UHGV virus genome: UHGV-1558646
Direction: 5' to 3' (one strand)
Length of the DNA stretch: 11,251 nt
From: a virus
In this document: one piece after another, positions 1 through 11,251 of the stretch
Position numbering within the stretch: the first letter of the stretch is position 1
Layout: the number at the start of each line of letters is the position of its first letter
Notes under the pieces: generated by a model
Seen by the model: the letters and a program-made list of their open reading frames with translations, nothing else
Told to the model about the DNA's origin: nothing
Databases searched by the model: none
Position numbers and translations under genes: made by a program

Positions 1-208
1 CCCAACACCAAACATACTGTTTATCGTTCGGCATTCGCTCACTACAGCTTATCCAGCCATCCGTAGTTACCGGAGAATTGCCAGCCTTGCGCATGGCAAT
101 CTCCATGATTTCAACCATATCCCCTGGTGGAATTTTACAATGCTGACCAGTATGCCTCTGCTGTCTGGCATATTCGAGGATGTGCTCCAGCTTGGTACGA
201 TTAATCAT
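1..208 (-). CDS. Partial phage protein, N-terminal 69 aa visible (DUF551-like motif W-x-SERMP...VW); C-terminus lies beyond the window start
   Basis: ATG at 208..206 overlaps the TGA stop (207..205) of the upstream 166-aa gene (ATGA coupling). Frame is open to position 1. Translation: MINRTKLEHILEYARQQRHTGQHCKIPPGDMVEIMEIAMRKAGNSPVTTDGWISCSERMPNDKQYVWCW. Not in the ORF track because it has no stop in the window. Confidence 0.45.
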   Translation of the reverse strand, partial: MINRTKLEHILEYARQQRHTGQHCKIPPGDMVEIMEIAMRKAGNSPVTTDGWISCSERMPNDKQYVWCW

Positions 209-705
209 GATTTATCTCCCTTAAGCATGGCAGCGCGGCAGGCATCCTCTACGCCCTTAACTGCATCTGCGCAGTAGTTATAGCGATTGCATTCCACTAA
301 CTTCTGCTTGAGATTTTCAATTGATTGCGCGATATCAGCCTGTATTACCGGAGCTGGCGGAACGGCTGTCTGCACTCGAACGTCATCAGGTACTACCGGC
401 TCTACTGCCAACTGACTGGCATATTTGTTAATGGTAACGATAAGCTCTTGCTCGGCCTCATCCAGACAATCACTGATACCTCGCCTGTCACCGTCAAAAT
501 CATCGAAATCGGCACGAACTCTGGAAAACTTCAGGATTGCGGACAACACTTCACCAGGAATAAGCCGAGAGTTGCCCGATAGTGCATTCTGCTCCAGTGA
601 TGCCAGAGCAATTCGTGCCAGTTCCATTTGTTCACCACTGGTAAGCCCGTTTTCAAGCGGATTTTTAATGAATAACTCGATACGTTCTTTGGTAATAGAA
701 TTCAT
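205..705 (-). CDS. Hypothetical phage early protein (166 aa)
   Basis: ORF track 205..705. ATG at 705 is preceded by SD AAGGTGA. Its stop overlaps the start of the next downstream gene (ATGA). Lies in a co-oriented left-operon gene chain. Confidence 0.6.
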   Translation of the reverse strand: MNSITKERIELFIKNPLENGLTSGEQMELARIALASLEQNALSGNSRLIPGEVLSAILKFSRVRADFDDFDGDRRGISDCLDEAEQELIVTINKYASQLAVEPVVPDDVRVQTAVPPAPVIQADIAQSIENLKQKLVECNRYNYCADAVKGVEDACRAAMLKGDKS

Positions 706-706
706 G

Positions 707-895
707 CTATTTCACCTTAATCTCAACATTTCGCAGCTTTATGTCTACTGGCAGGTCTGACTTTCCGGTTAATGCTAATGCGAGATTTTCTGGAGTAATG
801 AGAGCAGTTATTGTTCTACCCATCGCAAGGCGGATAATCAGCCTTATCTCTTCGTCACAAGCGCCAGGGCGAATAATTGATATTTGTCCGTTCAC
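707..895 (-). CDS. Small hypothetical protein (62 aa from GTG at 895; ORF track extends to an ATG at 937)
   Basis: GTG at 895..893 is preceded by SD AAGGAG at 6-nt spacing and sits 1 nt after the TGA of the ead/Ea22-like gene. The upstream ATG at 937 lacks an SD and would overlap the preceding gene by 41 nt. Confidence 0.4.
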   Translation of the reverse strand: MNGQISIIRPGACDEEIRLIIRLAMGRTITALITPENLALALTGKSDLPVDIKLRNVEIKVK

Positions 896-896
896 C

Positions 897-1511
897 TCAC
901 TCTCCTTTAATGCGAATGCCAGCGGCGCGGGAATCATTCCATCGCTTTACTTCTTCACGAATTACGTCAATGCATTCTTTCGAATCCATTAGGTAATCTT
1001 CATCAAAAAGACGTTCCTGTTCGTTTTCTATCGCAACAATGATTGATTCAACTAACTTTTGTGCCTGAGAACCACTTTCTAACTCTTCTATGCGCTTACT
1101 CCCATCAGAGATAACACCTTCGTAATATTCACGCTGCTCGTTGAGTTTTGATTTTGCTTCCTCAAGCTCAACACGCAGTTTCCCTACCGTTAGCGCAATA
1201 TCCTCGTTCTCCTGGTCGCGGCGTTTGATGTATTGCTGGTTCCTTTCCCGTTCATCCAGTAGTGCCAGCACGGTAGCCGGGTTAGCCTCTGCTATGAATT
1301 CAGCGTTTGCATAAGCCTGAGCATCTGTTTCAACCAGGCAGTTAACATGACATTCTGCAATCACGCCACCGGGTTCTCCTTTCCATTTTTGACAAACAAA
1401 AACTCCTGTTAAATTGCCGTGCTGGTTAACAGATGTATGCCCTACGATGTAGCTTCCTTTAGTTGCTTTCTCTGCCTTTTCACGCAGTGTCTGATAATTA
1501 ATCTCGCTCAC
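897..1511 (-). CDS. ead/Ea22-like family protein (204 aa), GTG start
   Basis: N-terminus [23 protein letters not shown] followed by a long acidic coiled-coil, as recalled for ead/Ea22-like prophage proteins. Start codon is GTG (plus-strand cac at 1509..1511) with strong SD AAAGGAGG 6 nt upstream. Confidence 0.6.
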
Positions 1512-1633
1512 TGGTTGCCTCCTTTACGCCACATCGCATTCAGATATTTGTTGTCATTAACAGAACCGAAACTCTTTCTCTTAAGCAATTCCTCTCTCGA
1601 TGGCATTGGCTTTACGCGTTGGCGAATAATCAT
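1508..1633 (-). CDS. Possible small ORF (41 aa), below the ORF-track size cutoff
   Basis: ATG at 1633..1631; translation [41 protein letters not shown]. Its TGA overlaps the GTG start of the ead gene (GTGA). No clear SD; fills an otherwise 160-bp gap in a tightly packed operon. Confidence 0.25.
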
Positions 1634-1671
1634 TTCTGCCGGAAGAATGCCGGGATTGCATGCAAGTCCTC

Positions 1672-1962
1672 TCATGATTTACTCTCCACGAACTGGTCAA
1701 TAGCCATGCTAAGTGATACACCTAAAGTCTTGATATGCTGCTGAATATCCTGTAGCGTCTGCGCCTGAGATAACAGGATTTCACGGTTGCATAACTCTTT
1801 GACCAGATGCTCAAACTTGCTGTAATAACCGATACGACTTAGTGTTTCTTTCCCTGCATTCTCACCTTCTTTGATAATTCCTCTTTCGCTAAGAATCAGA
1901 TCGTGTTTGGTTCCGGTAATAACGTATTTTCCGAGGTCGATGTTTAGCTTCATTGTTTTCAT
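1672..1962 (-). CDS. Hypothetical phage early protein (96 aa from ATG at 1962; ORF extends to 1995)
   Basis: ORF track 1672..1995. Internal ATG at 1962 has SD GAGGAA at 6-nt spacing. Earlier ATGs at 1995 and 1980 lack an SD and overlap the upstream gene. Confidence 0.5.
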
Positions 1963-1972
1963 TGTTAATTCC

Positions 1973-2269
1973 TCAGTCATTACTGATAGCGCCATAGCGT
2001 GAGCGGTAATTACGCAGGCGCGGGTCGATATATTCAGGGAAGTTGGTATATGTGGCTTTGCGGAATGGTCGGATTGATGTTTCGTTTATTCGGTCTTTTT
2101 CCTGTTTTTCTGCGAGTTGTATATCGCGTCGGTACATCCGTTCTGCTTTTGTTTCTGGTGTCAGAGCAAGAAACGCGTCGAAATTGTTTTTGATATTTTC
2201 CAGCACCTCCGCCTTGGAGCTACCGGAGCAGTTGCGCGGGTCATCCGCACCATACAGAGGCGCTGGCAT
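1973..2269 (-). CDS. Hypothetical phage early protein (98 aa)
   Basis: ORF track 1973..2269. ATG at 2269 with a weak SD (AAGG). Co-oriented, 23 nt downstream of the stop of the preceding gene. Confidence 0.5.
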   Translation of the reverse strand: MPAPLYGADDPRNCSGSSKAEVLENIKNNFDAFLALTPETKAERMYRRDIQLAEKQEKDRINETSIRPFRKATYTNFPEYIDPRLRNYRSRYGAISND

Positions 2270-2292
2270 AATGGGAGCCTTATTTTCAGTAA

Positions 2293-2880
2293 TCAGAAAG
2301 AAGGGTAATCGTTCTGGCTGTAACCATAATCATCTGCATGATTCTGGCTTACGTTTTTAGAGCGATTGTCTTTATCTTTGAGATGGGCAACCATGTTGGT
2401 GATAGTTTCTGGTTGCTTGCCTTCTGCCTTTTCTTTAAGGGTTTGACCTGTTTGTGCAATAAACGGGATGCGTATTTCCATCTGATAGCTGTCTGCACCA
2501 GTCCTTTTGTTTGTGGTTAATACTTTCTGGAGCACTAACCCGATTTTCTTTCCATGAAATTCAGGTGCAACAAATTTACTGGCGGAAACCATATGTTGCG
2601 TTAACTGCTTAATCCCAACACACCCCATCATGGCATGAACGACATTTGCACCAAACTTGTTTTCCGTTCCGTCATTTTTCTGAACACAAACGCTAAGATA
2701 CTGGATTTTACGTCCGTCGTCGGATTCGCCAGAAAACTCAATAAATTTGGCTCCTTTTTCTGATTGCTTTAGTTCTGCTTCAGTAATGGTAATGATATGA
2801 GCGCCAGTTTCGTTAATAAAACCACCTTGCCCTGCGGTCAGTGCTGCTTCTTCGTTATAAGTAAAAATCACGTTGCTCAT
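2293..2880 (-). CDS. Sak4 partner protein, putative ssDNA-binding/accessory protein (195 aa) with acidic-aromatic C-terminal tail ...DDYGYSQNDYPSF
   Basis: ATG at 2880 overlaps the TGA of the upstream Sak4-like gene (ATGA). C-terminal tail is reminiscent of the SSB tip (DDDIPF). Assignment is by position and tail, not by recognised OB-fold motifs. Confidence 0.55.
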   Translation of the reverse strand: MSNVIFTYNEEAALTAGQGGFINETGAHIITITEAELKQSEKGAKFIEFSGESDDGRKIQYLSVCVQKNDGTENKFGANVVHAMMGCVGIKQLTQHMVSASKFVAPEFHGKKIGLVLQKVLTTNKRTGADSYQMEIRIPFIAQTGQTLKEKAEGKQPETITNMVAHLKDKDNRSKNVSQNHADDYGYSQNDYPSF

Positions 2881-3557
2881 GCGGCGTTTTCCTTAATTTG
2901 ATGAACATTATTGATGCCGTAGTAATCACAAACAGTGGCATCGACGAAAGAGAGATCGTTATCAATCTCATTGGAATCAAACATTCCCATTGGGGATTTA
3001 ACAGTGTCTGCACCGTTGTTTTTTGTAGTGAAAAAGAACTGGTCATCACGGGTAAGGGTGCGAAGAACTATAGTAAACATGCCTTCGACAGTGATTTTCT
3101 CGTCCAGCATTTTGCCGATAGTTTTCATTTTCACACGCCCCATAGGGGTTTCTTCGGTGTGTGCAAGAAAATAGACTCTCAGGTCATCAGGTGCATCCTG
3201 TGCAGCCTTAATCACCTCCCATGCGTGGCGGCCTATCTCAGTGAATTTATCAAACGATTTTTCTTCTGAGCGGCGCATAAACTCATTGCTCATCACATAC
3301 TGGAAGTCATCAACAATAACGATTCTTTTCCCGTATTCGTGAGCACGCTTAATTACGGCAACTATTACGTCCCATTTGTCAGTGGTAACTACGGTTCCTT
3401 TTTTTGCTCTGGCATCCCATGCCAGCCATTCTTTTGATTTAAATGGTAGCGGCTTGCCTATTGGTTTTATAAGTATTGCTTCCTCTGGATTGATATTTCT
3501 CATGCTGGTTGATTTTCCGGTGCCAGATTCACCGAGTATTAATGTTGCAGTTCCCAT
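2877..3557 (-). CDS. Sak4-like core-only RecA-fold ATPase (AAA_24 family) recombination protein (226 aa)
   Basis: Walker A GESGTGKST at residues 8-16 and Walker B-like RIVIVDDF. Size and N-terminal P-loop are typical of phage Sak4/AAA_24. SD GAGGTGA before the ATG at 3557. Sits where lambda has the Red genes. Confidence 0.7.
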   Translation of the reverse strand: MGTATLILGESGTGKSTSMRNINPEEAILIKPIGKPLPFKSKEWLAWDARAKKGTVVTTDKWDVIVAVIKRAHEYGKRIVIVDDFQYVMSNEFMRRSEEKSFDKFTEIGRHAWEVIKAAQDAPDDLRVYFLAHTEETPMGRVKMKTIGKMLDEKITVEGMFTIVLRTLTRDDQFFFTTKNNGADTVKSPMGMFDSNEIDNDLSFVDATVCDYYGINNVHQIKENAA

Positions 3558-3565
3558 AATTCACC

Positions 3566-3754
3566 TCAGAATGGTAATTCGGATGAGGAGGAAAGAAACT
3601 CGCGCTCATTCATGCGCTCTCTTTGCGCCTGCCATAAGCAAAGTTGTTTCTTTGATTTATCTCCCGCTTTACGCCAGTAACGAGCCTCAGCAATGTGATA
3701 TTCTCTTTTTAATCGACTTAACTCTGGAGTTTTCGCCAGTTCTACCGGAATCAT
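3566..3754 (-). CDS. Small basic hypothetical protein (62 aa)
   Basis: ATG at 3754 overlaps the kil TGA (ATGA), with SD GGAGG 5 nt upstream. Translation: MIPVELAKTPELSRLKREYHIAEARYWRKAGDKSKKQLCLWQAQRERMNEREFLSSSSELPF. The ORF-track start at 3766 is in frame but lacks an SD. Confidence 0.5.
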   Translation of the reverse strand: MIPVELAKTPELSRLKREYHIAEARYWRKAGDKSKKQLCLWQAQRERMNEREFLSSSSELPF

Positions 3755-3864
3755 TTTGACCTCCATTTCCTGTAGGCTTCGACGGCCTCACGAAACATCT
3801 TTTCATCACCAATAAAAGTGGCGATAGTGAATTTAGTCTGGATAGCCATAAGTGTTTTATCCAT
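3751..3864 (-). CDS. kil: Kil-like host cell-division inhibitor peptide (37 aa)
   Basis: Translation MDKTLMAIQTKFTIATFIGDEKMFREAVEAYRKWRSK closely matches the lambda Kil N-terminus as I recall it (MDQTLMAIQTKFTIATFIGDEKMFREAVDAYKKW...). ATG at 3864 with SD AGGAG. Overlaps the end of cIII as in lambda. Confidence 0.6.
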   Translation of the reverse strand: MDKTLMAIQTKFTIATFIGDEKMFREAVEAYRKWRSK

Positions 3865-3997
3865 TTTTGGGAACTCCTGGCTGATTAAGTATGTCGATAA
3901 GGCGTTTCCATCCGTCACGTAATTTACGGGTGATTCGTTCAAGTAAAGATTCGGAAGGGCAGCCAGCAACAGGCCACCCTGCAATGGCATATTGCAT
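3857..3997 (-). CDS. cIII: cIII (46 aa), anti-FtsH regulator of cII stability
   Basis: Read by hand in a frame absent from the ORF track: MQYAIAGWPVAGCPSESLLERITRKLRDGWKRLIDILNQPGVPKNG. This matches lambda CIII (recalled) over its first 46 residues. SD TAAGGAG 6 nt upstream of the ATG at 3997. Confidence 0.65.
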   Translation of the reverse strand: MQYAIAGWPVAGCPSESLLERITRKLRDGWKRLIDILNQPGVPKNG

Positions 3998-4061
3998 GGT
4001 GTGCTCCTTATTTATTTACACATAACGAAAACGCCTCTAGTGAAGCGTTATTGGTATGCAT

Positions 4062-4087
4062 ATAAAAAAGCCCTCACATTGGAGGGC
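4062..4087 (-). terminator. Intrinsic terminator-like hairpin, leftward transcript (tL-like)
   Basis: Minus strand reads GCCCTC-caatgt-GAGGGC followed by TTTTTTATA. Stem at plus 4070..4075 and 4082..4087; T-run is the complement of 4064..4069. Confidence 0.5.
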
Positions 4088-4149
4088 AAAGAAGATTTCC
4101 AATAATCAGAGCAAGTCGGCTCCTGTTTAGTTACGAGCGACATTGCTCC

Positions 4150-4177
4150 GTGTATTCACTCGTTGGAATGAATACAC
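4150..4177. repeat. 9-bp inverted repeat GTGTATTCA-N10-TGAATACAC
   Basis: Perfect 9-bp arms at 4150..4158 and 4169..4177 in the intergenic region between the 207-aa gene and cIII. Possible protein-binding site or RNA hairpin. Confidence 0.4.
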
Positions 4178-4204
4178 AGTGCAGTGTTTATTCTGTTGTT
4201 TATG

Positions 4205-4231
4205 CCAAAAATAAAGGCCGATTATGCGGCC
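4205..4231 (-). terminator. Intrinsic terminator-like hairpin directly after the 207-aa gene
   Basis: Minus strand reads GGCCGCATAATCGGCC followed by TTTATTTTTGG. Stem overlaps the TAA stop at 4222..4224. Confidence 0.5.
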
Positions 4232-4845
4232 TCGGAAGGAAGTCCAATCATCTTATTCAAATCTTCTACCCGTAAAGCAGGAAGTGCTGTACTTGCTTTA
4301 TCTGCTTCTTTTGGTAGCAATTCTTTGCTTTCAGGCCAAACTTCAATAAGTCGCTTAACTGTTGTGACTGATTTCAAAGCAGCCCATACATTTGATTCGA
4401 TATCCTTTTTCTTGGCTTCAAGTTTTTGTTGCAATGCGCAGATTTCATCAAACCTTTTTGTTATTTCGTGTTCTGCGTCAAACATGCATTTATCTTTGAT
4501 CGGAGTAGGGAGCAATATATCTTTGCCGTTGCCGTCTTCCCCATATGAATGCCATCCAACCCTTCTGCCAGATACAGTCAGATAAATTGAAGTAGAACTA
4601 ACATCGTATGAGTAAAATGAACATCCCATCTTTCCAAGTTCTTCACTTATAGCTACCAACTTGGATGATAACTGATCCACTTCCTCAGTTTTCTTTTTAC
4701 CGCCAAACGCAATAACTCTGGCGTCAAGTGCAAGCTGGTTCTTTAACTTTGTTACTTCTTCAAGTTCAGTGAACACCCCGGACTTAATTAAAGCGTTACG
4801 AGCGATTTCCTCTTTCATTCTCGTAGTTAAGCGGATTGATGACAT
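4222..4845 (-). CDS. Hypothetical protein of unknown function (207 aa), AT-rich
   Basis: ATG at 4845 with SD GAGAGGAA 5 nt upstream. The ORF-track start at 4905 is a TTG overlapping the N stop. Translation starts MSSIRLTTRMKEEIARNALIKSG. No recognisable motif. Composition is visibly more AT-rich than the flanking genes. Confidence 0.6.
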   Translation of the reverse strand: MSSIRLTTRMKEEIARNALIKSGVFTELEEVTKLKNQLALDARVIAFGGKKKTEEVDQLSSKLVAISEELGKMGCSFYSYDVSSTSIYLTVSGRRVGWHSYGEDGNGKDILLPTPIKDKCMFDAEHEITKRFDEICALQQKLEAKKKDIESNVWAALKSVTTVKRLIEVWPESKELLPKEADKASTALPALRVEDLNKMIGLPSEAA

Positions 4846-4906
4846 ATTAATTCCTCTCAAATAAGTGGTTTGCTGCCTAATTTCATTTTCTGGCGACCAA
4901 CACAAG

Positions 4907-5290
4907 TCACCTCGCCGTCAGTTGTTTGTATTTCCGGTAGCCTGCCGCGTAAATGGCTACGTTTGGAAGACATACACCAGTTTCTGGTTGCTTATGTCCA
5001 AACTCATTCGCGTACACAATGGCTGCTCGCTCCAGATTGCGTCTGTATTCTTTCTGTTGCCAGATCACGTCCTGTGCCATGAACTTAATTGGCTTAGCGT
5101 CTTCTATGCGCTCAGGCGTTTCGTGAGTACCTTTAGCCTGAATCTGCGCTCTGCTTAGAGTAGGGCGGTGTAATACTTCTGAACTTATTGCTTCTTCGCG
5201 GGCCAGCACGCCGTTAGCTAATGCCTTTGCCTTTAAACGCTCACGACGACGAGAACGTGAATTGCCTTTGAACTGAGTTCTGCGTGTCAT
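4907..5290 (-). CDS. N: N-type transcription antitermination protein, P22 gene 24-like (127 aa)
   Basis: N-terminal arginine-rich motif GNSRSRRRERLKAKALA and C-terminus LPNVAIYAAGYRKYKQLTAR resemble P22 N as I recall it. ATG at 5290 with SD AGGAGG at 6-nt spacing; the ORF-track start at 5356 lacks an SD. nutL boxB lies upstream. Confidence 0.7.
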   Translation of the reverse strand: MTRRTQFKGNSRSRRRERLKAKALANGVLAREEAISSEVLHRPTLSRAQIQAKGTHETPERIEDAKPIKFMAQDVIWQQKEYRRNLERAAIVYANEFGHKQPETGVCLPNVAIYAAGYRKYKQLTAR

Positions 5291-5419
5291 ATGGAACCTC
5301 CTGATGAACTTTGGCGGTGAATACAGCCGGGCGACTAACTCCGGTCGCGTAATCATTGCAAAGCGCCTCCGCCGAGAAGGTTAGCTTCTGCATTCACCCC
5401 AAAGTTCACTTTGGTTATT

Positions 5420-5434
5420 GCGCTTTGTCAGCGC
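5420..5434 (-). promoter_or_regulatory. nutL boxB RNA hairpin (P22-type, GACAA loop)
   Basis: Minus strand reads GCGCTGACAAAGCGC: 5-bp stem, 5-nt GACAA loop. This matches the P22 boxB-left sequence as I recall it. Located about 130 nt upstream of the N start codon. Confidence 0.55.
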
Positions 5435-5460
5435 CGTAGATTCATATTCGAATCGTTGTA

Positions 5461-5481
5461 TATTCACCGCCCTGGTGAGTA
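5461..5481. promoter_or_regulatory. Operator-like 21-bp near-palindrome TATTCACC-GCCCT-GGTGAGTA in the PL region
   Basis: Arms TATTCACC and TACTCACC (7 of 8 match) with a 5-bp centre. The half-site resembles lambda operator half-sites (TATCACCGC). An exact inverted copy of TATTCACCGCC occurs at 5313..5323. Confidence 0.35.
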
Positions 5482-5511
5482 GTGCGTCCTGCTGATGACG
5501 ATAATAATGAA

Positions 5512-5542
5512 CCAATAGTTCGACATTATCAAGAACTATTGG
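5512..5542. promoter_or_regulatory. 31-bp palindrome CCAATAGTTC-N11-GAACTATTGG
   Basis: Perfect 10-bp inverted arms at 5512..5521 and 5533..5542 in the PL control region, between the moron terminator and nutL. Confidence 0.3.
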
Positions 5543-5716
5543 TACGAATTTTGGTGATTTATTAACTCTACGAAGTATGATTCTGATATATAAGGAAATT
5601 TATTTTTGAAAATGTGGCTGATGAAGGTTATGCGGCAGGGATCAGAACTGCATGGTTTAGCGAGTTACATCAATAAATACAATTGGTTATGTGTTTTTAG
5701 GTGGGGGATCGAGAGG

Positions 5717-5743
5717 CAAATAAAACCCGGCTCGGTGGCCGGG
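5717..5743 (-). terminator. Intrinsic terminator closing the repressor/moron transcript
   Basis: GC-rich stem CCCGGC / GCCGGG (5726..5731 and 5738..5743) followed on the minus strand by TTTTATTTG, about 14 nt after the TAA of the 341-aa gene. Also T-rich on the plus side. Confidence 0.55.
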
Positions 5744-5756
5744 GTTAGATTTTCTG

Positions 5757-6782
5757 TTACGGGCGAGTGATGGTTGATGCGTTTCCGTTTTCTATTACAC
5801 CTGCTCGTATCGTGTAGCTTCCCAAGATTTTTACTGTCCTGTTTTCTTTCATTGCATCAAACAGTATGGCGATCTCGTCTTTATCATCTATGAACGACGT
5901 GTCCACCGAAACAGGGAAACTGTCTTCACTAGATGGTTCGCGGCAGCTTAGGGTTATCTTTTCCGCAGTACGCTTGATTCCATCAATGACTAATTCAAGG
6001 TTTCTTTCTTCTTTTTTTGCTTTTTCGATAGGGTTCTTGATTAGTTCGTGGATTTCTTTGTTAGACAGTTCAACTGTGCTTGCGCCTGATATGACAATTT
6101 TGTCAGCATCAGACGCGCCTTTTAATACCCCTGTATACGCTTTTGCAGTATGCTCTTGAATCCCTTCGGCGCGCTCTACTGCATCTATGCCCGCTTTAGC
6201 TCTAATCGCCTCAAGCATTCCGTCCCTTAATATCGTCATGCGCTCGTTTTCTGATTTAATCTTGGCTTCTTCGAGCTTTGTTTCTTCTTGCTTGACTTCT
6301 ACTTCGGCTTTTTTCTCTAAGTATGATGTACCAACCCATGCACCGCCTATAACGGTGACAGCAAACAAGAAGCATAATGTTTTTTGGCTAGGACTCATAC
6401 CGTGTGTTACCTTCTCAAAGGCTTTACCGAATGCTTCAAAAAGCTCTGTTAATGCAGCAAGTATATCAGTACAACCTTCATTAATGGTAAAGATGATCTC
6501 TGCTTCCTCTTTATCTTTACCAGTTAACCTTTGAAGGTTGTCAGTTTTATATTTTATTAGTGTGAAAACTTTATAAATTTCAGTCTGAAATTCGCATAAA
6601 CCCTGAGCTAGAGGAGATGGAAGCGTTCCGTTGTAGCGAGAAGGATCACCATAAATCTTAAAATTCACATTATTGAAGAGGTCTAACTTGATCCTGTCGA
6701 TAGTGATCTCTTCGCCACCATCTAACCTTGCAAACAAAGATTCAATGTCGTCCAGACTTGAAACATTAATAATATCTTTCAT
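5757..6782 (-). CDS. Unknown membrane-anchored coiled-coil protein (341 aa) in the rexAB-equivalent slot; candidate exclusion/abortive-infection gene
   Basis: ORF track 5757..6782. ATG at 6782 with SD GAAGGTG. One predicted TM helix (TLCFLFAVTVIGGAWVGTSYL, about residues 136-156) followed by a K/E-rich coiled-coil. AT-rich relative to the repressor and replication genes. 80 bp downstream of the repressor stop on the same strand. Confidence 0.7.
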   Translation of the reverse strand: MKDIINVSSLDDIESLFARLDGGEEITIDRIKLDLFNNVNFKIYGDPSRYNGTLPSPLAQGLCEFQTEIYKVFTLIKYKTDNLQRLTGKDKEEAEIIFTINEGCTDILAALTELFEAFGKAFEKVTHGMSPSQKTLCFLFAVTVIGGAWVGTSYLEKKAEVEVKQEETKLEEAKIKSENERMTILRDGMLEAIRAKAGIDAVERAEGIQEHTAKAYTGVLKGASDADKIVISGASTVELSNKEIHELIKNPIEKAKKEERNLELVIDGIKRTAEKITLSCREPSSEDSFPVSVDTSFIDDKDEIAILFDAMKENRTVKILGSYTIRAGVIENGNASTITRP

Positions 6783-6862
6783 TACAACACCTTCGGCACA
6801 ACCTTGCTAGTTAAATTAGTGATTATAAAAATTGGATACTTACCAGCTATGTGACGATGAAG

Positions 6863-7570
6863 TCACGAACTTTTCAGCCACTCCCTTGCCTCGATGTCAT
6901 CCAGATGGCGAGATTGCTTCAGAATACCAGCCACATACTCCACCTTTGCTACTTGATGATAAGGCAACGTTATTGGCCTGTGGTCTTGGTTGATGCTTGT
7001 AAATTGGTATTCTCCATCTCTGTCATAGCCAAGAACCTTAATCATGTTGTGTCCTTCAACGGTTCTGACAAACACCTCATCACCCGGGAATACTTTGGTG
7101 TTAGGCTCAATGAGTACATATTCTCCTGATTTTATTCTGGGCCACATGCTGTCTCCTTTCACACGAAGGCCAAAGGCATCTGGATCATCGCTATAAATTT
7201 TGAGCCACCCATCGCGCTCTTCGGTCATCTCGATGGCACCATCAACACCAAGAATTGCCTCACCAACCACGCGCACTAACCCTTTTTTTAATTTGCCAAC
7301 AAATGAAAGAGTATCTTCATCATTCGCTCCATTTAACGAAGTGCCGTGCTGAAGCCAAACAACATCAACGTTTAGAAATTTCGCAAGCGCATTCATTTTT
7401 TCCTGACGCGGTAAAGACTCAGCATTAAACCATTTGCTAACGCCTTTGGACGAAAGAGAAAGGGCACGGGCTATAGCCATTCCCCTACCATGTTCATCAA
7501 GACCAGCTTCTTTACAGGCTTGCGCTAGCCGCTGGGCGAATTCTTTGCGCACTTTTTCATTCTGAACCAT
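6863..7570 (-). CDS. cI: Prophage repressor, cI-type (N-terminal HTH plus C-terminal S24 LexA-like autopeptidase, 235 aa)
   Basis: S24 signature VKGDSMWPRIKSGEYVLIEP...GDEVFV with a downstream Lys (NMIKVL). N-terminal HTH-like segment. Divergent from cro across a 78-bp operator region. Not a lambda cI or P22 c2 sequence match. Confidence 0.85.
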   Translation of the reverse strand: MVQNEKVRKEFAQRLAQACKEAGLDEHGRGMAIARALSLSSKGVSKWFNAESLPRQEKMNALAKFLNVDVVWLQHGTSLNGANDEDTLSFVGKLKKGLVRVVGEAILGVDGAIEMTEERDGWLKIYSDDPDAFGLRVKGDSMWPRIKSGEYVLIEPNTKVFPGDEVFVRTVEGHNMIKVLGYDRDGEYQFTSINQDHRPITLPYHQVAKVEYVAGILKQSRHLDDIEAREWLKSS

Positions 7571-7648
7571 GAGTACGATACTAAAGCACTTGCAAAAACT
7601 TTCAGTTCAATCATAATGCGTACTGAAAGTACGAAAAAGGATATCCCT
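7571..7648. promoter_or_regulatory. cI-cro intergenic switch: candidate PR and PRM promoters with palindromic operator sites
   Basis: Palindrome CGTACTGAAAGTACG at 7619..7633 and related inverted site AACTTTCAGTT at 7597..7607. Candidate PR -35 TTGCAA (7590..7595) and -10 CATAAT (7612..7617). Minus-strand TAGTAT -10 (7583..7578) ends about 7 nt before the cI ATG, implying a near-leaderless cI mRNA. Confidence 0.5.
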
Positions 7649-7876
7649 ATGCAAAATCTTGATGAGCCGATTAAAGGTGTCGGCATCCCTGAAGTTGCGA
7701 AGGCTTGTGGAGTTAGCGAAAGAGCTGTCTATAAGTGGCTCAAAAACGGCTTCCTCCCTAAGACTGAGTTTTTTGGGAAAACGAAATACGCATCAAAAAT
7801 CGAAGAGATTTCTGGTGGCAAATATCAAGCAAGCGAAATGCTTGAAATAAGCAAAAAGAACCTTCTGGCTGCATAA
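7649..7876 (+). CDS. cro: Cro-type HTH regulator (75 aa)
   Basis: ATG at 7649 with SD AAGGAT at 6-nt spacing; the ORF-track start at 7616 would place the operator palindrome inside the coding sequence. HTH segment GIPEVAKACGVSERAVYKWLK. Position divergent from the repressor. Confidence 0.65.
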   Translation: MQNLDEPIKGVGIPEVAKACGVSERAVYKWLKNGFLPKTEFFGKTKYASKIEEISGGKYQASEMLEISKKNLLAA

Positions 7877-7883
7877 GTAACAC

Positions 7884-7929
7884 CGCTATTTTCACAATGG
7901 ACATTCGTCCTACGTCGCTGACAAAGCGA
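7884..7929 (+). promoter_or_regulatory. nutR: boxA-like CGCTATTTTCACA plus boxB hairpin TCGCTGACAAAGCGA
   Basis: boxB at 7915..7929 has a 5-bp stem and the same GACAA loop as nutL. boxA-like element at 7884..7896 resembles the lambda boxA consensus CGCTCTTACACA. Lies between cro and cII as in lambda. Confidence 0.5.
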
Positions 7930-8014
7930 GTCCCAATATATCTGACCAACTAAGGCCATATGCGTTTCCACGCATACCTTTCAACTAACTATTCACTATT
8001 GGAAATCTTAAGAA

Positions 8015-8311
8015 ATGGAACAAACAAGTTACAGCAAACTATCACAGCGTGACGTTGATCGCGCAGAAACAGATTTACTCATCAACCTGTCAACTATTAC
8101 CCAGCGCGGTCTGGCAAAGATGATTGGCTGTCATGAATCGAAGATAAGCAGGACGGACTGGAGATTTATTGCTTCGGTCCTGTGTGCTTTCGGAATGGCA
8201 TCAGACATCAGTCCGATTAGCAGGGCTTTTAAGTATGCGCTTGATGGAATCACCAATAAAAAACGCCCGGCGGCAACCGAGCGTTCTGATCAAATACAAA
8301 TGGAATTTTAA
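8015..8311 (+). CDS. cII: CII transcriptional activator (98 aa)
   Basis: C-terminus ...ITNKKRPAATERSDQIQMEF is near-identical to lambda CII (recalled: ...ILTNKKRPAATERSEQIQMEF). Positioned downstream of cro and nutR. Confidence 0.85.
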   Translation: MEQTSYSKLSQRDVDRAETDLLINLSTITQRGLAKMIGCHESKISRTDWRFIASVLCAFGMASDISPISRAFKYALDGITNKKRPAATERSDQIQMEF

Positions 8312-8333
8312 CAACATCCAACGAGGTAATTAT

Positions 8334-8477
8334 ATGCGAAAAACGCAGGAAAATAAACGCGTTAATCACCGAAAAGATGTGCTACGTGACCAGTTTTATC
8401 AGGGAGTTAATCCAGCAATAGCTGTGCCACTGAGAGAAATACTTAACAGGTACAAAACTTCGGAGAAGTCAAAATGA
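8334..8477 (+). CDS. Small basic hypothetical protein (47 aa)
   Basis: ATG at 8334 with SD GAGG at 7-nt spacing. TGA overlaps the ATG of the replication initiator (ATGA). The ORF-track version (8169..8477) overlaps cII in another frame, so the internal start is preferred. Confidence 0.4.
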   Translation: MRKTQENKRVNHRKDVLRDQFYQGVNPAIAVPLREILNRYKTSEKSK

Positions 8478-9205
8478 GCATGAATCTTATGGCTAAGGCC
8501 ATGAATATAAAGGTTGGCAACCCACTGAGAAAACTGGTTCTGATTAAACTTGCCGATAACGCCAATGATAATGGCGAATGCTGGCCTTCATATCAACATG
8601 TCGCTGACCAGTGTGAGGTGAGCAGATCGACAGTAAAAAGTCACATTAGGGCACTGGAAGAGATGGGTCTTTTGAAAAGGGAATGCAGAAGAAAAGGAGA
8701 GCTTAACCAGTCAAACGTTTTTTATCTGACGCTGGATAATGCACAACAAATCCCACCAGAATCAGGTGGGGCAGGAGCTGCCCCCAGAACCTATCACTCT
8801 TTTGAACCAGTCAATGAACCTAAAAACATTATGTTCGAACATGTCCGAACGGAGTGGGAAAAAACTCCTGACCGTCACGAAGAAACCGACAAGGCATTCG
8901 AGGAAATATTCTGGTGTGCAGGCATGCGGAAAGCCGGGAAGAAAAACGCAGCTTCAGCATTCAGAACACAGTTCAGGGAATGGCGTAAAACTACCAGGGG
9001 TACGGCAAGCGAGTTTGCCACGATGCTGGCAGAAGACATCGCATGCAGGAATGGTAAGCAGTTCGGATTCGACAGGTTGTTACCATCGAGCTACCTGAAC
9101 GGTCAACGCTGGAACGACGAGAAGCCAGAAACTATTCAACCACAATCCAAACCATCATCCGCAATCACCGTATCGAAAACTGGCTACGTGTTTTTCGACA
9201 GGTGA
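8474..9205 (+). CDS. Replication initiator / replisome organiser, O-like, with N-terminal HTH (243 aa)
   Basis: N-terminal LVLIKLADNANDNGECWPSYQHVADQCEVSRSTVKSHIRALEEMGLL resembles the HTH domain of phage replication initiators. Low-complexity linker PPESGGAGAAP. Located in the lambda O position. Confidence 0.7.
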   Translation: MSMNLMAKAMNIKVGNPLRKLVLIKLADNANDNGECWPSYQHVADQCEVSRSTVKSHIRALEEMGLLKRECRRKGELNQSNVFYLTLDNAQQIPPESGGAGAAPRTYHSFEPVNEPKNIMFEHVRTEWEKTPDRHEETDKAFEEIFWCAGMRKAGKKNAASAFRTQFREWRKTTRGTASEFATMLAEDIACRNGKQFGFDRLLPSSYLNGQRWNDEKPETIQPQSKPSSAITVSKTGYVFFDR

Positions 9206-9208
9206 ACC

Positions 9209-9316
9209 ATGAAATCCAGAATCAAATCGTTACTTATCGCTGGCTATAACCATGGCTGGCTTAGTTCTGCATTCGTTGAGTTCTGGTTTAACCGTCTCGA
9301 TCTGAGGTCAGCGTAA
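9209..9316 (+). CDS. Possible small ORF (35 aa) between the initiator and the primase
   Basis: ATG at 9209 follows AGGTGA. Translation MKSRIKSLLIAGYNHGWLSSAFVEFWFNRLDLRSA. Its TAA overlaps the primase ATG (TAATG). Below the ORF-track size cutoff. Confidence 0.3.
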   Translation: MKSRIKSLLIAGYNHGWLSSAFVEFWFNRLDLRSA

Positions 9317-11196
9317 TGACTCCAAGTGAACTGAGCGACCTGCTTTGGGCGCAGGTTGACAGGGTGGCTCCGCACCTGTTGCCAAACGGCAAGAAAGAGG
9401 GGCATGAGTGGGTTGCCGGTAACGTTAACGGTGACAAGGGAAACAGCCTTAAGGTCAACCTTAGCGGCAAGAAAAAATGGGCTGATTTCGCTGAGGGAGA
9501 CGGCGGTGACATGCTTGATTTGTGGATGGCATGTCGTGGAATTAACCTGCATCAGGCTATGCAGGAAGCGAAAGCATTTCTCGGTATCAAGGATGACGAT
9601 CACCATTTCGATGCCAGACGTGAGAAGAAATTCTCCAGACCTGATCGCAAGAAAATCGCCAGTTACGTTACCAGAACAGAATCCCATCTTGAGTACCTGC
9701 AATCGCGTGGCATATCGCCAGAAGTCGTAAAGCGCTACGAGGTTGTCAGCGGCAAGGTGTGGAATGGAGAGCGGGAACTGGATGCTCTGGTGCTTCCGTA
9801 CAAACGCGATGGTGAGTTGTTGCAGGTCAAGCGAATCAGCACTGAGCGCCCGGACGGGAAGAAAGTCATTATGGCAGAAGGTGATTGCGAACCTTGTCTG
9901 TTCGGATGGCAGGCTCTGGACGCTGGCGTGAGGGCGGTTGTACTTTGCGAAGGCGAAATTGATTGTATGAGCTATGCGCAATACGGCATCTCGGCGTTAT
10001 CCGTGCCGTTTGGTGGCGGGAAAGGCGCTAAGCAGCAGTGGATTGAGTTTGAGTATCACAACCTCGACAGGTTTGAGGAAATATTCATCTCGATGGATGT
10101 TGATGATGTTGGTCGTGAAGCCGCAAGGGAAATCGCAAGCCGACTCGGTGAACATCGTTGCCGTCTTGTTACTCTGCCGTACAAAGACATCAACGAATGC
10201 CTGATGAACGGTGTTACCGAGGATGAAATCTGGCAGTACATCGGCACGGCATCCTACTTCGATCCTGAAGAACTCTACAGCGCGCGAGAGTTTTACCAGG
10301 ACACTATCAACGCTTTCTACGGCAAGCAGCAGTATCTGTTTAATCCACCGTGGGAATCTCTGGCAGATAAATTCCAGTTCCGTGAGGCCGAGTTGACGCT
10401 GGTCAATGGTGTGAACGGTCACGGAAAAACGGAGGTTGTCGGGCATATGGCACTTGAGGCAATGCGTCAGGGTGTGAAGACGTGCATCGCGTCACTTGAG
10501 CTGAAGCCTGGTATTCTCCTTAAGCGCCTTACCCGTCAGGCGACGTGCTGCAAGATGCCGCCAGTGCTGGAAATTGACTCTGCATTTAAATTTTATGACG
10601 AAAGACTTTGGGTGTTTGGCCTGACCGGAACGGCGAAAGCCGACAGGCTGATCGAAATATTCGACTACGCTCGCCGCCGATACGGTATCCAGTTATTCAT
10701 CATCGACAGCCTGATGAAATGTGGCATAGGCGACGATGACTATAACGGGCAGAAGGCGTTTGTTGACTCGATTTGCGACTTCAAAAACAAAACAAACTCC
10801 CACGTCATTCTCGTTACTCACTCGCGAAAAGGAGACAGCGAAGAAAAACCAACCGGGAAAATGGACGTAAAAGGCTCTGGAGCGATAACAGACCTGACAG
10901 ACAACCTTTTTATCATCTGGCGTAACAAGGCTCGCGAGAGAGCGTTACAGAGAGTTCAAAGCGGTGAACAGATGTCAGAGAAGGACGAACAGCTACTGGT
11001 GTCTCCGGCATCTGTTTTGTTGCTTGAAAAACAACGTAACGGTGAAGGTTGGGAAGGTGGTATCCCGTTGTTCCTTGACGAGCAATCGCACCAGTTCCTG
11101 CAACTTGAATCAGGATCTCCATATAGCTACATCGCCAATATGCCGAAATCGGAATATGACGAGGCGTGGAGACAGGAAAACGTGACGGAGTATTAA
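9316..11196 (+). CDS. Bifunctional DNA primase (TOPRIM) / RecA-fold DnaB-like replicative helicase (626 aa)
   Basis: TOPRIM motifs VVLCEGEIDCMSYAQ (catalytic Glu) and ISMDVDDVGREA (DxD). Helicase Walker A NGVNGHGKTEV and Walker B LFIIDSLMK. SD GAGGT before the ATG at 9316. Confidence 0.85.
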   Translation: MTPSELSDLLWAQVDRVAPHLLPNGKKEGHEWVAGNVNGDKGNSLKVNLSGKKKWADFAEGDGGDMLDLWMACRGINLHQAMQEAKAFLGIKDDDHHFDARREKKFSRPDRKKIASYVTRTESHLEYLQSRGISPEVVKRYEVVSGKVWNGERELDALVLPYKRDGELLQVKRISTERPDGKKVIMAEGDCEPCLFGWQALDAGVRAVVLCEGEIDCMSYAQYGISALSVPFGGGKGAKQQWIEFEYHNLDRFEEIFISMDVDDVGREAAREIASRLGEHRCRLVTLPYKDINECLMNGVTEDEIWQYIGTASYFDPEELYSAREFYQDTINAFYGKQQYLFNPPWESLADKFQFREAELTLVNGVNGHGKTEVVGHMALEAMRQGVKTCIASLELKPGILLKRLTRQATCCKMPPVLEIDSAFKFYDERLWVFGLTGTAKADRLIEIFDYARRRYGIQLFIIDSLMKCGIGDDDYNGQKAFVDSICDFKNKTNSHVILVTHSRKGDSEEKPTGKMDVKGSGAITDLTDNLFIIWRNKARERALQRVQSGEQMSEKDEQLLVSPASVLLLEKQRNGEGWEGGIPLFLDEQSHQFLQLESGSPYSYIANMPKSEYDEAWRQENVTEY

Positions 11197-11251
11197 ATGA
11201 CCATCTACATCACTGAGCTTGTAACAGGCCTGCTGGTAATCGCAGGCCTTT
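11197..11251 (+). CDS. Start of next gene (partial, 18 aa visible, hydrophobic N-terminus)
   Basis: ATG at 11197 immediately after the primase TAA, with SD GACGGAG 6 nt upstream. Translation MTIYITELVTGLLVIAGL... runs to the window end. Confidence 0.3.
   Translation, partial: MTIYITELVTGLLVIAGL

Follow-up and report, generated by a model that had tools for sequence, protein, structure and literature searches.

A sak4-ssb gene pair of the HK620 recombination module type in a lambdoid prophage, and a natural variant of its SSB tail

Background

Which recombination functions does a lambdoid prophage encode at the place where lambda carries exo, bet and gam, and what is the role of a small protein of unusual sequence whose gene overlaps that of a putative recombination ATPase? 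These questions are raised by a locus in the virus genome UHGV-1558646, of which a stretch of 11,251 nucleotides (the window) was analysed. A preliminary description of this DNA had proposed a Sak4-type recombination module in place of lambda Red, consisting of a Walker A/B ATPase of 226 amino acids (aa) translationally coupled to a non-canonical partner protein of 195 aa. The gene pair is real, was correctly read in that description, and is already known, as it corresponds to a characterised system that here occurs in a different phage backbone. The locus almost certainly represents the homologous-recombination (Rec) module hkaM-sak4-ssb-abc2 of the HK620 type in a lambdoid prophage. [quoted passage not shown] Indeed, Hutinet et al. 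[quoted passage not shown]

Results and discussion

Organisation of the gene pair and the module

Both open reading frames (ORFs) of the pair were retrieved on the minus strand, at 2877..3557 and 2293..2880, and the overlap ascribed to them was found as well, as positions 2877-2880 read TCAT on the plus strand and hence ATGA in the direction of the genes. The features of the module are as follows, the Shine-Dalgarno and Walker motifs having been read directly from the sequence:

3566..3754, minus strand: hkaM, first module gene, an orphan ORF of 62 aa (phrog_1723, 9.6e-33); the mechanical ORF reaches 3766 from an upstream ATG
3562..3567, minus strand: GAGGTG, Shine-Dalgarno sequence for sak4, overlapping the TGA stop codon of hkaM (3568..3566)
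2877..3557, minus strand: sak4 (hkaL), encoding an ATP-dependent ssDNA annealase of 226 aa, described as RecA-core-only (identity with HK620 HkaL, phrog_2872, AAA_24, and the biochemistry in PMC5928155)
3510..3533, minus strand: Walker A codons, GESGTGKS, Sak4 residues 9-16
3306..3323, minus strand: Walker B codons, IVIVDD, Sak4 residues 79-84, in register with the RecA Walker B motif in a weak hhalign match
2894..2890, minus strand: AAGGA, Shine-Dalgarno sequence upstream of the ssb ATG
2877..2880, minus strand: ATGA overlap of the sak4 stop codon (TGA) and the ssb start codon (ATG), with its HK620 equivalent at 5065-5068
2293..2880, minus strand: ssb (hkaK, 'SSB-2'), encoding a divergent OB-fold SSB of 195 aa of the DUF669/N4 gp45 lineage
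2458..2805, minus strand: predicted OB-fold core, residues 26-141 (b1 26-39, b2 45-53, b3 57-67, helix 75-88, b4 112-123, b5 130-141)
2296..2313, minus strand: NDYPSF codons, C-terminal hexapeptide of ssb and presumed Sak4-recruiting tail (HK620 counterpart, NDYPPF)
1973..2269, minus strand: abc2, last module gene, encoding an anti-RecBCD protein of 98 aa (Pfam Anti-RecBCD_p2, 1.1e-39; phrog_656, 1.8e-48)

The ATGA overlap probably couples the translation of both genes, so that the two partners would be produced together. Two antisense ORFs on the plus strand (2898..3269 and 3376..3759) were rejected as real genes, because both the homology and the synonymous-only divergence belong to the minus-strand frames.

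A megablast search with positions 2200-3800 matched 141 phage records, and over this region the HK620 DNA was 96.8% identical, with the order hkaM, hkaL, hkaK, hkaJ kept. The hkaM gene shared 96% DNA identity with its HK620 counterpart (four synonymous and two nonsynonymous codon differences), and gene callers give its product a length of 62 aa in six records (L002-L007). Hutinet et al. (2018) describe HkaM as an orphan with no known function (PMC5928155). The phrog_1723 label for this protein is 'recombinase', with neither Pfam nor NCBIfam giving a match, and this label seems to be inherited from an old positional analogy to P22 arf. At the other end of the module, the Abc2 protein was only 68% identical to HK620 Abc2, against 96% for the adjacent ssb product. 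Among the IMG/VR loci, the identity to the Abc2 of the window was either about 67-74% or about 86-100%; this split points to a putative recombination breakpoint in the 23-nt spacer between ssb and abc2.

Genomic context

From right to left, the genes of the region are cI, an ORF of 341 aa, N, an Nmad5 protein gene, cIII, kil, hkaM, sak4, ssb, abc2, small ORFs, and ead/Ea22. That the module stands in place of lambda Red, as had been claimed, was borne out by phage phi24B, which is 94-98% identical on both sides and carries gam-bet-exo in between. Besides the immunity and replication region, these shared flanks comprise Ead (1165-1512) and kil/cIII (3762-4182), indicating that one module has been exchanged for the other, with the breakpoint where kil and hkaM meet. 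Neither a promoter-like site nor a convincing terminator was found on the coding strand inside the module, which is consistent with a single early-left transcript. The replication region (8474-11196) has its own initiator and primase-helicase and lies apart from the Sak4 module. Over its full length, the window was 99.96% identical to a prophage in GCA_026065395.1. The host genes just past the integrase of that prophage encode Pfam domains of the RcsB-like and RcsC-like kinds. In the phage and complete E. coli genome collections, no record covered at least 80% of the window.

Several neighbouring genes of the window deserve mention in their own right. The primase-helicase gene (9316..11196, plus strand; 626 aa, Toprim_2 and AAA_25/DnaB_C) is an intein-less allele, and the phi24B P protein (968 aa; L008 10547..13453) is about 98% identical to it on both sides of an insertion of about 1,025 nt in the helicase part, which carries Hint and LAGLIDADG domains. 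The 341-aa ORF between cI and N (5757..6782, minus strand) occupies the slot of lambda rexAB and of phi24B stk and other genes; it had no match in Pfam or PADLOC and matched only phrog_6191 (unknown function, 1e-98), and it is a candidate for an exclusion or defence gene expressed in the lysogen. Between N and cIII, a protein with nucleotide-modification-associated domain 5 is encoded (Nmad5; 4222..4845, minus strand; Pfam 1e-70), at about the position of two phi24B genes, one annotated as a putative ssb and the other hypothetical. The lambda cIII thermoregulator element (Rfam; 3952..4010, minus strand) scored 88.5 bits (gathering score, 50) and is located at the 5' end of cIII, a gene of 46 aa (3857..3997). 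The kil gene encodes 37 aa (3751..3864), the mechanical 'kil' ORF of 79 aa (3751..3990) being over-extended.

Identity of the ATPase

The 226-aa protein was identical to HK620 HkaL (Sak4) over all 226 of 226 residues (100%), and the six nucleotide differences between the two sak4 genes were all synonymous, indicating purifying selection. Furthermore, it matched phrog_2872, 'Sak4-like ssDNA annealing protein' (3e-108, over 1-220 of 219 profile positions). The Pfam matches were generic, namely AAA_24 (5.8e-7, 30 bits, slightly above the 27-bit cut-off) and AAA_22 (27 bits). The assignment of the ATPase to the Sak4/AAA_24 type thus holds, and the HMM search returned this family and no match to terminase or replication-ATPase families. 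Both ATPase motifs that had been reported were found in the protein, GESGTGKS at residues 9-16 and IVIVDD at residues 79-84; among 83 diverse homologues, G14, K15, and D84 were invariant and D83 was at least 90% conserved. With 226 aa, the protein belongs to the Sak4 length class of about 220 aa, with no further domain at either end. An ssb gene adjoins about 80% of sak4 genes (PMC5928155), and in the window an ssb gene follows immediately downstream. A PADLOC match of Sak4 to mad8 (2e-5, over 23 residues) was set aside, as it reflects Walker A similarity at the P-loop level only.

The RecA/Rad51-like core fold of Sak4 rests on the literature (PMC5928155, PMC11846896) and was not reproduced by the present searches. 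A search of PDB sequences with Sak4 alone gave no match, and PDB profile searches with 2, 32, and 83 sequences gave P-loop matches only. Aligned by hhalign with E. coli RecA, the 83-sequence profile placed Sak4 residues 1-89 on RecA residues 58-151, with Walker A to Walker B collinear, at a probability of 12%. The single-sequence AlphaFold (AF2) model of Sak4 had a pLDDT of 44.8, too low for a fold search. A staphylococcal Sak4 has been seen as a Rad51-like filament by cryo-EM (PMC11846896).

Identity and fold of the partner protein

The 195-aa protein was identical to HK620 HkaK (SSB_HK620) at 188 of 195 positions (96%), the seven substitutions including P194S; at the codon level, the two ssb genes differed by 11 synonymous and seven nonsynonymous changes. 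It matched phrog_743, 'single strand DNA binding protein' (7e-66), and NCBI names its close relatives 'DUF669 domain-containing'. The PHROG matches of the two genes are thus much better than chance would give. Obvious canonical SSB motifs had been reported as lacking, and indeed the Pfam SSB model (PF00436) did not match the partner at E<=10. The Pfam DUF669 model (PF05037) likewise gave no match even at E<=10, and weak sub-threshold matches to it were found in only nine of 39 relatives (best E, 0.0052), so that the link of the partner to DUF669 appears to be one of remote homology and predicted fold only. No NCBIfam model matched the protein, a profile search of the PDB with its family gave no sequence match, and no match was found in a PADLOC defence-system search.

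The AlphaFold model of the partner, built from an alignment of 39 homologues, had a mean pLDDT of 83 and a pTM of 0.72. In this model, the order of strands and helix is that of the OB topology, and the protein is predicted to have one OB domain, followed by a disordered tail. Residues 177-195 were disordered (pLDDT <50), with a value of about 30 for the C-terminal hexapeptide. The model resembled PrgE, RPA, bacterial SSBs, DUF669 proteins, and N4-like phage SSBs, the last two groups being retrieved by Foldseek from viral models, with E values as low as 9e-15. This agrees with the remote homology to N4 gp45 that was reported in 2018. Structure prediction had been suggested as a test of whether the partner has an OB fold, and such a ssDNA-binding fold was found. 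The acidic-aromatic tail that had been noticed is present too, as the protein ends in DDYGYSQNDYPSF. Hence, the partner works like an SSB, outside the canonical bacterial SSB sequence family PF00436. The preliminary description called it non-canonical, which is right for it as an SSB; of Sak4 it is the standard partner. In addition, Sak4 activity had been said to depend on a cognate SSB; the partner is that cognate SSB, a point that had been missed.

Published activities and proposed functioning of the module

Alone, the HK620 Sak4 displays low affinity and activity in vitro; it shifts ssDNA only in the presence of ATP and does not bind dsDNA (PMC5928155). HkaK elutes as a tetramer and binds ssDNA, forming two complexes in gel shifts as E. 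coli SSB does, with an affinity about 4-fold lower (PMC5928155). It blocks both RecA-mediated and spontaneous annealing; by itself it does not anneal strands, whether ATP is present or not, and it stimulates strand exchange by RecA (PMC5928155). Sak4, in the presence of ATP, efficiently anneals ssDNA coated with SSB_HK620; binding of Sak4 to SSB-coated ssDNA requires the six-residue tail of HkaK, and HkaK without its last six residues (NDYPPF) acts as an inhibitor (PMC5928155). Strand exchange is neither performed nor assisted by Sak4 (PMC5928155). In recombineering assays, sak4 alone gave a 15-fold increase over background and the whole module a 210-fold increase, a level that was fully restored by sak4 plus ssb; deletion of the six tail residues of HkaK caused a 10-fold loss, and abc2 had no added effect (PMC5928155). 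This evidence on the HK620 module stems from plasmid-based recombineering, conjugation assays, and in vitro work (PMC5928155).

In the window, the module would be read leftward within the N-antiterminated early-left operon, in the slot of gam-bet-exo in lambda and phi24B and of arf-erf-abc1-abc2 in P22. By analogy with P22 Abc2, the Abc2 protein may turn the host RecBCD into a resection enzyme. The tetrameric, divergent OB-fold SSB of 195 aa would then coat the ssDNA, as the HK620 protein, 96% identical, has been shown to do, and the ssDNA-bound SSB would expose its disordered acidic-aromatic C-terminus to recruit Sak4, as was shown for NDYPPF and is presumed for NDYPSF. Sak4, a P-loop ATPase that is described as RecA-core-only and is bound to ssDNA only with ATP, would anneal the complementary SSB-coated strands without strand exchange, as was shown for the identical protein. 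The outcome may be single-strand-annealing recombination, for phage recombination, recombination-dependent replication, and mosaic exchange.

Other readings of the two proteins have to be weighed against this one. The partner might be an annealing or mediator protein, resembling RecO or UvsY, instead of an SSB, which would account for the stimulation of Sak4 annealing by SSB_HK620 and for the missing Pfam SSB match. Yet this is very improbable and has largely been refuted by the published assays, in which SSB_HK620 alone yielded no annealed product and inhibited spontaneous annealing, shifted ssDNA like E. coli SSB, and stimulated RecA strand exchange (PMC5928155); the fold predicted for the 195-aa protein, a single OB domain plus a disordered tail, is that of SSBs as well. 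Of the proposal that the partner is a divergent ssDNA-binding or annealing cofactor, the ssDNA-binding half therefore stands, through the 96% identity to SSB_HK620 and the OB-fold model, and the annealase sense is not supported, since SSB_HK620 alone does not anneal. It is equally far-fetched that the main task of the ATPase lies in replication or elsewhere, for example as a loader or a helicase-like P-loop protein, with annealing being incidental. Such a role could be suspected from the generic nature of its Pfam matches, from the link of Sak4 to RecA that was not reproduced in the profile searches and with hhalign, and from the low affinity and activity of Sak4 alone (PMC5928155). The sak4 gene, however, lies in the Rec-module slot beside abc2 and outside the replication region; ATP-dependent annealing and recombineering have been shown for the identical protein (PMC5928155), and the Rad51-like filaments of the staphylococcal Sak4 (PMC11846896) speak against it too.

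Distribution and annotation

The module was found in 195 of 5,426 complete E. coli genomes, being chromosomal in every case. The 3' end of ssb was common to 67 IMG/VR contigs; among the contigs long enough for the whole module, all four module genes were full-length in 53, and three more differed only by a partly matched hkaM. Some IMG/VR relatives (L040, 2486..4326; also L044 and L051) had an hkaM of 97-98% and an ssb of 96-97% identity, but a Sak4 of 218 aa that was only 51% identical, so that the same SSB is paired with two very different Sak4 lineages. In these relatives, an additional Cys-rich ORF of 206 aa without a Pfam match lies between sak4 and ssb, and the ATGA coupling is broken. 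In one chromosome with exactly the same SSB allele as the window (L006, 7365..10004), an insertion with transposase genes of the IS21 type (domains rve integrase and IstB_IS21) interrupts sak4, of which two pieces, of 71 aa and 185 aa, were called.

In RefSeq E. coli records, sak4 is labelled 'ATP-binding protein', whereas the label for ssb is either 'DUF669 domain-containing protein' or 'hypothetical protein'. The functional assignment of 2018 is thus absent from these annotations, and the value of the present case lies in annotation.

The C-terminal tail variant

The penultimate residue of the SSB tail is Ser in the window and Pro in HK620 (P194S). The same penultimate Pro-to-Ser change is known from E. 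coli ssb-113 (P176S), which weakens the binding of partners, chi among them, and is temperature-sensitive (PMC3045619). The PSF tail is a minority form, present in two of the 67 IMG/VR copies, and it recurs in many assemblies; in those two copies, S194 is part of a linked haplotype (V88, K91, R126, T161, H166, S194), and the Sak4 is identical to that of the window. The exact 195-aa sequence was indexed in 480 blocks of public assemblies, and in five of the six places shown, the exact SSB allele adjoins an intact gene for the 226-aa Sak4, the sixth being the locus with the IS21 in sak4. Among 39 family members, the terminal Phe was at least 90% conserved and the penultimate position varied (P, S, Q, D, E, A, M).

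It could be argued that P194S weakens or retargets the tail, with less stimulation of Sak4 or an altered contact with host SSB-interacting proteins, making this copy unlike the HK620 pair. The six-residue tail is essential for stimulation in the HK620 SSB (PMC5928155), the same change in ssb-113 is harmful in the ways mentioned (PMC3045619), and the PSF tail is rare among the IMG/VR copies. Nevertheless, such an effect is unlikely in view of the natural variability at the penultimate position beside a conserved terminal Phe, the many index blocks with the exact allele and the intact Sak4 gene that mostly accompanies it, and the occurrence of P194S within a linked haplotype rather than as a lone lesion. 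A more speculative idea, to which little probability is given as well, sees NDYPSF as a natural counterpart of ssb-113 that tunes or retargets the tail, either by a weaker capture of host SSB-binding proteins with Sak4 kept, or by an altered stimulation of Sak4; together with the pairing with a 51%-identical Sak4, the interface of SSB and Sak4 would then be a loose, exchangeable tail docking. This natural tail variant would allow the requirements of the Sak4-docking motif to be tested cheaply and specifically.

Comparison with known systems

The closest known system is the HkaL-HkaK pair of HK620, with the same order hkaM-sak4-ssb-abc2, the same ATGA overlap, a Sak4 of 100% identity, and an SSB of 96% identity. 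The window differs from it by seven SSB substitutions, of which P194S lies in the essential tail, by an Abc2 of 68% identity, and by its phage backbone, which has an immunity and replication region like that of Stx phages. Lambda Red (gam-bet-exo) and the arf-erf-abc1-abc2 genes of P22 occupy the same early-left slot and have the same task, namely single-strand annealing and RecBCD control. However, lambda Beta and P22 Erf are ATP-independent, Rad52-like rings, whereas Sak4 is an ATP-dependent annealase, described as a RecA-core protein, that needs its own SSB. Moreover, the Sak4 module has no exonuclease and uses Abc2 where lambda Red uses Gam.

As to the partner, the DUF669 phage SSBs (Lc-Nu, PhiAT3) and N4 gp45 are remote relatives, the window protein being below the reach of Pfam DUF669, which only nine of its 39 relatives matched weakly (best E, 0.005). 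Monomers of PrgE, from plasmid pCF10 (PDB 8s4s), bind along DNA like beads on a string, and dsDNA is bound by PrgE too, whereas SSB_HK620 is a tetramer. E. coli SSB and SSB_HK620 both have the OB fold, form tetramers, and give two-step gel shifts, and both carry a partner-recruiting acidic tail that ends in Pro-Phe (DDDIPF and NDYPPF, respectively). Finally, Sak4 resembles the T4 UvsX/UvsY/gp32, Rad52-RPA, and RecO-SSB systems in that the C-terminus of an SSB brings a recombinase or annealing protein to the coated ssDNA; it differs from these systems in that it does not perform strand exchange and does not help RecA in it.

Follow-up and report, generated by a model that had tools for sequence, protein, structure and literature searches.

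The 62-aa open reading frame (ORF) between kil and sak4 in the window, which is the whole stretch of phage DNA that we analyzed (11,251 nucleotides), is a real and conserved gene, hkaM, and it is translationally coupled to whichever annealase gene follows it. From the sequences of its family we tentatively propose that the product, HkaM, may be a small basic helical-hairpin accessory of annealase modules that mimics the C-terminal tip of SSB and serves as a decoy on the host side. HkaM stands, conserved, at the head of modules whose annealases come from three unrelated families, and it likely has a general accessory function in recombination by annealases.

Position and operon context of hkaM

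Read directly from the sequence, hkaM lies on the minus strand, with its ATG at 3754-3752 and its TGA stop at 3568-3566, and encodes the product MIPVELAKTPELSRLKREYHIAEARYWRKAGDKSKKQLCLWQAQRERMNEREFLSSSSELPF. The first-pass annotation of this DNA had named no strand, but the gene that it described at 3566-3754 proved to be real in each particular: the product has 62 aa, the TGA stop of kil (3753-3751) overlaps the hkaM ATG to give ATGA, and a GGAGG Shine-Dalgarno (SD) sequence precedes the start (Table 1). Its description of the protein as Arg/Lys-rich was also fair, with 13 Lys/Arg against 9 Asp/Glu residues and a net charge of +4 in the window copy, and the profile matches listed in Table 1 confirmed its naming of the neighbors as kil and Sak4. 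An in-frame ATG at 3766, which would give a protein of 66 aa, was rejected as the start. Because no usable SD precedes it and the distant homologues begin MIPV, we take 62 aa as the correct length.

All genes of the operon are on the minus strand, in the order cIII with its thermoregulator, kil, hkaM, sak4, ssb, and abc2. The sak4 gene begins 8 nt past the hkaM stop codon, which itself forms part of the sak4 SD (TGAGGTGAATTATG; TGAGGTGAATT-ATG). No Rfam match fell on hkaM, and site scans found no promoter-like or terminator-like site inside it. An antisense ORF of 127 aa at 3376-3759 on the plus strand was dismissed as spurious; selection acts on the minus-strand frame.

Table 1. Features of the hkaM region, in window coordinates
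Feature	Position	Strand	Basis
cIII thermoregulator RNA element	3952..4010	-	Rfam RF01804 Lambda_thermo, 88.5 bits, E 5e-21; marks the pL operon upstream
cIII, 46 aa	3857..3997	-	ORF list; gene order as in HK620 annotation
kil, 37 aa	3751..3864	-	Pfam Lambda_Kil 8.4e-22; PHROG 3924 1.7e-26
hkaM Shine-Dalgarno GGAGG	3760..3764	-	5 nt before ATG; read directly from sequence
hkaM, 62-aa protein plus stop	3566..3754	-	PHROG 1723 7.7e-33; purifying selection
HkaM predicted helix 1, residues 10-30, with invariant A24 and R28; turn residue G31 directly after	3665..3727	-	AlphaFold2 pLDDT 87-95
HkaM predicted helix 2, residues 33-49, basic, with invariant E46	3608..3658	-	AlphaFold2 model; family alignment
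HkaM predicted flexible C-terminal tail, residues 50-62: EFL motif, hypervariable Ser-rich linker (55-58), tip ELPF-COOH	3569..3607	-	pLDDT about 50; linker variation
HkaM tip E59-L60-P61-F62-COOH, candidate SSB C-terminal tip mimic	3569..3580	-	Pro-Phe invariant in 52/52; synonymous codon variation
Junction TGA-GGTGAATT	3558..3568	-	hkaM stop inside annealase SD; conserved across module types
sak4 (hkaL), RecA-like single-strand annealing protein, 226 aa	2877..3557	-	PHROG 2872 3e-108; Pfam AAA_24; Hutinet 2018
Phage SSB (hkaK, 'SSB-2'), 195 aa	2293..2880	-	PHROG 743 7e-66; Hutinet 2018; tail here ...NDYPSF
abc2 (hkaJ), P22-type RecBCD modifier, 98 aa	1973..2269	-	Pfam Anti-RecBCD_p2 1.1e-39; PHROG 656 1.8e-48

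Identity and distribution of the family

By sequence identity, the window ORF is hkaM of phage HK620. The two copies are 96.8% identical in both nucleotides and amino acids (HK620 HkaM, NP_112046), and the two residues that differ fall within and close to the variable linker. Residues 2-59 match the PHROG 1723 profile over positions 1-58 of 58 (E 7.7e-33), and the members of this PHROG include HK620 HkaM, HK97 gp42, Sf6 gp29, ST64T Orf66, ES18 gp50, and epsilon34 gp37. The HK620-type gene is also carried by HK629, JEP4, and many Stx1a/Stx2a-converting phages. At a nucleotide identity of at least 95%, it was present in 229 of 5426 complete E. coli genomes; the lack of conservation in related prophages that would have spoken against the ORF is thus not what we found.

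When 1.84 billion representatives were searched exhaustively with HMMER, only 21 matches came up at E <= 0.001, nearly all of them small family members, truncated copies, or fusions in decayed prophages, with a few of the weakest covering short stretches of longer proteins; none of the 21 provided a link to a characterized family. The HkaM family is a narrow and fast-evolving one of enterobacterial temperate phages. Neither the protein nor its profile matched any Pfam or NCBIfam family or any PDB sequence, and for this reason the 'recombinase' label that PHROG gives to family 1723, and that RefSeq has propagated, is without support. We rejected that label, as HkaM carries no recombinase or annealase domain (Rad52, ERF, RecT, or RecA-like), is too small, and folds in the model as a generic helical hairpin.

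HkaM has been treated as an orphan of unknown function, to which P22 Arf is not homologous (Hutinet et al. 2018, PMC5928155). A 2025 survey of lambdoid Rec modules contains no discussion of HkaM, and our literature search found no functional work on HK97 gp42, ES18 gp50, or phrog_1723. The gene was already catalogued; its linkage to annealase genes irrespective of their family and its SSB-like tip are new, as far as the searched literature shows.

Evidence for a protein-coding gene

Among HK620-type copies of hkaM, dN/dS was 0.05-0.25. Between the HK620 (E. coli) type and the Salmonella type, dN was about 0.22 and synonymous sites were saturated. Homologues reach down to 34% identity with their length and motifs conserved. 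Taken from these comparisons, hkaM is a real gene under purifying selection. The gene is short and belongs to no Pfam or NCBIfam family, as might be expected of a chance ORF without expression, yet that reading is vanishingly improbable given the purifying selection, the good SD, the retention of length and motifs to 34% identity, and the occurrence of the ORF in hundreds of prophages. The evolutionary evidence has already refuted it.

Linkage to annealase genes of three unrelated families

We compared the gene neighborhood across 175 related loci drawn from annotated phages, exact-protein look-ups, and IMG/VR and GTDB scans, of which the scan of genome contigs contributed only 2. The scans used the closer alignment and single divergent members, the broad family alignment having no conserved stretch. 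In this sample, which is redundant and holds many near-identical prophages, an annealase gene was the adjacent downstream ORF in 168 of the 170 loci with a typed downstream gene. These annealases comprised 79 of Rad52_Rad22 type, 17 ERF (PF04404), 69 Sak4 of HK620 type, and 3 long AAA_24 Sak4; the 235-aa 'Erf' of ST64T, L, ES18, and Sf6 actually matches PF04098 and was counted as Rad52_Rad22-type. Of the two remaining loci, one has an HNH gene inserted before ERF and the other a decayed ERF remnant at a deletion junction. The spacer from the hkaM stop to the annealase start was 7-12 nt in sequences read directly, and 8 nt in most loci; scripted gap values (1-12 nt) vary with the start codon chosen.

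The gene upstream of hkaM was far less constant, being kil, DUF551, or one of several unknown genes of 116-331 aa, so that the linkage of hkaM is to the annealase and not to kil. Further downstream, abc2 and the phage ssb gene were frequent but not universal partners, and some modules with HkaM, such as those of ST64T and L, have no phage SSB.

Identical HkaM proteins were found beside different annealases. For the HK620 type, the neighbor was Sak4 in 69 loci and a Rad52-type annealase in 13, and for the Buttiauxella-type protein it was either ERF or the long Sak4. This argues against a co-adapted contact with any one annealase, and hence against a narrow role as a Sak4 accessory. Such a role had been one of two functions suggested in the first-pass annotation, together with a co-occurrence analysis with Sak4. 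The adjacency to an annealase on which the idea drew is real, but there is no specificity for Sak4: the family precedes annealases of three unrelated families, and in oligonucleotide recombineering Sak4 with SSB alone matched the whole module (Hutinet et al. 2018, PMC5928155).

A predicted basic helical hairpin with a flexible tail

The AlphaFold2 model of HkaM, a single chain built on an 8-sequence alignment, consists of two helices (pLDDT 83-95) with a turn at the invariant G31, followed by a tail with a pLDDT of about 50. Six positions, A24, R28, G31, E46, P61, and F62, are invariant across 19 members whose identity reaches as low as 34%. The family signature, a hairpin motif A..[YF][WY]R..G at the turn together with a C-terminal Pro-Phe, is present in the window copy. 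Among 52 distinct members, the body of the protein is basic (mean net charge +6.3, 23% Lys/Arg) and the last nine residues contain 2.8% Lys/Arg. A Foldseek comparison of the model with PDB and BFVD returned generic helical hairpins only, none at E <= 0.001, and no OB-fold ssDNA-binding domain was found in the 62-aa two-helix model, which has no PF00436 match. Structure prediction, another suggestion made when the ORF was first described, thus yielded a basic hairpin of two helices and a tail of low confidence, though no informative structural neighbor.

The C-terminal tip and its overlap with the annealase SD

An example of an HkaM tail peptide is NEREFLSSPSELPF. The linker of the tail, residues 55-58, is hypervariable in the family and differs in length too; among otherwise identical HK620-type copies it reads SSPS, SVPS, SAPS, SCPS, SSSS, or SSQS, with ELPF kept throughout. 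The ending [D/E]-hydrophobic-Pro-Phe-COOH is the only invariant sequence feature of HkaM outside the hairpin. All 52 distinct members have Pro at position -2 and Phe at -1, a hydrophobic residue (L, I, M, P, C, A, or T) occupies -3, and 40 members carry Asp or Glu at -4. Most tips have no more than one or two acidic residues, and the tail averages a net charge of -1. The most distant members, ending in GPCPF, GPAPF, or GGNCPF, have no acidic tip residues.

As a control for the frequency of such endings, 265 of the 11255 mechanical ORFs in all loci end in Pro-Phe, made up of HkaM-family members, phage SSBs (FDDxIPF, NDYPPF), and roughly six ORFs taken to be spurious. In these loci, therefore, Pro-Phe ends belong essentially to SSBs and HkaM. 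The SSB tips (DDDIPF in E. coli SSB-Ct, NDYPPF in the HK620 SSB, and FDD(x)DIPF in prophage SSBs) have the same hydrophobic-Pro-Phe-COOH end as HkaM, and in both proteins a flexible, variable linker carries this end; acidic residues precede it in SSB, and one or two do so in most HkaM members. They differ in that SSB has an OB fold, which HkaM lacks, and in that the HkaM tip has fewer acidic residues than DDD. The beta-clamp-binding motif, QL[SD]LF, was considered as another identity for the tail and rejected by inspection, as the tail has no Gln and has Pro where Leu is required.

The codons of the tip run into the start of the next gene. The junction CC[A/G] TTC TGA GGTGA is near-invariant across module types; it is the annealase SD and probably also a module-boundary (mosaic) sequence. 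The position of the hkaM stop codon within the annealase SD indicates that the two genes are translationally coupled. Because the last codons of hkaM overlap this nucleotide-conserved junction, and because the Phe codon is TTC in 45 of 48 cases, part of the invariance of Pro-Phe does not arise at the protein level.

Taken further, the conservation of Pro-Phe could be mainly a by-product of nucleotide constraint, with HkaM working only through its basic hairpin, for instance in nucleic-acid binding or regulation, or with the ORF serving chiefly as a leader for translational coupling. The near-invariant junction, the stop codon inside the SD, the predominance of TTC, and the 8-nt spacer of most loci are what this account would predict. 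We nevertheless think it rather unlikely, since Pro-Phe is kept in loci with a TAA stop, a different spacer, or a TTT codon (L009, L014, L015, L104, and L098). Codon usage at the tip is also varied, with three Pro codons (CCA 37, CCG 10, and CCT 2) and five different codons for Leu at position -3, and the whole ORF is under purifying selection, including a tail that is poor in Lys/Arg and enriched in Asp/Glu at position -4. In the variation of the Pro and Leu codons, and in the persistence of Pro-Phe at deviant junctions, protein-level selection on the tip is visible.

HkaM as a candidate mimic of the SSB tip

The SSB tip DDDIPF is described in PMC5872125 and PMC10164576 as a docking site for many genome-maintenance proteins. 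SSB tails matter to annealases as well: the binding of Sak4 to SSB-coated ssDNA requires the SSB tail NDYPPF (PMC5928155), and RecT-type annealases recognize the last 7 residues of SSB (bioRxiv 2020.04.14.041095). In the mechanism that we propose, the flexible tail of HkaM, with its [D/E]-hydrophobic-Pro-Phe-COOH end, would imitate this tip and dock into an SSB-tip-binding pocket. Because identical HkaM serves with unrelated annealases, its target is most likely something constant, and we favor one on the host side. The owner of the pocket would accordingly be the same from module to module, and the best candidate would be a host SSB-interacting exonuclease, helicase, or restart factor. As a decoy, HkaM would keep this enzyme off ssDNA recombination intermediates, or redirect it, and in either case favor the phage annealase. 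Extended to the family as a whole, HkaM proteins, of about 60 residues, would be stand-alone, phage-encoded mimics of the SSB C-terminal tip that compete for, or exploit, the pockets of the host SSB interactome and so clear the way for the annealase; this broader statement is possible but somewhat doubtful. No comparable stand-alone SSB-tip decoy was found in the literature searched.

Some observations sit uneasily with SSB-tip mimicry. HkaM offers one or two acidic residues against the three of DDDIPF, and a free decoy with peptide-like affinity would face competition from thousands of SSB tails. The hairpin fold is generic, part of the tip invariance lies at the nucleotide level, and hkaM had no effect on Sak4/SSB oligonucleotide recombineering. 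In that work, Sak4 and SSB alone performed as did the whole module including hkaM, so that HkaM neither aided nor impaired the reaction (Hutinet et al. 2018, PMC5928155).

The same features of the tail could be read as those of a loader or adaptor for the annealase, a minimal 'SSB tail in trans' whose Pro-Phe end binds the phage annealase at its SSB-tail site and whose hairpin binds DNA or SSB, so that HkaM would recruit or regulate the annealase. The need of Sak4 for an SSB tail and the reading of SSB tails by RecT-type annealases, both described above, speak for this. The adjacency and translational coupling of hkaM to the annealase gene also favor an adaptor, as does the existence of modules with HkaM that have no phage SSB. 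It seems unlikely all the same, as identical HkaM pairs with unrelated folds (RecA-like Sak4 on the one hand and Rad52 or ERF on the other) with no sign of co-adaptation, and as the whole HK620 module with hkaM was equal to Sak4 and SSB alone in recombineering.

Recombineering is built on phage annealase modules, and the host range of these modules is limited by SSB-tail compatibility. If HkaM is indeed an SSB-tip mimic, it would represent a new viral way to rewire the bacterial SSB hub, and it could account in part for the action of accessory recombination functions like P22 Arf. HkaM could also then serve as a portable add-on for recombineering or as a natural peptide-like inhibitor of the interactions between SSB and its partners, which are pursued as antibacterial targets.

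Comparison with lambda Gam, P22 Arf, and HK75 Gp33

On the lambda map, gam is the first gene after kil and lies ahead of the annealase gene, and its product, an acidic dimer that mimics DNA, blocks RecBCD. From this position the first-pass annotation had drawn its other suggestion, that the ORF might encode an alternative host-nuclease inhibitor. The positional logic was correct, in that hkaM has the slot of lambda gam at the head of the recombination module. Gam and HkaM nevertheless show no resemblance in sequence or family membership (no Pfam, NCBIfam, or PDB-sequence match), and whereas Gam is acidic, HkaM is basic (net +4, with the family body averaging +6.3) and has no acidic DNA-mimic character. 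In addition, the RecBCD modifier Abc2 is already encoded in the operon, co-occurring with HkaM in the window and in many, indeed most, related modules, with exceptions. That HkaM inhibits or modifies RecBCD, or some other nuclease of the host, in the manner of Gam, contacting it directly with the hairpin and without mimicking the SSB tip, is thus very unlikely even for an early pL gene adjoining kil. Both of the specific functions first suggested for this ORF, a Gam-like inhibitor and a Sak4 accessory, are unlikely.

P22 Arf (accessory recombination function, PHROG 2445) offers a second comparison. It shares its slot with HkaM, between kil and the annealase gene in the pL operon, and it is likewise small; it is part of the Rec module and has been reported to aid recombination without being essential. 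Arf, however, has 47 aa, is strongly acidic, and has no Pro-Phe end, whereas HkaM has 62 aa, is basic, and ends in Pro-Phe. Homology between the two was rejected, with an hhalign probability of 0.25% and separate PHROGs.

One further result appeared to favor nuclease inhibition by a gene in this slot. In a 2026 preprint, the ORF annotated in HK75 between kil and the annealase gene, 'Gp33', is reported to trigger the P2 OLD defense as RecBCD inhibitors do (bioRxiv 10.64898/2026.07.10.737580). The Gp33 of HK75 and HK446, to which Sf6 gp30 and HK97 gp42.1 correspond, has in common with HkaM both this interval and a 'recombinase' label. It belongs, however, to a different family, PHROG 2123 (4e-40), and is acidic with an SDEEFI motif. 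In HK75, an unannotated 56-aa ORF of the HkaM family runs in another frame across the 3' half of the Gp33 gene; this ORF ends in FLGPCPF (PHROG 1723, 4.5e-34; hhalign 99.3%) and has a canonical junction with the annealase gene, CCA TTC TGA GGTGAATT ATG. The window contains no homologue of Gp33: its HkaM matches only PHROG 1723, and kil and hkaM overlap directly. Because Gp33 is of a different family and has no homologue in the window, the OLD result is not transferable to HkaM.

The same preprint describes the early-left recombination region as a hotspot for anti-defense genes and defense triggers (bioRxiv 10.64898/2026.07.10.737580), and HkaM could be an anti-defense protein or defense trigger with no role in recombination. 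Its small size, its fast evolution outside a few motifs, and its confinement to enterobacterial temperate phages would suit such a protein. Strict adjacency and coupling to an annealase across mosaic contexts would be unexpected, though, as anti-defense genes usually move independently, and we regard this possibility as quite improbable.

Two points of annotation follow for users of these databases, namely the unsupported 'recombinase' label and the overlap of the OLD-trigger ORF Gp33 of HK75 with an unannotated gene of the HkaM family. The overlap of a Gp33-type gene with an HkaM-family gene is found in HK75, Sf6, and others, and the Sf6 annotation contains both, namely gp30 and gp29, the counterparts of HK97 gp42.1 and gp42. 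In the divergence between HK75 and Sf6, the HkaM frame keeps its pattern and the Gp33 frame changes its end.

Composition of the HkaM-associated recombination modules

We examined the C-terminal ends of the single-strand-DNA-binding proteins (SSBs) encoded beside HkaM, the small basic protein of PHROG 1723. Among phage SSBs of the related loci, the terminal six residues read NDYPPF in 60 cases and NDYPAF in 7, while NDYPSF, the form present in the window, occurred in only 2. The penultimate proline of the SSB tail is the position altered by the E. coli ssb-113 allele. Two prophage loci, L008 and L059, encode bacterial-type SSBs whose canonical DDDIPF tip lies internally: 15 more residues (APVTLPFPRHAIH..) extend the protein beyond it and would mask it. 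The six residues NDYPPF have been shown to be essential for stimulation of Sak4 (PMC5928155).

Coordinates of features in the window and in related loci
Locus	Position	Strand	Feature	Remarks
Window	2296-2313	-	Phage SSB, last six codons	NDYPSF
Window	3952-4010	-	Lambda cIII thermoregulator RNA element	Overlaps cIII start; Rfam RF01804, 88.5 bits
Window	4222-4905	-	ORF, 227 aa	Between repressor region and cIII
Window	4907-5356	-	ORF, 149 aa	Between repressor region and cIII
Window	5757-6782	-	ORF, 341 aa	Between repressor region and cIII
L003	3198-3905		ST64T orf-235	Annotated "Erf-like"
L008	5284-5808		Prophage bacterial-type SSB	DDDIPF internal
L015 (Phytobacter ursingii)	3801-3989		Second small ORF, 62 aa	C-terminus ...IEFTNCPF; directly upstream of hkaM homologue
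L059	4782-5289		Prophage bacterial-type SSB	DDDIPF internal
L176 (HK75, NC_016160)	10136-10306	-	Unannotated HkaM-family ORF, 56 aa	Different frame from gp33
L176 (HK75, NC_016160)	10212-10382	-	Annotated gp33	

L059 carries two recombination modules in tandem on a single viral contig, each headed by an HkaM-family gene: a kil-hkaM-sak4-ssb-abc2 fragment (1534-3008) and a kil-like-gp33-like-hkaM-like-Rad52-type annealase-SSB module (3895-5289). The small Phytobacter ORF may encode a tandem paralogue that has diverged from HkaM. P0009, of 87 aa, and P0019, of 109 aa, are in-frame deletion fusions in which the HkaM N-terminus runs on into Sak4 or the C-terminal part of Abc2; both evidently stem from decayed prophage recombination modules.

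Annotation of neighboring genes

In PHROG-derived RefSeq annotation, PHROG 1723 and PHROG 2123, small-protein families with no relation to each other, share the label "recombinase" (entries HK620p13, HK75_33, Sf6p29/p30, and ES18 gp50), which has domain or experimental support in neither. In HK75, the HkaM-family ORF overlaps the 3′ half of gp33; in Sf6 (L177), both overlapping ORFs are annotated (gp29 and gp30; 2501-2659 and 2580-2750). HK75 gp33 is an OLD trigger according to a 2026 preprint (bioRxiv 10.64898/2026.07.10.737580), although either of the overlapping products may account for this phenotype.

The 235-aa "Erf-like" proteins of ST64T (orf-235), ES18 (gp49, L004), and Sf6 (gp28, L177) have a Rad52_Rad22 (PF04098) N-terminal domain and share with true ERF-family annealases only a C-terminal domain of ~55 residues. 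This looks like shuffling of a C-terminal module shared by the two groups.

None of the three sizeable window ORFs (227, 149 and 341 aa) had an NCBIfam match; they fill the variable region that in HK620 holds hkaP/hkaQ/N.

Follow-up and report, generated by a model that had tools for sequence, protein, structure and literature searches.

The gene at positions 4222..4845 on the minus strand of the 11,251-nucleotide stretch of virus genome UHGV-1558646 analysed here (the window) is an already catalogued member of the Nmad5 family and an ordinary accessory gene. Judged from homology with related phages, it is a mobile cassette occupying the slot immediately after N in a lambdoid PL operon, and from the order of promoter-like and terminator-like sites it is probably transcribed together with N, ahead of antitermination. 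Since the family already has a name and two of the supposedly private terminators belong to the lambdoid backbone, we consider the gene real but ordinary.

The gene downstream of N and its family

The gene and its surroundings comprise the following features.

3857..4010, minus strand: cIII coding sequence (3857-3997; Pfam Lambda_CIII, E 9e-31) with its leader/thermoregulator RNA (3952-4010; Rfam RF01804, 88.5 bits); the next gene downstream
4222..4845, minus strand: Nmad5-family coding sequence, 207 aa, 23 kDa, pI 6.8 (ATG 4845-4843, TAA 4224-4222)
4852..4858, minus strand: Shine-Dalgarno sequence GAGAGGA, read from the sequence, 6 nt 5' of the ATG
4907..5290, minus strand: coding sequence of the N antiterminator, 127 aa (Pfam N_peptide, E 1.3e-14), directly upstream of the Nmad5 gene

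A preliminary description of this DNA had reported a 207-aa reading frame with a good ribosome-binding site between N and cIII, and its coordinates, the GAGAGGA sequence and both flanking genes were all as claimed. The same methionine starts the protein in 23 of 23 aligned homologues, so that a 227-aa version beginning at TTG is wrong. The gene had also been called AT-rich; its GC content is indeed below that of the window, but only modestly (40.1%, with 34% at GC3, versus 44.9% for the window; 49.1% for N). The dN/dS ratio across 72 close alleles is ~0.35-0.46.

The same description saw no recognisable motif in the protein. We found instead that it matches Pfam PF18757 (Nmad5) over its full length (E 7.5e-71; 238.9 bits against a gathering threshold of 27; residues 4-203 on positions 1-206 of the 206-position model) as well as phrog_1965 (E 1.3e-82), and that near-identical genes carry the RefSeq label "Nmad5 family putative nucleotide modification protein". 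Genes 96-99.8% identical to it are already held in public records, near-identical ones occurring in phages HK542 (HK542_033) and mEp235 and in Stx1a phages, and of 5426 complete E. coli genomes 211 (~4%) carry a near-identical gene that RefSeq names in this way. The family comprises at least 2258 clusters or representatives at 50% identity and extends over lambdoid, N4-like, Dhillonvirus, Yuavirus, vibriophage and cyanophage genomes. The protein has the same ~200-aa standalone architecture, C-terminal signature and predicted fold as the PF18757/phrog_1965 family, with no difference at the sequence level. A literature search returned no paper on PhiR12 coliphages or on the Nmad5 gene in mEp235.

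The remote-homology and structure check that had been suggested for the 207 residues thus gave a named family but no relative of solved structure. A stalk made of three helices, a small beta sheet and a conserved module at the C-terminus, S159-VTTVKRLIEVWPESKELLP ... LPALRVEDLNKMIGLP-203, make up the predicted fold, a helical bundle with no recognisable active site that matches no solved structure, including no solved enzyme relative. A sequence search of the PDB with the protein gave no match, and a structure search of BFVD returned as top matches Nmad5 or uncharacterised phage proteins of ~200 aa (E to 5e-13, TM to 0.75) and nothing else. The family signature at residues 159-203, SVTTVKxLLExWPEAxELLP ... 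LPAxxVxxLNxxIGLP, is present here. P178 and N197 are the sole invariant residues among 146 diverse members, T162, L166, W170, P171, E172, L176, P189, L196 and G201 are conserved in at least 90%, and the near-invariant residues lie mostly in this C-terminal motif; no catalytic-looking residue cluster is found across these members.

No known DNA-binding domain was detected with Pfam, in which the C-terminal 50 aa match Nmad5 only. The stretch LPALxVxDLNxxIGLP resembles a SAP, HeH or Rho_N-like DNA-binding motif, a reading that we rejected when a Pfam search with eight C-terminal fragments gave no match other than Nmad5 (E <= 10). An acidic DNA mimic is ruled out by the pI of 6.8 (family median 7.65). 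The protein has no match to anti-restriction proteins of the Ral, Ocr or ArdA type in Pfam, PHROG or NCBIfam, no defence or anti-defence match in NCBIfam, and no match to any defence family of PADLOC-DB 2.0 at E <= 1.

A mosaic slot with variable neighbours

The proposal that N is directly followed by a variable accessory slot on the PL strand was borne out by 114 related loci, in which homology blocks end near the gene borders. Upstream, the block ends fall mostly between the N stop and the start of the reading frame (4860-4915), and on the other side at ~4170-4215, ~4060 or 3970-4050; the genes on either side of the cassette differ among these loci. In relatives the slot holds ral, nun (HK75) or ea10, and in lambda sieB. 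These genes (nun in HK022 and HK75) share the position, the strand and the backbone block that follows, and all are accessory and mosaic, although they have no sequence similarity to Nmad5. Nmad5 is found together with ral at 10 of 71 loci and with ea10 at 13 of 71, implying that it is not simply their replacement. In a Stx2a phage that we examined, an IS3-family element breaks the gene after about codon 37, and a match truncated in the same way (aa 34-207) is seen for the other Stx2a-phage entries among the matches listed.

In the 19 non-redundant loci sampled, Nmad5 usually lies near a repressor, N, and genes for replication or recombination; the tally is led by the S24 repressor (6) and N (3), and also includes PDDEXK (3), AAA_24 (2), Enc34 SSB (2) and DNA_pol_A (2). 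One relative, 46% identical, comes first after the repressor on the PL side. Non-lambdoid phages carry the gene within modules for replication, recombination or nucleotide metabolism. These replication-type neighbours speak for a reading in which Nmad5 is a structural adaptor on replicating or recombining phage DNA that, for example, loads or organises SSB, annealase, exonuclease or polymerase and has no role in defence. The N4-like phage SP-058 has, in order, DNA polymerase, a small reading frame, ThyX, Nmad5, PD-(D/E)XK exonuclease, primase, Sak4 and SSB; a further locus, L160, has DUF2800 PD-(D/E)XK, Enc34 ssDNA-binding protein, Nmad5 and DNA Pol A. A few genes separate Nmad5 from a DNA polymerase in Yuavirus LKO4 and cyanophage Pam3, in SPN3UB it follows the O/DnaC replication genes at a distance of a few genes, in the region before ninG and Q, and in the window it lies upstream of a Sak4-like/SSB/Abc2 module.

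We nevertheless consider an adaptor of this kind unlikely. The 71 close lambdoid loci carry Erf with Abc2 (22), Abc2 only (21), Bet with Gam (8), Sak4 with Abc2 (6) or no detected recombinase (14); every recombinase type co-occurs with Nmad5, which leaves it without a fixed partner. Lambdoid phages lack a polymerase of their own, the Dhillonvirus gene is antisense among head genes, and the Stx2a disruption and the absence of any detected DNA-binding domain of a known kind also count against this reading. A linkage to one recombinase type, Sak4, had been suggested by the N4-like context and was dropped, the recombinase of close lambdoid loci being Erf, Bet, Sak4 or another.

The family name implies a role in nucleotide modification, for which Iyer et al. 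2013 is reportedly the cited source. If taken literally, Nmad5 would be a true nucleotide or DNA modification enzyme, or an obligatory cofactor, acting on phage bases. The association behind the Pfam and RefSeq name is seen in LKO4 and Pam3, where the gene lies in thymidine-hypermodification clusters between aGPT-Pplase1 and a dUMP hydroxymethylase-like thymidylate synthase, by the phage DNA polymerase; the genome announcement of SN1 likewise places Nmad5 in a hypermodification cassette (PMC9476957). The proteins of M6/SN1/LKO4 (gp18) and Pam3 (gp51) belong to the same Pfam family (E 2e-33 and 1e-30), and share ~32-38% identity with the protein here over the C-terminal 85 residues.

The gene in the window, in contrast, stands alone in the PL operon. 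No 5-hmdU kinase, aGPT-Pplase, hydroxymethylase or rSAM/PLP enzyme was found in the 11-kb window, nor any other kinase, glycosyltransferase or methylase near the gene, and base-modification enzymes were also lacking among the three neighbours on either side at the 19 non-redundant loci. The modification role is therefore unsupported at this locus. An aGPT-Pplase neighbour occurs at 0 of the 19 other non-redundant loci, and a hypermodification context in only 2 of 22 locus clusters, LKO4 and Pam3, both of which had been added deliberately rather than by sampling. The in vitro study of thymidine hypermodification in phage M6 was confined to lysates of gp51-gp55, and the legible Pfam assignments of that report do not list Nmad5 (PMC8989533). 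Together with the predicted helical bundle, in which neither an active site nor a solved enzyme relative is recognisable, these observations make a modification enzyme or cofactor highly improbable. The name Nmad5 says more than is established, and the modification context is a minority one.

Hairpins between the gene and cIII

Two terminator-like hairpins (4205..4231 and 4062..4087) and a perfect 9-bp inverted repeat (4150..4177) had been reported downstream of the gene, and all are present. A scan of positions 3600-5800 gave 6 terminator-like sites, compared with 2.1 +/- 1.4 in shuffled sequences. The elements of the interval are as follows.

4205..4233, minus strand: T1, an intrinsic-terminator-like hairpin GAGGCCG/CGGCCTT followed by TTTATTTTT (stem 4233..4214, T-run to ~4205; scan and folding)
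4140..4187, no strand assigned: long imperfect palindrome or RNA hairpin with no U-tract on the minus strand; shared lambdoid backbone
4062..4087, minus strand: T2, hairpin GCCCTC/GAGGGC followed by TTTTTT (stem 4087..4070; z -3.4); backbone terminator
4022..4049, minus strand: T3, hairpin AACGCTTC/GAGGCGTT with a T-rich tail (stem 4049..4030; z -2.8), just 5' of the cIII leader; backbone

T1, T2 and T3 each have the GC-rich stem-loop, the U-tract and the conserved position of intrinsic (Rho-independent) terminators. T1 holds the stop codon of the Nmad5 gene in its loop, and the final codons GAG GCC GCA form its 5' arm. Its folding energy is unexceptional (dG -11, z -1.4; 17 of 200 shuffles as good). 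A hairpin overlapping the stop and followed by a T-run is kept in three other Nmad5 subgroups of ~55-60% protein identity with changed stems (GGCCGC/GCGGCC, GGCTGC/GCAGCC and CCGCC/GGCGG); these compensatory changes were read from the raw sequences and are not a formal covariation count, because loop lengths differ and the MAFFT alignment lost the register of the 3' arm.

The 9-bp repeat (4150-4158/4169-4177) is the core of the much longer hairpin at 4140-4187, which has 14 contiguous pairs and ~20 in total (dG -24.9 kcal/mol, z = -6.4; 0 of 200 shuffles as good). This hairpin is identical in HK542 and lies between ral and ea10 in lambda, where the ral-ea10 intergenic block is 96% identical to 4059-4215, a segment that includes T2. 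The lambda counterpart of T2 is upstream of ea10, and T3, a hairpin absent from the earlier list, matches lambda just upstream of cIII. In HK75 the backbone block follows nun, and the record annotates T2 and T3 as terminators. Lambda tL1 and tL2, like T1-T3, have GC-rich stems followed by T-runs and lie on the PL strand of the N-cIII interval; T2 and T3, which presumably correspond to tL2, are nearly identical to lambda sequence. A literature search on lambda tL2 terminators gave unrelated papers only.

By these comparisons only T1 travels with the Nmad5 cassette, and the long hairpin, T2 and T3 are lambdoid backbone. The notion of an insulated module therefore survives in part: the gene has its own terminator at its end, whereas the other three elements are shared with lambda (after ral) and HK75 (after nun). 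The only known RNA family that Rfam detected in the intergenic region is the cIII thermoregulator; RF02733 ToxT_thermometer (29.8 bits, gathering threshold 81) and RF02172 (15, threshold 40) were sub-threshold and look like chance matches. A 31-codon reading frame at 4048-4143 is seemingly "fused" to bigger proteins in relatives, a longest-ORF artefact across the shared backbone block; this prefix is all that the two larger proteins have in common.

Expected transcription with N

Two further sites lie upstream of N.

5504..5532, minus strand: PL-like sigma-70 promoter TTGATA-17-CATTAT, the only promoter-like site in 3600-5800 (scan)
5420..5434, minus strand: nutL boxB-like hairpin GCGCTGACAAAGCGC, an exact match (0.03 expected by chance)

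We take GCGCTGACAAAGCGC to be a P22-type boxB. A second copy with 2 mismatches, at 7915-7929 on the plus strand downstream of cro, is probably nutR.

The preliminary description had the gene expressed under N antitermination, which is probably backwards. The scan showed no terminator-like site in the 61-nt gap between N and the Nmad5 gene, and the sole call between PL/nutL and the end of the gene was a weak 5-bp stem in N (4988..4976), which we discounted. The gene is on the strand of PL, nutL and N, with no credible intrinsic terminator before it and T1 directly after it, as in a lambdoid PL immediate-early unit. Lying upstream of the first credible terminator, it should be made with N and without needing N. 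In lambda the first terminator directly follows N, whereas here it follows the Nmad5 gene, so that the immediate-early unit would hold two genes. The predicted order is PL, nutL, N, Nmad5 and T1, with Nmad5 as an immediate-early product independent of antitermination and T1 in the role of lambda tL1. Transcription of cIII, kil and the Sak4/SSB/Abc2 recombination genes would then require N-modified polymerase to read through T2 and T3. The unremarkable energy of T1 counts against such a unit, and a Rho-dependent stop may lie between N and the Nmad5 gene, which counts against N-independent expression.

The promoter scan also bears on whether Nmad5 is a moron or exclusion gene expressed from its own promoter in the lysogen, which it would protect as sieB, rex and nun do. 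The slot holds nun in HK75 and sieB in lambda, the gene is somewhat AT-rich and its terminator is its own, traits typical of morons, and a 2026 machine-learning survey, whose predicted defence domains are unvalidated, includes one "nucleotide modification associated domain" that is not further specified (PMC13092281). However, the terminator is the only half of the moron definition seen here: no sigma-70-like site was found at 4846-5500, which includes the N-Nmad5 gap and the 3' end of N. Nmad5 genes are also found in strictly lytic N4-like, Dhillonvirus and Yuavirus phages, and the protein has no PADLOC match. We regard a moron as slightly more improbable still than a modification enzyme.

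A possible binding role

On balance we favour, by a little, the explanation that the gene is a standalone Nmad5 cassette, immediate-early with N, whose product is a non-catalytic binder. The data point weakly to a binding protein that would act at the interface between phage DNA and host defence. In favour of this explanation we count the full-length family matches, the lack of enzyme-like features, the recurrent position in early operons near the S24 repressor or N, the retention of T1 with changed stems, the occupation of the slot by ral, nun or ea10 in relatives, and the Dhillonvirus results below. Since the module at 159-203 is the only part conserved across the family, we propose it as the contact surface, which might meet a partner common to many hosts, or phage DNA. 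The gene would be dispensable for basic growth, as suggested by the IS3-family disruption in the Stx2a phage and the truncated match in the other Stx2a entries listed. A protective or host-directed role, in which Nmad5 blocks or evades a host defence of the nuclease or NTPase type during early DNA metabolism, is a tentative proposal that we place somewhat below even. Against a binder at this interface we count the PADLOC result and a pI unlike that of an acidic DNA mimic; the setting outside lambdoid phages fits an accessory of DNA metabolism equally well.

Previous work on Dhillonvirus provides a lead. The Nmad5 protein of these phages (PhiSMA8/PhiSMS22/SECphi18 gp24) belongs to the same Pfam family (E 1.3e-57), but it is at least 254 aa long, compared with 207 aa here, with a divergent N-terminal half, and its gene runs antisense to the head genes on either side of it in a lytic phage; the results on Tmn defence are those of Dhillonvirus and not of a lambdoid phage. 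A single K-to-E change in Nmad5 allows escape from Tmn, and the wild-type gene could not be cloned owing to toxicity, while its deletion is viable and leaves Tmn sensitivity unchanged (PMC11846954). The unchanged sensitivity implies that wild-type Nmad5 does not simply inhibit Tmn and is not its only trigger. K216 of phage SM_A8 aligns with R165 here, inside the motif T-x-K-[KR]-L-I-E-x-W-P-E, so the Tmn escape site, the one residue of the family known to be sensitive in experiments, falls in the signature.

A broader and rather doubtful possibility is that Nmad5 proteins are misnamed and are widespread non-enzymatic immediate-early effectors of orphan fold, whose C-terminal module contacts a component of the host or a sensor of its defences. 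If so, the Tmn KAP-NTPase would be the sole lead for a target, and lambdoid Nmad5 would be made with N before other delayed-early functions. For the window itself the consequences are small, as the gene is catalogued and most of the terminators belong to the usual lambdoid backbone; the corrective value lies in the overstated family name, in placing the gene probably inside the immediate-early unit of N and not behind its first terminator, and in mapping the Tmn escape site to R165. A lambdoid copy such as that of HK542 or mEp235 would offer a genetically tractable entry to the large and structurally orphan Nmad5 family.

Identification of an Nmad5 family gene in the early region

The 207-aa protein, in which the preliminary description saw no recognisable motif, belongs, over its full length, to Pfam PF18757 (Nmad5; E 7.5e-71). 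It is also assigned to phrog_1965, of unknown function, and nothing matched it in PADLOC or NCBIfam. The ORF starts at the ATG at 4845, with GAGAGGA 6 nt upstream, and all Nmad5 homologues aligned share this start Met; the ORF, its RBS and a terminator scan confirmed the earlier observation of an ORF followed by hairpins. Its GC content is 40.1%, versus 44.9% for the window. From a dN/dS of ~0.35-0.46 among 72 distinct close alleles, it is a coding gene, and the purifying selection on it is not particularly strong.

RefSeq gives near-identical genes the name "Nmad5 family putative nucleotide modification protein", and 211 of 5426 complete E. coli genomes carry such a gene. Further copies, labelled "hypothetical" in their records, are found in HK542 (HK542_033), mEp235, PhiR12, Kapi1 and Stx1a phages. 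When 1.84 billion representatives were searched with a profile, 2258 Nmad5 clusters were found at E <= 1e-3, the best 150 of which are mostly standalone proteins of ~190-230 aa.

The genome is lambdoid (Stx-phage-like), and the window comprises its immunity and early region. Overall, the window is matched best by Stx2a phages (53-62% coverage, 97-98% identity).

Features of the window (coordinates, strand, feature)
1973-2269, minus: Abc2, following the Sak4-like ATPase/SSB pair
2293-3766, minus: recombination module, Sak4-like ATPase (226 aa, phrog_2872) and SSB (195 aa, phrog_743), with a 66-aa phrog_1723 protein ahead of them
3751-3864, minus: kil, after cIII; then Sak4-like ATPase, SSB, Abc2 and an Ea22-like protein
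3857-3997, minus: cIII, the next gene downstream of the Nmad5 ORF
3952-4010, minus: cIII thermoregulator RNA (Rfam)
4049..4030, minus: hairpin T3 (terminator scan)
4087..4070, minus: hairpin T2 (terminator scan)
4233..4214, minus: hairpin T1 (terminator scan)
4222-4845, minus: Nmad5 ORF, 207 aa
4907-5290, minus: N (Pfam N_peptide)
5420-5434, minus: boxB-type hairpin GCGCTGACAAAGCGC (sequence match)
5504-5532, minus: PL-like promoter (promoter scan)
5726-5743, both strands: bidirectional terminator-like hairpin beside a 341-aa ORF
7915-7929, plus: second boxB copy TCGCTGACAAAGCGA, after cro (sequence match)
8474-9205, plus: HTH_36 initiator-like protein
9316-11196, plus: Toprim and DnaB-like primase-helicase fusion, 626 aa

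The two boxB-like hairpins, which we take to be of the P22 type, lie where nutL and nutR would be expected; no clear boxA was seen on the upstream side of nutL. The replication genes at 8474-9205 and 9316-11196 differ from the lambda O/P type. Between PL and cI, a slot that holds rexAB in lambda, lies the 341-aa ORF (5757-6782, minus strand, GC 40.5%), probably the "first AT-rich cargo gene" of the preliminary description. This ORF falls in phrog_6191 (unknown function, E 1e-98), has no match in Pfam or PADLOC, and is a candidate for expression in the lysogen.

Transcription and downstream hairpins

The scans would reverse the proposal that the Nmad5 gene is expressed under N antitermination. 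No terminator-like site was found in the 61-nt gap between N and Nmad5, and the sole further call between PL and T1 was a weak 5-bp stem within N. A promoter scan of 3600-5800 returned no promoter-like site apart from PL. In the simplest reading of the sequence, N and the Nmad5 gene would form one immediate-early transcript with its 3' end at T1, and N would then be required to read past T1, T2 and T3 to cIII and beyond.

Between the Nmad5 stop codon and cIII, the minus-strand scan returned three hairpins, T1 to T3. The 9-bp inverted repeat reported previously is real, and a 48-nt hairpin is built around it (4140-4187; dG -24.9 kcal/mol, z -6.4 for folding against shuffles). The ~20-bp stem of this hairpin has no U-tract on the minus strand and is followed by a T-rich run on the plus strand; within the PL transcript, it may serve for processing by RNase III. 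This long hairpin is almost exactly conserved in lambda (ral-ea10), HK542 and HK75. The segment 4059-4215, which contains it and T2, is ~96% identical to lambda ral-ea10 intergenic DNA, and T3 with the cIII leader corresponds to what lies immediately 5' of cIII in lambda. In HK75, nun precedes the same block, and T2 and T3 carry terminator annotations in that phage's record. Since these three elements are shared with lambda and HK75, they are lambdoid backbone and not the insulation of the Nmad5 gene that had been envisaged. Presumably they lie within the lambda tL2 cluster.

T1 is built differently: its 5' arm is the final three Nmad5 codons (GAG GCC GCA), its loop holds the stop codon, and its 3' arm and T-run are the start of the shared backbone block. 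Other enterobacterial Nmad5 subgroups (~55-60% protein identity, different downstream DNA) retain a stop-overlapping hairpin and T-run with changed stems (GGCCGC/GCGGCC, GGCTGC/GCAGCC, CCGCC/GGCGG), which argues for T1 being a selected terminator despite its ordinary energy (z -1.4). Among 114 related loci, the edges of homology blocks fall chiefly at 4860-4915 towards N and at ~4170-4215, ~4060 or 3970-4050 on the opposite side, which fits a cassette of the ORF plus T1. Taken together, the gene keeps its description as an early, mosaic accessory gene of undemonstrated function, while its family identity, the ownership of the terminators and its dependence on N are revised.

Predicted structure and genomic context

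The large Nmad5 family is a structural orphan. The AlphaFold2 model (146-sequence input) has a pLDDT of 91.9 and a pTM of 0.82.

Elements of the Nmad5 model (residues)
8-22/24-47, 50-72 and 127-158: three long helices
about 83-122: small beta sheet
163-176: short helices
185-189: flexible linker
193-200: terminal helix

The C-terminal module is the conserved part across diverse members, in which P178 and N197 are invariant and T162, L166, W170-P171-E172, L176, P189, L196 and G201 each reach at least 90% conservation. Inspection of conservation revealed no cluster of catalytic-looking residues, a domain search no recognisable DNA-binding domain, and the protein has no acidic-mimic character.

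A modification context is genuine, yet in the minority. Yuavirus LKO4 and cyanophage Pam3 carry the order aGPT-Pplase1, Nmad5, hydroxymethylase (PMC9476957), and no aGPT-Pplase was found within three genes on either side of Nmad5 in 19 non-redundant loci. In the study of M6 hypermodification, in-vitro work used gp51-gp55 lysates, gp55 (aGPT-Pplase1) was unnecessary for the first glycinylated intermediate, and Nmad5 is absent from the accessible Pfam assignments (PMC8989533). The aGPT-Pplase1 and Nmad5 pair may act jointly outside the characterised steps, and we consider a true modification role improbable. Nmad5 lies directly 3' of aGPT-Pplase1 in these two very distant phages (LKO4, L088, 3683-5270; Pam3, L089, 2620-4285).

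An adaptor role in replication or recombination is the main rival, although an unlikely one. In N4-like SP-058, Nmad5 lies among DNA polymerase, ThyX, PD-(D/E)XK exonuclease, primase, Sak4 and SSB; in a further phage locus (L160) it is flanked by an Enc34-type SSB and DNA Pol A; and in SPN3UB it follows the O/DnaC replication genes at a distance of a few genes. Among the head genes of Dhillonvirus it lies in antisense orientation, and every recombinase type co-occurs with it among 71 close lambdoid loci, where ral is found in 10 and ea10 in 13. A Sak4 and SSB pair, as in the window, occurs three genes after Nmad5 in N4-like phages. Pfam neighbours within three genes at the 19 loci were S24 repressor (6), N (3), PDDEXK (3), AAA_24 (2), Enc34 SSB (2) and DNA_pol_A (2). 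Temperate phages carry Nmad5 one to four genes past the repressor. Lysogen exclusion seems a shade less probable even than modification.

Nmad5 and host defence

Dhillonvirus escapes the host anti-phage defence Tmn (a KAP-NTPase) through a single K-to-E change in Nmad5; reversion restores sensitivity, deletion gives no escape, and wild-type Nmad5 was uncloneable, apparently through toxicity (PMC11846954). The escape residue, K216 in phage SM_A8, aligns to R165 of the window protein, in the conserved C-terminal signature motif and adjoining the near-invariant L166. In Stx2a phage Stx2_716 (L171, 1238-2451), an IS3-family element (OrfA 108 aa, OrfB 296 aa) has inserted into the gene after about codon 37, equivalent to ~4735 in the window, and the same partial match (aa 34-207) recurs in the other Stx2a phages among the matches listed (48 Stx2a records matched in all). 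The gene thus looks inactivated in the Stx2a lineage, which suggests that it is dispensable for those phages.

We propose that Nmad5 would be a non-catalytic binding protein that works via its C-terminal module and acts where phage DNA meets host defence. A protective or host-directed version of this role is our leading, still tentative, reading.

Follow-up and report, generated by a model that had tools for sequence, protein, structure and literature searches.

A probable N-nut early antitermination system of the H-19B/933W type in a mosaic lambdoid coliphage

The window analysed here, an 11,251-nucleotide stretch of the virus genome UHGV-1558646, is the early region of a lambdoid coliphage, with N and its leader on one strand and cro, nutR and tR1 on the other (Table 1). 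From position 4022 to 8282 it shares 99.5% identity with the Escherichia phages PhiR12_1 to PhiR12_5; for the N and cI-cro-cII blocks, identity to Stx2a phages, phi24B and Min27 among them, is about 98%. A search with the whole window revealed no complete E. coli genome in RefSeq that covers at least 80% of it (the best covers 78%), and PADLOC returned nothing for two neighbouring genes of unknown function. The window does not extend to the late-gene part in which stx is carried in Shiga-toxin phages.

Table 1. Positions of the control elements and genes considered in this study.
Feature	Position	Strand	Content or basis
pL promoter with operators	5504..5545	-	promoter scan; operators verbatim from GQ499361
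nutL	5420..5486	-	boxB 5420-5434, 43-nt spacer 5435-5477, boxA-like 5478-5486
N leader	5291..5419	-	one long predicted hairpin
N gene (127 aa)	4907..5290	-	Pfam N_peptide, phrog_271, identity to 933W/H-19B N
Three intrinsic-terminator-like hairpins	4214-4233, 4070-4087, 4030-4049	-	terminator scan, consensus pattern only
cI repressor	6863..7570	-	between the nut sites; 235/235 identical to 933W cI; Pfam HTH_3 and Peptidase_S24
pR promoter with operators	7590..7633	+	promoter scan; 933W oR1-3 verbatim
cro	7649..7876	+	first gene of pR transcript, 5' of nutR; 75/75 identical to 933W Cro
nutR	7884..7929	+	boxA-like 7884-7892, 22-nt spacer, boxB 7915-7929
tR1 region (Rho-dependent terminator zone)	7930..8014	+	between nutR and cII; hairpin 7960-7975

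An initial annotation, made from the sequence alone, had described the phage as a mosaic with lambda-like cII and cIII and a repressor that is neither lambda cI nor P22 c2, and this description was borne out. The repressor is residue for residue that of 933W, while the lambda-like modules match Pfam Phage_CII (2.6e-33) and Lambda_CIII (9.4e-31) and include the cIII RNA thermometer, as in lambda (88.5 bits against the Rfam model). As cI, Cro, oR1-3 and OL1-2 are all those of 933W (AF125520; Plunkett et al. 1999), the immunity is of the 933W type. Phage 933W and its relatives phi24B and Min27 differ from the window in the interval between cI and pL, where 933W has the stk/L0081-L0084 block and the window instead has one 341-aa gene of unknown function.

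Leftward transcription would begin at pL, in which the -35 element TTGATA (5527-5532) and the -10 element CATTAT (5504-5509) are separated by 17 nt and are overlapped by OL1 (TCGAACTATTGGTTCA, 5508-5523) and OL2 (GTACCAATAGTTCTTG, 5530-5545), both verbatim as annotated in the 933W-like record GQ499361. The transcript probably starts at 5496 (AUCAGCAGGACGC...), since this position is identical to the start annotated in HK106 (EF120461) and to the pL starts of lambda and P22. Within nutL, the spacer carries two small predicted hairpins (5465-5477 and 5440-5453) and is preceded by the element CGCACUACU, which is labelled 'boxA-like' in public records and reads CGCAUUACU in the nutL 'boxA' of 933W; the site as such is annotated as nutL in the records of 933W, phi24B, GQ499361 and HK106. 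Against the boxA core GCUCUUUA, the best match anywhere from +1 to boxB is 4/8. Lambda and the window share a conserved segment of 33 nt at the start of the pL transcript (AUCAGCAGGACGCACU..CACC....GGUGA), and it is inside these 33 nt that CGCACUACU, called the nutL boxA in records of the HK106 type, lies, aligned with a lambda segment, CGCACUGAC, which is not boxA. The real boxA of lambda comes directly after this conserved segment, at a point where the window has none; the lambda boxA elements match 7/8 and 6/8 positions. The failure of the initial annotation to find a convincing boxA for nutL was thus well founded, because CGCACUACU aligns with a non-boxA segment and nothing exceeds 4/8.

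The N leader that follows is predicted to fold as one long hairpin, which starts about 10 nt past boxB and ends about 5 nt before the Shine-Dalgarno sequence AGGAGG (5297-5302), with a minimum free energy of -50.5 kcal/mol (z -4.1; 0/200 shuffled sequences fold as well). The same architecture is kept in 933W, SPN9CC/epsilon34, SF10 and VT2-Sakai, where the closing stem is conserved around four different interiors; that of 933W spans 168 nt, compared with 132 nt in the window, which is of the H-19B type. In lambda, according to Court and colleagues, the N leader reportedly mediates translational self-repression by N and is a target of RNase III. By analogy, the nutL boxB and leader hairpin of the window may have an additional role, not exclusive of antitermination, as a site at which N represses its own translation, with the hairpin as an RNase III target. 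The predicted fold would bring the nutL boxB next to the Shine-Dalgarno sequence, and the architecture persists in five relatives even though the hairpin interiors are unrelated in sequence. Structure prediction and the lambda analogy are what this proposal is built on, and the corresponding signal in the P22 leader is weaker (z -2.6), so we advance it tentatively, at somewhat less than even odds.

Rightward, pR (TTGCAA, 16 nt, CATAAT; 7590-7617) would give a transcript starting at about 7624. The operator oR2 (7595-7609) overlaps this promoter, oR1 (7619-7633) lies immediately downstream and oR3 occupies 7563-7577. Beyond cro, the boxA-like element that had been reported ahead of nutR is present as CGCTATTTT (RNA CGCUAUUUU) and matches the boxA core at 6/8 positions (GCUAUUUU). 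The spacer holds a hairpin, GGACAUUCGUCC, at 7899-7910, so that nutR folds into two hairpins, as in the published nutR of H-19B (PMC3526286), and the whole 46-nt site matches the annotated nutR of 933W, and that of H-19B, at every position. Identity with H-19B extends over the cro-cII intergenic region (137/138 from 7877 to 8014), and this region of H-19B is the nutR/tR1 cassette used in published antitermination assays (PMC3526286).

At the core of each nut site is a boxB hairpin: GCGCTGACAAAGCGC on the minus strand in nutL (RNA GCGCUGACAAAGCGC) and TCGCTGACAAAGCGA on the plus strand in nutR (RNA UCGCUGACAAAGCGA). The initial annotation had described both as 5-bp stems with the same GACAA loop, lying upstream of N and between cro and cII, and had taken them for the nutL and nutR boxB of an N antitermination system. 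Sequence and folding agree that each is a perfect 5-bp stem closed by a 5-nt GACAA loop (nutL -7.1 kcal/mol, z -3.2; nutR -5.6 kcal/mol, z -3.8), and both match elements annotated in H-19B and 933W. The nutL stem, GCGCU/AGCGC with the GACAA pentaloop, is that expected of the P22 system, and the nutR hairpin differs from it solely by a compensatory change of G-C to U-A at the outer pair. Both stand in the sense orientation downstream of their promoters, one between pL and N, 130 nt 5' of the N start codon and on the N-sense strand, the other in the interval from the cro stop (7876) to the cII start (8015), in the same sense as cro. When both strands of the window were scanned for a perfect 5-bp stem with a G-N-C-A-A loop, only these two matched. 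The 11-mer GCTGACAAAGC, common to both, occurs exactly twice in the window; with one mismatch allowed, shuffled sequences average 0.25 matches. Among 1000 first-order Markov simulations of the window, 967 contained no perfect 5-bp stem with a GACAA loop, 33 contained one and none contained two (mean 0.033).

A search of all Rfam families with E up to 1 yielded no model matching the nut sites, the cIII thermometer and a sub-threshold ToxT match being the only hits. Neither hairpin qualifies as an intrinsic terminator: no T-run follows either of them and neither was called by the terminator scan.

The N gene, preceded at 6 nt from its ATG by the Shine-Dalgarno sequence AGGAGG, encodes a protein that matches Pfam N_peptide (PF25694, 8.9e-15) and phrog_271 ('anti-termination protein N-like', 3.3e-38) and is identical to 933W N at 126/127 positions and to H-19B N at 123/127. 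Its N-terminus is arginine-rich, as had been claimed, with the motif 12-RSRRRER-18, and its C-terminus carries the RNA-polymerase-binding region ...LPNVAIYAAGYRKYKQLTAR. Compared with H-19B N there are four substitutions (E60D, K80E, I113L and Y121S, window residue first). The tyrosine at position 121, S121Y with respect to these relatives, lies within the conserved C-terminal RKSKQ motif and occurs in 0/80 close relatives and in none of PhiR12, 933W, H-19B and P22. On the strength of its sequence we take this N to behave like that of H-19B and 933W, full activity being assumed. A search of PDB chains with N gave nothing relevant, only a chance match at E 1.5; the N-peptide entries of P22 and lambda, short and diverged as they are, lie beyond the reach of phmmer.

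Phage H-19B is the closest system of known function. Its pL transcript is identical to that of the window from +1 through the nutL boxB and the whole N leader, and it shares the two-hairpin nutR, the degenerate boxA and the long, hairpin-bearing spacers (22 and 43 nt); what differs, apart from the four substitutions in N, is the immunity region between the nut sites (window cI 168/235 and Cro 19/75 identical). The N, nutL and nutR-tR1 of H-19B have been studied by Neely and Friedman in 1998 and 2000 and by the laboratory of R. Sen from 2005 to 2015. In the 2000 study of Neely and Friedman, H-19B N reportedly needed NusA but not NusB or S10, boxA was reportedly dispensable, and the nut spacers are said to show dyad symmetries absent from other nut sites. 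[quoted passage not shown] The searchable literature yielded no statement that ties H-19B N to a P22 boxB or to NusB independence.

The H-19B nutR/tR1 cassette supports N-dependent read-through of the Rho-dependent terminator tR1 in vivo and in vitro, and the arginine-rich-motif mutants of N R3H, S11F, R15C/P and R18P lose both nut binding and antitermination (Muteeb et al. 2012, PMC3526286). Table 1 of that paper puts read-through with H-19B N at about 40-50 %RT. The same work found two hairpins in H-19B nutR, in which N together with NusA/NusG gave protection over the spacer and boxB and none over boxA (PMC3526286). With NusA, H-19B N also reads through the triple intrinsic terminators TR'-T1-T2, a reaction that NusG stimulates, and a suppressor has been mapped to L108 in its RNA-polymerase-binding C-terminal domain (Mishra and Sen 2015, PMC4499122). 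The window N keeps all of the residues named in these two studies (R3, S11, R15, R18 and L108).

The initial annotation had gone further and assigned the system to P22, with a P22-type N and P22 specificity. In its strict form this reading holds that N is of the gp24 type and that N and gp24 are interchangeable on each other's nut sites. Part of it stands. The nutL boxB is identical to that of P22 over 15/15 nucleotides (GCGCUGACAAAGCGC), GACAA is the pentaloop of all four sites, P22 nutR included, and the gene order (pL-nutL-N and cro-nutR-cII/c1) is the same, so that boxB, judged by its sequence, is correctly called one of the P22 kind. The two N proteins are distant homologues: their C-terminal 30 residues are 63% identical (BLASTP, E 2e-9), and they have in common the motif skeleton F-GN---RR-ER and the tail LP-VA-YAAG-RK-KQ-TAR.

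Across the relatives examined, the type of boxB loop goes with the type of arginine-rich motif. A GACAA loop is found in the window and H-19B (motif GNSRSRRRERLKAKA) and in P22 (motif GNAKTRRHERRRKLA), and SPN9CC (motif GTSRARRRERLKAKA) has GACAA in nutR and GUCAA in nutL. The phages epsilon34, SF10 and VT2-Sakai (39-70% identity) belong to the same N family and share the spacer motif ..GGACAUUCGUCCUACG before the nutR boxB as well as the leader-hairpin architecture, but have boxB hairpins with a GAAA tetraloop (CGGCUGAAAAGCCG, UGGCUGAAAAGCCA and UCGCUGAAAAGCGA) and different arginine-rich motifs (..AAGRRRERRAALQ.. and ..AASRRRARRANLQ..), that of epsilon34 and SF10 being GSAAGRRRERRAALQ and that of VT2-Sakai GTAASRRRARRANLQ. 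An RR(R/H)ER core followed by basic or hydrophobic residues thus accompanies a G(A/U)CAA pentaloop, and the RRRERRAALQ kind accompanies GAAA, which places the window and P22 in one class. In lambda, whose system follows the same general logic and layout, a GCCCU stem bears a GAAGA/GAAAA loop and the arginine-rich motif is MDAQTRRRERRAEKQAQW. To the pentaloop class the window adds one more member, along with the unique S121Y in the RNA-polymerase-binding tail of N.

The assignment of the protein itself to P22 did not hold. The window N is 97-99% identical to another named and characterised N, that of H-19B/933W, whereas its global identity to gp24 (100 aa against 127 aa) is 38/127. The alignment with gp24 that the initial annotation had called for came out divided: BLASTP aligns only residues 99-127 of the window N with residues 71-100 of gp24, and the RNA-binding N-terminus aligns weakly, with the P22 motif GNAKTRRHERRRKLAIERD identical at about 7/18 positions and different at about 11/18. 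The nut sites, which were likewise to be compared, agree in boxB and disagree elsewhere. In P22 both have boxA as GCUCUUUA (8/8), 10-11 nt from boxB, against 6/8 and 4/8 in the window with structured spacers of 22 and 43 nt, and the P22 nutR boxB, ACCGCCGACAACGCGGU, has an identical loop but a different stem, at whose closing position C faces C as a mismatch. The 'P22 specificity' that had been proposed is a conjecture drawn from the boxB common to both systems. Cross-recognition between the window N and P22 nut systems is plausible from these sequences; a search of the literature found no cross-complementation data for P22- and H-19B-type N, and we consider the strict P22 reading unlikely.

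The favoured assignment, to the N-nut system of H-19B and 933W, was examined across relatives at two distances. The close sample comprised 80 contigs from IMG/VR that encode an N with 98-99% identity. An unchanged nutL boxB is found in 78/80 and an unchanged nutR boxB in 74/80, the remainder being truncated or without a match, so that both hairpins are invariant wherever they are present. Both sites are present in 74/80 contigs, and in these nutL and nutR are separated by anything from 1265 to 3515 nt, with 41 different values, which indicates that many different immunity regions have been accommodated between two invariant sites. The boxA elements are more variable: nutR has CGCUAUUUU in 44 contigs and the more consensus-like CGCUCUUUU in 30, and the nutL boxA-like element varies at several positions.

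As these relatives are too close and their boxB invariant, covariation was assessed in more distant phages. In eight distinct boxB sequences from relatives of N, all outer stem pairs form, with compensatory double changes in 3/4 pairs; the count was confined to the four outer pairs, as the MAFFT alignment put the gap of the tetraloops in the loop-closing column. These sequences score 0.70 for covariation and shuffled ones 0.14, with 0/500 shuffles reaching the observed value; the score collapses when the pairing partners are slid. That both hairpins arose as inverted repeats by chance, or are generic structures such as terminator stems, with no part in N action, is a notion that their length of only 15 nt and the commonness of 5-bp stems might invite, but it can be set aside as having almost no chance of being right, given that 0/1000 simulated sequences held two such hairpins, that both occupy canonical positions and orientations, that they are unchanged in every related contig that has them and that their stems covary.

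We therefore return to the reading of this locus as the early antitermination system, N with its nut sites, of the H-19B/933W family of lambdoid (Shiga-toxin-type) coliphages, set in a 933W-immunity region flanked by other mosaic modules, a reading to which we give a probability of roughly 93%. No feature of the sequence speaks against it. Both sites bear the names nutL and nutR in the public entries for 933W, phi24B, HK106 and GQ499361, and strong homology suggests that N and the nut sites of the window would function as those of H-19B do. Leftward transcripts, begun at pL near 5496 on the minus strand, would carry nutL, and rightward ones, begun at pR near 7624 on the plus strand, would carry nutR. 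As the RNA emerges, N would bind the GACAA hairpin of boxB through its arginine-rich N-terminus (residues ~1-22, with the core 12-RSRRRER-18), while its central part would bring NusA to the structured spacer and its C-terminal part would contact RNA polymerase. The elongation complex so modified would read past tR1 into cII and the replication genes.

On the leftward transcript, it would read through the intrinsic terminators predicted between 4233 and 4030 into cIII, kil and the recombination genes. These three terminator-like hairpins, which match the terminators placed at 4062..4231 in the initial annotation, lie between the Nmad5 gene, which follows N, and cIII. A scan of positions 3900-8400 found 10 terminator-like sites where 4.1 were expected, the three leftward ones being on the minus strand. 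They are candidate targets of the window N; standing as they do between N and cIII/kil, they imply that expression of cIII and kil should depend on N.

Nut sites and an N of this type are already known: they are of the H-19B/933W type, have been in GenBank records from 1998-1999 on and have been biochemically dissected. Particular to the copy in the window are only the unique S121Y in N and the particular surrounding mosaic. For annotation, the analysis names the immunity as that of 933W, replaces 'P22-type N' with an N of the H-19B/933W type that has a P22 boxB, and shows that what several public records label as the nutL 'boxA' falls, in alignment, on a stretch of the lambda leader that is not boxA.

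The regulatory cascade of Shiga-toxin phages opens with N-dependent transcription from pR and proceeds to Q and the late genes, among which stx is carried. It is conceivable, though on present evidence rather doubtful, that the diverged motifs GNSRSRRRERLKAKALA (H-19B/933W) and GNAKTRRHERRRKLAIE (P22), identical at about 7/18 positions, recognise the same GACAA boxB; were this so, the N of E. coli Shiga-toxin phages could antiterminate the early operons of P22-like phages of Salmonella, and vice versa. The GAAA tetraloop of epsilon34, SF10 and VT2-Sakai is GACAA minus its C, and the motif of N has changed as well. If the two changes belong together, the passage from GACAA to GAAA would represent a natural one-nucleotide specificity switch within the N family.

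The early region sits in a mosaic context. The flanks of the window (1-4000 and 8320-11251) are unlike those of its closest phage, PhiR12. On the left, the window carries Sak4-like and SSB recombination genes where PhiR12 has Bet; on the right, O/P of PhiR12 give way to a replication protein of the HTH type together with a Toprim/DnaB-like primase-helicase of 626 aa, as also found in phi24B and epsilon34. When complete E. coli RefSeq genomes were searched with the window, none covered at least 80% of it, and this precise mosaic therefore seems to have no record among them. Features of the region are collected below; the minus-strand hairpin at the 3′ end of cII matches in position the terminator of the oop antisense RNA of lambda and P22.

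Features of the early region (window coordinates unless stated)
Feature	Position	Strand	Remarks
lambda cIII RNA thermometer	3952-4010	-	Rfam RF01804, 88.5 bits, full length; across cIII start
Nmad5 gene	4222-4845	-	PF18757 ('nucleotide modification associated domain 5'), 7.5e-71; phrog_1965, unknown function
N residue 121	4928-4930	-	Tyr
N leader	5291-5419	-	boxB to Shine-Dalgarno sequence
44-aa CDS of PhiR12_1 record	5381-5515	-	L092 (PhiR12_1 record) 5361-5495; 'hypothetical protein'
annotated 'nutL boxA'	5478-5486	-	HK106, 933W, phi24B-type records; public records L003 (2512-2520) and L093
bidirectional terminator	5726-5743		predicted; after 341-aa gene
341-aa gene	5757-6782	-	between cI and pL; phrog_6191, unknown function
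strong terminator-like hairpin	8260-8287	-	predicted; 12 pairs + T-run; overlaps cII 3′ end

The 341-aa gene occupies the place of rexAB in lambda and of stk in 933W; its product yielded no match in Pfam or PADLOC, and the PhiR12 records name it 'T2SS GspM containing protein'. The immediate downstream neighbour of N is the Nmad5 gene, whose stop codon lies within the first predicted leftward terminator hairpin.

Two existing annotations around pL are probably mistaken. The 44-aa CDS in the PhiR12_1 record spans pL, the transcript start and nutL, and almost certainly reflects erroneous gene calling over a regulatory RNA region. The annotated 'nutL boxA' (CGCACUACU / CGCAUUACU) lines up with CGCACUGAC within the conserved 33-nt start of the lambda pL transcript, a segment distinct from the boxA of lambda, and is therefore, to judge from the alignment, probably not a genuine NusB/S10 site.

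Between boxB and the Shine-Dalgarno sequence, the N leader is predicted to fold into one long hairpin (−50.5 kcal/mol, z ~ −4), closed by the stem GUGAACUUUGGGGUG / CACCGCCAAAGUUCAU. This closing stem is kept in 933W, SPN9CC, epsilon34 and SF10, where minor differences leave the pairing intact, while the hairpin interiors are unrelated. VT2-Sakai shares the overall hairpin architecture, but not the closing-stem sequence. The hairpin looks like an analogue of the lambda N-leader structure involved in RNase III processing and translational autoregulation.

Residue 121 of N belongs to the RK(S)KQ motif, which is conserved at the C-terminus. The window encodes Tyr there, where all 80 IMG/VR relatives, as well as PhiR12_1, 933W, H-19B and P22, have Ser; Tyr121 may be either genuine variation in the tail that binds RNA polymerase or an error of sequencing.

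The N proteins of epsilon34, SF10 and VT2-Sakai carry a different arginine-rich motif, and both nut sites in these phages have a boxB with a GAAA tetraloop rather than the GACAA pentaloop. The nutL boxB of SPN9CC has a GUCAA loop beside a C-C mismatch, resembling P22 nutR. Arginine-rich motif and boxB loop co-vary naturally among these relatives of N.

Follow-up and report, generated by a model that had tools for sequence, protein, structure and literature searches.

The window analysed here, by which we mean the whole stretch of 11,251 nucleotides of the virus genome UHGV-1558646, is the early region of a lambdoid phage. The cI repressor gene, a gene for a 341-aa protein and the antiterminator gene N follow one another on the minus strand, while cro, cII and a replication module are encoded on the plus strand. 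The features that matter for the control of leftward transcription are collected in Table 1. The deduced CI protein is identical at 235/235 residues to the 933W-type CI of GQ499361.1, and the operator strings annotated in the same record were all recovered (5/5), exactly and once each, at positions 5508, 5530, 7619, 7595 and 7563. The identical repressor together with the five operators shows that a cognate repressor and its full operator set are present in cis.

Table 1. Features of the immunity region and of the inverted repeat, in positions of the window
Feature	Position	Strand	Remarks
N antiterminator gene	4907..5290	-	heads the pL operon; 99% identity with N of 933W; Pfam N_peptide
nutL	~5420..5486	-	annotation transferred from GQ499361.1 and AF125520.1 through a nearly identical alignment
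boxB-like hairpin GCGCTGACAAAGCGC	5420..5434	-	within nutL
predicted pL -10, CATTAT	5504..5509	-	17 nt from the -35
OL1 TGAACCAATAGTTCG	5508..5522	-	TGAAC-CAATA-GTTCG; 15 bp; inside the site annotated 'OL1 repressor binding site' in GQ499361.1
left arm ACCAATAGTTC	5511..5521	.	OL1 positions 4-14
predicted pL -35, TTGATA	5527..5532	-	inside the 'loop' of the palindrome
OL2 AGAACTATTGGTACG	5532..5546	-	AGAAC-TATTG-GTACG; 15 bp; overlaps the 'OL2 repressor binding site' of GQ499361.1 (transfers to 5530-5545)
right arm GAACTATTGGT	5533..5543	.	OL2 positions 2-12
intrinsic terminator	5726..5743	-	terminator scan; counterpart of 933W tM; ends the transcript of cI and the 341-aa gene
341-aa gene	5757..6782	-	between cI and the terminator
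cI repressor gene	6863..7570	-	235 aa; HTH and Peptidase_S24 (Pfam)
OR3 TGAACCATGAGTACG	7563..7577	.	TGAAC-CATGA-GTACG; exact match to annotated 933W-type OR3
OR2 AAAACTTTCAGTTCA	7595..7609	.	AAAAC-TTTCA-GTTCA; exact match to annotated OR2
OR1 CGTACTGAAAGTACG	7619..7633	.	CGTAC-TGAAA-GTACG; exact match to annotated OR1

A repeat search of the window revealed two 11-nt arms upstream of N that are 100% complementary and separated by an 11-nt gap (left and right arm in Table 1). The repeat is terminated by an A-A mismatch at the next outward pair, 5510/5544. The original prediction had described perfect 10-bp arms at 5512-5542, located between the terminator of the 341-aa gene and nutL; the arms are correct as far as they go, since the true perfect arms extend one further base pair on each side, and the placement between terminator and nutL is also confirmed. 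In 933W the terminator has its counterpart in the feature annotated 'tM; putative terminator for pM transcript', with which it aligns. The palindrome hence occupies the usual lambdoid place for OL and pL, with nutL on one side and the end of the cI transcript on the other.

When the complete 11.25-kb window is shuffled with its dinucleotides preserved, 13% of the shuffles contain a perfect inverted repeat of this size (arms of 11 bp or more, gap no larger than 60), a frequency that would allow the palindrome to be a functionless chance repeat. However, for the intergenic segment 5393-5756 (364 bp) the corresponding proportion is only 0.5%, and the arms overlap exactly with annotated operators. 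Moreover, the palindrome or its region was detected in 203 of 5426 complete E. coli genomes and in 111 phage records, with half-sites that are kept in relatives whose repressors are only 64% identical, so that a repeat generated by chance alone is hardly credible. The symmetry on its own is suggestive, but not compelling, evidence for a non-random element; it is the match of the arms to known operators that identifies the palindrome as non-random.

Judged from the sequence, the palindrome almost certainly represents the two adjacent CI operators OL1 (5508-5522) and OL2 (5532-5546) of a lambdoid phage with 933W-type immunity. Features named 'OL1 repressor binding site' and 'OL2 repressor binding site' are present in GQ499361.1, GQ499365.1 and EF517298.1 (phi24B), one over each arm, and transfer to 5508-5523 and 5530-5545 of the window; these GenBank features are 16 bp long and offset by 1-2 bases from the 15-bp register used here. 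A megablast search with the segment 5300-5800 matched 216 phage records, and the part from 5395 to 5753 shares 96-97% identity with phage 933W, its relatives and 32deltatox. A three-way alignment shows the 33-bp element, flanks included, to be base-for-base identical to 933W. The element is therefore already known, its exact sequence having been annotated and biochemically studied in 933W, and the earlier impression that it was not explained does not hold, because the arms are operators recorded in both the 933W literature and GenBank.

In 933W the natural sites, five in number, span 15 bp and have G at position 2 save in one OR2 half-site, and among their half-sites A4 and C5 are invariant while position 6 is T in 7/10 and C in 3/10 (PMC3317979). 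The 15-bp registers chosen here reproduce these published counts at positions 2, 4, 5 and 6. Both OL1 and OL2 display G-(A/T)-A-C at positions 2-5 and 2'-5' in rotational symmetry, and each operator, of the form xG(A/T)AC-N5-GT(A/T)Cx over 15 bp, would be bound by one repressor dimer. The element thus consists of two separate 15-bp operators, each with a dyad of its own, and is not one site with long half-sites. The proposal of a binding site for a dimeric regulator was right in two respects, as the element belongs to the control of pL and would be bound by a dimeric regulator, but the single 31-bp site with 10-bp half-sites has to be given up.

We also asked how the OL sites score against the right operators. 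With a matrix derived from OR1-OR3 only, in both orientations, OL1 ranks third and OL2 fifth of about 11,200 window positions (13.3 and 12.6 bits, compared with 7.2 bits for the best non-operator position), and with a matrix of all five sites OL1 becomes the top match, OL1 and OL2 reaching 16.9-17.8 bits. The recovery of both OL sites by the OR-only matrix places them in the same operator class as OR1-OR3 and leaves no second class. A search for OL3 with the operator matrix gave no additional site above 7.2 bits window-wide, and the interval 5547-5725 was empty. The absence of a third OL site is in agreement with the literature on 933W, for which three OR sites, two OL sites and no OL3 are described (PMC8065619, PMC5977221, PMC10742460). 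The OL1/OL2 sites themselves are covered by PMC3317979, PMC5977221 and PMC8065619, and dissociation constants of OL1 and OL2 for the 933W repressor are referred to in PMC3317979.

Our statements on binding are based on later open-access papers, from the same laboratory as work of 2004, and on reviews. The 933W operators OL1/OL2 were reportedly studied by Koudelka et al. in 2004 and by Tyler, Mills & Friedman in 2004, and further studies linked to them are said to be those of Bullwinkle & Koudelka in 2011 and 2012. Binding of CI to OL1/OL2 and repression of pL in the present phage would follow by analogy with 933W.

A promoter scan identified TTGATA-17-CATTAT (5532-5504, minus strand) as the only sigma-70-like promoter in the segment 5280-5800, with 9 of 12 hexamer positions matching the consensus. 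From these hexamers we infer a pL start near 5497, which leaves the palindrome upstream of the transcript. The spacer between the -35 and -10 hexamers is taken up by OL1, which also covers the two leading bases of the -10; OL2 meets the -35 at its upstream edge and overlaps it there. In a lysogen, CI occupying OL1 and OL2 would therefore block RNA polymerase and keep N and the leftward early genes switched off. Cro at OL1/OL2 may impose the same block during lytic growth, as suggested by analogy with other lambdoid phages.

Phage PhiR12_1 carries an annotated CDS that corresponds to a 44-aa ORF with a TTG start (5381-5515, minus strand). The ORF starts within OL1, ahead of the predicted pL start, and spans nutL. 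It gave no family match, and the CDS annotation is probably spurious.

The palindrome had also been proposed to form a structured RNA element in the PL leader, which could be a hairpin or a terminator/attenuator with an 11-bp stem. The minus-strand RNA does fold into the expected hairpin (-13.9 kcal/mol, z = -4.3 compared with shuffles), but a favourable fold energy is automatic for any perfect inverted repeat. Because the whole element lies upstream of the predicted pL start near 5497, with the -35 in the loop and the -10 at 5509-5504, it would not be part of a pL leader RNA. As for a terminator, the scan calls only 5726-5743, and the stem of the palindrome is A+T-rich with no adjacent T-run. 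A search of the element against Rfam returned no family match. The relatives of the phage, to which we turn now, offer a further view of the stem.

We collected 39 genomic and 80 viral loci encoding relatives of the repressor, plus phage records with 84-93% DNA identity over the region, and scanned the window and 124 loci (125 sequences altogether) for pairs of operator-like sites 24 bp apart. An OL pair with this spacing was recovered in 94 of the 125 sequences, and these fall into 37 different 51-bp blocks and 16 different OL1/OL2 combinations. The recovered pairs adjoin repressors that are 45-100% identical over the aligned part, or 64-100% for full-length matches; loci with full-length matches include those of Salmonella, Pectobacterium, Photorhabdus, Cedecea and Dryocola. 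The half-sites are kept down to a repressor identity of 64%, in Photorhabdus and Pectobacterium.

Among the recovered pairs, OL1 and OL2 alike hardly vary at positions 2-5 and 11-14. The departures are A/T swaps at position 3 or 3' and one G-to-T substitution at OL2 position 2, which is found in loci L072 and L101. A/T swaps at position 3 are tolerated or even preferred by the repressor (PMC3317979). The central five bases are variable, and in 14 of the 16 operator pairs only 7-10 of the 11 palindromic pairs are retained. Regarding the promoter, the TTG of the -35 is kept (as TTGATA, TTGATT, TTGCAT or TTGACC) except in Photorhabdus (TTTACA) and in locus L082 (TTAATA), and CAnnAT of the -10 is invariant in the 17 distinct variants of the family (alignment A3, columns 3, 4, 7 and 8). 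The original prediction had named conservation across homologous prophages as a check, and in homologous prophages and phages the element is indeed present with conserved half-sites, although the full 11/11 symmetry is often lost.

If the same variants are treated as hairpins, pairing is lost in 25 of 187 pair cells, and pair 13-39 is disrupted in 8 of the 17 variants. Double changes are seen at 4 of the 11 pairs, and the invariant pairs are those of the operator half-sites. Fixed half-sites combined with a broken stem are the signature of two protein-binding sites and not of a conserved stem. As the stem is, moreover, broken in the relatives, apparently without compensation, a structured RNA seems highly improbable at this position, and we retain the two operators as the explanation of the palindrome.

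Another possibility is that the palindrome forms one long site, with 10-11-bp half-sites and an 11-bp gap, for a different dimeric or tetrameric regulator, as implied by the second operator class that had been suggested for it. The perfect symmetry over 33 bp exceeds what is expected from independent operators, given that two sites sampled randomly from the operator model agree at 11 or more consecutive positions in only about 0.5-0.9% of the trials. There is also a weak excess of double changes that preserve the mirror relation in the family alignment (12 cells versus 6.6 +/- 2.3 in shuffles). However, the 33-bp symmetry drops to 7-10 of 11 pairs in most of the diverged relatives, and when only the central five bases are tested under strict Watson-Crick pairing, significance is not reached (3.25 matches versus 2.92 +/- 0.19; reached in ~6% of permutations, uncorrected for phylogeny). 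Both arms are fully accounted for by sites of the OR1-OR3 class that are annotated and measured as CI sites in 933W (PMC3317979), and hence no other regulator is required. A Pfam survey of 16 of the larger ORFs of the window yielded Cro, CII and an HTH_36 protein of the replication region as the only other DNA-binding candidates. A separate long site is thus very unlikely, and a second operator class is contradicted by the recovery of both sites with the OR-only matrix and by their identity to the annotated OL1/OL2 of 933W.

The long symmetry can instead be understood from the relationship between the two CI operators. The reverse complement of OL1, CGAACTATTGGTTCA, equals OL2 at 12 of 15 positions, 11 of them contiguous, and this resemblance generates the palindrome with its 11-bp arms. 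The centres of OL1 and OL2 are 24 bp apart, which is also the distance between the centres of OR2 and OR1. The OR2/OR1 pair likewise contains an inverted repeat, with perfect 9-bp arms ACTTTCAGT (7598-7606) and ACTGAAAGT (7622-7630). Both promoter-proximal operator pairs are accordingly mirror images, central bases included.

Since a run of 11 is rare in random draws, the mirror likeness of OL1 and OL2 is somewhat beyond what the shared consensus would lead one to expect. The excess could be derived from an inverted duplication or common descent, or could be caused by weak selection. In Photorhabdus and in loci L072, L101 and L103 the central bases are flipped in both sites together, so that part of the symmetry is kept. 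Nevertheless, it appears unlikely that the mirror relation of adjacent operators, including the weakly contacted central bases, is itself under selection at OL1/OL2 and OR2/OR1. If it were, each promoter-proximal pair would constitute a 39-bp pseudo-dyad centred on the -35 region, and possible reasons would be a symmetric docking of two repressor dimers or the DNA shape around the -35.

The arrangement described here is nearly the same as in 933W, which has the same 33-bp element and flanks, an identical repressor, the same position between tM and nutL and a two-site OL without OL3. The element itself shows no difference; the two phages differ in the cargo from cI to the terminator, which comprises stk and three small ORFs in 933W and a single gene, that for the 341-aa protein, in the present phage. 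In lambda, OL1 and OL2 are adjacent sites for repressor dimers, with centres 24 bp apart, placed over the -35 and spacer of pL and upstream of nutL and N. The likeness to lambda pL would consist in repression by promoter occlusion and in the same arrangement of sites. In contrast to lambda, the present sites are 15 bp and not 17 bp long, have an unrelated recognition sequence and include no OL3. Moreover, the cores of lambda OL1 and OL2 are in direct orientation, whereas the present OL1 and OL2 are mirror images of each other. The 933W repressor shows no pairwise cooperativity at adjacent sites (PMC3317979, PMC5977221). Within the window, the closest counterpart is the OR2-OR1 pair (7595-7633), which has the same operator class and 24-bp spacing as OL1-OL2 and is an inverted repeat as well; it controls pR and pRM, and its OR2 contains the sole non-consensus half-site (A at position 2).

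As a control site of a lambdoid early promoter the element is of the textbook kind, and it carries little weight as a discovery. It does fix the immunity type of the phage as 933W-type, and the phage should therefore be homoimmune with 933W-like Stx phages. Induction of the 933W prophage governs the release of Shiga toxin 2. In addition, the operator match allows the predicted promoter pL to be placed precisely.

We also considered whether a mosaic or recombination boundary coincides with the palindrome. This was rejected, as homology to 933W is continuous from 5395 to 5753, which puts the breakpoints at the terminator and to the left of nutL and none at the element itself. From nutL to the start of N, 95 bp (5300-5394) have no near match in 933W, though N is 99% and the nutL/OL part 96-97% identical, and on this comparison the stretch appears to be a small replaced segment in the N leader. 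The interval of ~180 bp from OL2 to the terminator (5547-5725) is 96-97% conserved with 933W and contains no annotated feature there. A 54-aa ORF on the plus strand (5606-5770) has only a weak PHROG match (phrog_22865, E = 1e-5), and no similarity was found between it and the small CDS at the equivalent place in Salmonella phage MG40.

The 341-aa gene occupies the lysogen-expressed slot between cI and the terminator, in which lambda carries rexAB. Its product has no match in Pfam or PADLOC, and the sole family recovered is phrog_6191, which is without an assigned function. None of its 59 homologues is functionally named, and the named sources are Enterobacterales. An AlphaFold model of fair quality (pLDDT 80.8) has an alpha/beta part at the N terminus, a beta-barrel at the C terminus and long helices, and Foldseek matches in the PDB are mostly OB-fold proteins, each over ~100 columns and weak (E ~0.02). 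The gene is a candidate for an exclusion or defence gene. The name 'T2SS GspM containing protein', which is given to this product in the PhiR12 records, was unsupported by our searches.

Several other parts of the window deserve mention. The replication module is composed of the HTH_36 protein (8474-9205, plus strand) and a 626-aa Toprim/DnaB-like primase-helicase (9316-11196, plus strand), and is not of the lambda O/P type. PhiR12_1 has an otherwise identical immunity region that is followed by O and P; the different replication genes after an identical immunity region indicate mosaicism to the right of cII. On the opposite side, directly downstream of N, the minus strand encodes a 227-aa protein (4222-4905) with Nmad5 (nucleotide modification associated domain 5; E = 1e-70). 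Two imperfect inverted repeats with 22-nt arms are found downstream of the Nmad5 gene, at 4140-4187 and 4040-4077 (82% and 73% complementarity, respectively), and these may be terminators of the pL operon.

Follow-up and report, generated by a model that had tools for sequence, protein, structure and literature searches.

A probable new one-gene system of prophage defence or exclusion from PHROG 6191 in a 933W-type immunity operon

The DNA analysed here (the window) is the whole 11,251-nucleotide stretch of the viral genome UHGV-1558646. It derives from a lambdoid prophage with 933W-type immunity and carries an uncharacterised gene, hereafter the target, directly behind the repressor gene (Table 1). 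The repressor protein is identical to phage 933W CI at 235 of 235 residues (100%). As a preliminary description of this DNA had stated, the target follows the repressor on the same strand. No terminator is predicted between them. Its ATG at 6782 is preceded by a Shine-Dalgarno sequence, GAAGGTG, at 6794-6788. Scans of the minus strand of the cI-target spacer called neither a promoter nor a terminator, and the spacer did not fold better than shuffled sequences (z = -0.48). The TATAAT hexamer that had been taken as a hint of an additional promoter is present at 6827-6822, but its -35 region matches at only 2 of 6 positions by our own reading and the scan was silent. An own promoter was rejected on these grounds.

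Table 1. Features of the immunity region and of the target protein, with coordinates in the window
Feature	Coordinates	Strand	Basis or description
N antiterminator gene	4907..5356	-	Opens the PL operon and bounds the cI-N slot; Pfam N_peptide E = 1.5e-14; phrog_271
PL-like promoter	5504..5532	-	TTGATA-17-CATTAT; promoter scan; downstream of the terminator
Intrinsic terminator	5717..5743	-	CCCGGC-CACCGA-GCCGGG + UUUUAUUU; terminator scan and fold
Mosaic cassette	5754..6839	-	1,086 bp; 57 nt leader, ORF and 3 nt past the stop
Target ORF	5757..6782	-	ORF list; 341 aa; RefSeq WP_042199492.1; PHROG 6191
Acidic C-terminal OB-fold beta-barrel, residues 256-339	5766..6017	-	beta1-3, helix, beta4-5
K/E-rich two-helix hairpin, residues 166-222	6117..6287	-	AF2 helices 166-196 and 199-222; follows a disordered linker, 152-167
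Predicted single transmembrane helix, residues 135-155	6318..6380	-	TLCFLFAVTVIGGAWVGTSYL; Kyte-Doolittle 1.65, uncharged
Acidic alpha/beta N-terminal domain, residues 1-130	6393..6782	-	AF2 pLDDT ~80-95 in the full-length model; net charge -8
cI-to-target spacer	6783..6862	-	80 nt; Shine-Dalgarno and lone TATAAT
cI repressor gene	6863..7570	-	First gene of the immunity transcript; Pfam HTH_3 + Peptidase_S24

An intrinsic terminator whose GC stem and U-tract were read at 5743..5726 on the minus strand begins 14 nt past the target stop codon. The preliminary description was correct that a terminator is present; it is not the gene's own, because it lies in the backbone shared with 933W, where the homologous position is annotated 'tM; putative terminator for pM transcript', i.e. 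for the pM-cI transcript. The PL-like promoter sits at the 933W-type OL1/OL2 positions (the OL1/OL2 and nutL annotations were transferred by offset), and as it lies beyond the terminator the target is outside the PL transcript. We conclude that the target is moron-type cargo of the immunity operon, being on the cI strand, directly downstream of cI, bounded by tM and upstream of OL/PL and N. From this operon structure, the target would be expressed in the lysogen, where the maintenance promoter would drive its transcription together with that of cI, stopping at tM, as for rexAB in lambda and the stk module in 933W.

Comparison by blastn with the prophage of E. coli N32 revealed 97.9% identity up to position 5753, with the match resuming at 98.8% from 6840. 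The cassette breakpoints relative to 933W-type prophages are 5753/5754 and 6839/6840. In N32 and 933W the slot instead contains L0084/DUF3024, a RuvC-like gene (L0083), stk and a small ORF (L0081). Judged from these alignments, the cassette is a precise allelic replacement of the four-gene Stk module behind an identical cI. The Stk kinase has been reported to mediate HK97 exclusion (PMC3681748), and the cI-N slot is known as a hotspot of mosaicism whose occupants include rexAB and bstA (PMC8585504). The target is thus exchanged as a cassette and is dispensable, because 933W and N32 share its cI yet carry other genes in the slot.

Marked AT-richness had been offered as a sign of horizontal acquisition. 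The GC content of the target (40.7%) is indeed lower than that of cI (45.7%), N (49.9%) and the replication genes (47-51%), but the deviation is modest, with similarly low values in the genes Nmad5 (40.1%) and cro (42.2%). The cassette (40.2%) falls in the lowest 1.2% of segments of the same length, but only 1.4 sd under the mean.

The target belongs to PHROG 6191, an uncharacterised family comprising at least 878 clusters when grouped at 50% identity; the family profile matched it with E = 1.3e-98, aligning residues 5-340 with profile positions 8-333 of 338. Phages PhiR12_1/2/4/5 and E. coli strain LZSFT34 carry 100% identical DNA. In E. coli the gene is uncommon, with 6 carriers among 5,426 complete genomes. 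It is present in pathogens of animals, plants and insects, and STEC strains have retained an allele with an in-frame deletion.

The preliminary description had raised the question of whether homologues also adjoin prophage repressors, and this proved to be the case. An HTH_3+S24 repressor lies directly upstream on the same strand at 36 fetched loci, 34 of which are among 51 IMG/VR loci, and the repressor-linked homologues reach down to 21-30% identity with the target. These repressors represent at least 17 unrelated lineages at a 70% identity threshold. In 40 of 72 locus pairs whose targets are at least 88% identical the repressors are less than 60% identical, indicating that the gene is exchanged independently of the repressor. 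The same order of repressor and target was found in phages mEp332, phi458 and Moraxella Mcat17, as well as in Dickeya and E. coli prophages; the mEp332 allele shares 42% identity with that of PhiR12. Outside the repressor slot, the positions occupied by homologues include the end of a Mu-like prophage, the edge of a Salmonella element and an island in Proteus. A locus search within the sub-family gave 6 loci only, with mixed contexts. One distant homologue lies just past a holin and spanin lysis cassette.

Tight repressor linkage across many lineages, together with the homologue just past the lysis cassette, would fit a role in the phage life cycle and not in service of the host, for instance in regulating induction, in the timing of lysis, or in anchoring replication or immunity to the membrane. 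We consider such a role very unlikely, as the gene is dispensable, has homologues outside prophage regulatory regions and persists as a deletion allele in STEC strains.

The preliminary description had recognised no family for the protein, and our searches agree. Pfam (E <= 10, with the N- and C-terminal pieces also searched separately) and NCBIfam gave no significant match, as did PDB sequence searches with the single sequence and two profiles. None of the 5,027 defence-protein models of PADLOC-DB v2.0.0 matched the target at E <= 1, and a PADLOC search with 62 distant relatives gave two isolated weak matches only. A full-length fold search returned only generic OB-fold matches for the C-terminus; the only near-full-length matches were Leptospira LE1 Q6NE06 and a protein of Myoviridae ctLIM9, both uncharacterised phage proteins. 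Several specific identities were rejected. Homology to RexA and RexB received hhalign probabilities of 0.15% and 0.14%, respectively, and homology to the DS-34 protein 0.1%. The label 'T2SS GspM containing protein' of GenBank records PV340541-PV340554 was not reproduced: the target has no Pfam T2SSM match even at E <= 10, and the alignment with E. coli GspM (hhalign probability 0.25%) is confined to the membrane helix. An enzymatic effector was also rejected: among 135 diverse members only G45, Q66, L86, G103, M129 and A226 are at least 80% conserved, which does not constitute a catalytic signature.

A full-length AlphaFold (AF2) model of the target (pLDDT 81, pTM 0.69) was used to delimit its domains. 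The N-terminal domain had been described as motif-free. It is instead the best-conserved part across the family (conservation of 0.40-0.49 versus 0.25-0.32 for the C-terminal half), and nine of its residues are invariant in close relatives (Y50, G52, G61, F65, Q66, E68, Y78, N82 and L83). The C-terminal half had been described as a K/E-rich coiled coil. It is K/E-rich (K+R 19% and D+E 21% in residues 157-260), but the model resolves it into a K/E-rich linker, the hairpin, a small beta/alpha element and the OB-fold barrel. The OB-fold assignment follows from the model, in which a helix separates strands 3 and 4 of a five-stranded barrel, and from structural matches to OB proteins. The earlier picture of a cytoplasmic sensor-like N-terminal domain with a coiled-coil tail is not supported; the N-terminal domain is conserved, and the variable part consists of the hairpin and the OB fold, as would be expected were recognition a task of the C-terminal part. 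In 74% of the family the OB domain is acidic, which makes nucleic-acid binding unlikely. The OB fold is also used by AB5-toxin B subunits and by proteins that bind metals or ligands in the periplasm, SilF among them.

The single central hydrophobic segment noted in the preliminary description was confirmed. At a Kyte-Doolittle value of 1.65 the helix of the target is borderline; the position of the segment is kept in 191 full-length relatives (median start 133; 83% at Kyte-Doolittle >=1.5), and 156 of the 191 have exactly one segment at or above 1.5. Within the predicted transmembrane helix, G147 is nearly invariant. In the relatives the N-terminal flank carries a net charge of +0.7 and the C-terminal flank -1.1, and the N-terminal flank is the more positive one in 145 proteins versus 31. 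These flank charges favour placing the C-terminal part in the periplasm (N-in/C-out), and the N-terminal domain is probably cytoplasmic. When residues 1-130 were modelled by themselves, pLDDT fell to 63. This loss of confidence and the pTM of the full-length model suggest that both halves of the protein might touch, and such contact would conflict with their location on opposite sides of the membrane.

Outside the repressor slot, homologues occupy other cargo positions and have known or candidate defence genes as neighbours. The homologue in Pasteurella phage Pmp14 adjoins a type VI retron (RT_VI E = 2e-88), PD-T7-4 lies directly upstream of a homologue (8e-85), AbiD is 2.4 kb from a Proteus homologue (6e-58), and a neighbouring DUF3024 gene matches PDC-S43 (2e-26). 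Four such genes are thus co-located with homologues, in contexts independent of one another. Table S5 of DefensePredictor (2026) lists WP_042199492.1 as 'Predicted novel defense gene' with a mean log-odds of 5.04, compared to a stringent cut-off of 4 (PMC13092281). None of the 118 transcription units that were cloned in that study contains the target; among the 29 tested units with log-odds of 3-7, about 10 were protective by our own count of Table S6 (PMC13092281). Our literature search, which covered the carrier phages mEp332 and PhiR12, the accessions and phrog_6191, turned up neither a study of the gene nor a phenotype for it or its homologues.

The preliminary description had proposed an exclusion or abortive-infection determinant in the rexAB slot. 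The Stk swap, the synteny, the defence neighbours and the DefensePredictor score support this proposal; we infer the defence function, the membrane topology and the stage of action from these contexts and the predicted architecture. The context arguments are compatible with other lysogenic-conversion functions as well. Such functions are exemplified by bor and lom of lambda, and here an envelope protein would alter host physiology, stress tolerance, adhesion or colonisation without a role in defence, its expression from the immunity operon simply reflecting that this operon is on in lysogens. Cargo that the operon structure places among lysogen-expressed genes, a probable periplasmic OB fold like that of AB5-toxin B subunits and SilF, and occurrence in animal, plant and insect pathogens are consistent with this explanation, and only about a third of the comparable DefensePredictor units were validated as defence. 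We nevertheless regard it as unlikely, as four different defence or candidate-defence genes neighbour homologues in independent contexts, the target replaces a known exclusion module, its DefensePredictor score exceeds the stringent cut-off, and the variability of its C-terminal half is a typical feature of proteins in an arms race.

A different defence mechanism would be abortive infection of the RexB/AbiZ type, late and suicidal rather than entry-blocking, in which a phage cue triggers oligomerisation through the helix (small-xxx-small, G147...G151), collapse of the membrane potential and cell death. The slot is identical to that of lambda rexAB, DS-34 (AbiZ-like) is a validated system of cI plus a membrane protein in an ECOR strain, AbiD and the retron neighbour homologues in other genomes, and the nearly invariant glycine at G147 would suit helix packing of this kind. 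However, the target has a single membrane helix only, shows no similarity to either Rex protein or to that of DS-34 (hhalign probability <=0.3%) and has homologues without a conserved adjoining sensor partner gene. Moreover, its variable domain, if periplasmic, would be poorly placed to sense intracellular infection. Abortive infection therefore appears unlikely.

Taken together, sequence and genomic context make it probable that this single gene is a new determinant of prophage-encoded defence or exclusion. The explanation that we favour, and to which we give about an even chance, is that this immunity-operon cargo encodes a bitopic membrane protein protecting the lysogen against other phages, preferably at the envelope or entry stage. 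The product would most likely be a bitopic inner-membrane protein in which one transmembrane helix joins a conserved acidic N-terminal domain, located in the cytoplasm, to the variable helical hairpin and OB-fold domain on the periplasmic face. This variable outer domain may bind an incoming phage component or the entry machinery, and binding would then either block genome entry directly or signal to the conserved inner domain. A more specific proposal, which we consider quite improbable, is that one polypeptide acts as an outside-in sensor, the periplasmic hairpin and OB fold detecting phage tail-tip, ejection or tape-measure proteins and the cytoplasmic acidic domain executing the response via the helix. 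If this were true, ToxR/RseA-style transmembrane signalling would be used in antiviral immunity, by a family of at least 878 clusters without a known domain.

The cI-N slot is a classical home of exclusion systems (rexAB, stk and bstA), and the target is a widespread unannotated occupant of it. Its large family has no Pfam entry, follows repressors from Escherichia to Moraxella and was independently flagged by a machine-learning screen. Should the target block or sense entry from the periplasmic side, it would represent a new mechanism class of prophage-encoded immunity, and would account for some of the cross-exclusion among lambdoid phages, those of the Stx type included. A defence function would be cheap to test because isolated carrier phages exist (the PhiR12 series, mEp332 and phi458).

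The predicted architecture, in which a conserved cytoplasmic domain is joined by one helix to a variable, probably periplasmic OB fold, is unlike that of described defence proteins. The bitopic layout predicted for the target, with a cytoplasmic N-terminal part, one membrane helix and a periplasmic domain, resembles that of GspM; however, the fold of GspM is ferredoxin-like, whereas the modelled C-terminal fold of the target is OB. The target shares with lambda RexA/RexB a predicted co-transcription with cI from the maintenance promoter, a location upstream of OL/PL that is bounded by cI and the terminator, and its status as dispensable cargo, and like RexB it is predicted to be a membrane protein. 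In contrast to the two genes of rexAB the target is one gene, no sequence or profile similarity to either product was found, and RexB is a polytopic channel whereas the target has one predicted helix and an OB-fold domain. The stk module of 933W occupies the identical slot behind the same cI and ahead of the same tM, but it comprises four genes rather than one, the proteins are unrelated and the target has no kinase domain.

The target differs from BstA in its predicted membrane anchor and in having no match in PADLOC, which presumably includes BstA models. BstA of Salmonella BTP1 and relatives is likewise a single-gene prophage defence typically located just past the repressor in diverse Gram-negatives (PMC8585504). 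The validated DefensePredictor unit DS-34 from ECOR also consists of a prophage cI followed by a protein of about 320 aa with a soluble N-terminal part and a membrane segment. The DS-34 protein (AbiZ-like/DUF6161) is non-homologous to the target, its membrane region is near the C-terminus, and it does not contain an OB fold. The superinfection-exclusion proteins HK97 gp15, P22 SieA and T4 Imm are small inner-membrane proteins of prophages or phages that are expressed from moron positions and block entry of incoming genomes. A mechanism of this kind is favoured for the target. The target is larger than these proteins and has a conserved, probably cytoplasmic domain of 130 aa whose use in a simple entry blocker would not be obvious.

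The window spans the part of a lambdoid prophage that holds its immunity and early genes; cro, cII and the genes for an HTH_36 initiator-like protein and a Toprim/DnaB-like primase-helicase lie on the plus strand. The 341-aa ORF is preceded by the Shine-Dalgarno sequence GAAGGTG, and the cI stop codon lies 80 nt upstream of its ATG; scanning and folding of the cI-ORF interval revealed neither a terminator nor significant structure. A GC-stem/U-tract terminator (5743..5726) begins 14 nt past the ORF stop codon. A promoter scan identified a PL-like promoter (5532..5504) that matches the OL1/OL2 positions annotated in 933W-type immunity regions, so that the ORF would belong to the pM-cI-tM transcript rather than to the PL operon.

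Features of the window (nucleotides) and predicted segments of the 341-aa protein (residues)
Feature	Position	Strand	Basis or remark
cI-type repressor, HTH_3 + Peptidase_S24	6863..7570	-	domain matches
ORF under study, 341 aa	5757..6782	-	ATG at 6782
N antiterminator	4907..5356	-	domain/PHROG annotation
Nmad5 ('nucleotide modification associated domain 5') gene	4222..4905	-	Pfam E = 1e-70
Replication module: HTH_36 initiator-like + 626-aa Toprim/DnaB-like primase-helicase	8474..11196	+	
Recombination/early-left genes: ATP-binding (Walker A GESGTGKST), DUF669, anti-RecBCD-like	2293..3557 and 1973..2269	-	as annotated in homologous N32 prophage
Alpha/beta N-terminal domain	residues 1-125		AlphaFold2
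Helix spanning sole hydrophobic segment (135-155)	residues 131-146		AlphaFold2
Disordered linker	residues 152-167		AlphaFold2
Two-helix hairpin	residues 166-222		AlphaFold2
Small beta/alpha element	between hairpin and barrel		AlphaFold2
Five-stranded barrel (OB fold), helix between strands 3 and 4	residues 256-339		AlphaFold2

The replication module differs from the lambda O/P type. PhiR12 phages and E. coli LZSFT34 contain an identical cI-ORF region joined to O/P-type replication genes, indicating a mosaic joint just right of cII (about window position 8281). The recombination/early-left genes stand in place of lambda exo/bet/gam.

The cI protein matches its counterpart in Shiga-toxin phage 933W at every position (235/235 residues). 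The order in the 933W record is pM, cI, L0084, L0083, stk, L0081, tM, nutL and N, with tM described as a 'putative terminator for pM transcript'. When the window was compared with the 933W-type prophage of E. coli N32, identity was 97.9% up to 5753 and 98.8% from 6840, and the intervening sequences were unrelated. These breaks define a 1,086-bp cassette (5754..6839), which substitutes for a four-gene module consisting of DUF3024, RuvC-like, Stk and small ORF genes. As the terminator lies within the shared backbone, it belongs to the operon and is not, as the preliminary description had it, the gene's own. The cI-N interval is a hotspot of mosaic diversity that also holds rexAB and bstA (PMC8585504), and HK97 infection is reported to activate Stk, which mediates exclusion (PMC3681748).

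The gene had also been described as markedly more AT-rich than its neighbours. Cassette GC is indeed low (40.2%, the lowest 1.2% of same-length windows), but the window as a whole averages 44.5%, which puts the cassette only 1.4 sd lower, and Nmad5 and cro have comparable values. The Nmad5 gene, directly downstream of N, equals the ORF in AT-richness (40% GC). The sharp mosaic breakpoints attest to horizontal exchange far more strongly than composition does.

The suggested check of whether homologues adjoin prophage repressors gave a positive answer: in 36 of the loci retrieved (34 among the 51 IMG/VR loci), including loci whose homologues are only 30% identical, the gene immediately upstream on the same strand encodes an HTH_3+S24 repressor, and in two further loci a repressor with HTH_3 alone takes this position. 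Phages mEp332 and phi458 show this order as well, as do Moraxella phage Mcat17, a Dickeya prophage and other E. coli prophages. Grouped at 70% identity, the upstream repressors form at least 17 lineages. Where the ORF products were at least 88% identical, the repressors were less than 60% identical in 40 of 72 locus pairs; conversely, one pair combined 99% identical repressors with ORF products just 50% identical. The gene is thus exchanged independently of the repressor, yet recurrently in the same slot, which suggests selection for its expression together with the repressor. No conserved partner gene adjoins the ORF among the relatives' loci compared, suggesting that its product acts alone or with host factors. 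A 245-aa allele (protein P0039) with an internal deletion, 96-97% identical, is present on 53 contigs; in E. coli STEC1585 (locus L077, 2543-3280) it follows a different LexA-family repressor. Either this allele has decayed or it is a shorter form that still functions.

Homologues outside the repressor slot occupy other cargo positions, repeatedly with defence-gene neighbours. In Pasteurella phage Pmp14 the homologue is immediately preceded by a complete type VI retron, made up of an HTH gene and a reverse transcriptase gene (RT_VI, E = 2e-88); PD-T7-4 takes that position in two viral contigs (8e-85), and the Proteus homologue lies within an island, 2.4 kb from AbiD (6e-58). In Yersinia ruckeri the homologue lies at one end of a Mu-like prophage, behind a DUF3024 gene, whose product matches PADLOC candidate PDC-S43 (2e-26). 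A 47% identical Salmonella homologue is at the edge of an element, convergent with a gene for a roughly 2,900-aa polyvalent protein, and one distant homologue follows a lysis cassette. Pmp14 is an isolated phage; its retron, at the genome end (locus L079, 1138-3502), is annotated merely as 'transcriptional regulator' and 'polymerase'. The Salmonella mobile element is inserted at differing chromosomal sites, and its polyvalent protein (L011-L013, 7066 onward, minus strand) contains LPD5, LPD1, MuF_C and LPD38. The DUF3024 gene (113 aa) precedes the Yersinia homologue (L008-L010, 5596-5937), lies between cI and the ORF in two viral contigs (L053, 4436-4771; L057, 4584-4925), and is the first gene after cI in 933W (L0084; L066, 5580-5921). 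It may often travel with the ORF or be a moron in its own right.

Searches of Pfam, NCBIfam, PADLOC and PDB sequences, including profiles and permissive thresholds, yielded zero matches. To that extent the initial failure to recognise a family stands; the protein is nevertheless a full-length member of PHROG 6191, labelled 'unknown function'. A word-indexed search recovered 65 Enterobacterales relatives, every one annotated 'hypothetical', and an exhaustive search by profile gave 878 clusters at 50% identity (E ≤ 1e-3); 440 of these had E ≤ 1e-10, nearly all being 310-360 aa and matching over the full length. GenBank names the identical gene in PhiR12_1 to _5, and the mEp332 homologue, 'T2SS GspM containing protein' (PV340541, PV340549-PV340554), a label that could spread as misannotation. 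We rejected this identity, as neither Pfam nor profile comparison with E. coli GspM supports it.

An AlphaFold2 model built from a 33-sequence alignment (pLDDT 81, pTM 0.69) replaced the long K/E-rich coiled coil proposed for the C-terminal half with a hairpin and a barrel. The N-terminal domain, previously called motif-free, is the better conserved part (0.40-0.49 per 10-residue block vs 0.25-0.32 in the C-terminal half). Among 135 diverse members, whose median identity to the query is 21%, only G45, Q66, L86, G103, M129 and A226 are at least 80% conserved, with no catalytic-looking set among them. The acidity of the N-terminal domain (net charge -8) and of the OB domain (pI 4.95; acidic in 74% of members) argues against nucleic-acid binding. 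Modelled alone, the N-terminal domain lost confidence (pLDDT 63), so that the two halves may touch each other.

The proposed central transmembrane helix corresponds to a single hydrophobic segment, whose position is shared by 191 full-length relatives (median start residue 133); 83% of these reach a Kyte-Doolittle value of at least 1.5, with exactly one such segment in 156. Its flanks carry net charges of +0.7 (N-terminal) and -1.1 (C-terminal), the more positive being N-terminal in 145 members, against 31. The positive-inside rule points to an N-in/C-out topology, and so does the size of the N-terminal domain, since 134 residues lacking a signal peptide would hardly be exported; on this reading a borderline helix would separate a cytoplasmic conserved domain from a periplasmic hairpin and OB fold. 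Such a pairing of a conserved inner with a variable outer domain is what one would expect if an effector or scaffold were fused to a recognition module. Judging from architecture alone, we favour action at the entry or envelope level, a model to which we give about an even chance; an abortive mechanism of the RexB/AbiZ kind is unlikely.

The protein (WP_042199492.1) is listed in DefensePredictor Table S5, sheet 'uncharacterized_clusters', as a 'Predicted novel defense gene' of ECOR-collection assembly GCF_003334775.1, with a mean log-odds of 5.04 (sd 1.13, range 3.76-6.53; stringent cut-off 4) and without HHblits or Foldseek links to known defence proteins (Science 2026, PMC13092281). It is missing from the 118 cloned transcription units of Table S6, and its status there is thus a prediction only. 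By our recount of Table S6, just 10 of 29 cloned units with log-odds of 3-7 gave protection, which sets a prior of about one third before synteny evidence is added. This count speaks for a non-defence reading; we consider lysogenic conversion without defence rather unlikely.

The initial observation holds, and four independent circumstantial lines make its functional guess of defence or exclusion a reasonable one: the operon position in a known exclusion slot where a known exclusion module is replaced, the synteny with repressors kept despite independent exchange, the known defence genes adjoining homologues elsewhere, and the independent machine-learning call. We conclude that this is probably an anti-phage defence or exclusion gene of some kind; a role in the phage's own cycle is very unlikely. 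A defence moron co-transcribed with cI is of a well-known kind. The protein family and architecture are new to the defence literature; the candidate status is already published in the DefensePredictor list. DS-34, a validated unit of prophage cI and an AbiZ-like membrane protein (PMC13092281), is a non-homologous analogue in the same kind of slot. The 933W stk module occupies the very same slot behind an identical cI, with four genes instead of one, and lambda rexAB has the same arrangement, within the cI transcript and outside the PL operon.

Follow-up and report, generated by a model that had tools for sequence, protein, structure and literature searches.

Immunity region of the Shiga-toxin phage 933W, with a leaderless cI mRNA, in a lambdoid prophage of different assembly

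The window, i.e. the whole stretch of 11,251 bp analysed here, contains two divergently oriented regulatory genes. The first, cI (6863-7570, minus strand, ATG 7570-7568), is an open reading frame for a repressor of 235 aa with an HTH_3 and a Peptidase_S24 domain (Pfam; Peptidase_S24, 4.4e-16). The second, cro (7649-7876, plus strand, ATG 7649-7651), encodes a protein of 75 aa with an HTH domain (Pfam), and a CII gene is located downstream of it (Pfam). Such a divergent pair, a repressor with an HTH and a LexA-like S24 autopeptidase domain and a small HTH Cro, is characteristic of a lambdoid switch. Both proteins are identical to their counterparts from the Shiga-toxin phage 933W, CI in 235 of 235 residues and Cro in 75 of 75 (100%). 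The two start codons are separated by a spacer of 78 bp (7571-7648). An earlier note, made from the sequence alone, had described a compact divergent cI-cro switch of this length; the open reading frames and the Pfam domains agree with this description, and each element it listed lies where it had been placed. Its statement that the whole control region measures only 78 bp holds for the length of the spacer, but not for the confinement to it: one operator, OR3 (7563-7577), covers the cI start codon, and the control region therefore extends 8 bp into cI, beyond the spacer.

Transcription starts were taken from the Cappable-seq map of EDL933, which covers eight growth conditions (Zehentner et al. 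2023, Table S5), and the bases were checked. In the 933W prophage of this strain, cI occupies 1345558..1346265 on the minus strand, with the A of its ATG at 1346265, the last base of the coding sequence; cro begins at 1346344. The map gives one gene-specific start each for cI, cro, and the leftward operon. Like the published binding data, these starts were measured on 933W and not on the T7611/G7618/C7645 allele of the window. On the plus strand, the promoter PR consists of a -35 element TTGCAA (7590-7595), which was found by a promoter scan, is part of the annotated 933W pR and is conserved in the closer relatives, and a -10 element CATAAT (7612-7617), likewise found by the scan and annotated in 933W. 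The pair has a 16-bp spacer and matches 9 of the 12 consensus positions. PR transcription starts 8 nt downstream of the -10 element at a G at 7625 (EDL933 1346320(+), listed in 8/8 conditions), which is position 7 of OR1. A discriminator of 7 nt is common to PR and the two other promoters described below, PRM and PL. A general scan for promoter-like consensus sequences gave 4 sites in the window where 6.3 were expected, i.e. no enrichment; therefore, our promoter calls are based on mapped starts and conservation and not on consensus matching. The cro leader is 24 nt long, and Cro would be made from it by means of a normal Shine-Dalgarno sequence, AAGGA (7637-7641, plus strand; anti-SD duplex of -5.4 kcal/mol), which is annotated as ribosome-binding site in KU238068. 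We also considered an in-frame ATG at 7616-7618, which would add 11 codons to the open reading frame (7616-7876), as the cro start. Because this codon lies upstream of the mapped start at 7625, it is not part of the mRNA, and Cro starts at 7649.

Three operators without assigned strand, each recognized by annotation and dyad pattern, are arranged around these elements. OR1 (CGTACTGAAAGTACG, 7619-7633) is a dyad with perfect 6-bp arms and, according to published data, the site of highest affinity. OR2 (AAAACTTTCAGTTCA, 7595-7609) lies within the PR spacer. OR3 (TGAACCATGAGTACG, 7563-7577), annotated as oR3 in 933W and in GQ499361, is located over the cI ATG and centred on the PRM start. Two of these operators had been seen as palindromes: the one at 7619-7633, described as overlapping the PR start, is OR1, with the mapped start at 7625 inside it, and the second one between TTGCAA and CATAAT (AACTTTCAGTT, 7597-7607) is the core of OR2. 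The recurrence of GTACGA, also near PL, was noted at the correct positions (7573-7578, 7630-7635, and 5542-5547). These are the outer half-sites of OR3, OR1, and OL2, respectively; OR3 had thus been seen only as a half-site and not been recognized as a whole.

The palindromes had been assigned to an ACT-N3-AGT type. The sites themselves stand, since they are the footprinted operators, but this motif is not what the repressor recognizes: ACT-N3-AGT alone gave 4 matches in the window against 2.08 expected, which is not significant. The recognition unit is a 15-bp dyad with the half-site nG(A/T)AC(T/C)n. A 13-bp dyad built from the three OR sites only, RWACYNNNRGTWY, had 5 exact matches in the 11,251 bp against 0.58 expected, and none of 200 shuffles gave 5 matches. 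The two matches outside the building set (5509-5521 and 5533-5545) are 24 bp apart and lie beside the PL promoter. If one mismatch was allowed, 11 extra matches against 11.0 expected were obtained, none of them near PL, and no third OL-like site was found in the window even at this stringency. As in other lambdoid switches, related dyads are hence present at OR (n=3), with further copies at PL (n=2). We attach next to no weight to the reading of the palindromes as chance dyads, or as an RNA hairpin or terminator, instead of protein-binding sites. A simple scan does mark 7633-7619 on the minus strand as terminator-like, and a chance origin would agree with the lack of enrichment of ACT-N3-AGT by itself; however, the full dyad is strongly enriched and restricted to OR and OL, and the palindromes are the published, footprinted operators of 933W. 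The mapped starts also exclude a terminator hairpin at OR1: the PR transcript begins inside the palindrome and therefore cannot fold it, and on the minus strand, transcription from PRM begins only downstream of the palindrome.

The two operators beside PL, again without strand and both the same in 933W, are OL1 (TGAACCAATAGTTCG, 5508-5522) and OL2 (AGAACTATTGGTACG, 5532-5546, the site with GTACGA near PL). They are centred at -19 and -43, respectively, of PL (5496-5532, minus strand), which was found by the scan and has a -35 element TTGATA (5532-5527) and a -10 element CATTAT (5509-5504). Its start at 5496, 8 nt past CATTAT, corresponds to EDL933 1343173(-), again listed in 8/8 conditions; the start base is A in the window and G in 933W. 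The OL/PL/nutL region is otherwise near-identical to that of 933W, with both operators unchanged. A 19-nt inverted repeat with 95% complementarity (5421-5439 / 7910-7928) joins the regions that are annotated as nutL and nutR in 933W.

The similarity to 933W extends over the whole immunity region. Window positions 6840-7950 share 99% DNA identity with this region of 933W and 100% with the PhiR12 phages, and OR1, OR2, OR3, OL1, and OL2 are the same as in 933W at every base. In the spacer, together with the ends of the coding sequences on either side of it, the window is distinguished from 933W by only three substitutions (T for C at 7611, G for A at 7618, and C for T at 7645), none of them in an operator. 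Position 7618 adjoins OR1 and falls within the reported size of the hydroxyl-radical footprint, 18 bp. The 933W GenBank annotations oR1, oR2, and oR3 map to 7619-7633, 7595-7609, and 7563-7577, pR to 7590-7617, and pM to 7578-7605; these annotations coincide exactly with the elements of the earlier note, and the operator positions are the same in two further records (GQ499361 and KU238068). The operator region was found in 427 of 5,426 complete E. coli genomes (about 8%), and the minor allele of the window in about 22. The OR/OL immunity region of 933W is said to have been annotated by Plunkett in 1999 and reportedly was studied by Koudelka and by Tyler in 2004 and by Bullwinkle and Koudelka in 2011.

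The behaviour of the identical protein on identical sites has been published for 933W. The CI dimers bind five 15-bp dyads, OR1-3 plus OL1 and OL2 at PL, and binding and regulation were followed by EMSA, DNase I footprinting, and in vitro transcription. The five natural sites of 15 bp each show rotational symmetry about a central A/T pair; half-site positions 4 and 5 are invariant (A and C), position 6 is T in 7/10 and C in 3/10 half-sites, and position 2 is G save in one OR2 half-site (Bullwinkle et al. 2012). The five sites of the window match every one of these published statistics exactly. In intact OR, the relative dissociation constants reported by the same laboratory for OR1 : OR2 : OR3 are 1 : 13.6 : 26.4, with OR1 bound most tightly; this laboratory also found that the repressor occupies adjacent sites without pairwise cooperativity, that OL3 is absent, and that intermediate concentrations of repressor stimulate PRM and about four-fold higher ones repress it. 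The 933W repressor shuts off both PR and PL (published). Cro is assumed here to bind the same sites as CI.

Taken together, window positions 7563-7648 are, with a probability of about 95%, the OR region of a lambdoid prophage that is of immunity type 933W and whose CI, Cro, and five operators do not differ from those of this phage. The same CI and Cro, the same OR and OL sites, and the presence of two OL sites only define this type. The comparison with related immunity regions that had been proposed for deriving an operator consensus led to identical sites in 933W, and to a shared layout in four relatives (see below). The distinct immunity specificity proposed earlier is correct insofar as the operators differ from those of lambda and P22, but it is not a new one. 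The switch is already known: it is the characterised lysis/lysogeny control region of 933W, and nothing in the switch itself is new.

Transcription of cI starts from PRM on the A of the AUG (7570, minus strand; EDL933 1346265(-), 8/8 conditions), and PRM is identical in 933W. The -10 element TAGTAT (7583-7578, minus strand) belongs to the annotated pM of 933W, with 7 nt between the hexamer and the A of the ATG, as had been noticed before. The mapped start and this -10 element place a weak -35 element, CTGAAA (7600-7605, minus strand; 16-bp spacer), in the centre of OR2 and at the upper end of the annotated pM. The EDL933 Cappable-seq map shows no further minus-strand start in the cI-cro spacer. 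The cI mRNA is therefore leaderless, its transcription starting on the A of the ATG, and it should be translated as such, like the cI mRNA of lambda. The earlier note had considered this probable, and the published starts for cI (7570) and cro (7625) are consistent with both -10 elements proposed there.

A different view of the 933W cI mRNA is found in the literature. Citing Tyler et al. 2004, Chakraborty et al. 2018 (PMC5977221) ascribe, in passing, a Shine-Dalgarno sequence to the repressor mRNAs of 933W and 434 but not to those of lambda and BAA2326, and KU238068 labels the equivalent of window positions 7578-7583 as a ribosome-binding site. Accordingly, cI could be translated from a leadered, Shine-Dalgarno-containing PRM transcript that starts upstream of TAGTAT. 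We regard this as very unlikely. The only intergenic minus-strand start falls on the A of the ATG under all conditions, and no Shine-Dalgarno sequence is present within 20 nt of the cI ATG, the best anti-SD duplex in this stretch having +0.6 kcal/mol compared to -5.4 for cro; five relatives behave likewise. Moreover, the hexamer labelled as ribosome-binding site (ATACTA/TAGTAT) is a -10 box and not purine-rich, and a TAnnnT hexamer exactly 7 nt from the cI ATG is found in all six sequences compared and conserved in five lineages. Hence, both the sequence and the Cappable-seq starts speak against the Shine-Dalgarno statement for 933W cI. Our literature search found no paper that states the transcription start of 933W PRM; it was the Cappable-seq supplement that settled the point.

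An arrangement of PRM as in lambda was also considered. TTGCAA is palindromic and reads the same on both strands, and its use as a minus-strand -35 element (7595-7590) together with CATGGT as -10 element and a start at ~7560 would place OR2 at -42, as it is in lambda, and require a downstream cI start codon. However, the Cappable-seq map lists no start near EDL933 1346255, the next minus-strand starts being more than 600 bp downstream; a transcript from ~7560 would be without the cI ATG, and the N-terminal residues of cI, MVQxEKVR, are conserved in relatives as distant as HK022. This lambda-like PRM is rejected by the transcription-start data, and we consider it extremely improbable.

We compared the region with four relatives, the Salmonella phages MG40 and MS2 LVA, the Providencia phage PSTNGR2lys, and the coliphage HK022. 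The identity of the DNA-binding domains goes down to 63% (Providencia phage) and 50% (HK022), and the layout is the same throughout: all four have a spacer of 77-80 bp, one operator over the cI ATG, as OR3 in the window, a second one 32-33 bp away, and a third one 24 bp beyond. The hexamers 7 nt from the ATG are TACTAT, TATAAT, TATTAT, and TATAGT, and none of the four has a Shine-Dalgarno sequence. The nearest relative of immunity type 933W is HK022. With its 79-bp spacer, OR3 (TGAACCATAAGTTCA) over the cI ATG, OR2 33 bp away and OR1 24 bp beyond, half-sites of the TG(A/T)AC family, TATAGT 7 nt upstream of the ATG, and the absence of a Shine-Dalgarno sequence, HK022 resembles the window, whereas the DNA-binding domain is only 50% identical and the operator sequences differ in detail. 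Carlson and Little are said to have found, in 1993, that the HK022 repressor binds in a highly cooperative manner; the 933W repressor reportedly does not. In Salmonella phage MS2 LVA (L008 2391-3179), 933W-like operators and a similar DNA-binding domain are combined with a different C-terminal domain of the repressor. This domain has a canonical VQAG (Ala-Gly) cleavage motif and illustrates domain shuffling in the repressor family.

With lambda, the window shares the divergent cI and cro genes, three OR operators, repression of PR, positive and negative autoregulation of PRM, and a cI mRNA that starts at the AUG when made from PRM. In contrast, the lambda sites are 17 bp long and all lie in a 100-bp spacer, while those of the window are 15 bp long and OR3 overlaps the start codon. 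The lambda PR and PRM starts (38023 and 37940) are 83 bp apart, compared to 55 bp in the window. The centre of OR2 lies at -42 of PRM in lambda and at -32 in the window, and that of OR1 at -17 of PR in lambda and at +2 in the window. Furthermore, lambda has OL3 and cooperative binding, and 933W has neither.

Relative to the mapped starts, OR1 is centred at +2 of PR, OR2 at -23 of PR and -32 of PRM, and OR3 at +1 of PRM. The operators thus overlap both promoters, as is typical of lambdoid switches, with the starts at 7625 and 7570 located at the centres of OR1 and OR3. With OR1 covering the PR start and OR2 placed within the spacer of PR, both sites should block RNA polymerase at this promoter. 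Likewise, the centre of OR3 coincides with both the PRM start and the cI start codon, so that an occupied OR3 would shut off cI and account for negative autoregulation. The -35 and -10 elements of the two promoters interdigitate, and with their starts so close together, PR and PRM should be mutually exclusive.

Positive autoregulation is less easily explained. In lambda-type activation of PRM, the repressor contacts sigma region 4 from an OR2 that is centred about 42 bp upstream of the start and abuts the -35 element. This arrangement is not found here: only 32 bp separate the centre of OR2 (7602) from the start at 7570, and the -35 element lies in the centre of OR2. Since OR2 is located on the PRM -35 element and not beside it, the stimulation of PRM is not explained by analogy to lambda. 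The contacted half-sites of OR2, at about -26 to -29 and -35 to -38 of PRM, flank the -35 hexamer, and in the model of Bullwinkle et al. 2012 the repressor side chains do not come close to the central base pairs (positions 7, 8, and 7'). It is conceivable, but on balance rather doubtful, that PRM stimulation in the 933W/HK022 family occurs not through a lambda-type contact at -42 but either through a back-face arrangement or through relief of occlusion. In the former case, the repressor would be arranged similarly to lambda CII at PRE. In the latter, a filled OR1 would relieve the occlusion by PR-bound RNA polymerase, and OR2 would then act negatively on PRM.

The lambdoid prophage that carries the 933W immunity region here is assembled differently from 933W. 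The core elements of PR, PRM, and PL as well as nutL/nutR are those of 933W; the region between cI and the terminator and the replication module are different. An open reading frame for 341 aa (5757-6782, minus strand) follows directly on cI and is itself followed by a bidirectional terminator (5726-5743); it takes the slot that is occupied by L0084, L0083, stk, and L0081, the stk cluster, in 933W. It matches PHROG 6191 (unknown function) and gave no hits with Pfam or PADLOC. It is probably a cargo gene that is transcribed together with cI and expressed in the lysogen. Weaker Cappable-seq starts inside the 3' part of 933W cI (EDL933 1345609 and 1345644, window positions 6914 and 6949, minus strand) are assigned to the downstream gene; given the homology of the window to 933W at these positions, such starts might drive the 341-aa open reading frame, too. 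On the other side, a replication module (8474-11196, plus strand) encodes an HTH_36 protein and a 626-aa Toprim/DnaB-like primase-helicase. This is not the O/P pair of the 933W or PhiR12 phages, and the window is therefore a mosaic. Among the phage genomes and the complete E. coli genomes searched, no record covered at least 80% of the window, although each of its modules is present there. At the 5' end of cII, TTGCTGTAACTTGT (8024-8037, minus strand) differs by one mismatch from TTGC-N6-TTGC and is a possible CII site of PRE; it is the only match to a CII-type box in the window, and one-mismatch matches of this kind occur at chance frequency.

The operators and the promoters have been recorded before, and so, through the public Cappable-seq data, has the leaderless cI start. 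The value of the analysis is accordingly modest: it exposes a conflict in the literature on the Shine-Dalgarno sequence of 933W cI, and it documents the leaderless architecture with OR3 over the ATG as common to phages from 933W through HK022. For the prophage of the window, the assignment means that it is homoimmune with the Stx phage 933W. This predicts its superinfection immunity and its SOS inducibility, and also the low repressor level ("hair-trigger" induction) that has been described for 933W.

Follow-up and report, generated by a model that had tools for sequence, protein, structure and literature searches.

A gene in the window (the whole 11,251-nucleotide stretch of DNA analysed here, from virus genome UHGV-1558646) encodes a single-chain protein in which a TOPRIM primase is fused to a RecA-fold SF4 helicase, as in T7 gp4 and Twinkle. 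Based on structure prediction and sequence alignment, the N-terminus of this protein is predicted to be homologous to the DnaG-type zinc-binding domain (ZBD) but zinc-less, with the fold kept and the four zinc ligands lost. It is probable, at roughly 70%, that the protein is a functional gp4-like primase-helicase that is recruited by an O-like initiator, unwinds and primes DNA on its own and leaves extension to the host Pol III, and that its zinc-free ZBD retains a role in handling the template and the primer. The module to which the gene belongs has already been annotated and described. What is corrected here is the status of O, which is retained, and the nature of the primase-helicase N-terminus. 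The window corresponds to a lambdoid early region, with genes for a Sak4-like annealase, SSB, N and cI, cro, cII, the O-like initiator and the primase-helicase, and the features considered below are as follows:

6863-7570, minus strand: N and cI
8474..9205, plus strand: O-like replication initiator of 243 aa, with an N-terminal winged-HTH and a C-terminal domain (PHROG 270/4617/8540/391, Pfam HTH_36)
8765..8783, plus strand: candidate iteron within the O linker, the 19-bp dyad-symmetric GGTGGGGCAGGAGCTGCCC (one match at a tolerance of 3 mismatches)
9209..9316, plus strand: micro-ORF of 35 aa, its stop overlapping the primase-helicase ATG (TAATG) (sequence, phrog_21848)
9316..11196, plus strand: primase-helicase gene, 626 aa plus stop (ORF list and translation, PHROG 239, T7 gp4 and Twinkle matches, AF2)
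9316..9591, plus strand: zinc-less ZBD-like domain, aa 1-92, predicted as two helices, a five-strand ribbon and two helices (AF2, Foldseek, alignment)
9592..9675, plus strand: charged, flexible linker, aa 93-120 (pLDDT dip to 66-80, gappy alignment)
9676..10245, plus strand: DnaG-type RNA-polymerase domain, aa 121-310 (Toprim_2, T7 alignment, family conservation)
9940-10203, plus strand: TOPRIM, aa 209-296 (Pfam Toprim_2, E 3e-12)
10351..11115, plus strand: SF4 RecA-type helicase domain, aa 346-600 (AAA_25, DnaB_C, T7 alignment)
10408-10431, plus strand: Walker A, aa 365-372 (G365-VNGHG-K371-T372)

According to the ORF list and its translation, the primase-helicase gene is an intact plus-strand ORF of 626 codons with an ATG start, exactly as delimited in the first-pass annotation. 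A PHROGs search revealed that PHROG 239 ('DNA primase/helicase') covers residues 2-622 of the product (E 1e-170). The nearest structures by sequence are those of T7 gp4 (5IKN, 6N7I and 1Q57; E ~1e-23, residues 192-539), and Twinkle structures (8E2L, 7T8B) are also matched (E 7e-14). The full-length AF2 model has a pLDDT of 93.4, and its best Foldseek hit is 5ikn_J (E 4e-27; TM 0.58/0.74). The hits are ordered T7 gp4 (5IKN/1Q57/6N9x), then Twinkle, then DnaB, with E of ~1e-27 to 1e-24 for the leading T7 gp4 and Twinkle matches, and together AF2 and Foldseek give the overall fold of gp4 with both domains in one chain. The domain search that the first-pass annotation had proposed returned Toprim_2 and AAA_25 above their cut-offs, the latter just over it (residues 357-507, E 2e-6), DnaB_C under its cut-off (residues 355-578), and none of the zinc-ribbon models above threshold. 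The earlier proposal of a RecA-fold helicase with Walker A/B motifs, fused to a TOPRIM primase, is thus supported by Pfam, by PHROG and by the T7 gp4 matches.

The likeness to T7 gp4 (gp4A; 1Q57, 5IKN, 6N7I), the best fold match, extends to the order of the domains within one chain (ZBD-like domain, linker, RNA-polymerase/TOPRIM, linker helix, SF4 helicase) and to all catalytic residues, which the two proteins have in common. In the alignment to T7 gp4, the TOPRIM acidic metal ligands E157/D207/D209/D237 of T7 correspond to E212/D261/D263/D291, and the helicase motif residues K318/E343/D424/H465 correspond to K371/E395/D464/H502, D464 being Walker B and the histidine the histidine sensor. Two further correspondences were drawn by inspection: R131 was matched to T7 R84 through the common RGIS motif, and K572 and R574 of the KQRNG motif were matched to the T7 arginine finger, in both cases by eye and, for the arginine finger, not by computed alignment. 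In T7, DNA loading and the two enzymatic activities all require R84 (PMC9198812). A TOPRIM polymerase domain with its acidic metal ligands is therefore joined here to an SF4 helicase with Walker A/B motifs, as in the T7 gp4/Twinkle type. In a family alignment of 66 full-length representatives, 27-60% identical to the query across the whole protein, residues R131, E212, G213, D263 and D291 are invariant, and conservation is 90% or higher at K172, D261, K371, E395, D464, H502, K572 and R574. That relatives this divergent have retained the catalytic residues indicates that catalysis is under selection. The C-terminal tail (…EYDEAWRQENVTEY), which is acidic and aromatic, was also considered as a polymerase-binding tail like that of T7 gp4, a candidate that was dropped for want of conservation among the relatives.

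Cysteines are found at positions 73, 191, 194, 211, 217, 282, 295, 390, 411, 412, 469 and 487 of the primase-helicase, and C73 is indeed the only one within the first 90 residues, as had been pointed out from the sequence. A lone cysteine in 90 residues is not unusual, because cysteine makes up 1.9% of the protein overall and about 1.7 would be expected. What matters is not this count, but the absence of Cys and His from all four zinc-ligand positions of the N-terminal domain. For the mapping of these positions, a filter-free hmmsearch and a profile alignment were used, in which E. coli DnaG 42-98 corresponds to family positions 37-96. The zinc ligands of E. coli DnaG, which we take to be C40/H43/C61/C64 (the CPFH…CFGC motif), fall on G35/N38/D57/E60, with C40, which lies outside the aligned block, placed by ungapped extension. 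Among 67 sequences, Cys occurs in none at positions 35, 38 and 57 and in one at position 60, and the N-terminal ~110 residues contain no conserved Cys column in the alignment of the 66 relatives. The first-pass annotation was accordingly right about the absence of a Cys4 zinc-ribbon, and the CHC2 site is missing too; the Pfam model Prim_Zn_Ribbon finds no match in the primase-helicase.

The kinship of this N-terminus to the DnaG ZBD is suggested by the fold search, by the filter-free hmmsearch against E. coli DnaG and by weak Pfam matches. The AF2 model of residues 1-112 has a pLDDT of 89, and Foldseek places two DnaG ZBDs, 1d0q_A and 2au3, at the head of its PDB matches, each with a probability of 1.0. 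Over 95 columns, the TM-scores of the model against 1D0Q (Bacillus stearothermophilus DnaG) are 0.59/0.64; 2AU3 is the DnaG of Aquifex, and human Twinkle (TMq 0.42) and T4 gp61 rank lower among the matches. The Pfam model Zn_ribbon_DnaG (PF01807) scores 13.1 bits on the N-terminus, which is under the cut-off of 24.9 (E 0.089), yet this sub-threshold match is colinear (26-92 against 26-92 of 98), and weak matches to the same model are found in 9 of 45 relatives. The NCBIfam model TIGR01391 (dnaG) matches residues 26-143 (E 1.8e-9), a stretch that takes in part of the polymerase domain. The N-terminal family alignment, used as a profile against PDB, gave chance matches only. The domain therefore shares with the DnaG ZBD (PF01807; 1D0Q, 2AU3) the predicted fold, a colinear alignment and a common G-D/N motif before the first helix, and differs from it in the lack of zinc ligands and in an HMM score under the Pfam threshold; moreover, DnaG carries a DnaB-binding C-terminal domain, whereas the ZBD-like domain here is fused to a helicase. 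It also differs from the Cys4 zinc ribbon of T7 gp4, both in its ligand positions and in its resemblance to the DnaG CHC2 domain, a larger unit than the short ribbon of T7.

Within the N-terminal domain, P23, G25, G42 and D57 are invariant in the 66 relatives and W32, W55 and F58 reach a conservation of 90% or more; with G35, G39, S44, G64, D65 and L69, these are the residues that are invariant or nearly so, and the N-terminus therefore appears to be a conserved domain and not a decayed one. With residues 1-150 as the query, a full-library search returned 2780 clusters (50% identity) at E<=1e-3, of which 662 were found at E<=1e-10. Judging from these alignments, the zinc-less state appears to be family-wide and strongly conserved. 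The first-pass view of the N-terminus as a missing or unusual domain was not upheld: AF2, Foldseek and the alignment point to a well-folded, conserved, zinc-less homologue of the DnaG-type ZBD. Literature searches brought up genome-annotation statements and the Twinkle precedent only, and no paper that notes a zinc-less ZBD in this family.

That precedent bears directly on how the protein may work. The zinc motif of T7 gp4 is held to be critical for DNA binding and for sequence-specific primer synthesis, while metazoan Twinkle (7T8B, 8E2L), the one other known zinc-less relative, combines a gp4-like architecture with a ZBD-like N-terminus that has no zinc ligands and no cysteines, and it has no primase activity (PMC3610141). 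The ZBD-like domain of Twinkle regulates loading and unwinding via DNA contacts (PMC12214949). By analogy, the protein could be only a helicase in practice, with a zinc-less N-terminus that serves loading or the regulation of speed, and with primers supplied by host DnaG or by pR transcription. The appearance of human Twinkle among the N-terminal fold matches agrees with this, as does the cooperation of the P22 gp12 helicase with host DnaG, as cited from Wickner (1984) in PMC8022706. Metazoan Twinkle, however, has also lost the residues of primase motifs IV/V and does not prime, whereas the PHROG 239-type family keeps every TOPRIM ligand: there is no variation at E212, D263, D291 and R131, and conservation is 90% or more at D261 and K172. 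The full-length fold search, which gives the gp4 architecture, is a further argument against a protein reduced to unwinding. In addition, the primase-helicase has no DnaB-type N-terminal domain, the part of DnaB that docks DnaG. Altogether, it is unlikely that priming is left to the host.

The primase-helicase gene is preceded by an O-like initiator (8474-9205), whose product matches PHROG 270, 4617, 8540 and 391, annotated as replication initiation or O-like, and contains Pfam HTH_36 at aa 17-67. The region from O to the end of the window holds only the micro-ORF and the primase-helicase, and no P-type DnaB loader. Hence, the first-pass contrast with a lambda O/P-type system holds in part: the P-type loader has been replaced, but since an O-like initiator is present upstream, the O function is kept and the P function alone is replaced. 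The module agrees with lambda O/P and P22 gp18/gp12 in its position after cII and in an O-like initiator whose gene may carry an iteron midway; the difference is that a primase-helicase fusion, in the slot of lambda P or of a P22 gp12-type helicase, stands here in place of a P-type loader or a DnaB-type helicase.

In lambda, the N-terminus of O reads the iterons and its C-terminus contacts the loader or the helicase. Over the C-terminal ~125 aa, the O-like initiator and mEp043 O are identical, whereas they are unrelated at the N-terminus. A Proteus mirabilis prophage encodes a primase-helicase of 69% identity and an O protein with a C-terminal domain of 49% identity and yet another N-terminus. 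The co-occurrence of the O C-terminal half and the primase-helicase was judged by count and by organism breakdown: the primase-helicase and the 3' half of O (nt 348-732) each match 39 phage records, distributed identically over organisms. We infer that the C-terminal domain of O recruits the primase-helicase, which fits the lambda O precedent; the linkage could also be mere adjacency to a mosaic joint, with no physical interaction between the two proteins.

The same co-occurrence raises the question of whether the zinc-less domain is itself the partner of O. The C-terminal domain of O always accompanies the primase-helicase gene, and the N-terminal domain sits on a flexible linker, as would suit a docking module for O or for the host replisome; priming would then be non-specific or be carried out by the RNA-polymerase domain alone. 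Against such a role, distant members with upstream genes unrelated to O, in one case for a 78-aa protein (weak Phage_zn_bind_3 match) and in another for a 253-aa protein (no Pfam match), conserve the N-terminal domain just as well, and the primase families phrog_510, phrog_47 and phrog_13004 align across the same N-terminal residues. Docking as the purpose of the domain is therefore quite improbable. Since it is kept beside genes other than O, its role is probably intrinsic to the primase and not O-specific.

In the linker of O, a single copy of the candidate 19-bp iteron is found, versus three tandem copies in Stx2a_F403. Besides this one element, only short two-copy repeats expected by chance were detected in and around the O-like gene, and no iteron array. 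The reduced number of copies might suggest a decaying remnant in a defective prophage, in which the loss of cysteines would be part of the decay. This can hardly be the case: the 626-codon ORF is intact and 98% identical to the genes of mEp043, Sf101 and Stx2a phages, the zinc-less state extends, as far as the alignments tell, over the whole family with conserved replacement residues, and the single-repeat O allele is also present in phage Stx2_16002. The reading as a pseudogene of a decayed prophage was rejected, as the conservation data contradict decay. The length of the O gene varies among Stx2a phages (732, 756, 777 and 861 bp).

The micro-ORF between O and the primase-helicase is kept as an ORF in SEN22, in mEp043 and in a Proteus prophage, and matches phrog_21848 (2e-28). 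It contains no cysteines, and therefore a zinc site in trans is not supplied by its product.

For the functional primase-helicase favoured here, the following course of events may be proposed. The O-like initiator would bind the origin via its variable N-terminal winged-helix domain, and its conserved C-terminal domain would recruit the phage's own hexameric SF4 helicase, replacing the route of lambda, in which protein P captures host DnaB. The helicase domain, as its architecture, catalytic residues and fold suggest, would unwind DNA 5'->3' with ATP, and the attached DnaG-type TOPRIM domain would make lagging-strand RNA primers for extension by host Pol III. The zinc-free N-terminal 92 residues, tethered by the linker, may still serve as a ZBD usually does, keeping the template and the primer in place at the active site and probably acting in trans in the hexamer, with the conserved Trp, Phe, Asp and Gly residues stabilising the fold in place of the metal. 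T7 supplies its own DNA polymerase, whereas lambdoid phages generally depend on host Pol III and no polymerase gene lies within the early-region window, so that the primer must pass to the host enzyme. A further difference from T7 is recruitment, which here presumably proceeds via the O-like initiator. As for the first-pass suggestions, it is reasonable to infer that replication does without host DnaB and DnaG, and priming-site recognition may be unusual as well; literature searches yielded no biochemical or genetic test of any member of the family, nor of its dependence on host DnaB or DnaG.

The combination of an intact TOPRIM centre with a predicted zinc-free ZBD fold amounts to a natural experiment on the part that the zinc site plays in template recognition by primases, and the family may be regarded as a bacterial counterpart of the zinc-less domain of human Twinkle. 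It is conceivable, if slightly short of an even bet, that a very large clade of prophage primase-helicases (at least 2780 clusters at 50% identity) primes in a template-directed and sequence-specific manner with a metal-free DnaG ZBD. In that case, bacterial-type priming would not need the zinc ion for its 'zinc finger' role, the enzymes of the family might read a different recognition sequence, and their primers would have to be transferred to host Pol III in the absence of DnaB and DnaG. What is left as novel is a biochemical question at the level of the family, namely how a metal-free ZBD supports priming. With a primase-helicase in place of P, the P-DnaB assumptions carried over from lambda into work on Stx-phage replication may not apply to phages with this module.

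The gene itself is unexceptional: as a replication gene of lambda-like phages of E. coli and Salmonella it is abundant and has already been catalogued, and the zinc-less trait is not peculiar to one phage, as it marks a very large family. The succession of an O-like protein and a primase-helicase is known from the literature as the ES18 type (PMC10307801, PMC2629481), and the same module occurs in ES18, epsilon34 (gp50/gp51), STMP5/17, mEp043, Sf101 and the Stx2a phages Min27 and 24B; in the window, too, an O-like initiator is followed by the primase-helicase in the early right operon, and the primase-helicase gene has 87-99% DNA identity to these relatives. The primase-helicase gene is 97-99% identical at the DNA level in mEp043, Sf101, APC_JM3.2 and the Stx2a phages F403, F451, 24B, Min27 and Xuzhou21, and ~87% identical in Salmonella phages such as SEN22. 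Within this group, the copies of Stx2a phages carry an intein, which the present copy does not, and the present O has one 19-bp repeat and an N-terminal domain of the Stx2a type, not of the mEp043 type. The closest protein cluster, at 98% identity, comprises 5632 sequences, and the gene is common in E. coli prophages: the segment of O and primase-helicase has matches in 1715 of 5426 complete E. coli genomes, and in 285 of these 80% or more of the segment is matched. The near-identical genes are variously annotated as 'DNA primase/helicase', 'toprim domain-containing protein', 'replication protein' or 'P', and entries under the last three names in Stx2a and other lambdoid prophages are in fact gp4/Twinkle-type primase-helicases. 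The record of mEp043 remarks on similarity to ES18 gp61.

The primase-helicase gene of the window (9316-11196, plus strand) contains no intein, whereas the same gene is interrupted by one in the Stx2a phages F403, F451, 24B, Min27, Xuzhou21 and Stx2_16002. In these phages, a 342-aa in-frame insertion lies within the Walker A P-loop, with the boundaries GHGK|ACPL…VATHN|TEVV, and the corresponding empty site of the window is found at 10428/10429, between codons K371 and T372. A 342-aa P-loop insertion is also present in the same gene product of Cronobacter (P0012, 968 aa). The intein-bearing gene has these coordinates in phage F403:

F403 locus (L002) 2501-5407: intein-bearing primase-helicase gene of Stx2a phage F403

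The insertion contains Hint and LAGLIDADG homing-endonuclease domains. Its first residue is not Cys, Ser or Thr but Ala, and its C-terminal end is THN, a combination that we take to recall class 3 inteins, making this the candidate class.

An abrupt mosaic joint was located within the O-like replication initiator gene, at about position 8821 of the window (nt 348 of the gene). The sequence 3' of the joint is common to 39 phage records at 93-98% identity; 5' of it, the N-terminal DNA-binding domain is common to only 10 records, and the corresponding domain of mEp043-type phages is unrelated to that of the window. The linker of the O-like gene harbors a short repeat unit:

8765-8783: 19-bp dyad-symmetric element GGTGGGGCAGGAGCTGCCC

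The window carries one copy of this element, while three copies are arranged in tandem in phage F403 (L002 1906-1966), where the repeated element gives rise to a GGAGAA peptide repeat in the O-like protein. Since the O-gene lengths of Stx2a phages differ (732, 756, 777 and 861 bp), the copy number of the element appears to be variable among them. The element is a candidate iteron.

A small reading frame follows the O-like gene and precedes the primase-helicase gene:

9209-9316, plus strand: 35-aa micro-ORF MKSRIKSLLIAGYNHGWLSSAFVEFWFNRLDLRSA

Its stop codon overlaps the primase-helicase ATG (TAATG). The micro-ORF is kept as an ORF in SEN22 and mEp043 (26 of 108 nt differ), as well as in a Proteus prophage, and matches phrog_21848, a family of unknown function; it is without annotation in the mEp043, SEN22 and F403 records. 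It is probably either a part of the replication module or a coupler of translation between the two flanking genes.

In the locus of P0142 (606 aa), a distant, zinc-less member of the primase-helicase family, a small protein is encoded directly upstream:

L007 357-593: 78-aa protein with a weak Phage_zn_bind_3 match

Its coding region overlaps the start of P0142.

Outside the replication genes, the following were noted:

2293-3557, minus strand: Sak4-like annealase (226 aa) and SSB (195 aa), early-left recombination genes
5757-6782, minus strand: 341-aa ORF between N and cI, phrog_6191 (unknown function)

A serine/threonine kinase (stk), which may or may not correspond to the 341-aa ORF, is listed somewhere within the aligned region of the matching Stx2a phage records. 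The closest Stx2a phages have the immunity and replication region in common with the window, and Bet/Exo occupy the position of its Sak4-like annealase and SSB, which is a further mosaic difference between them.
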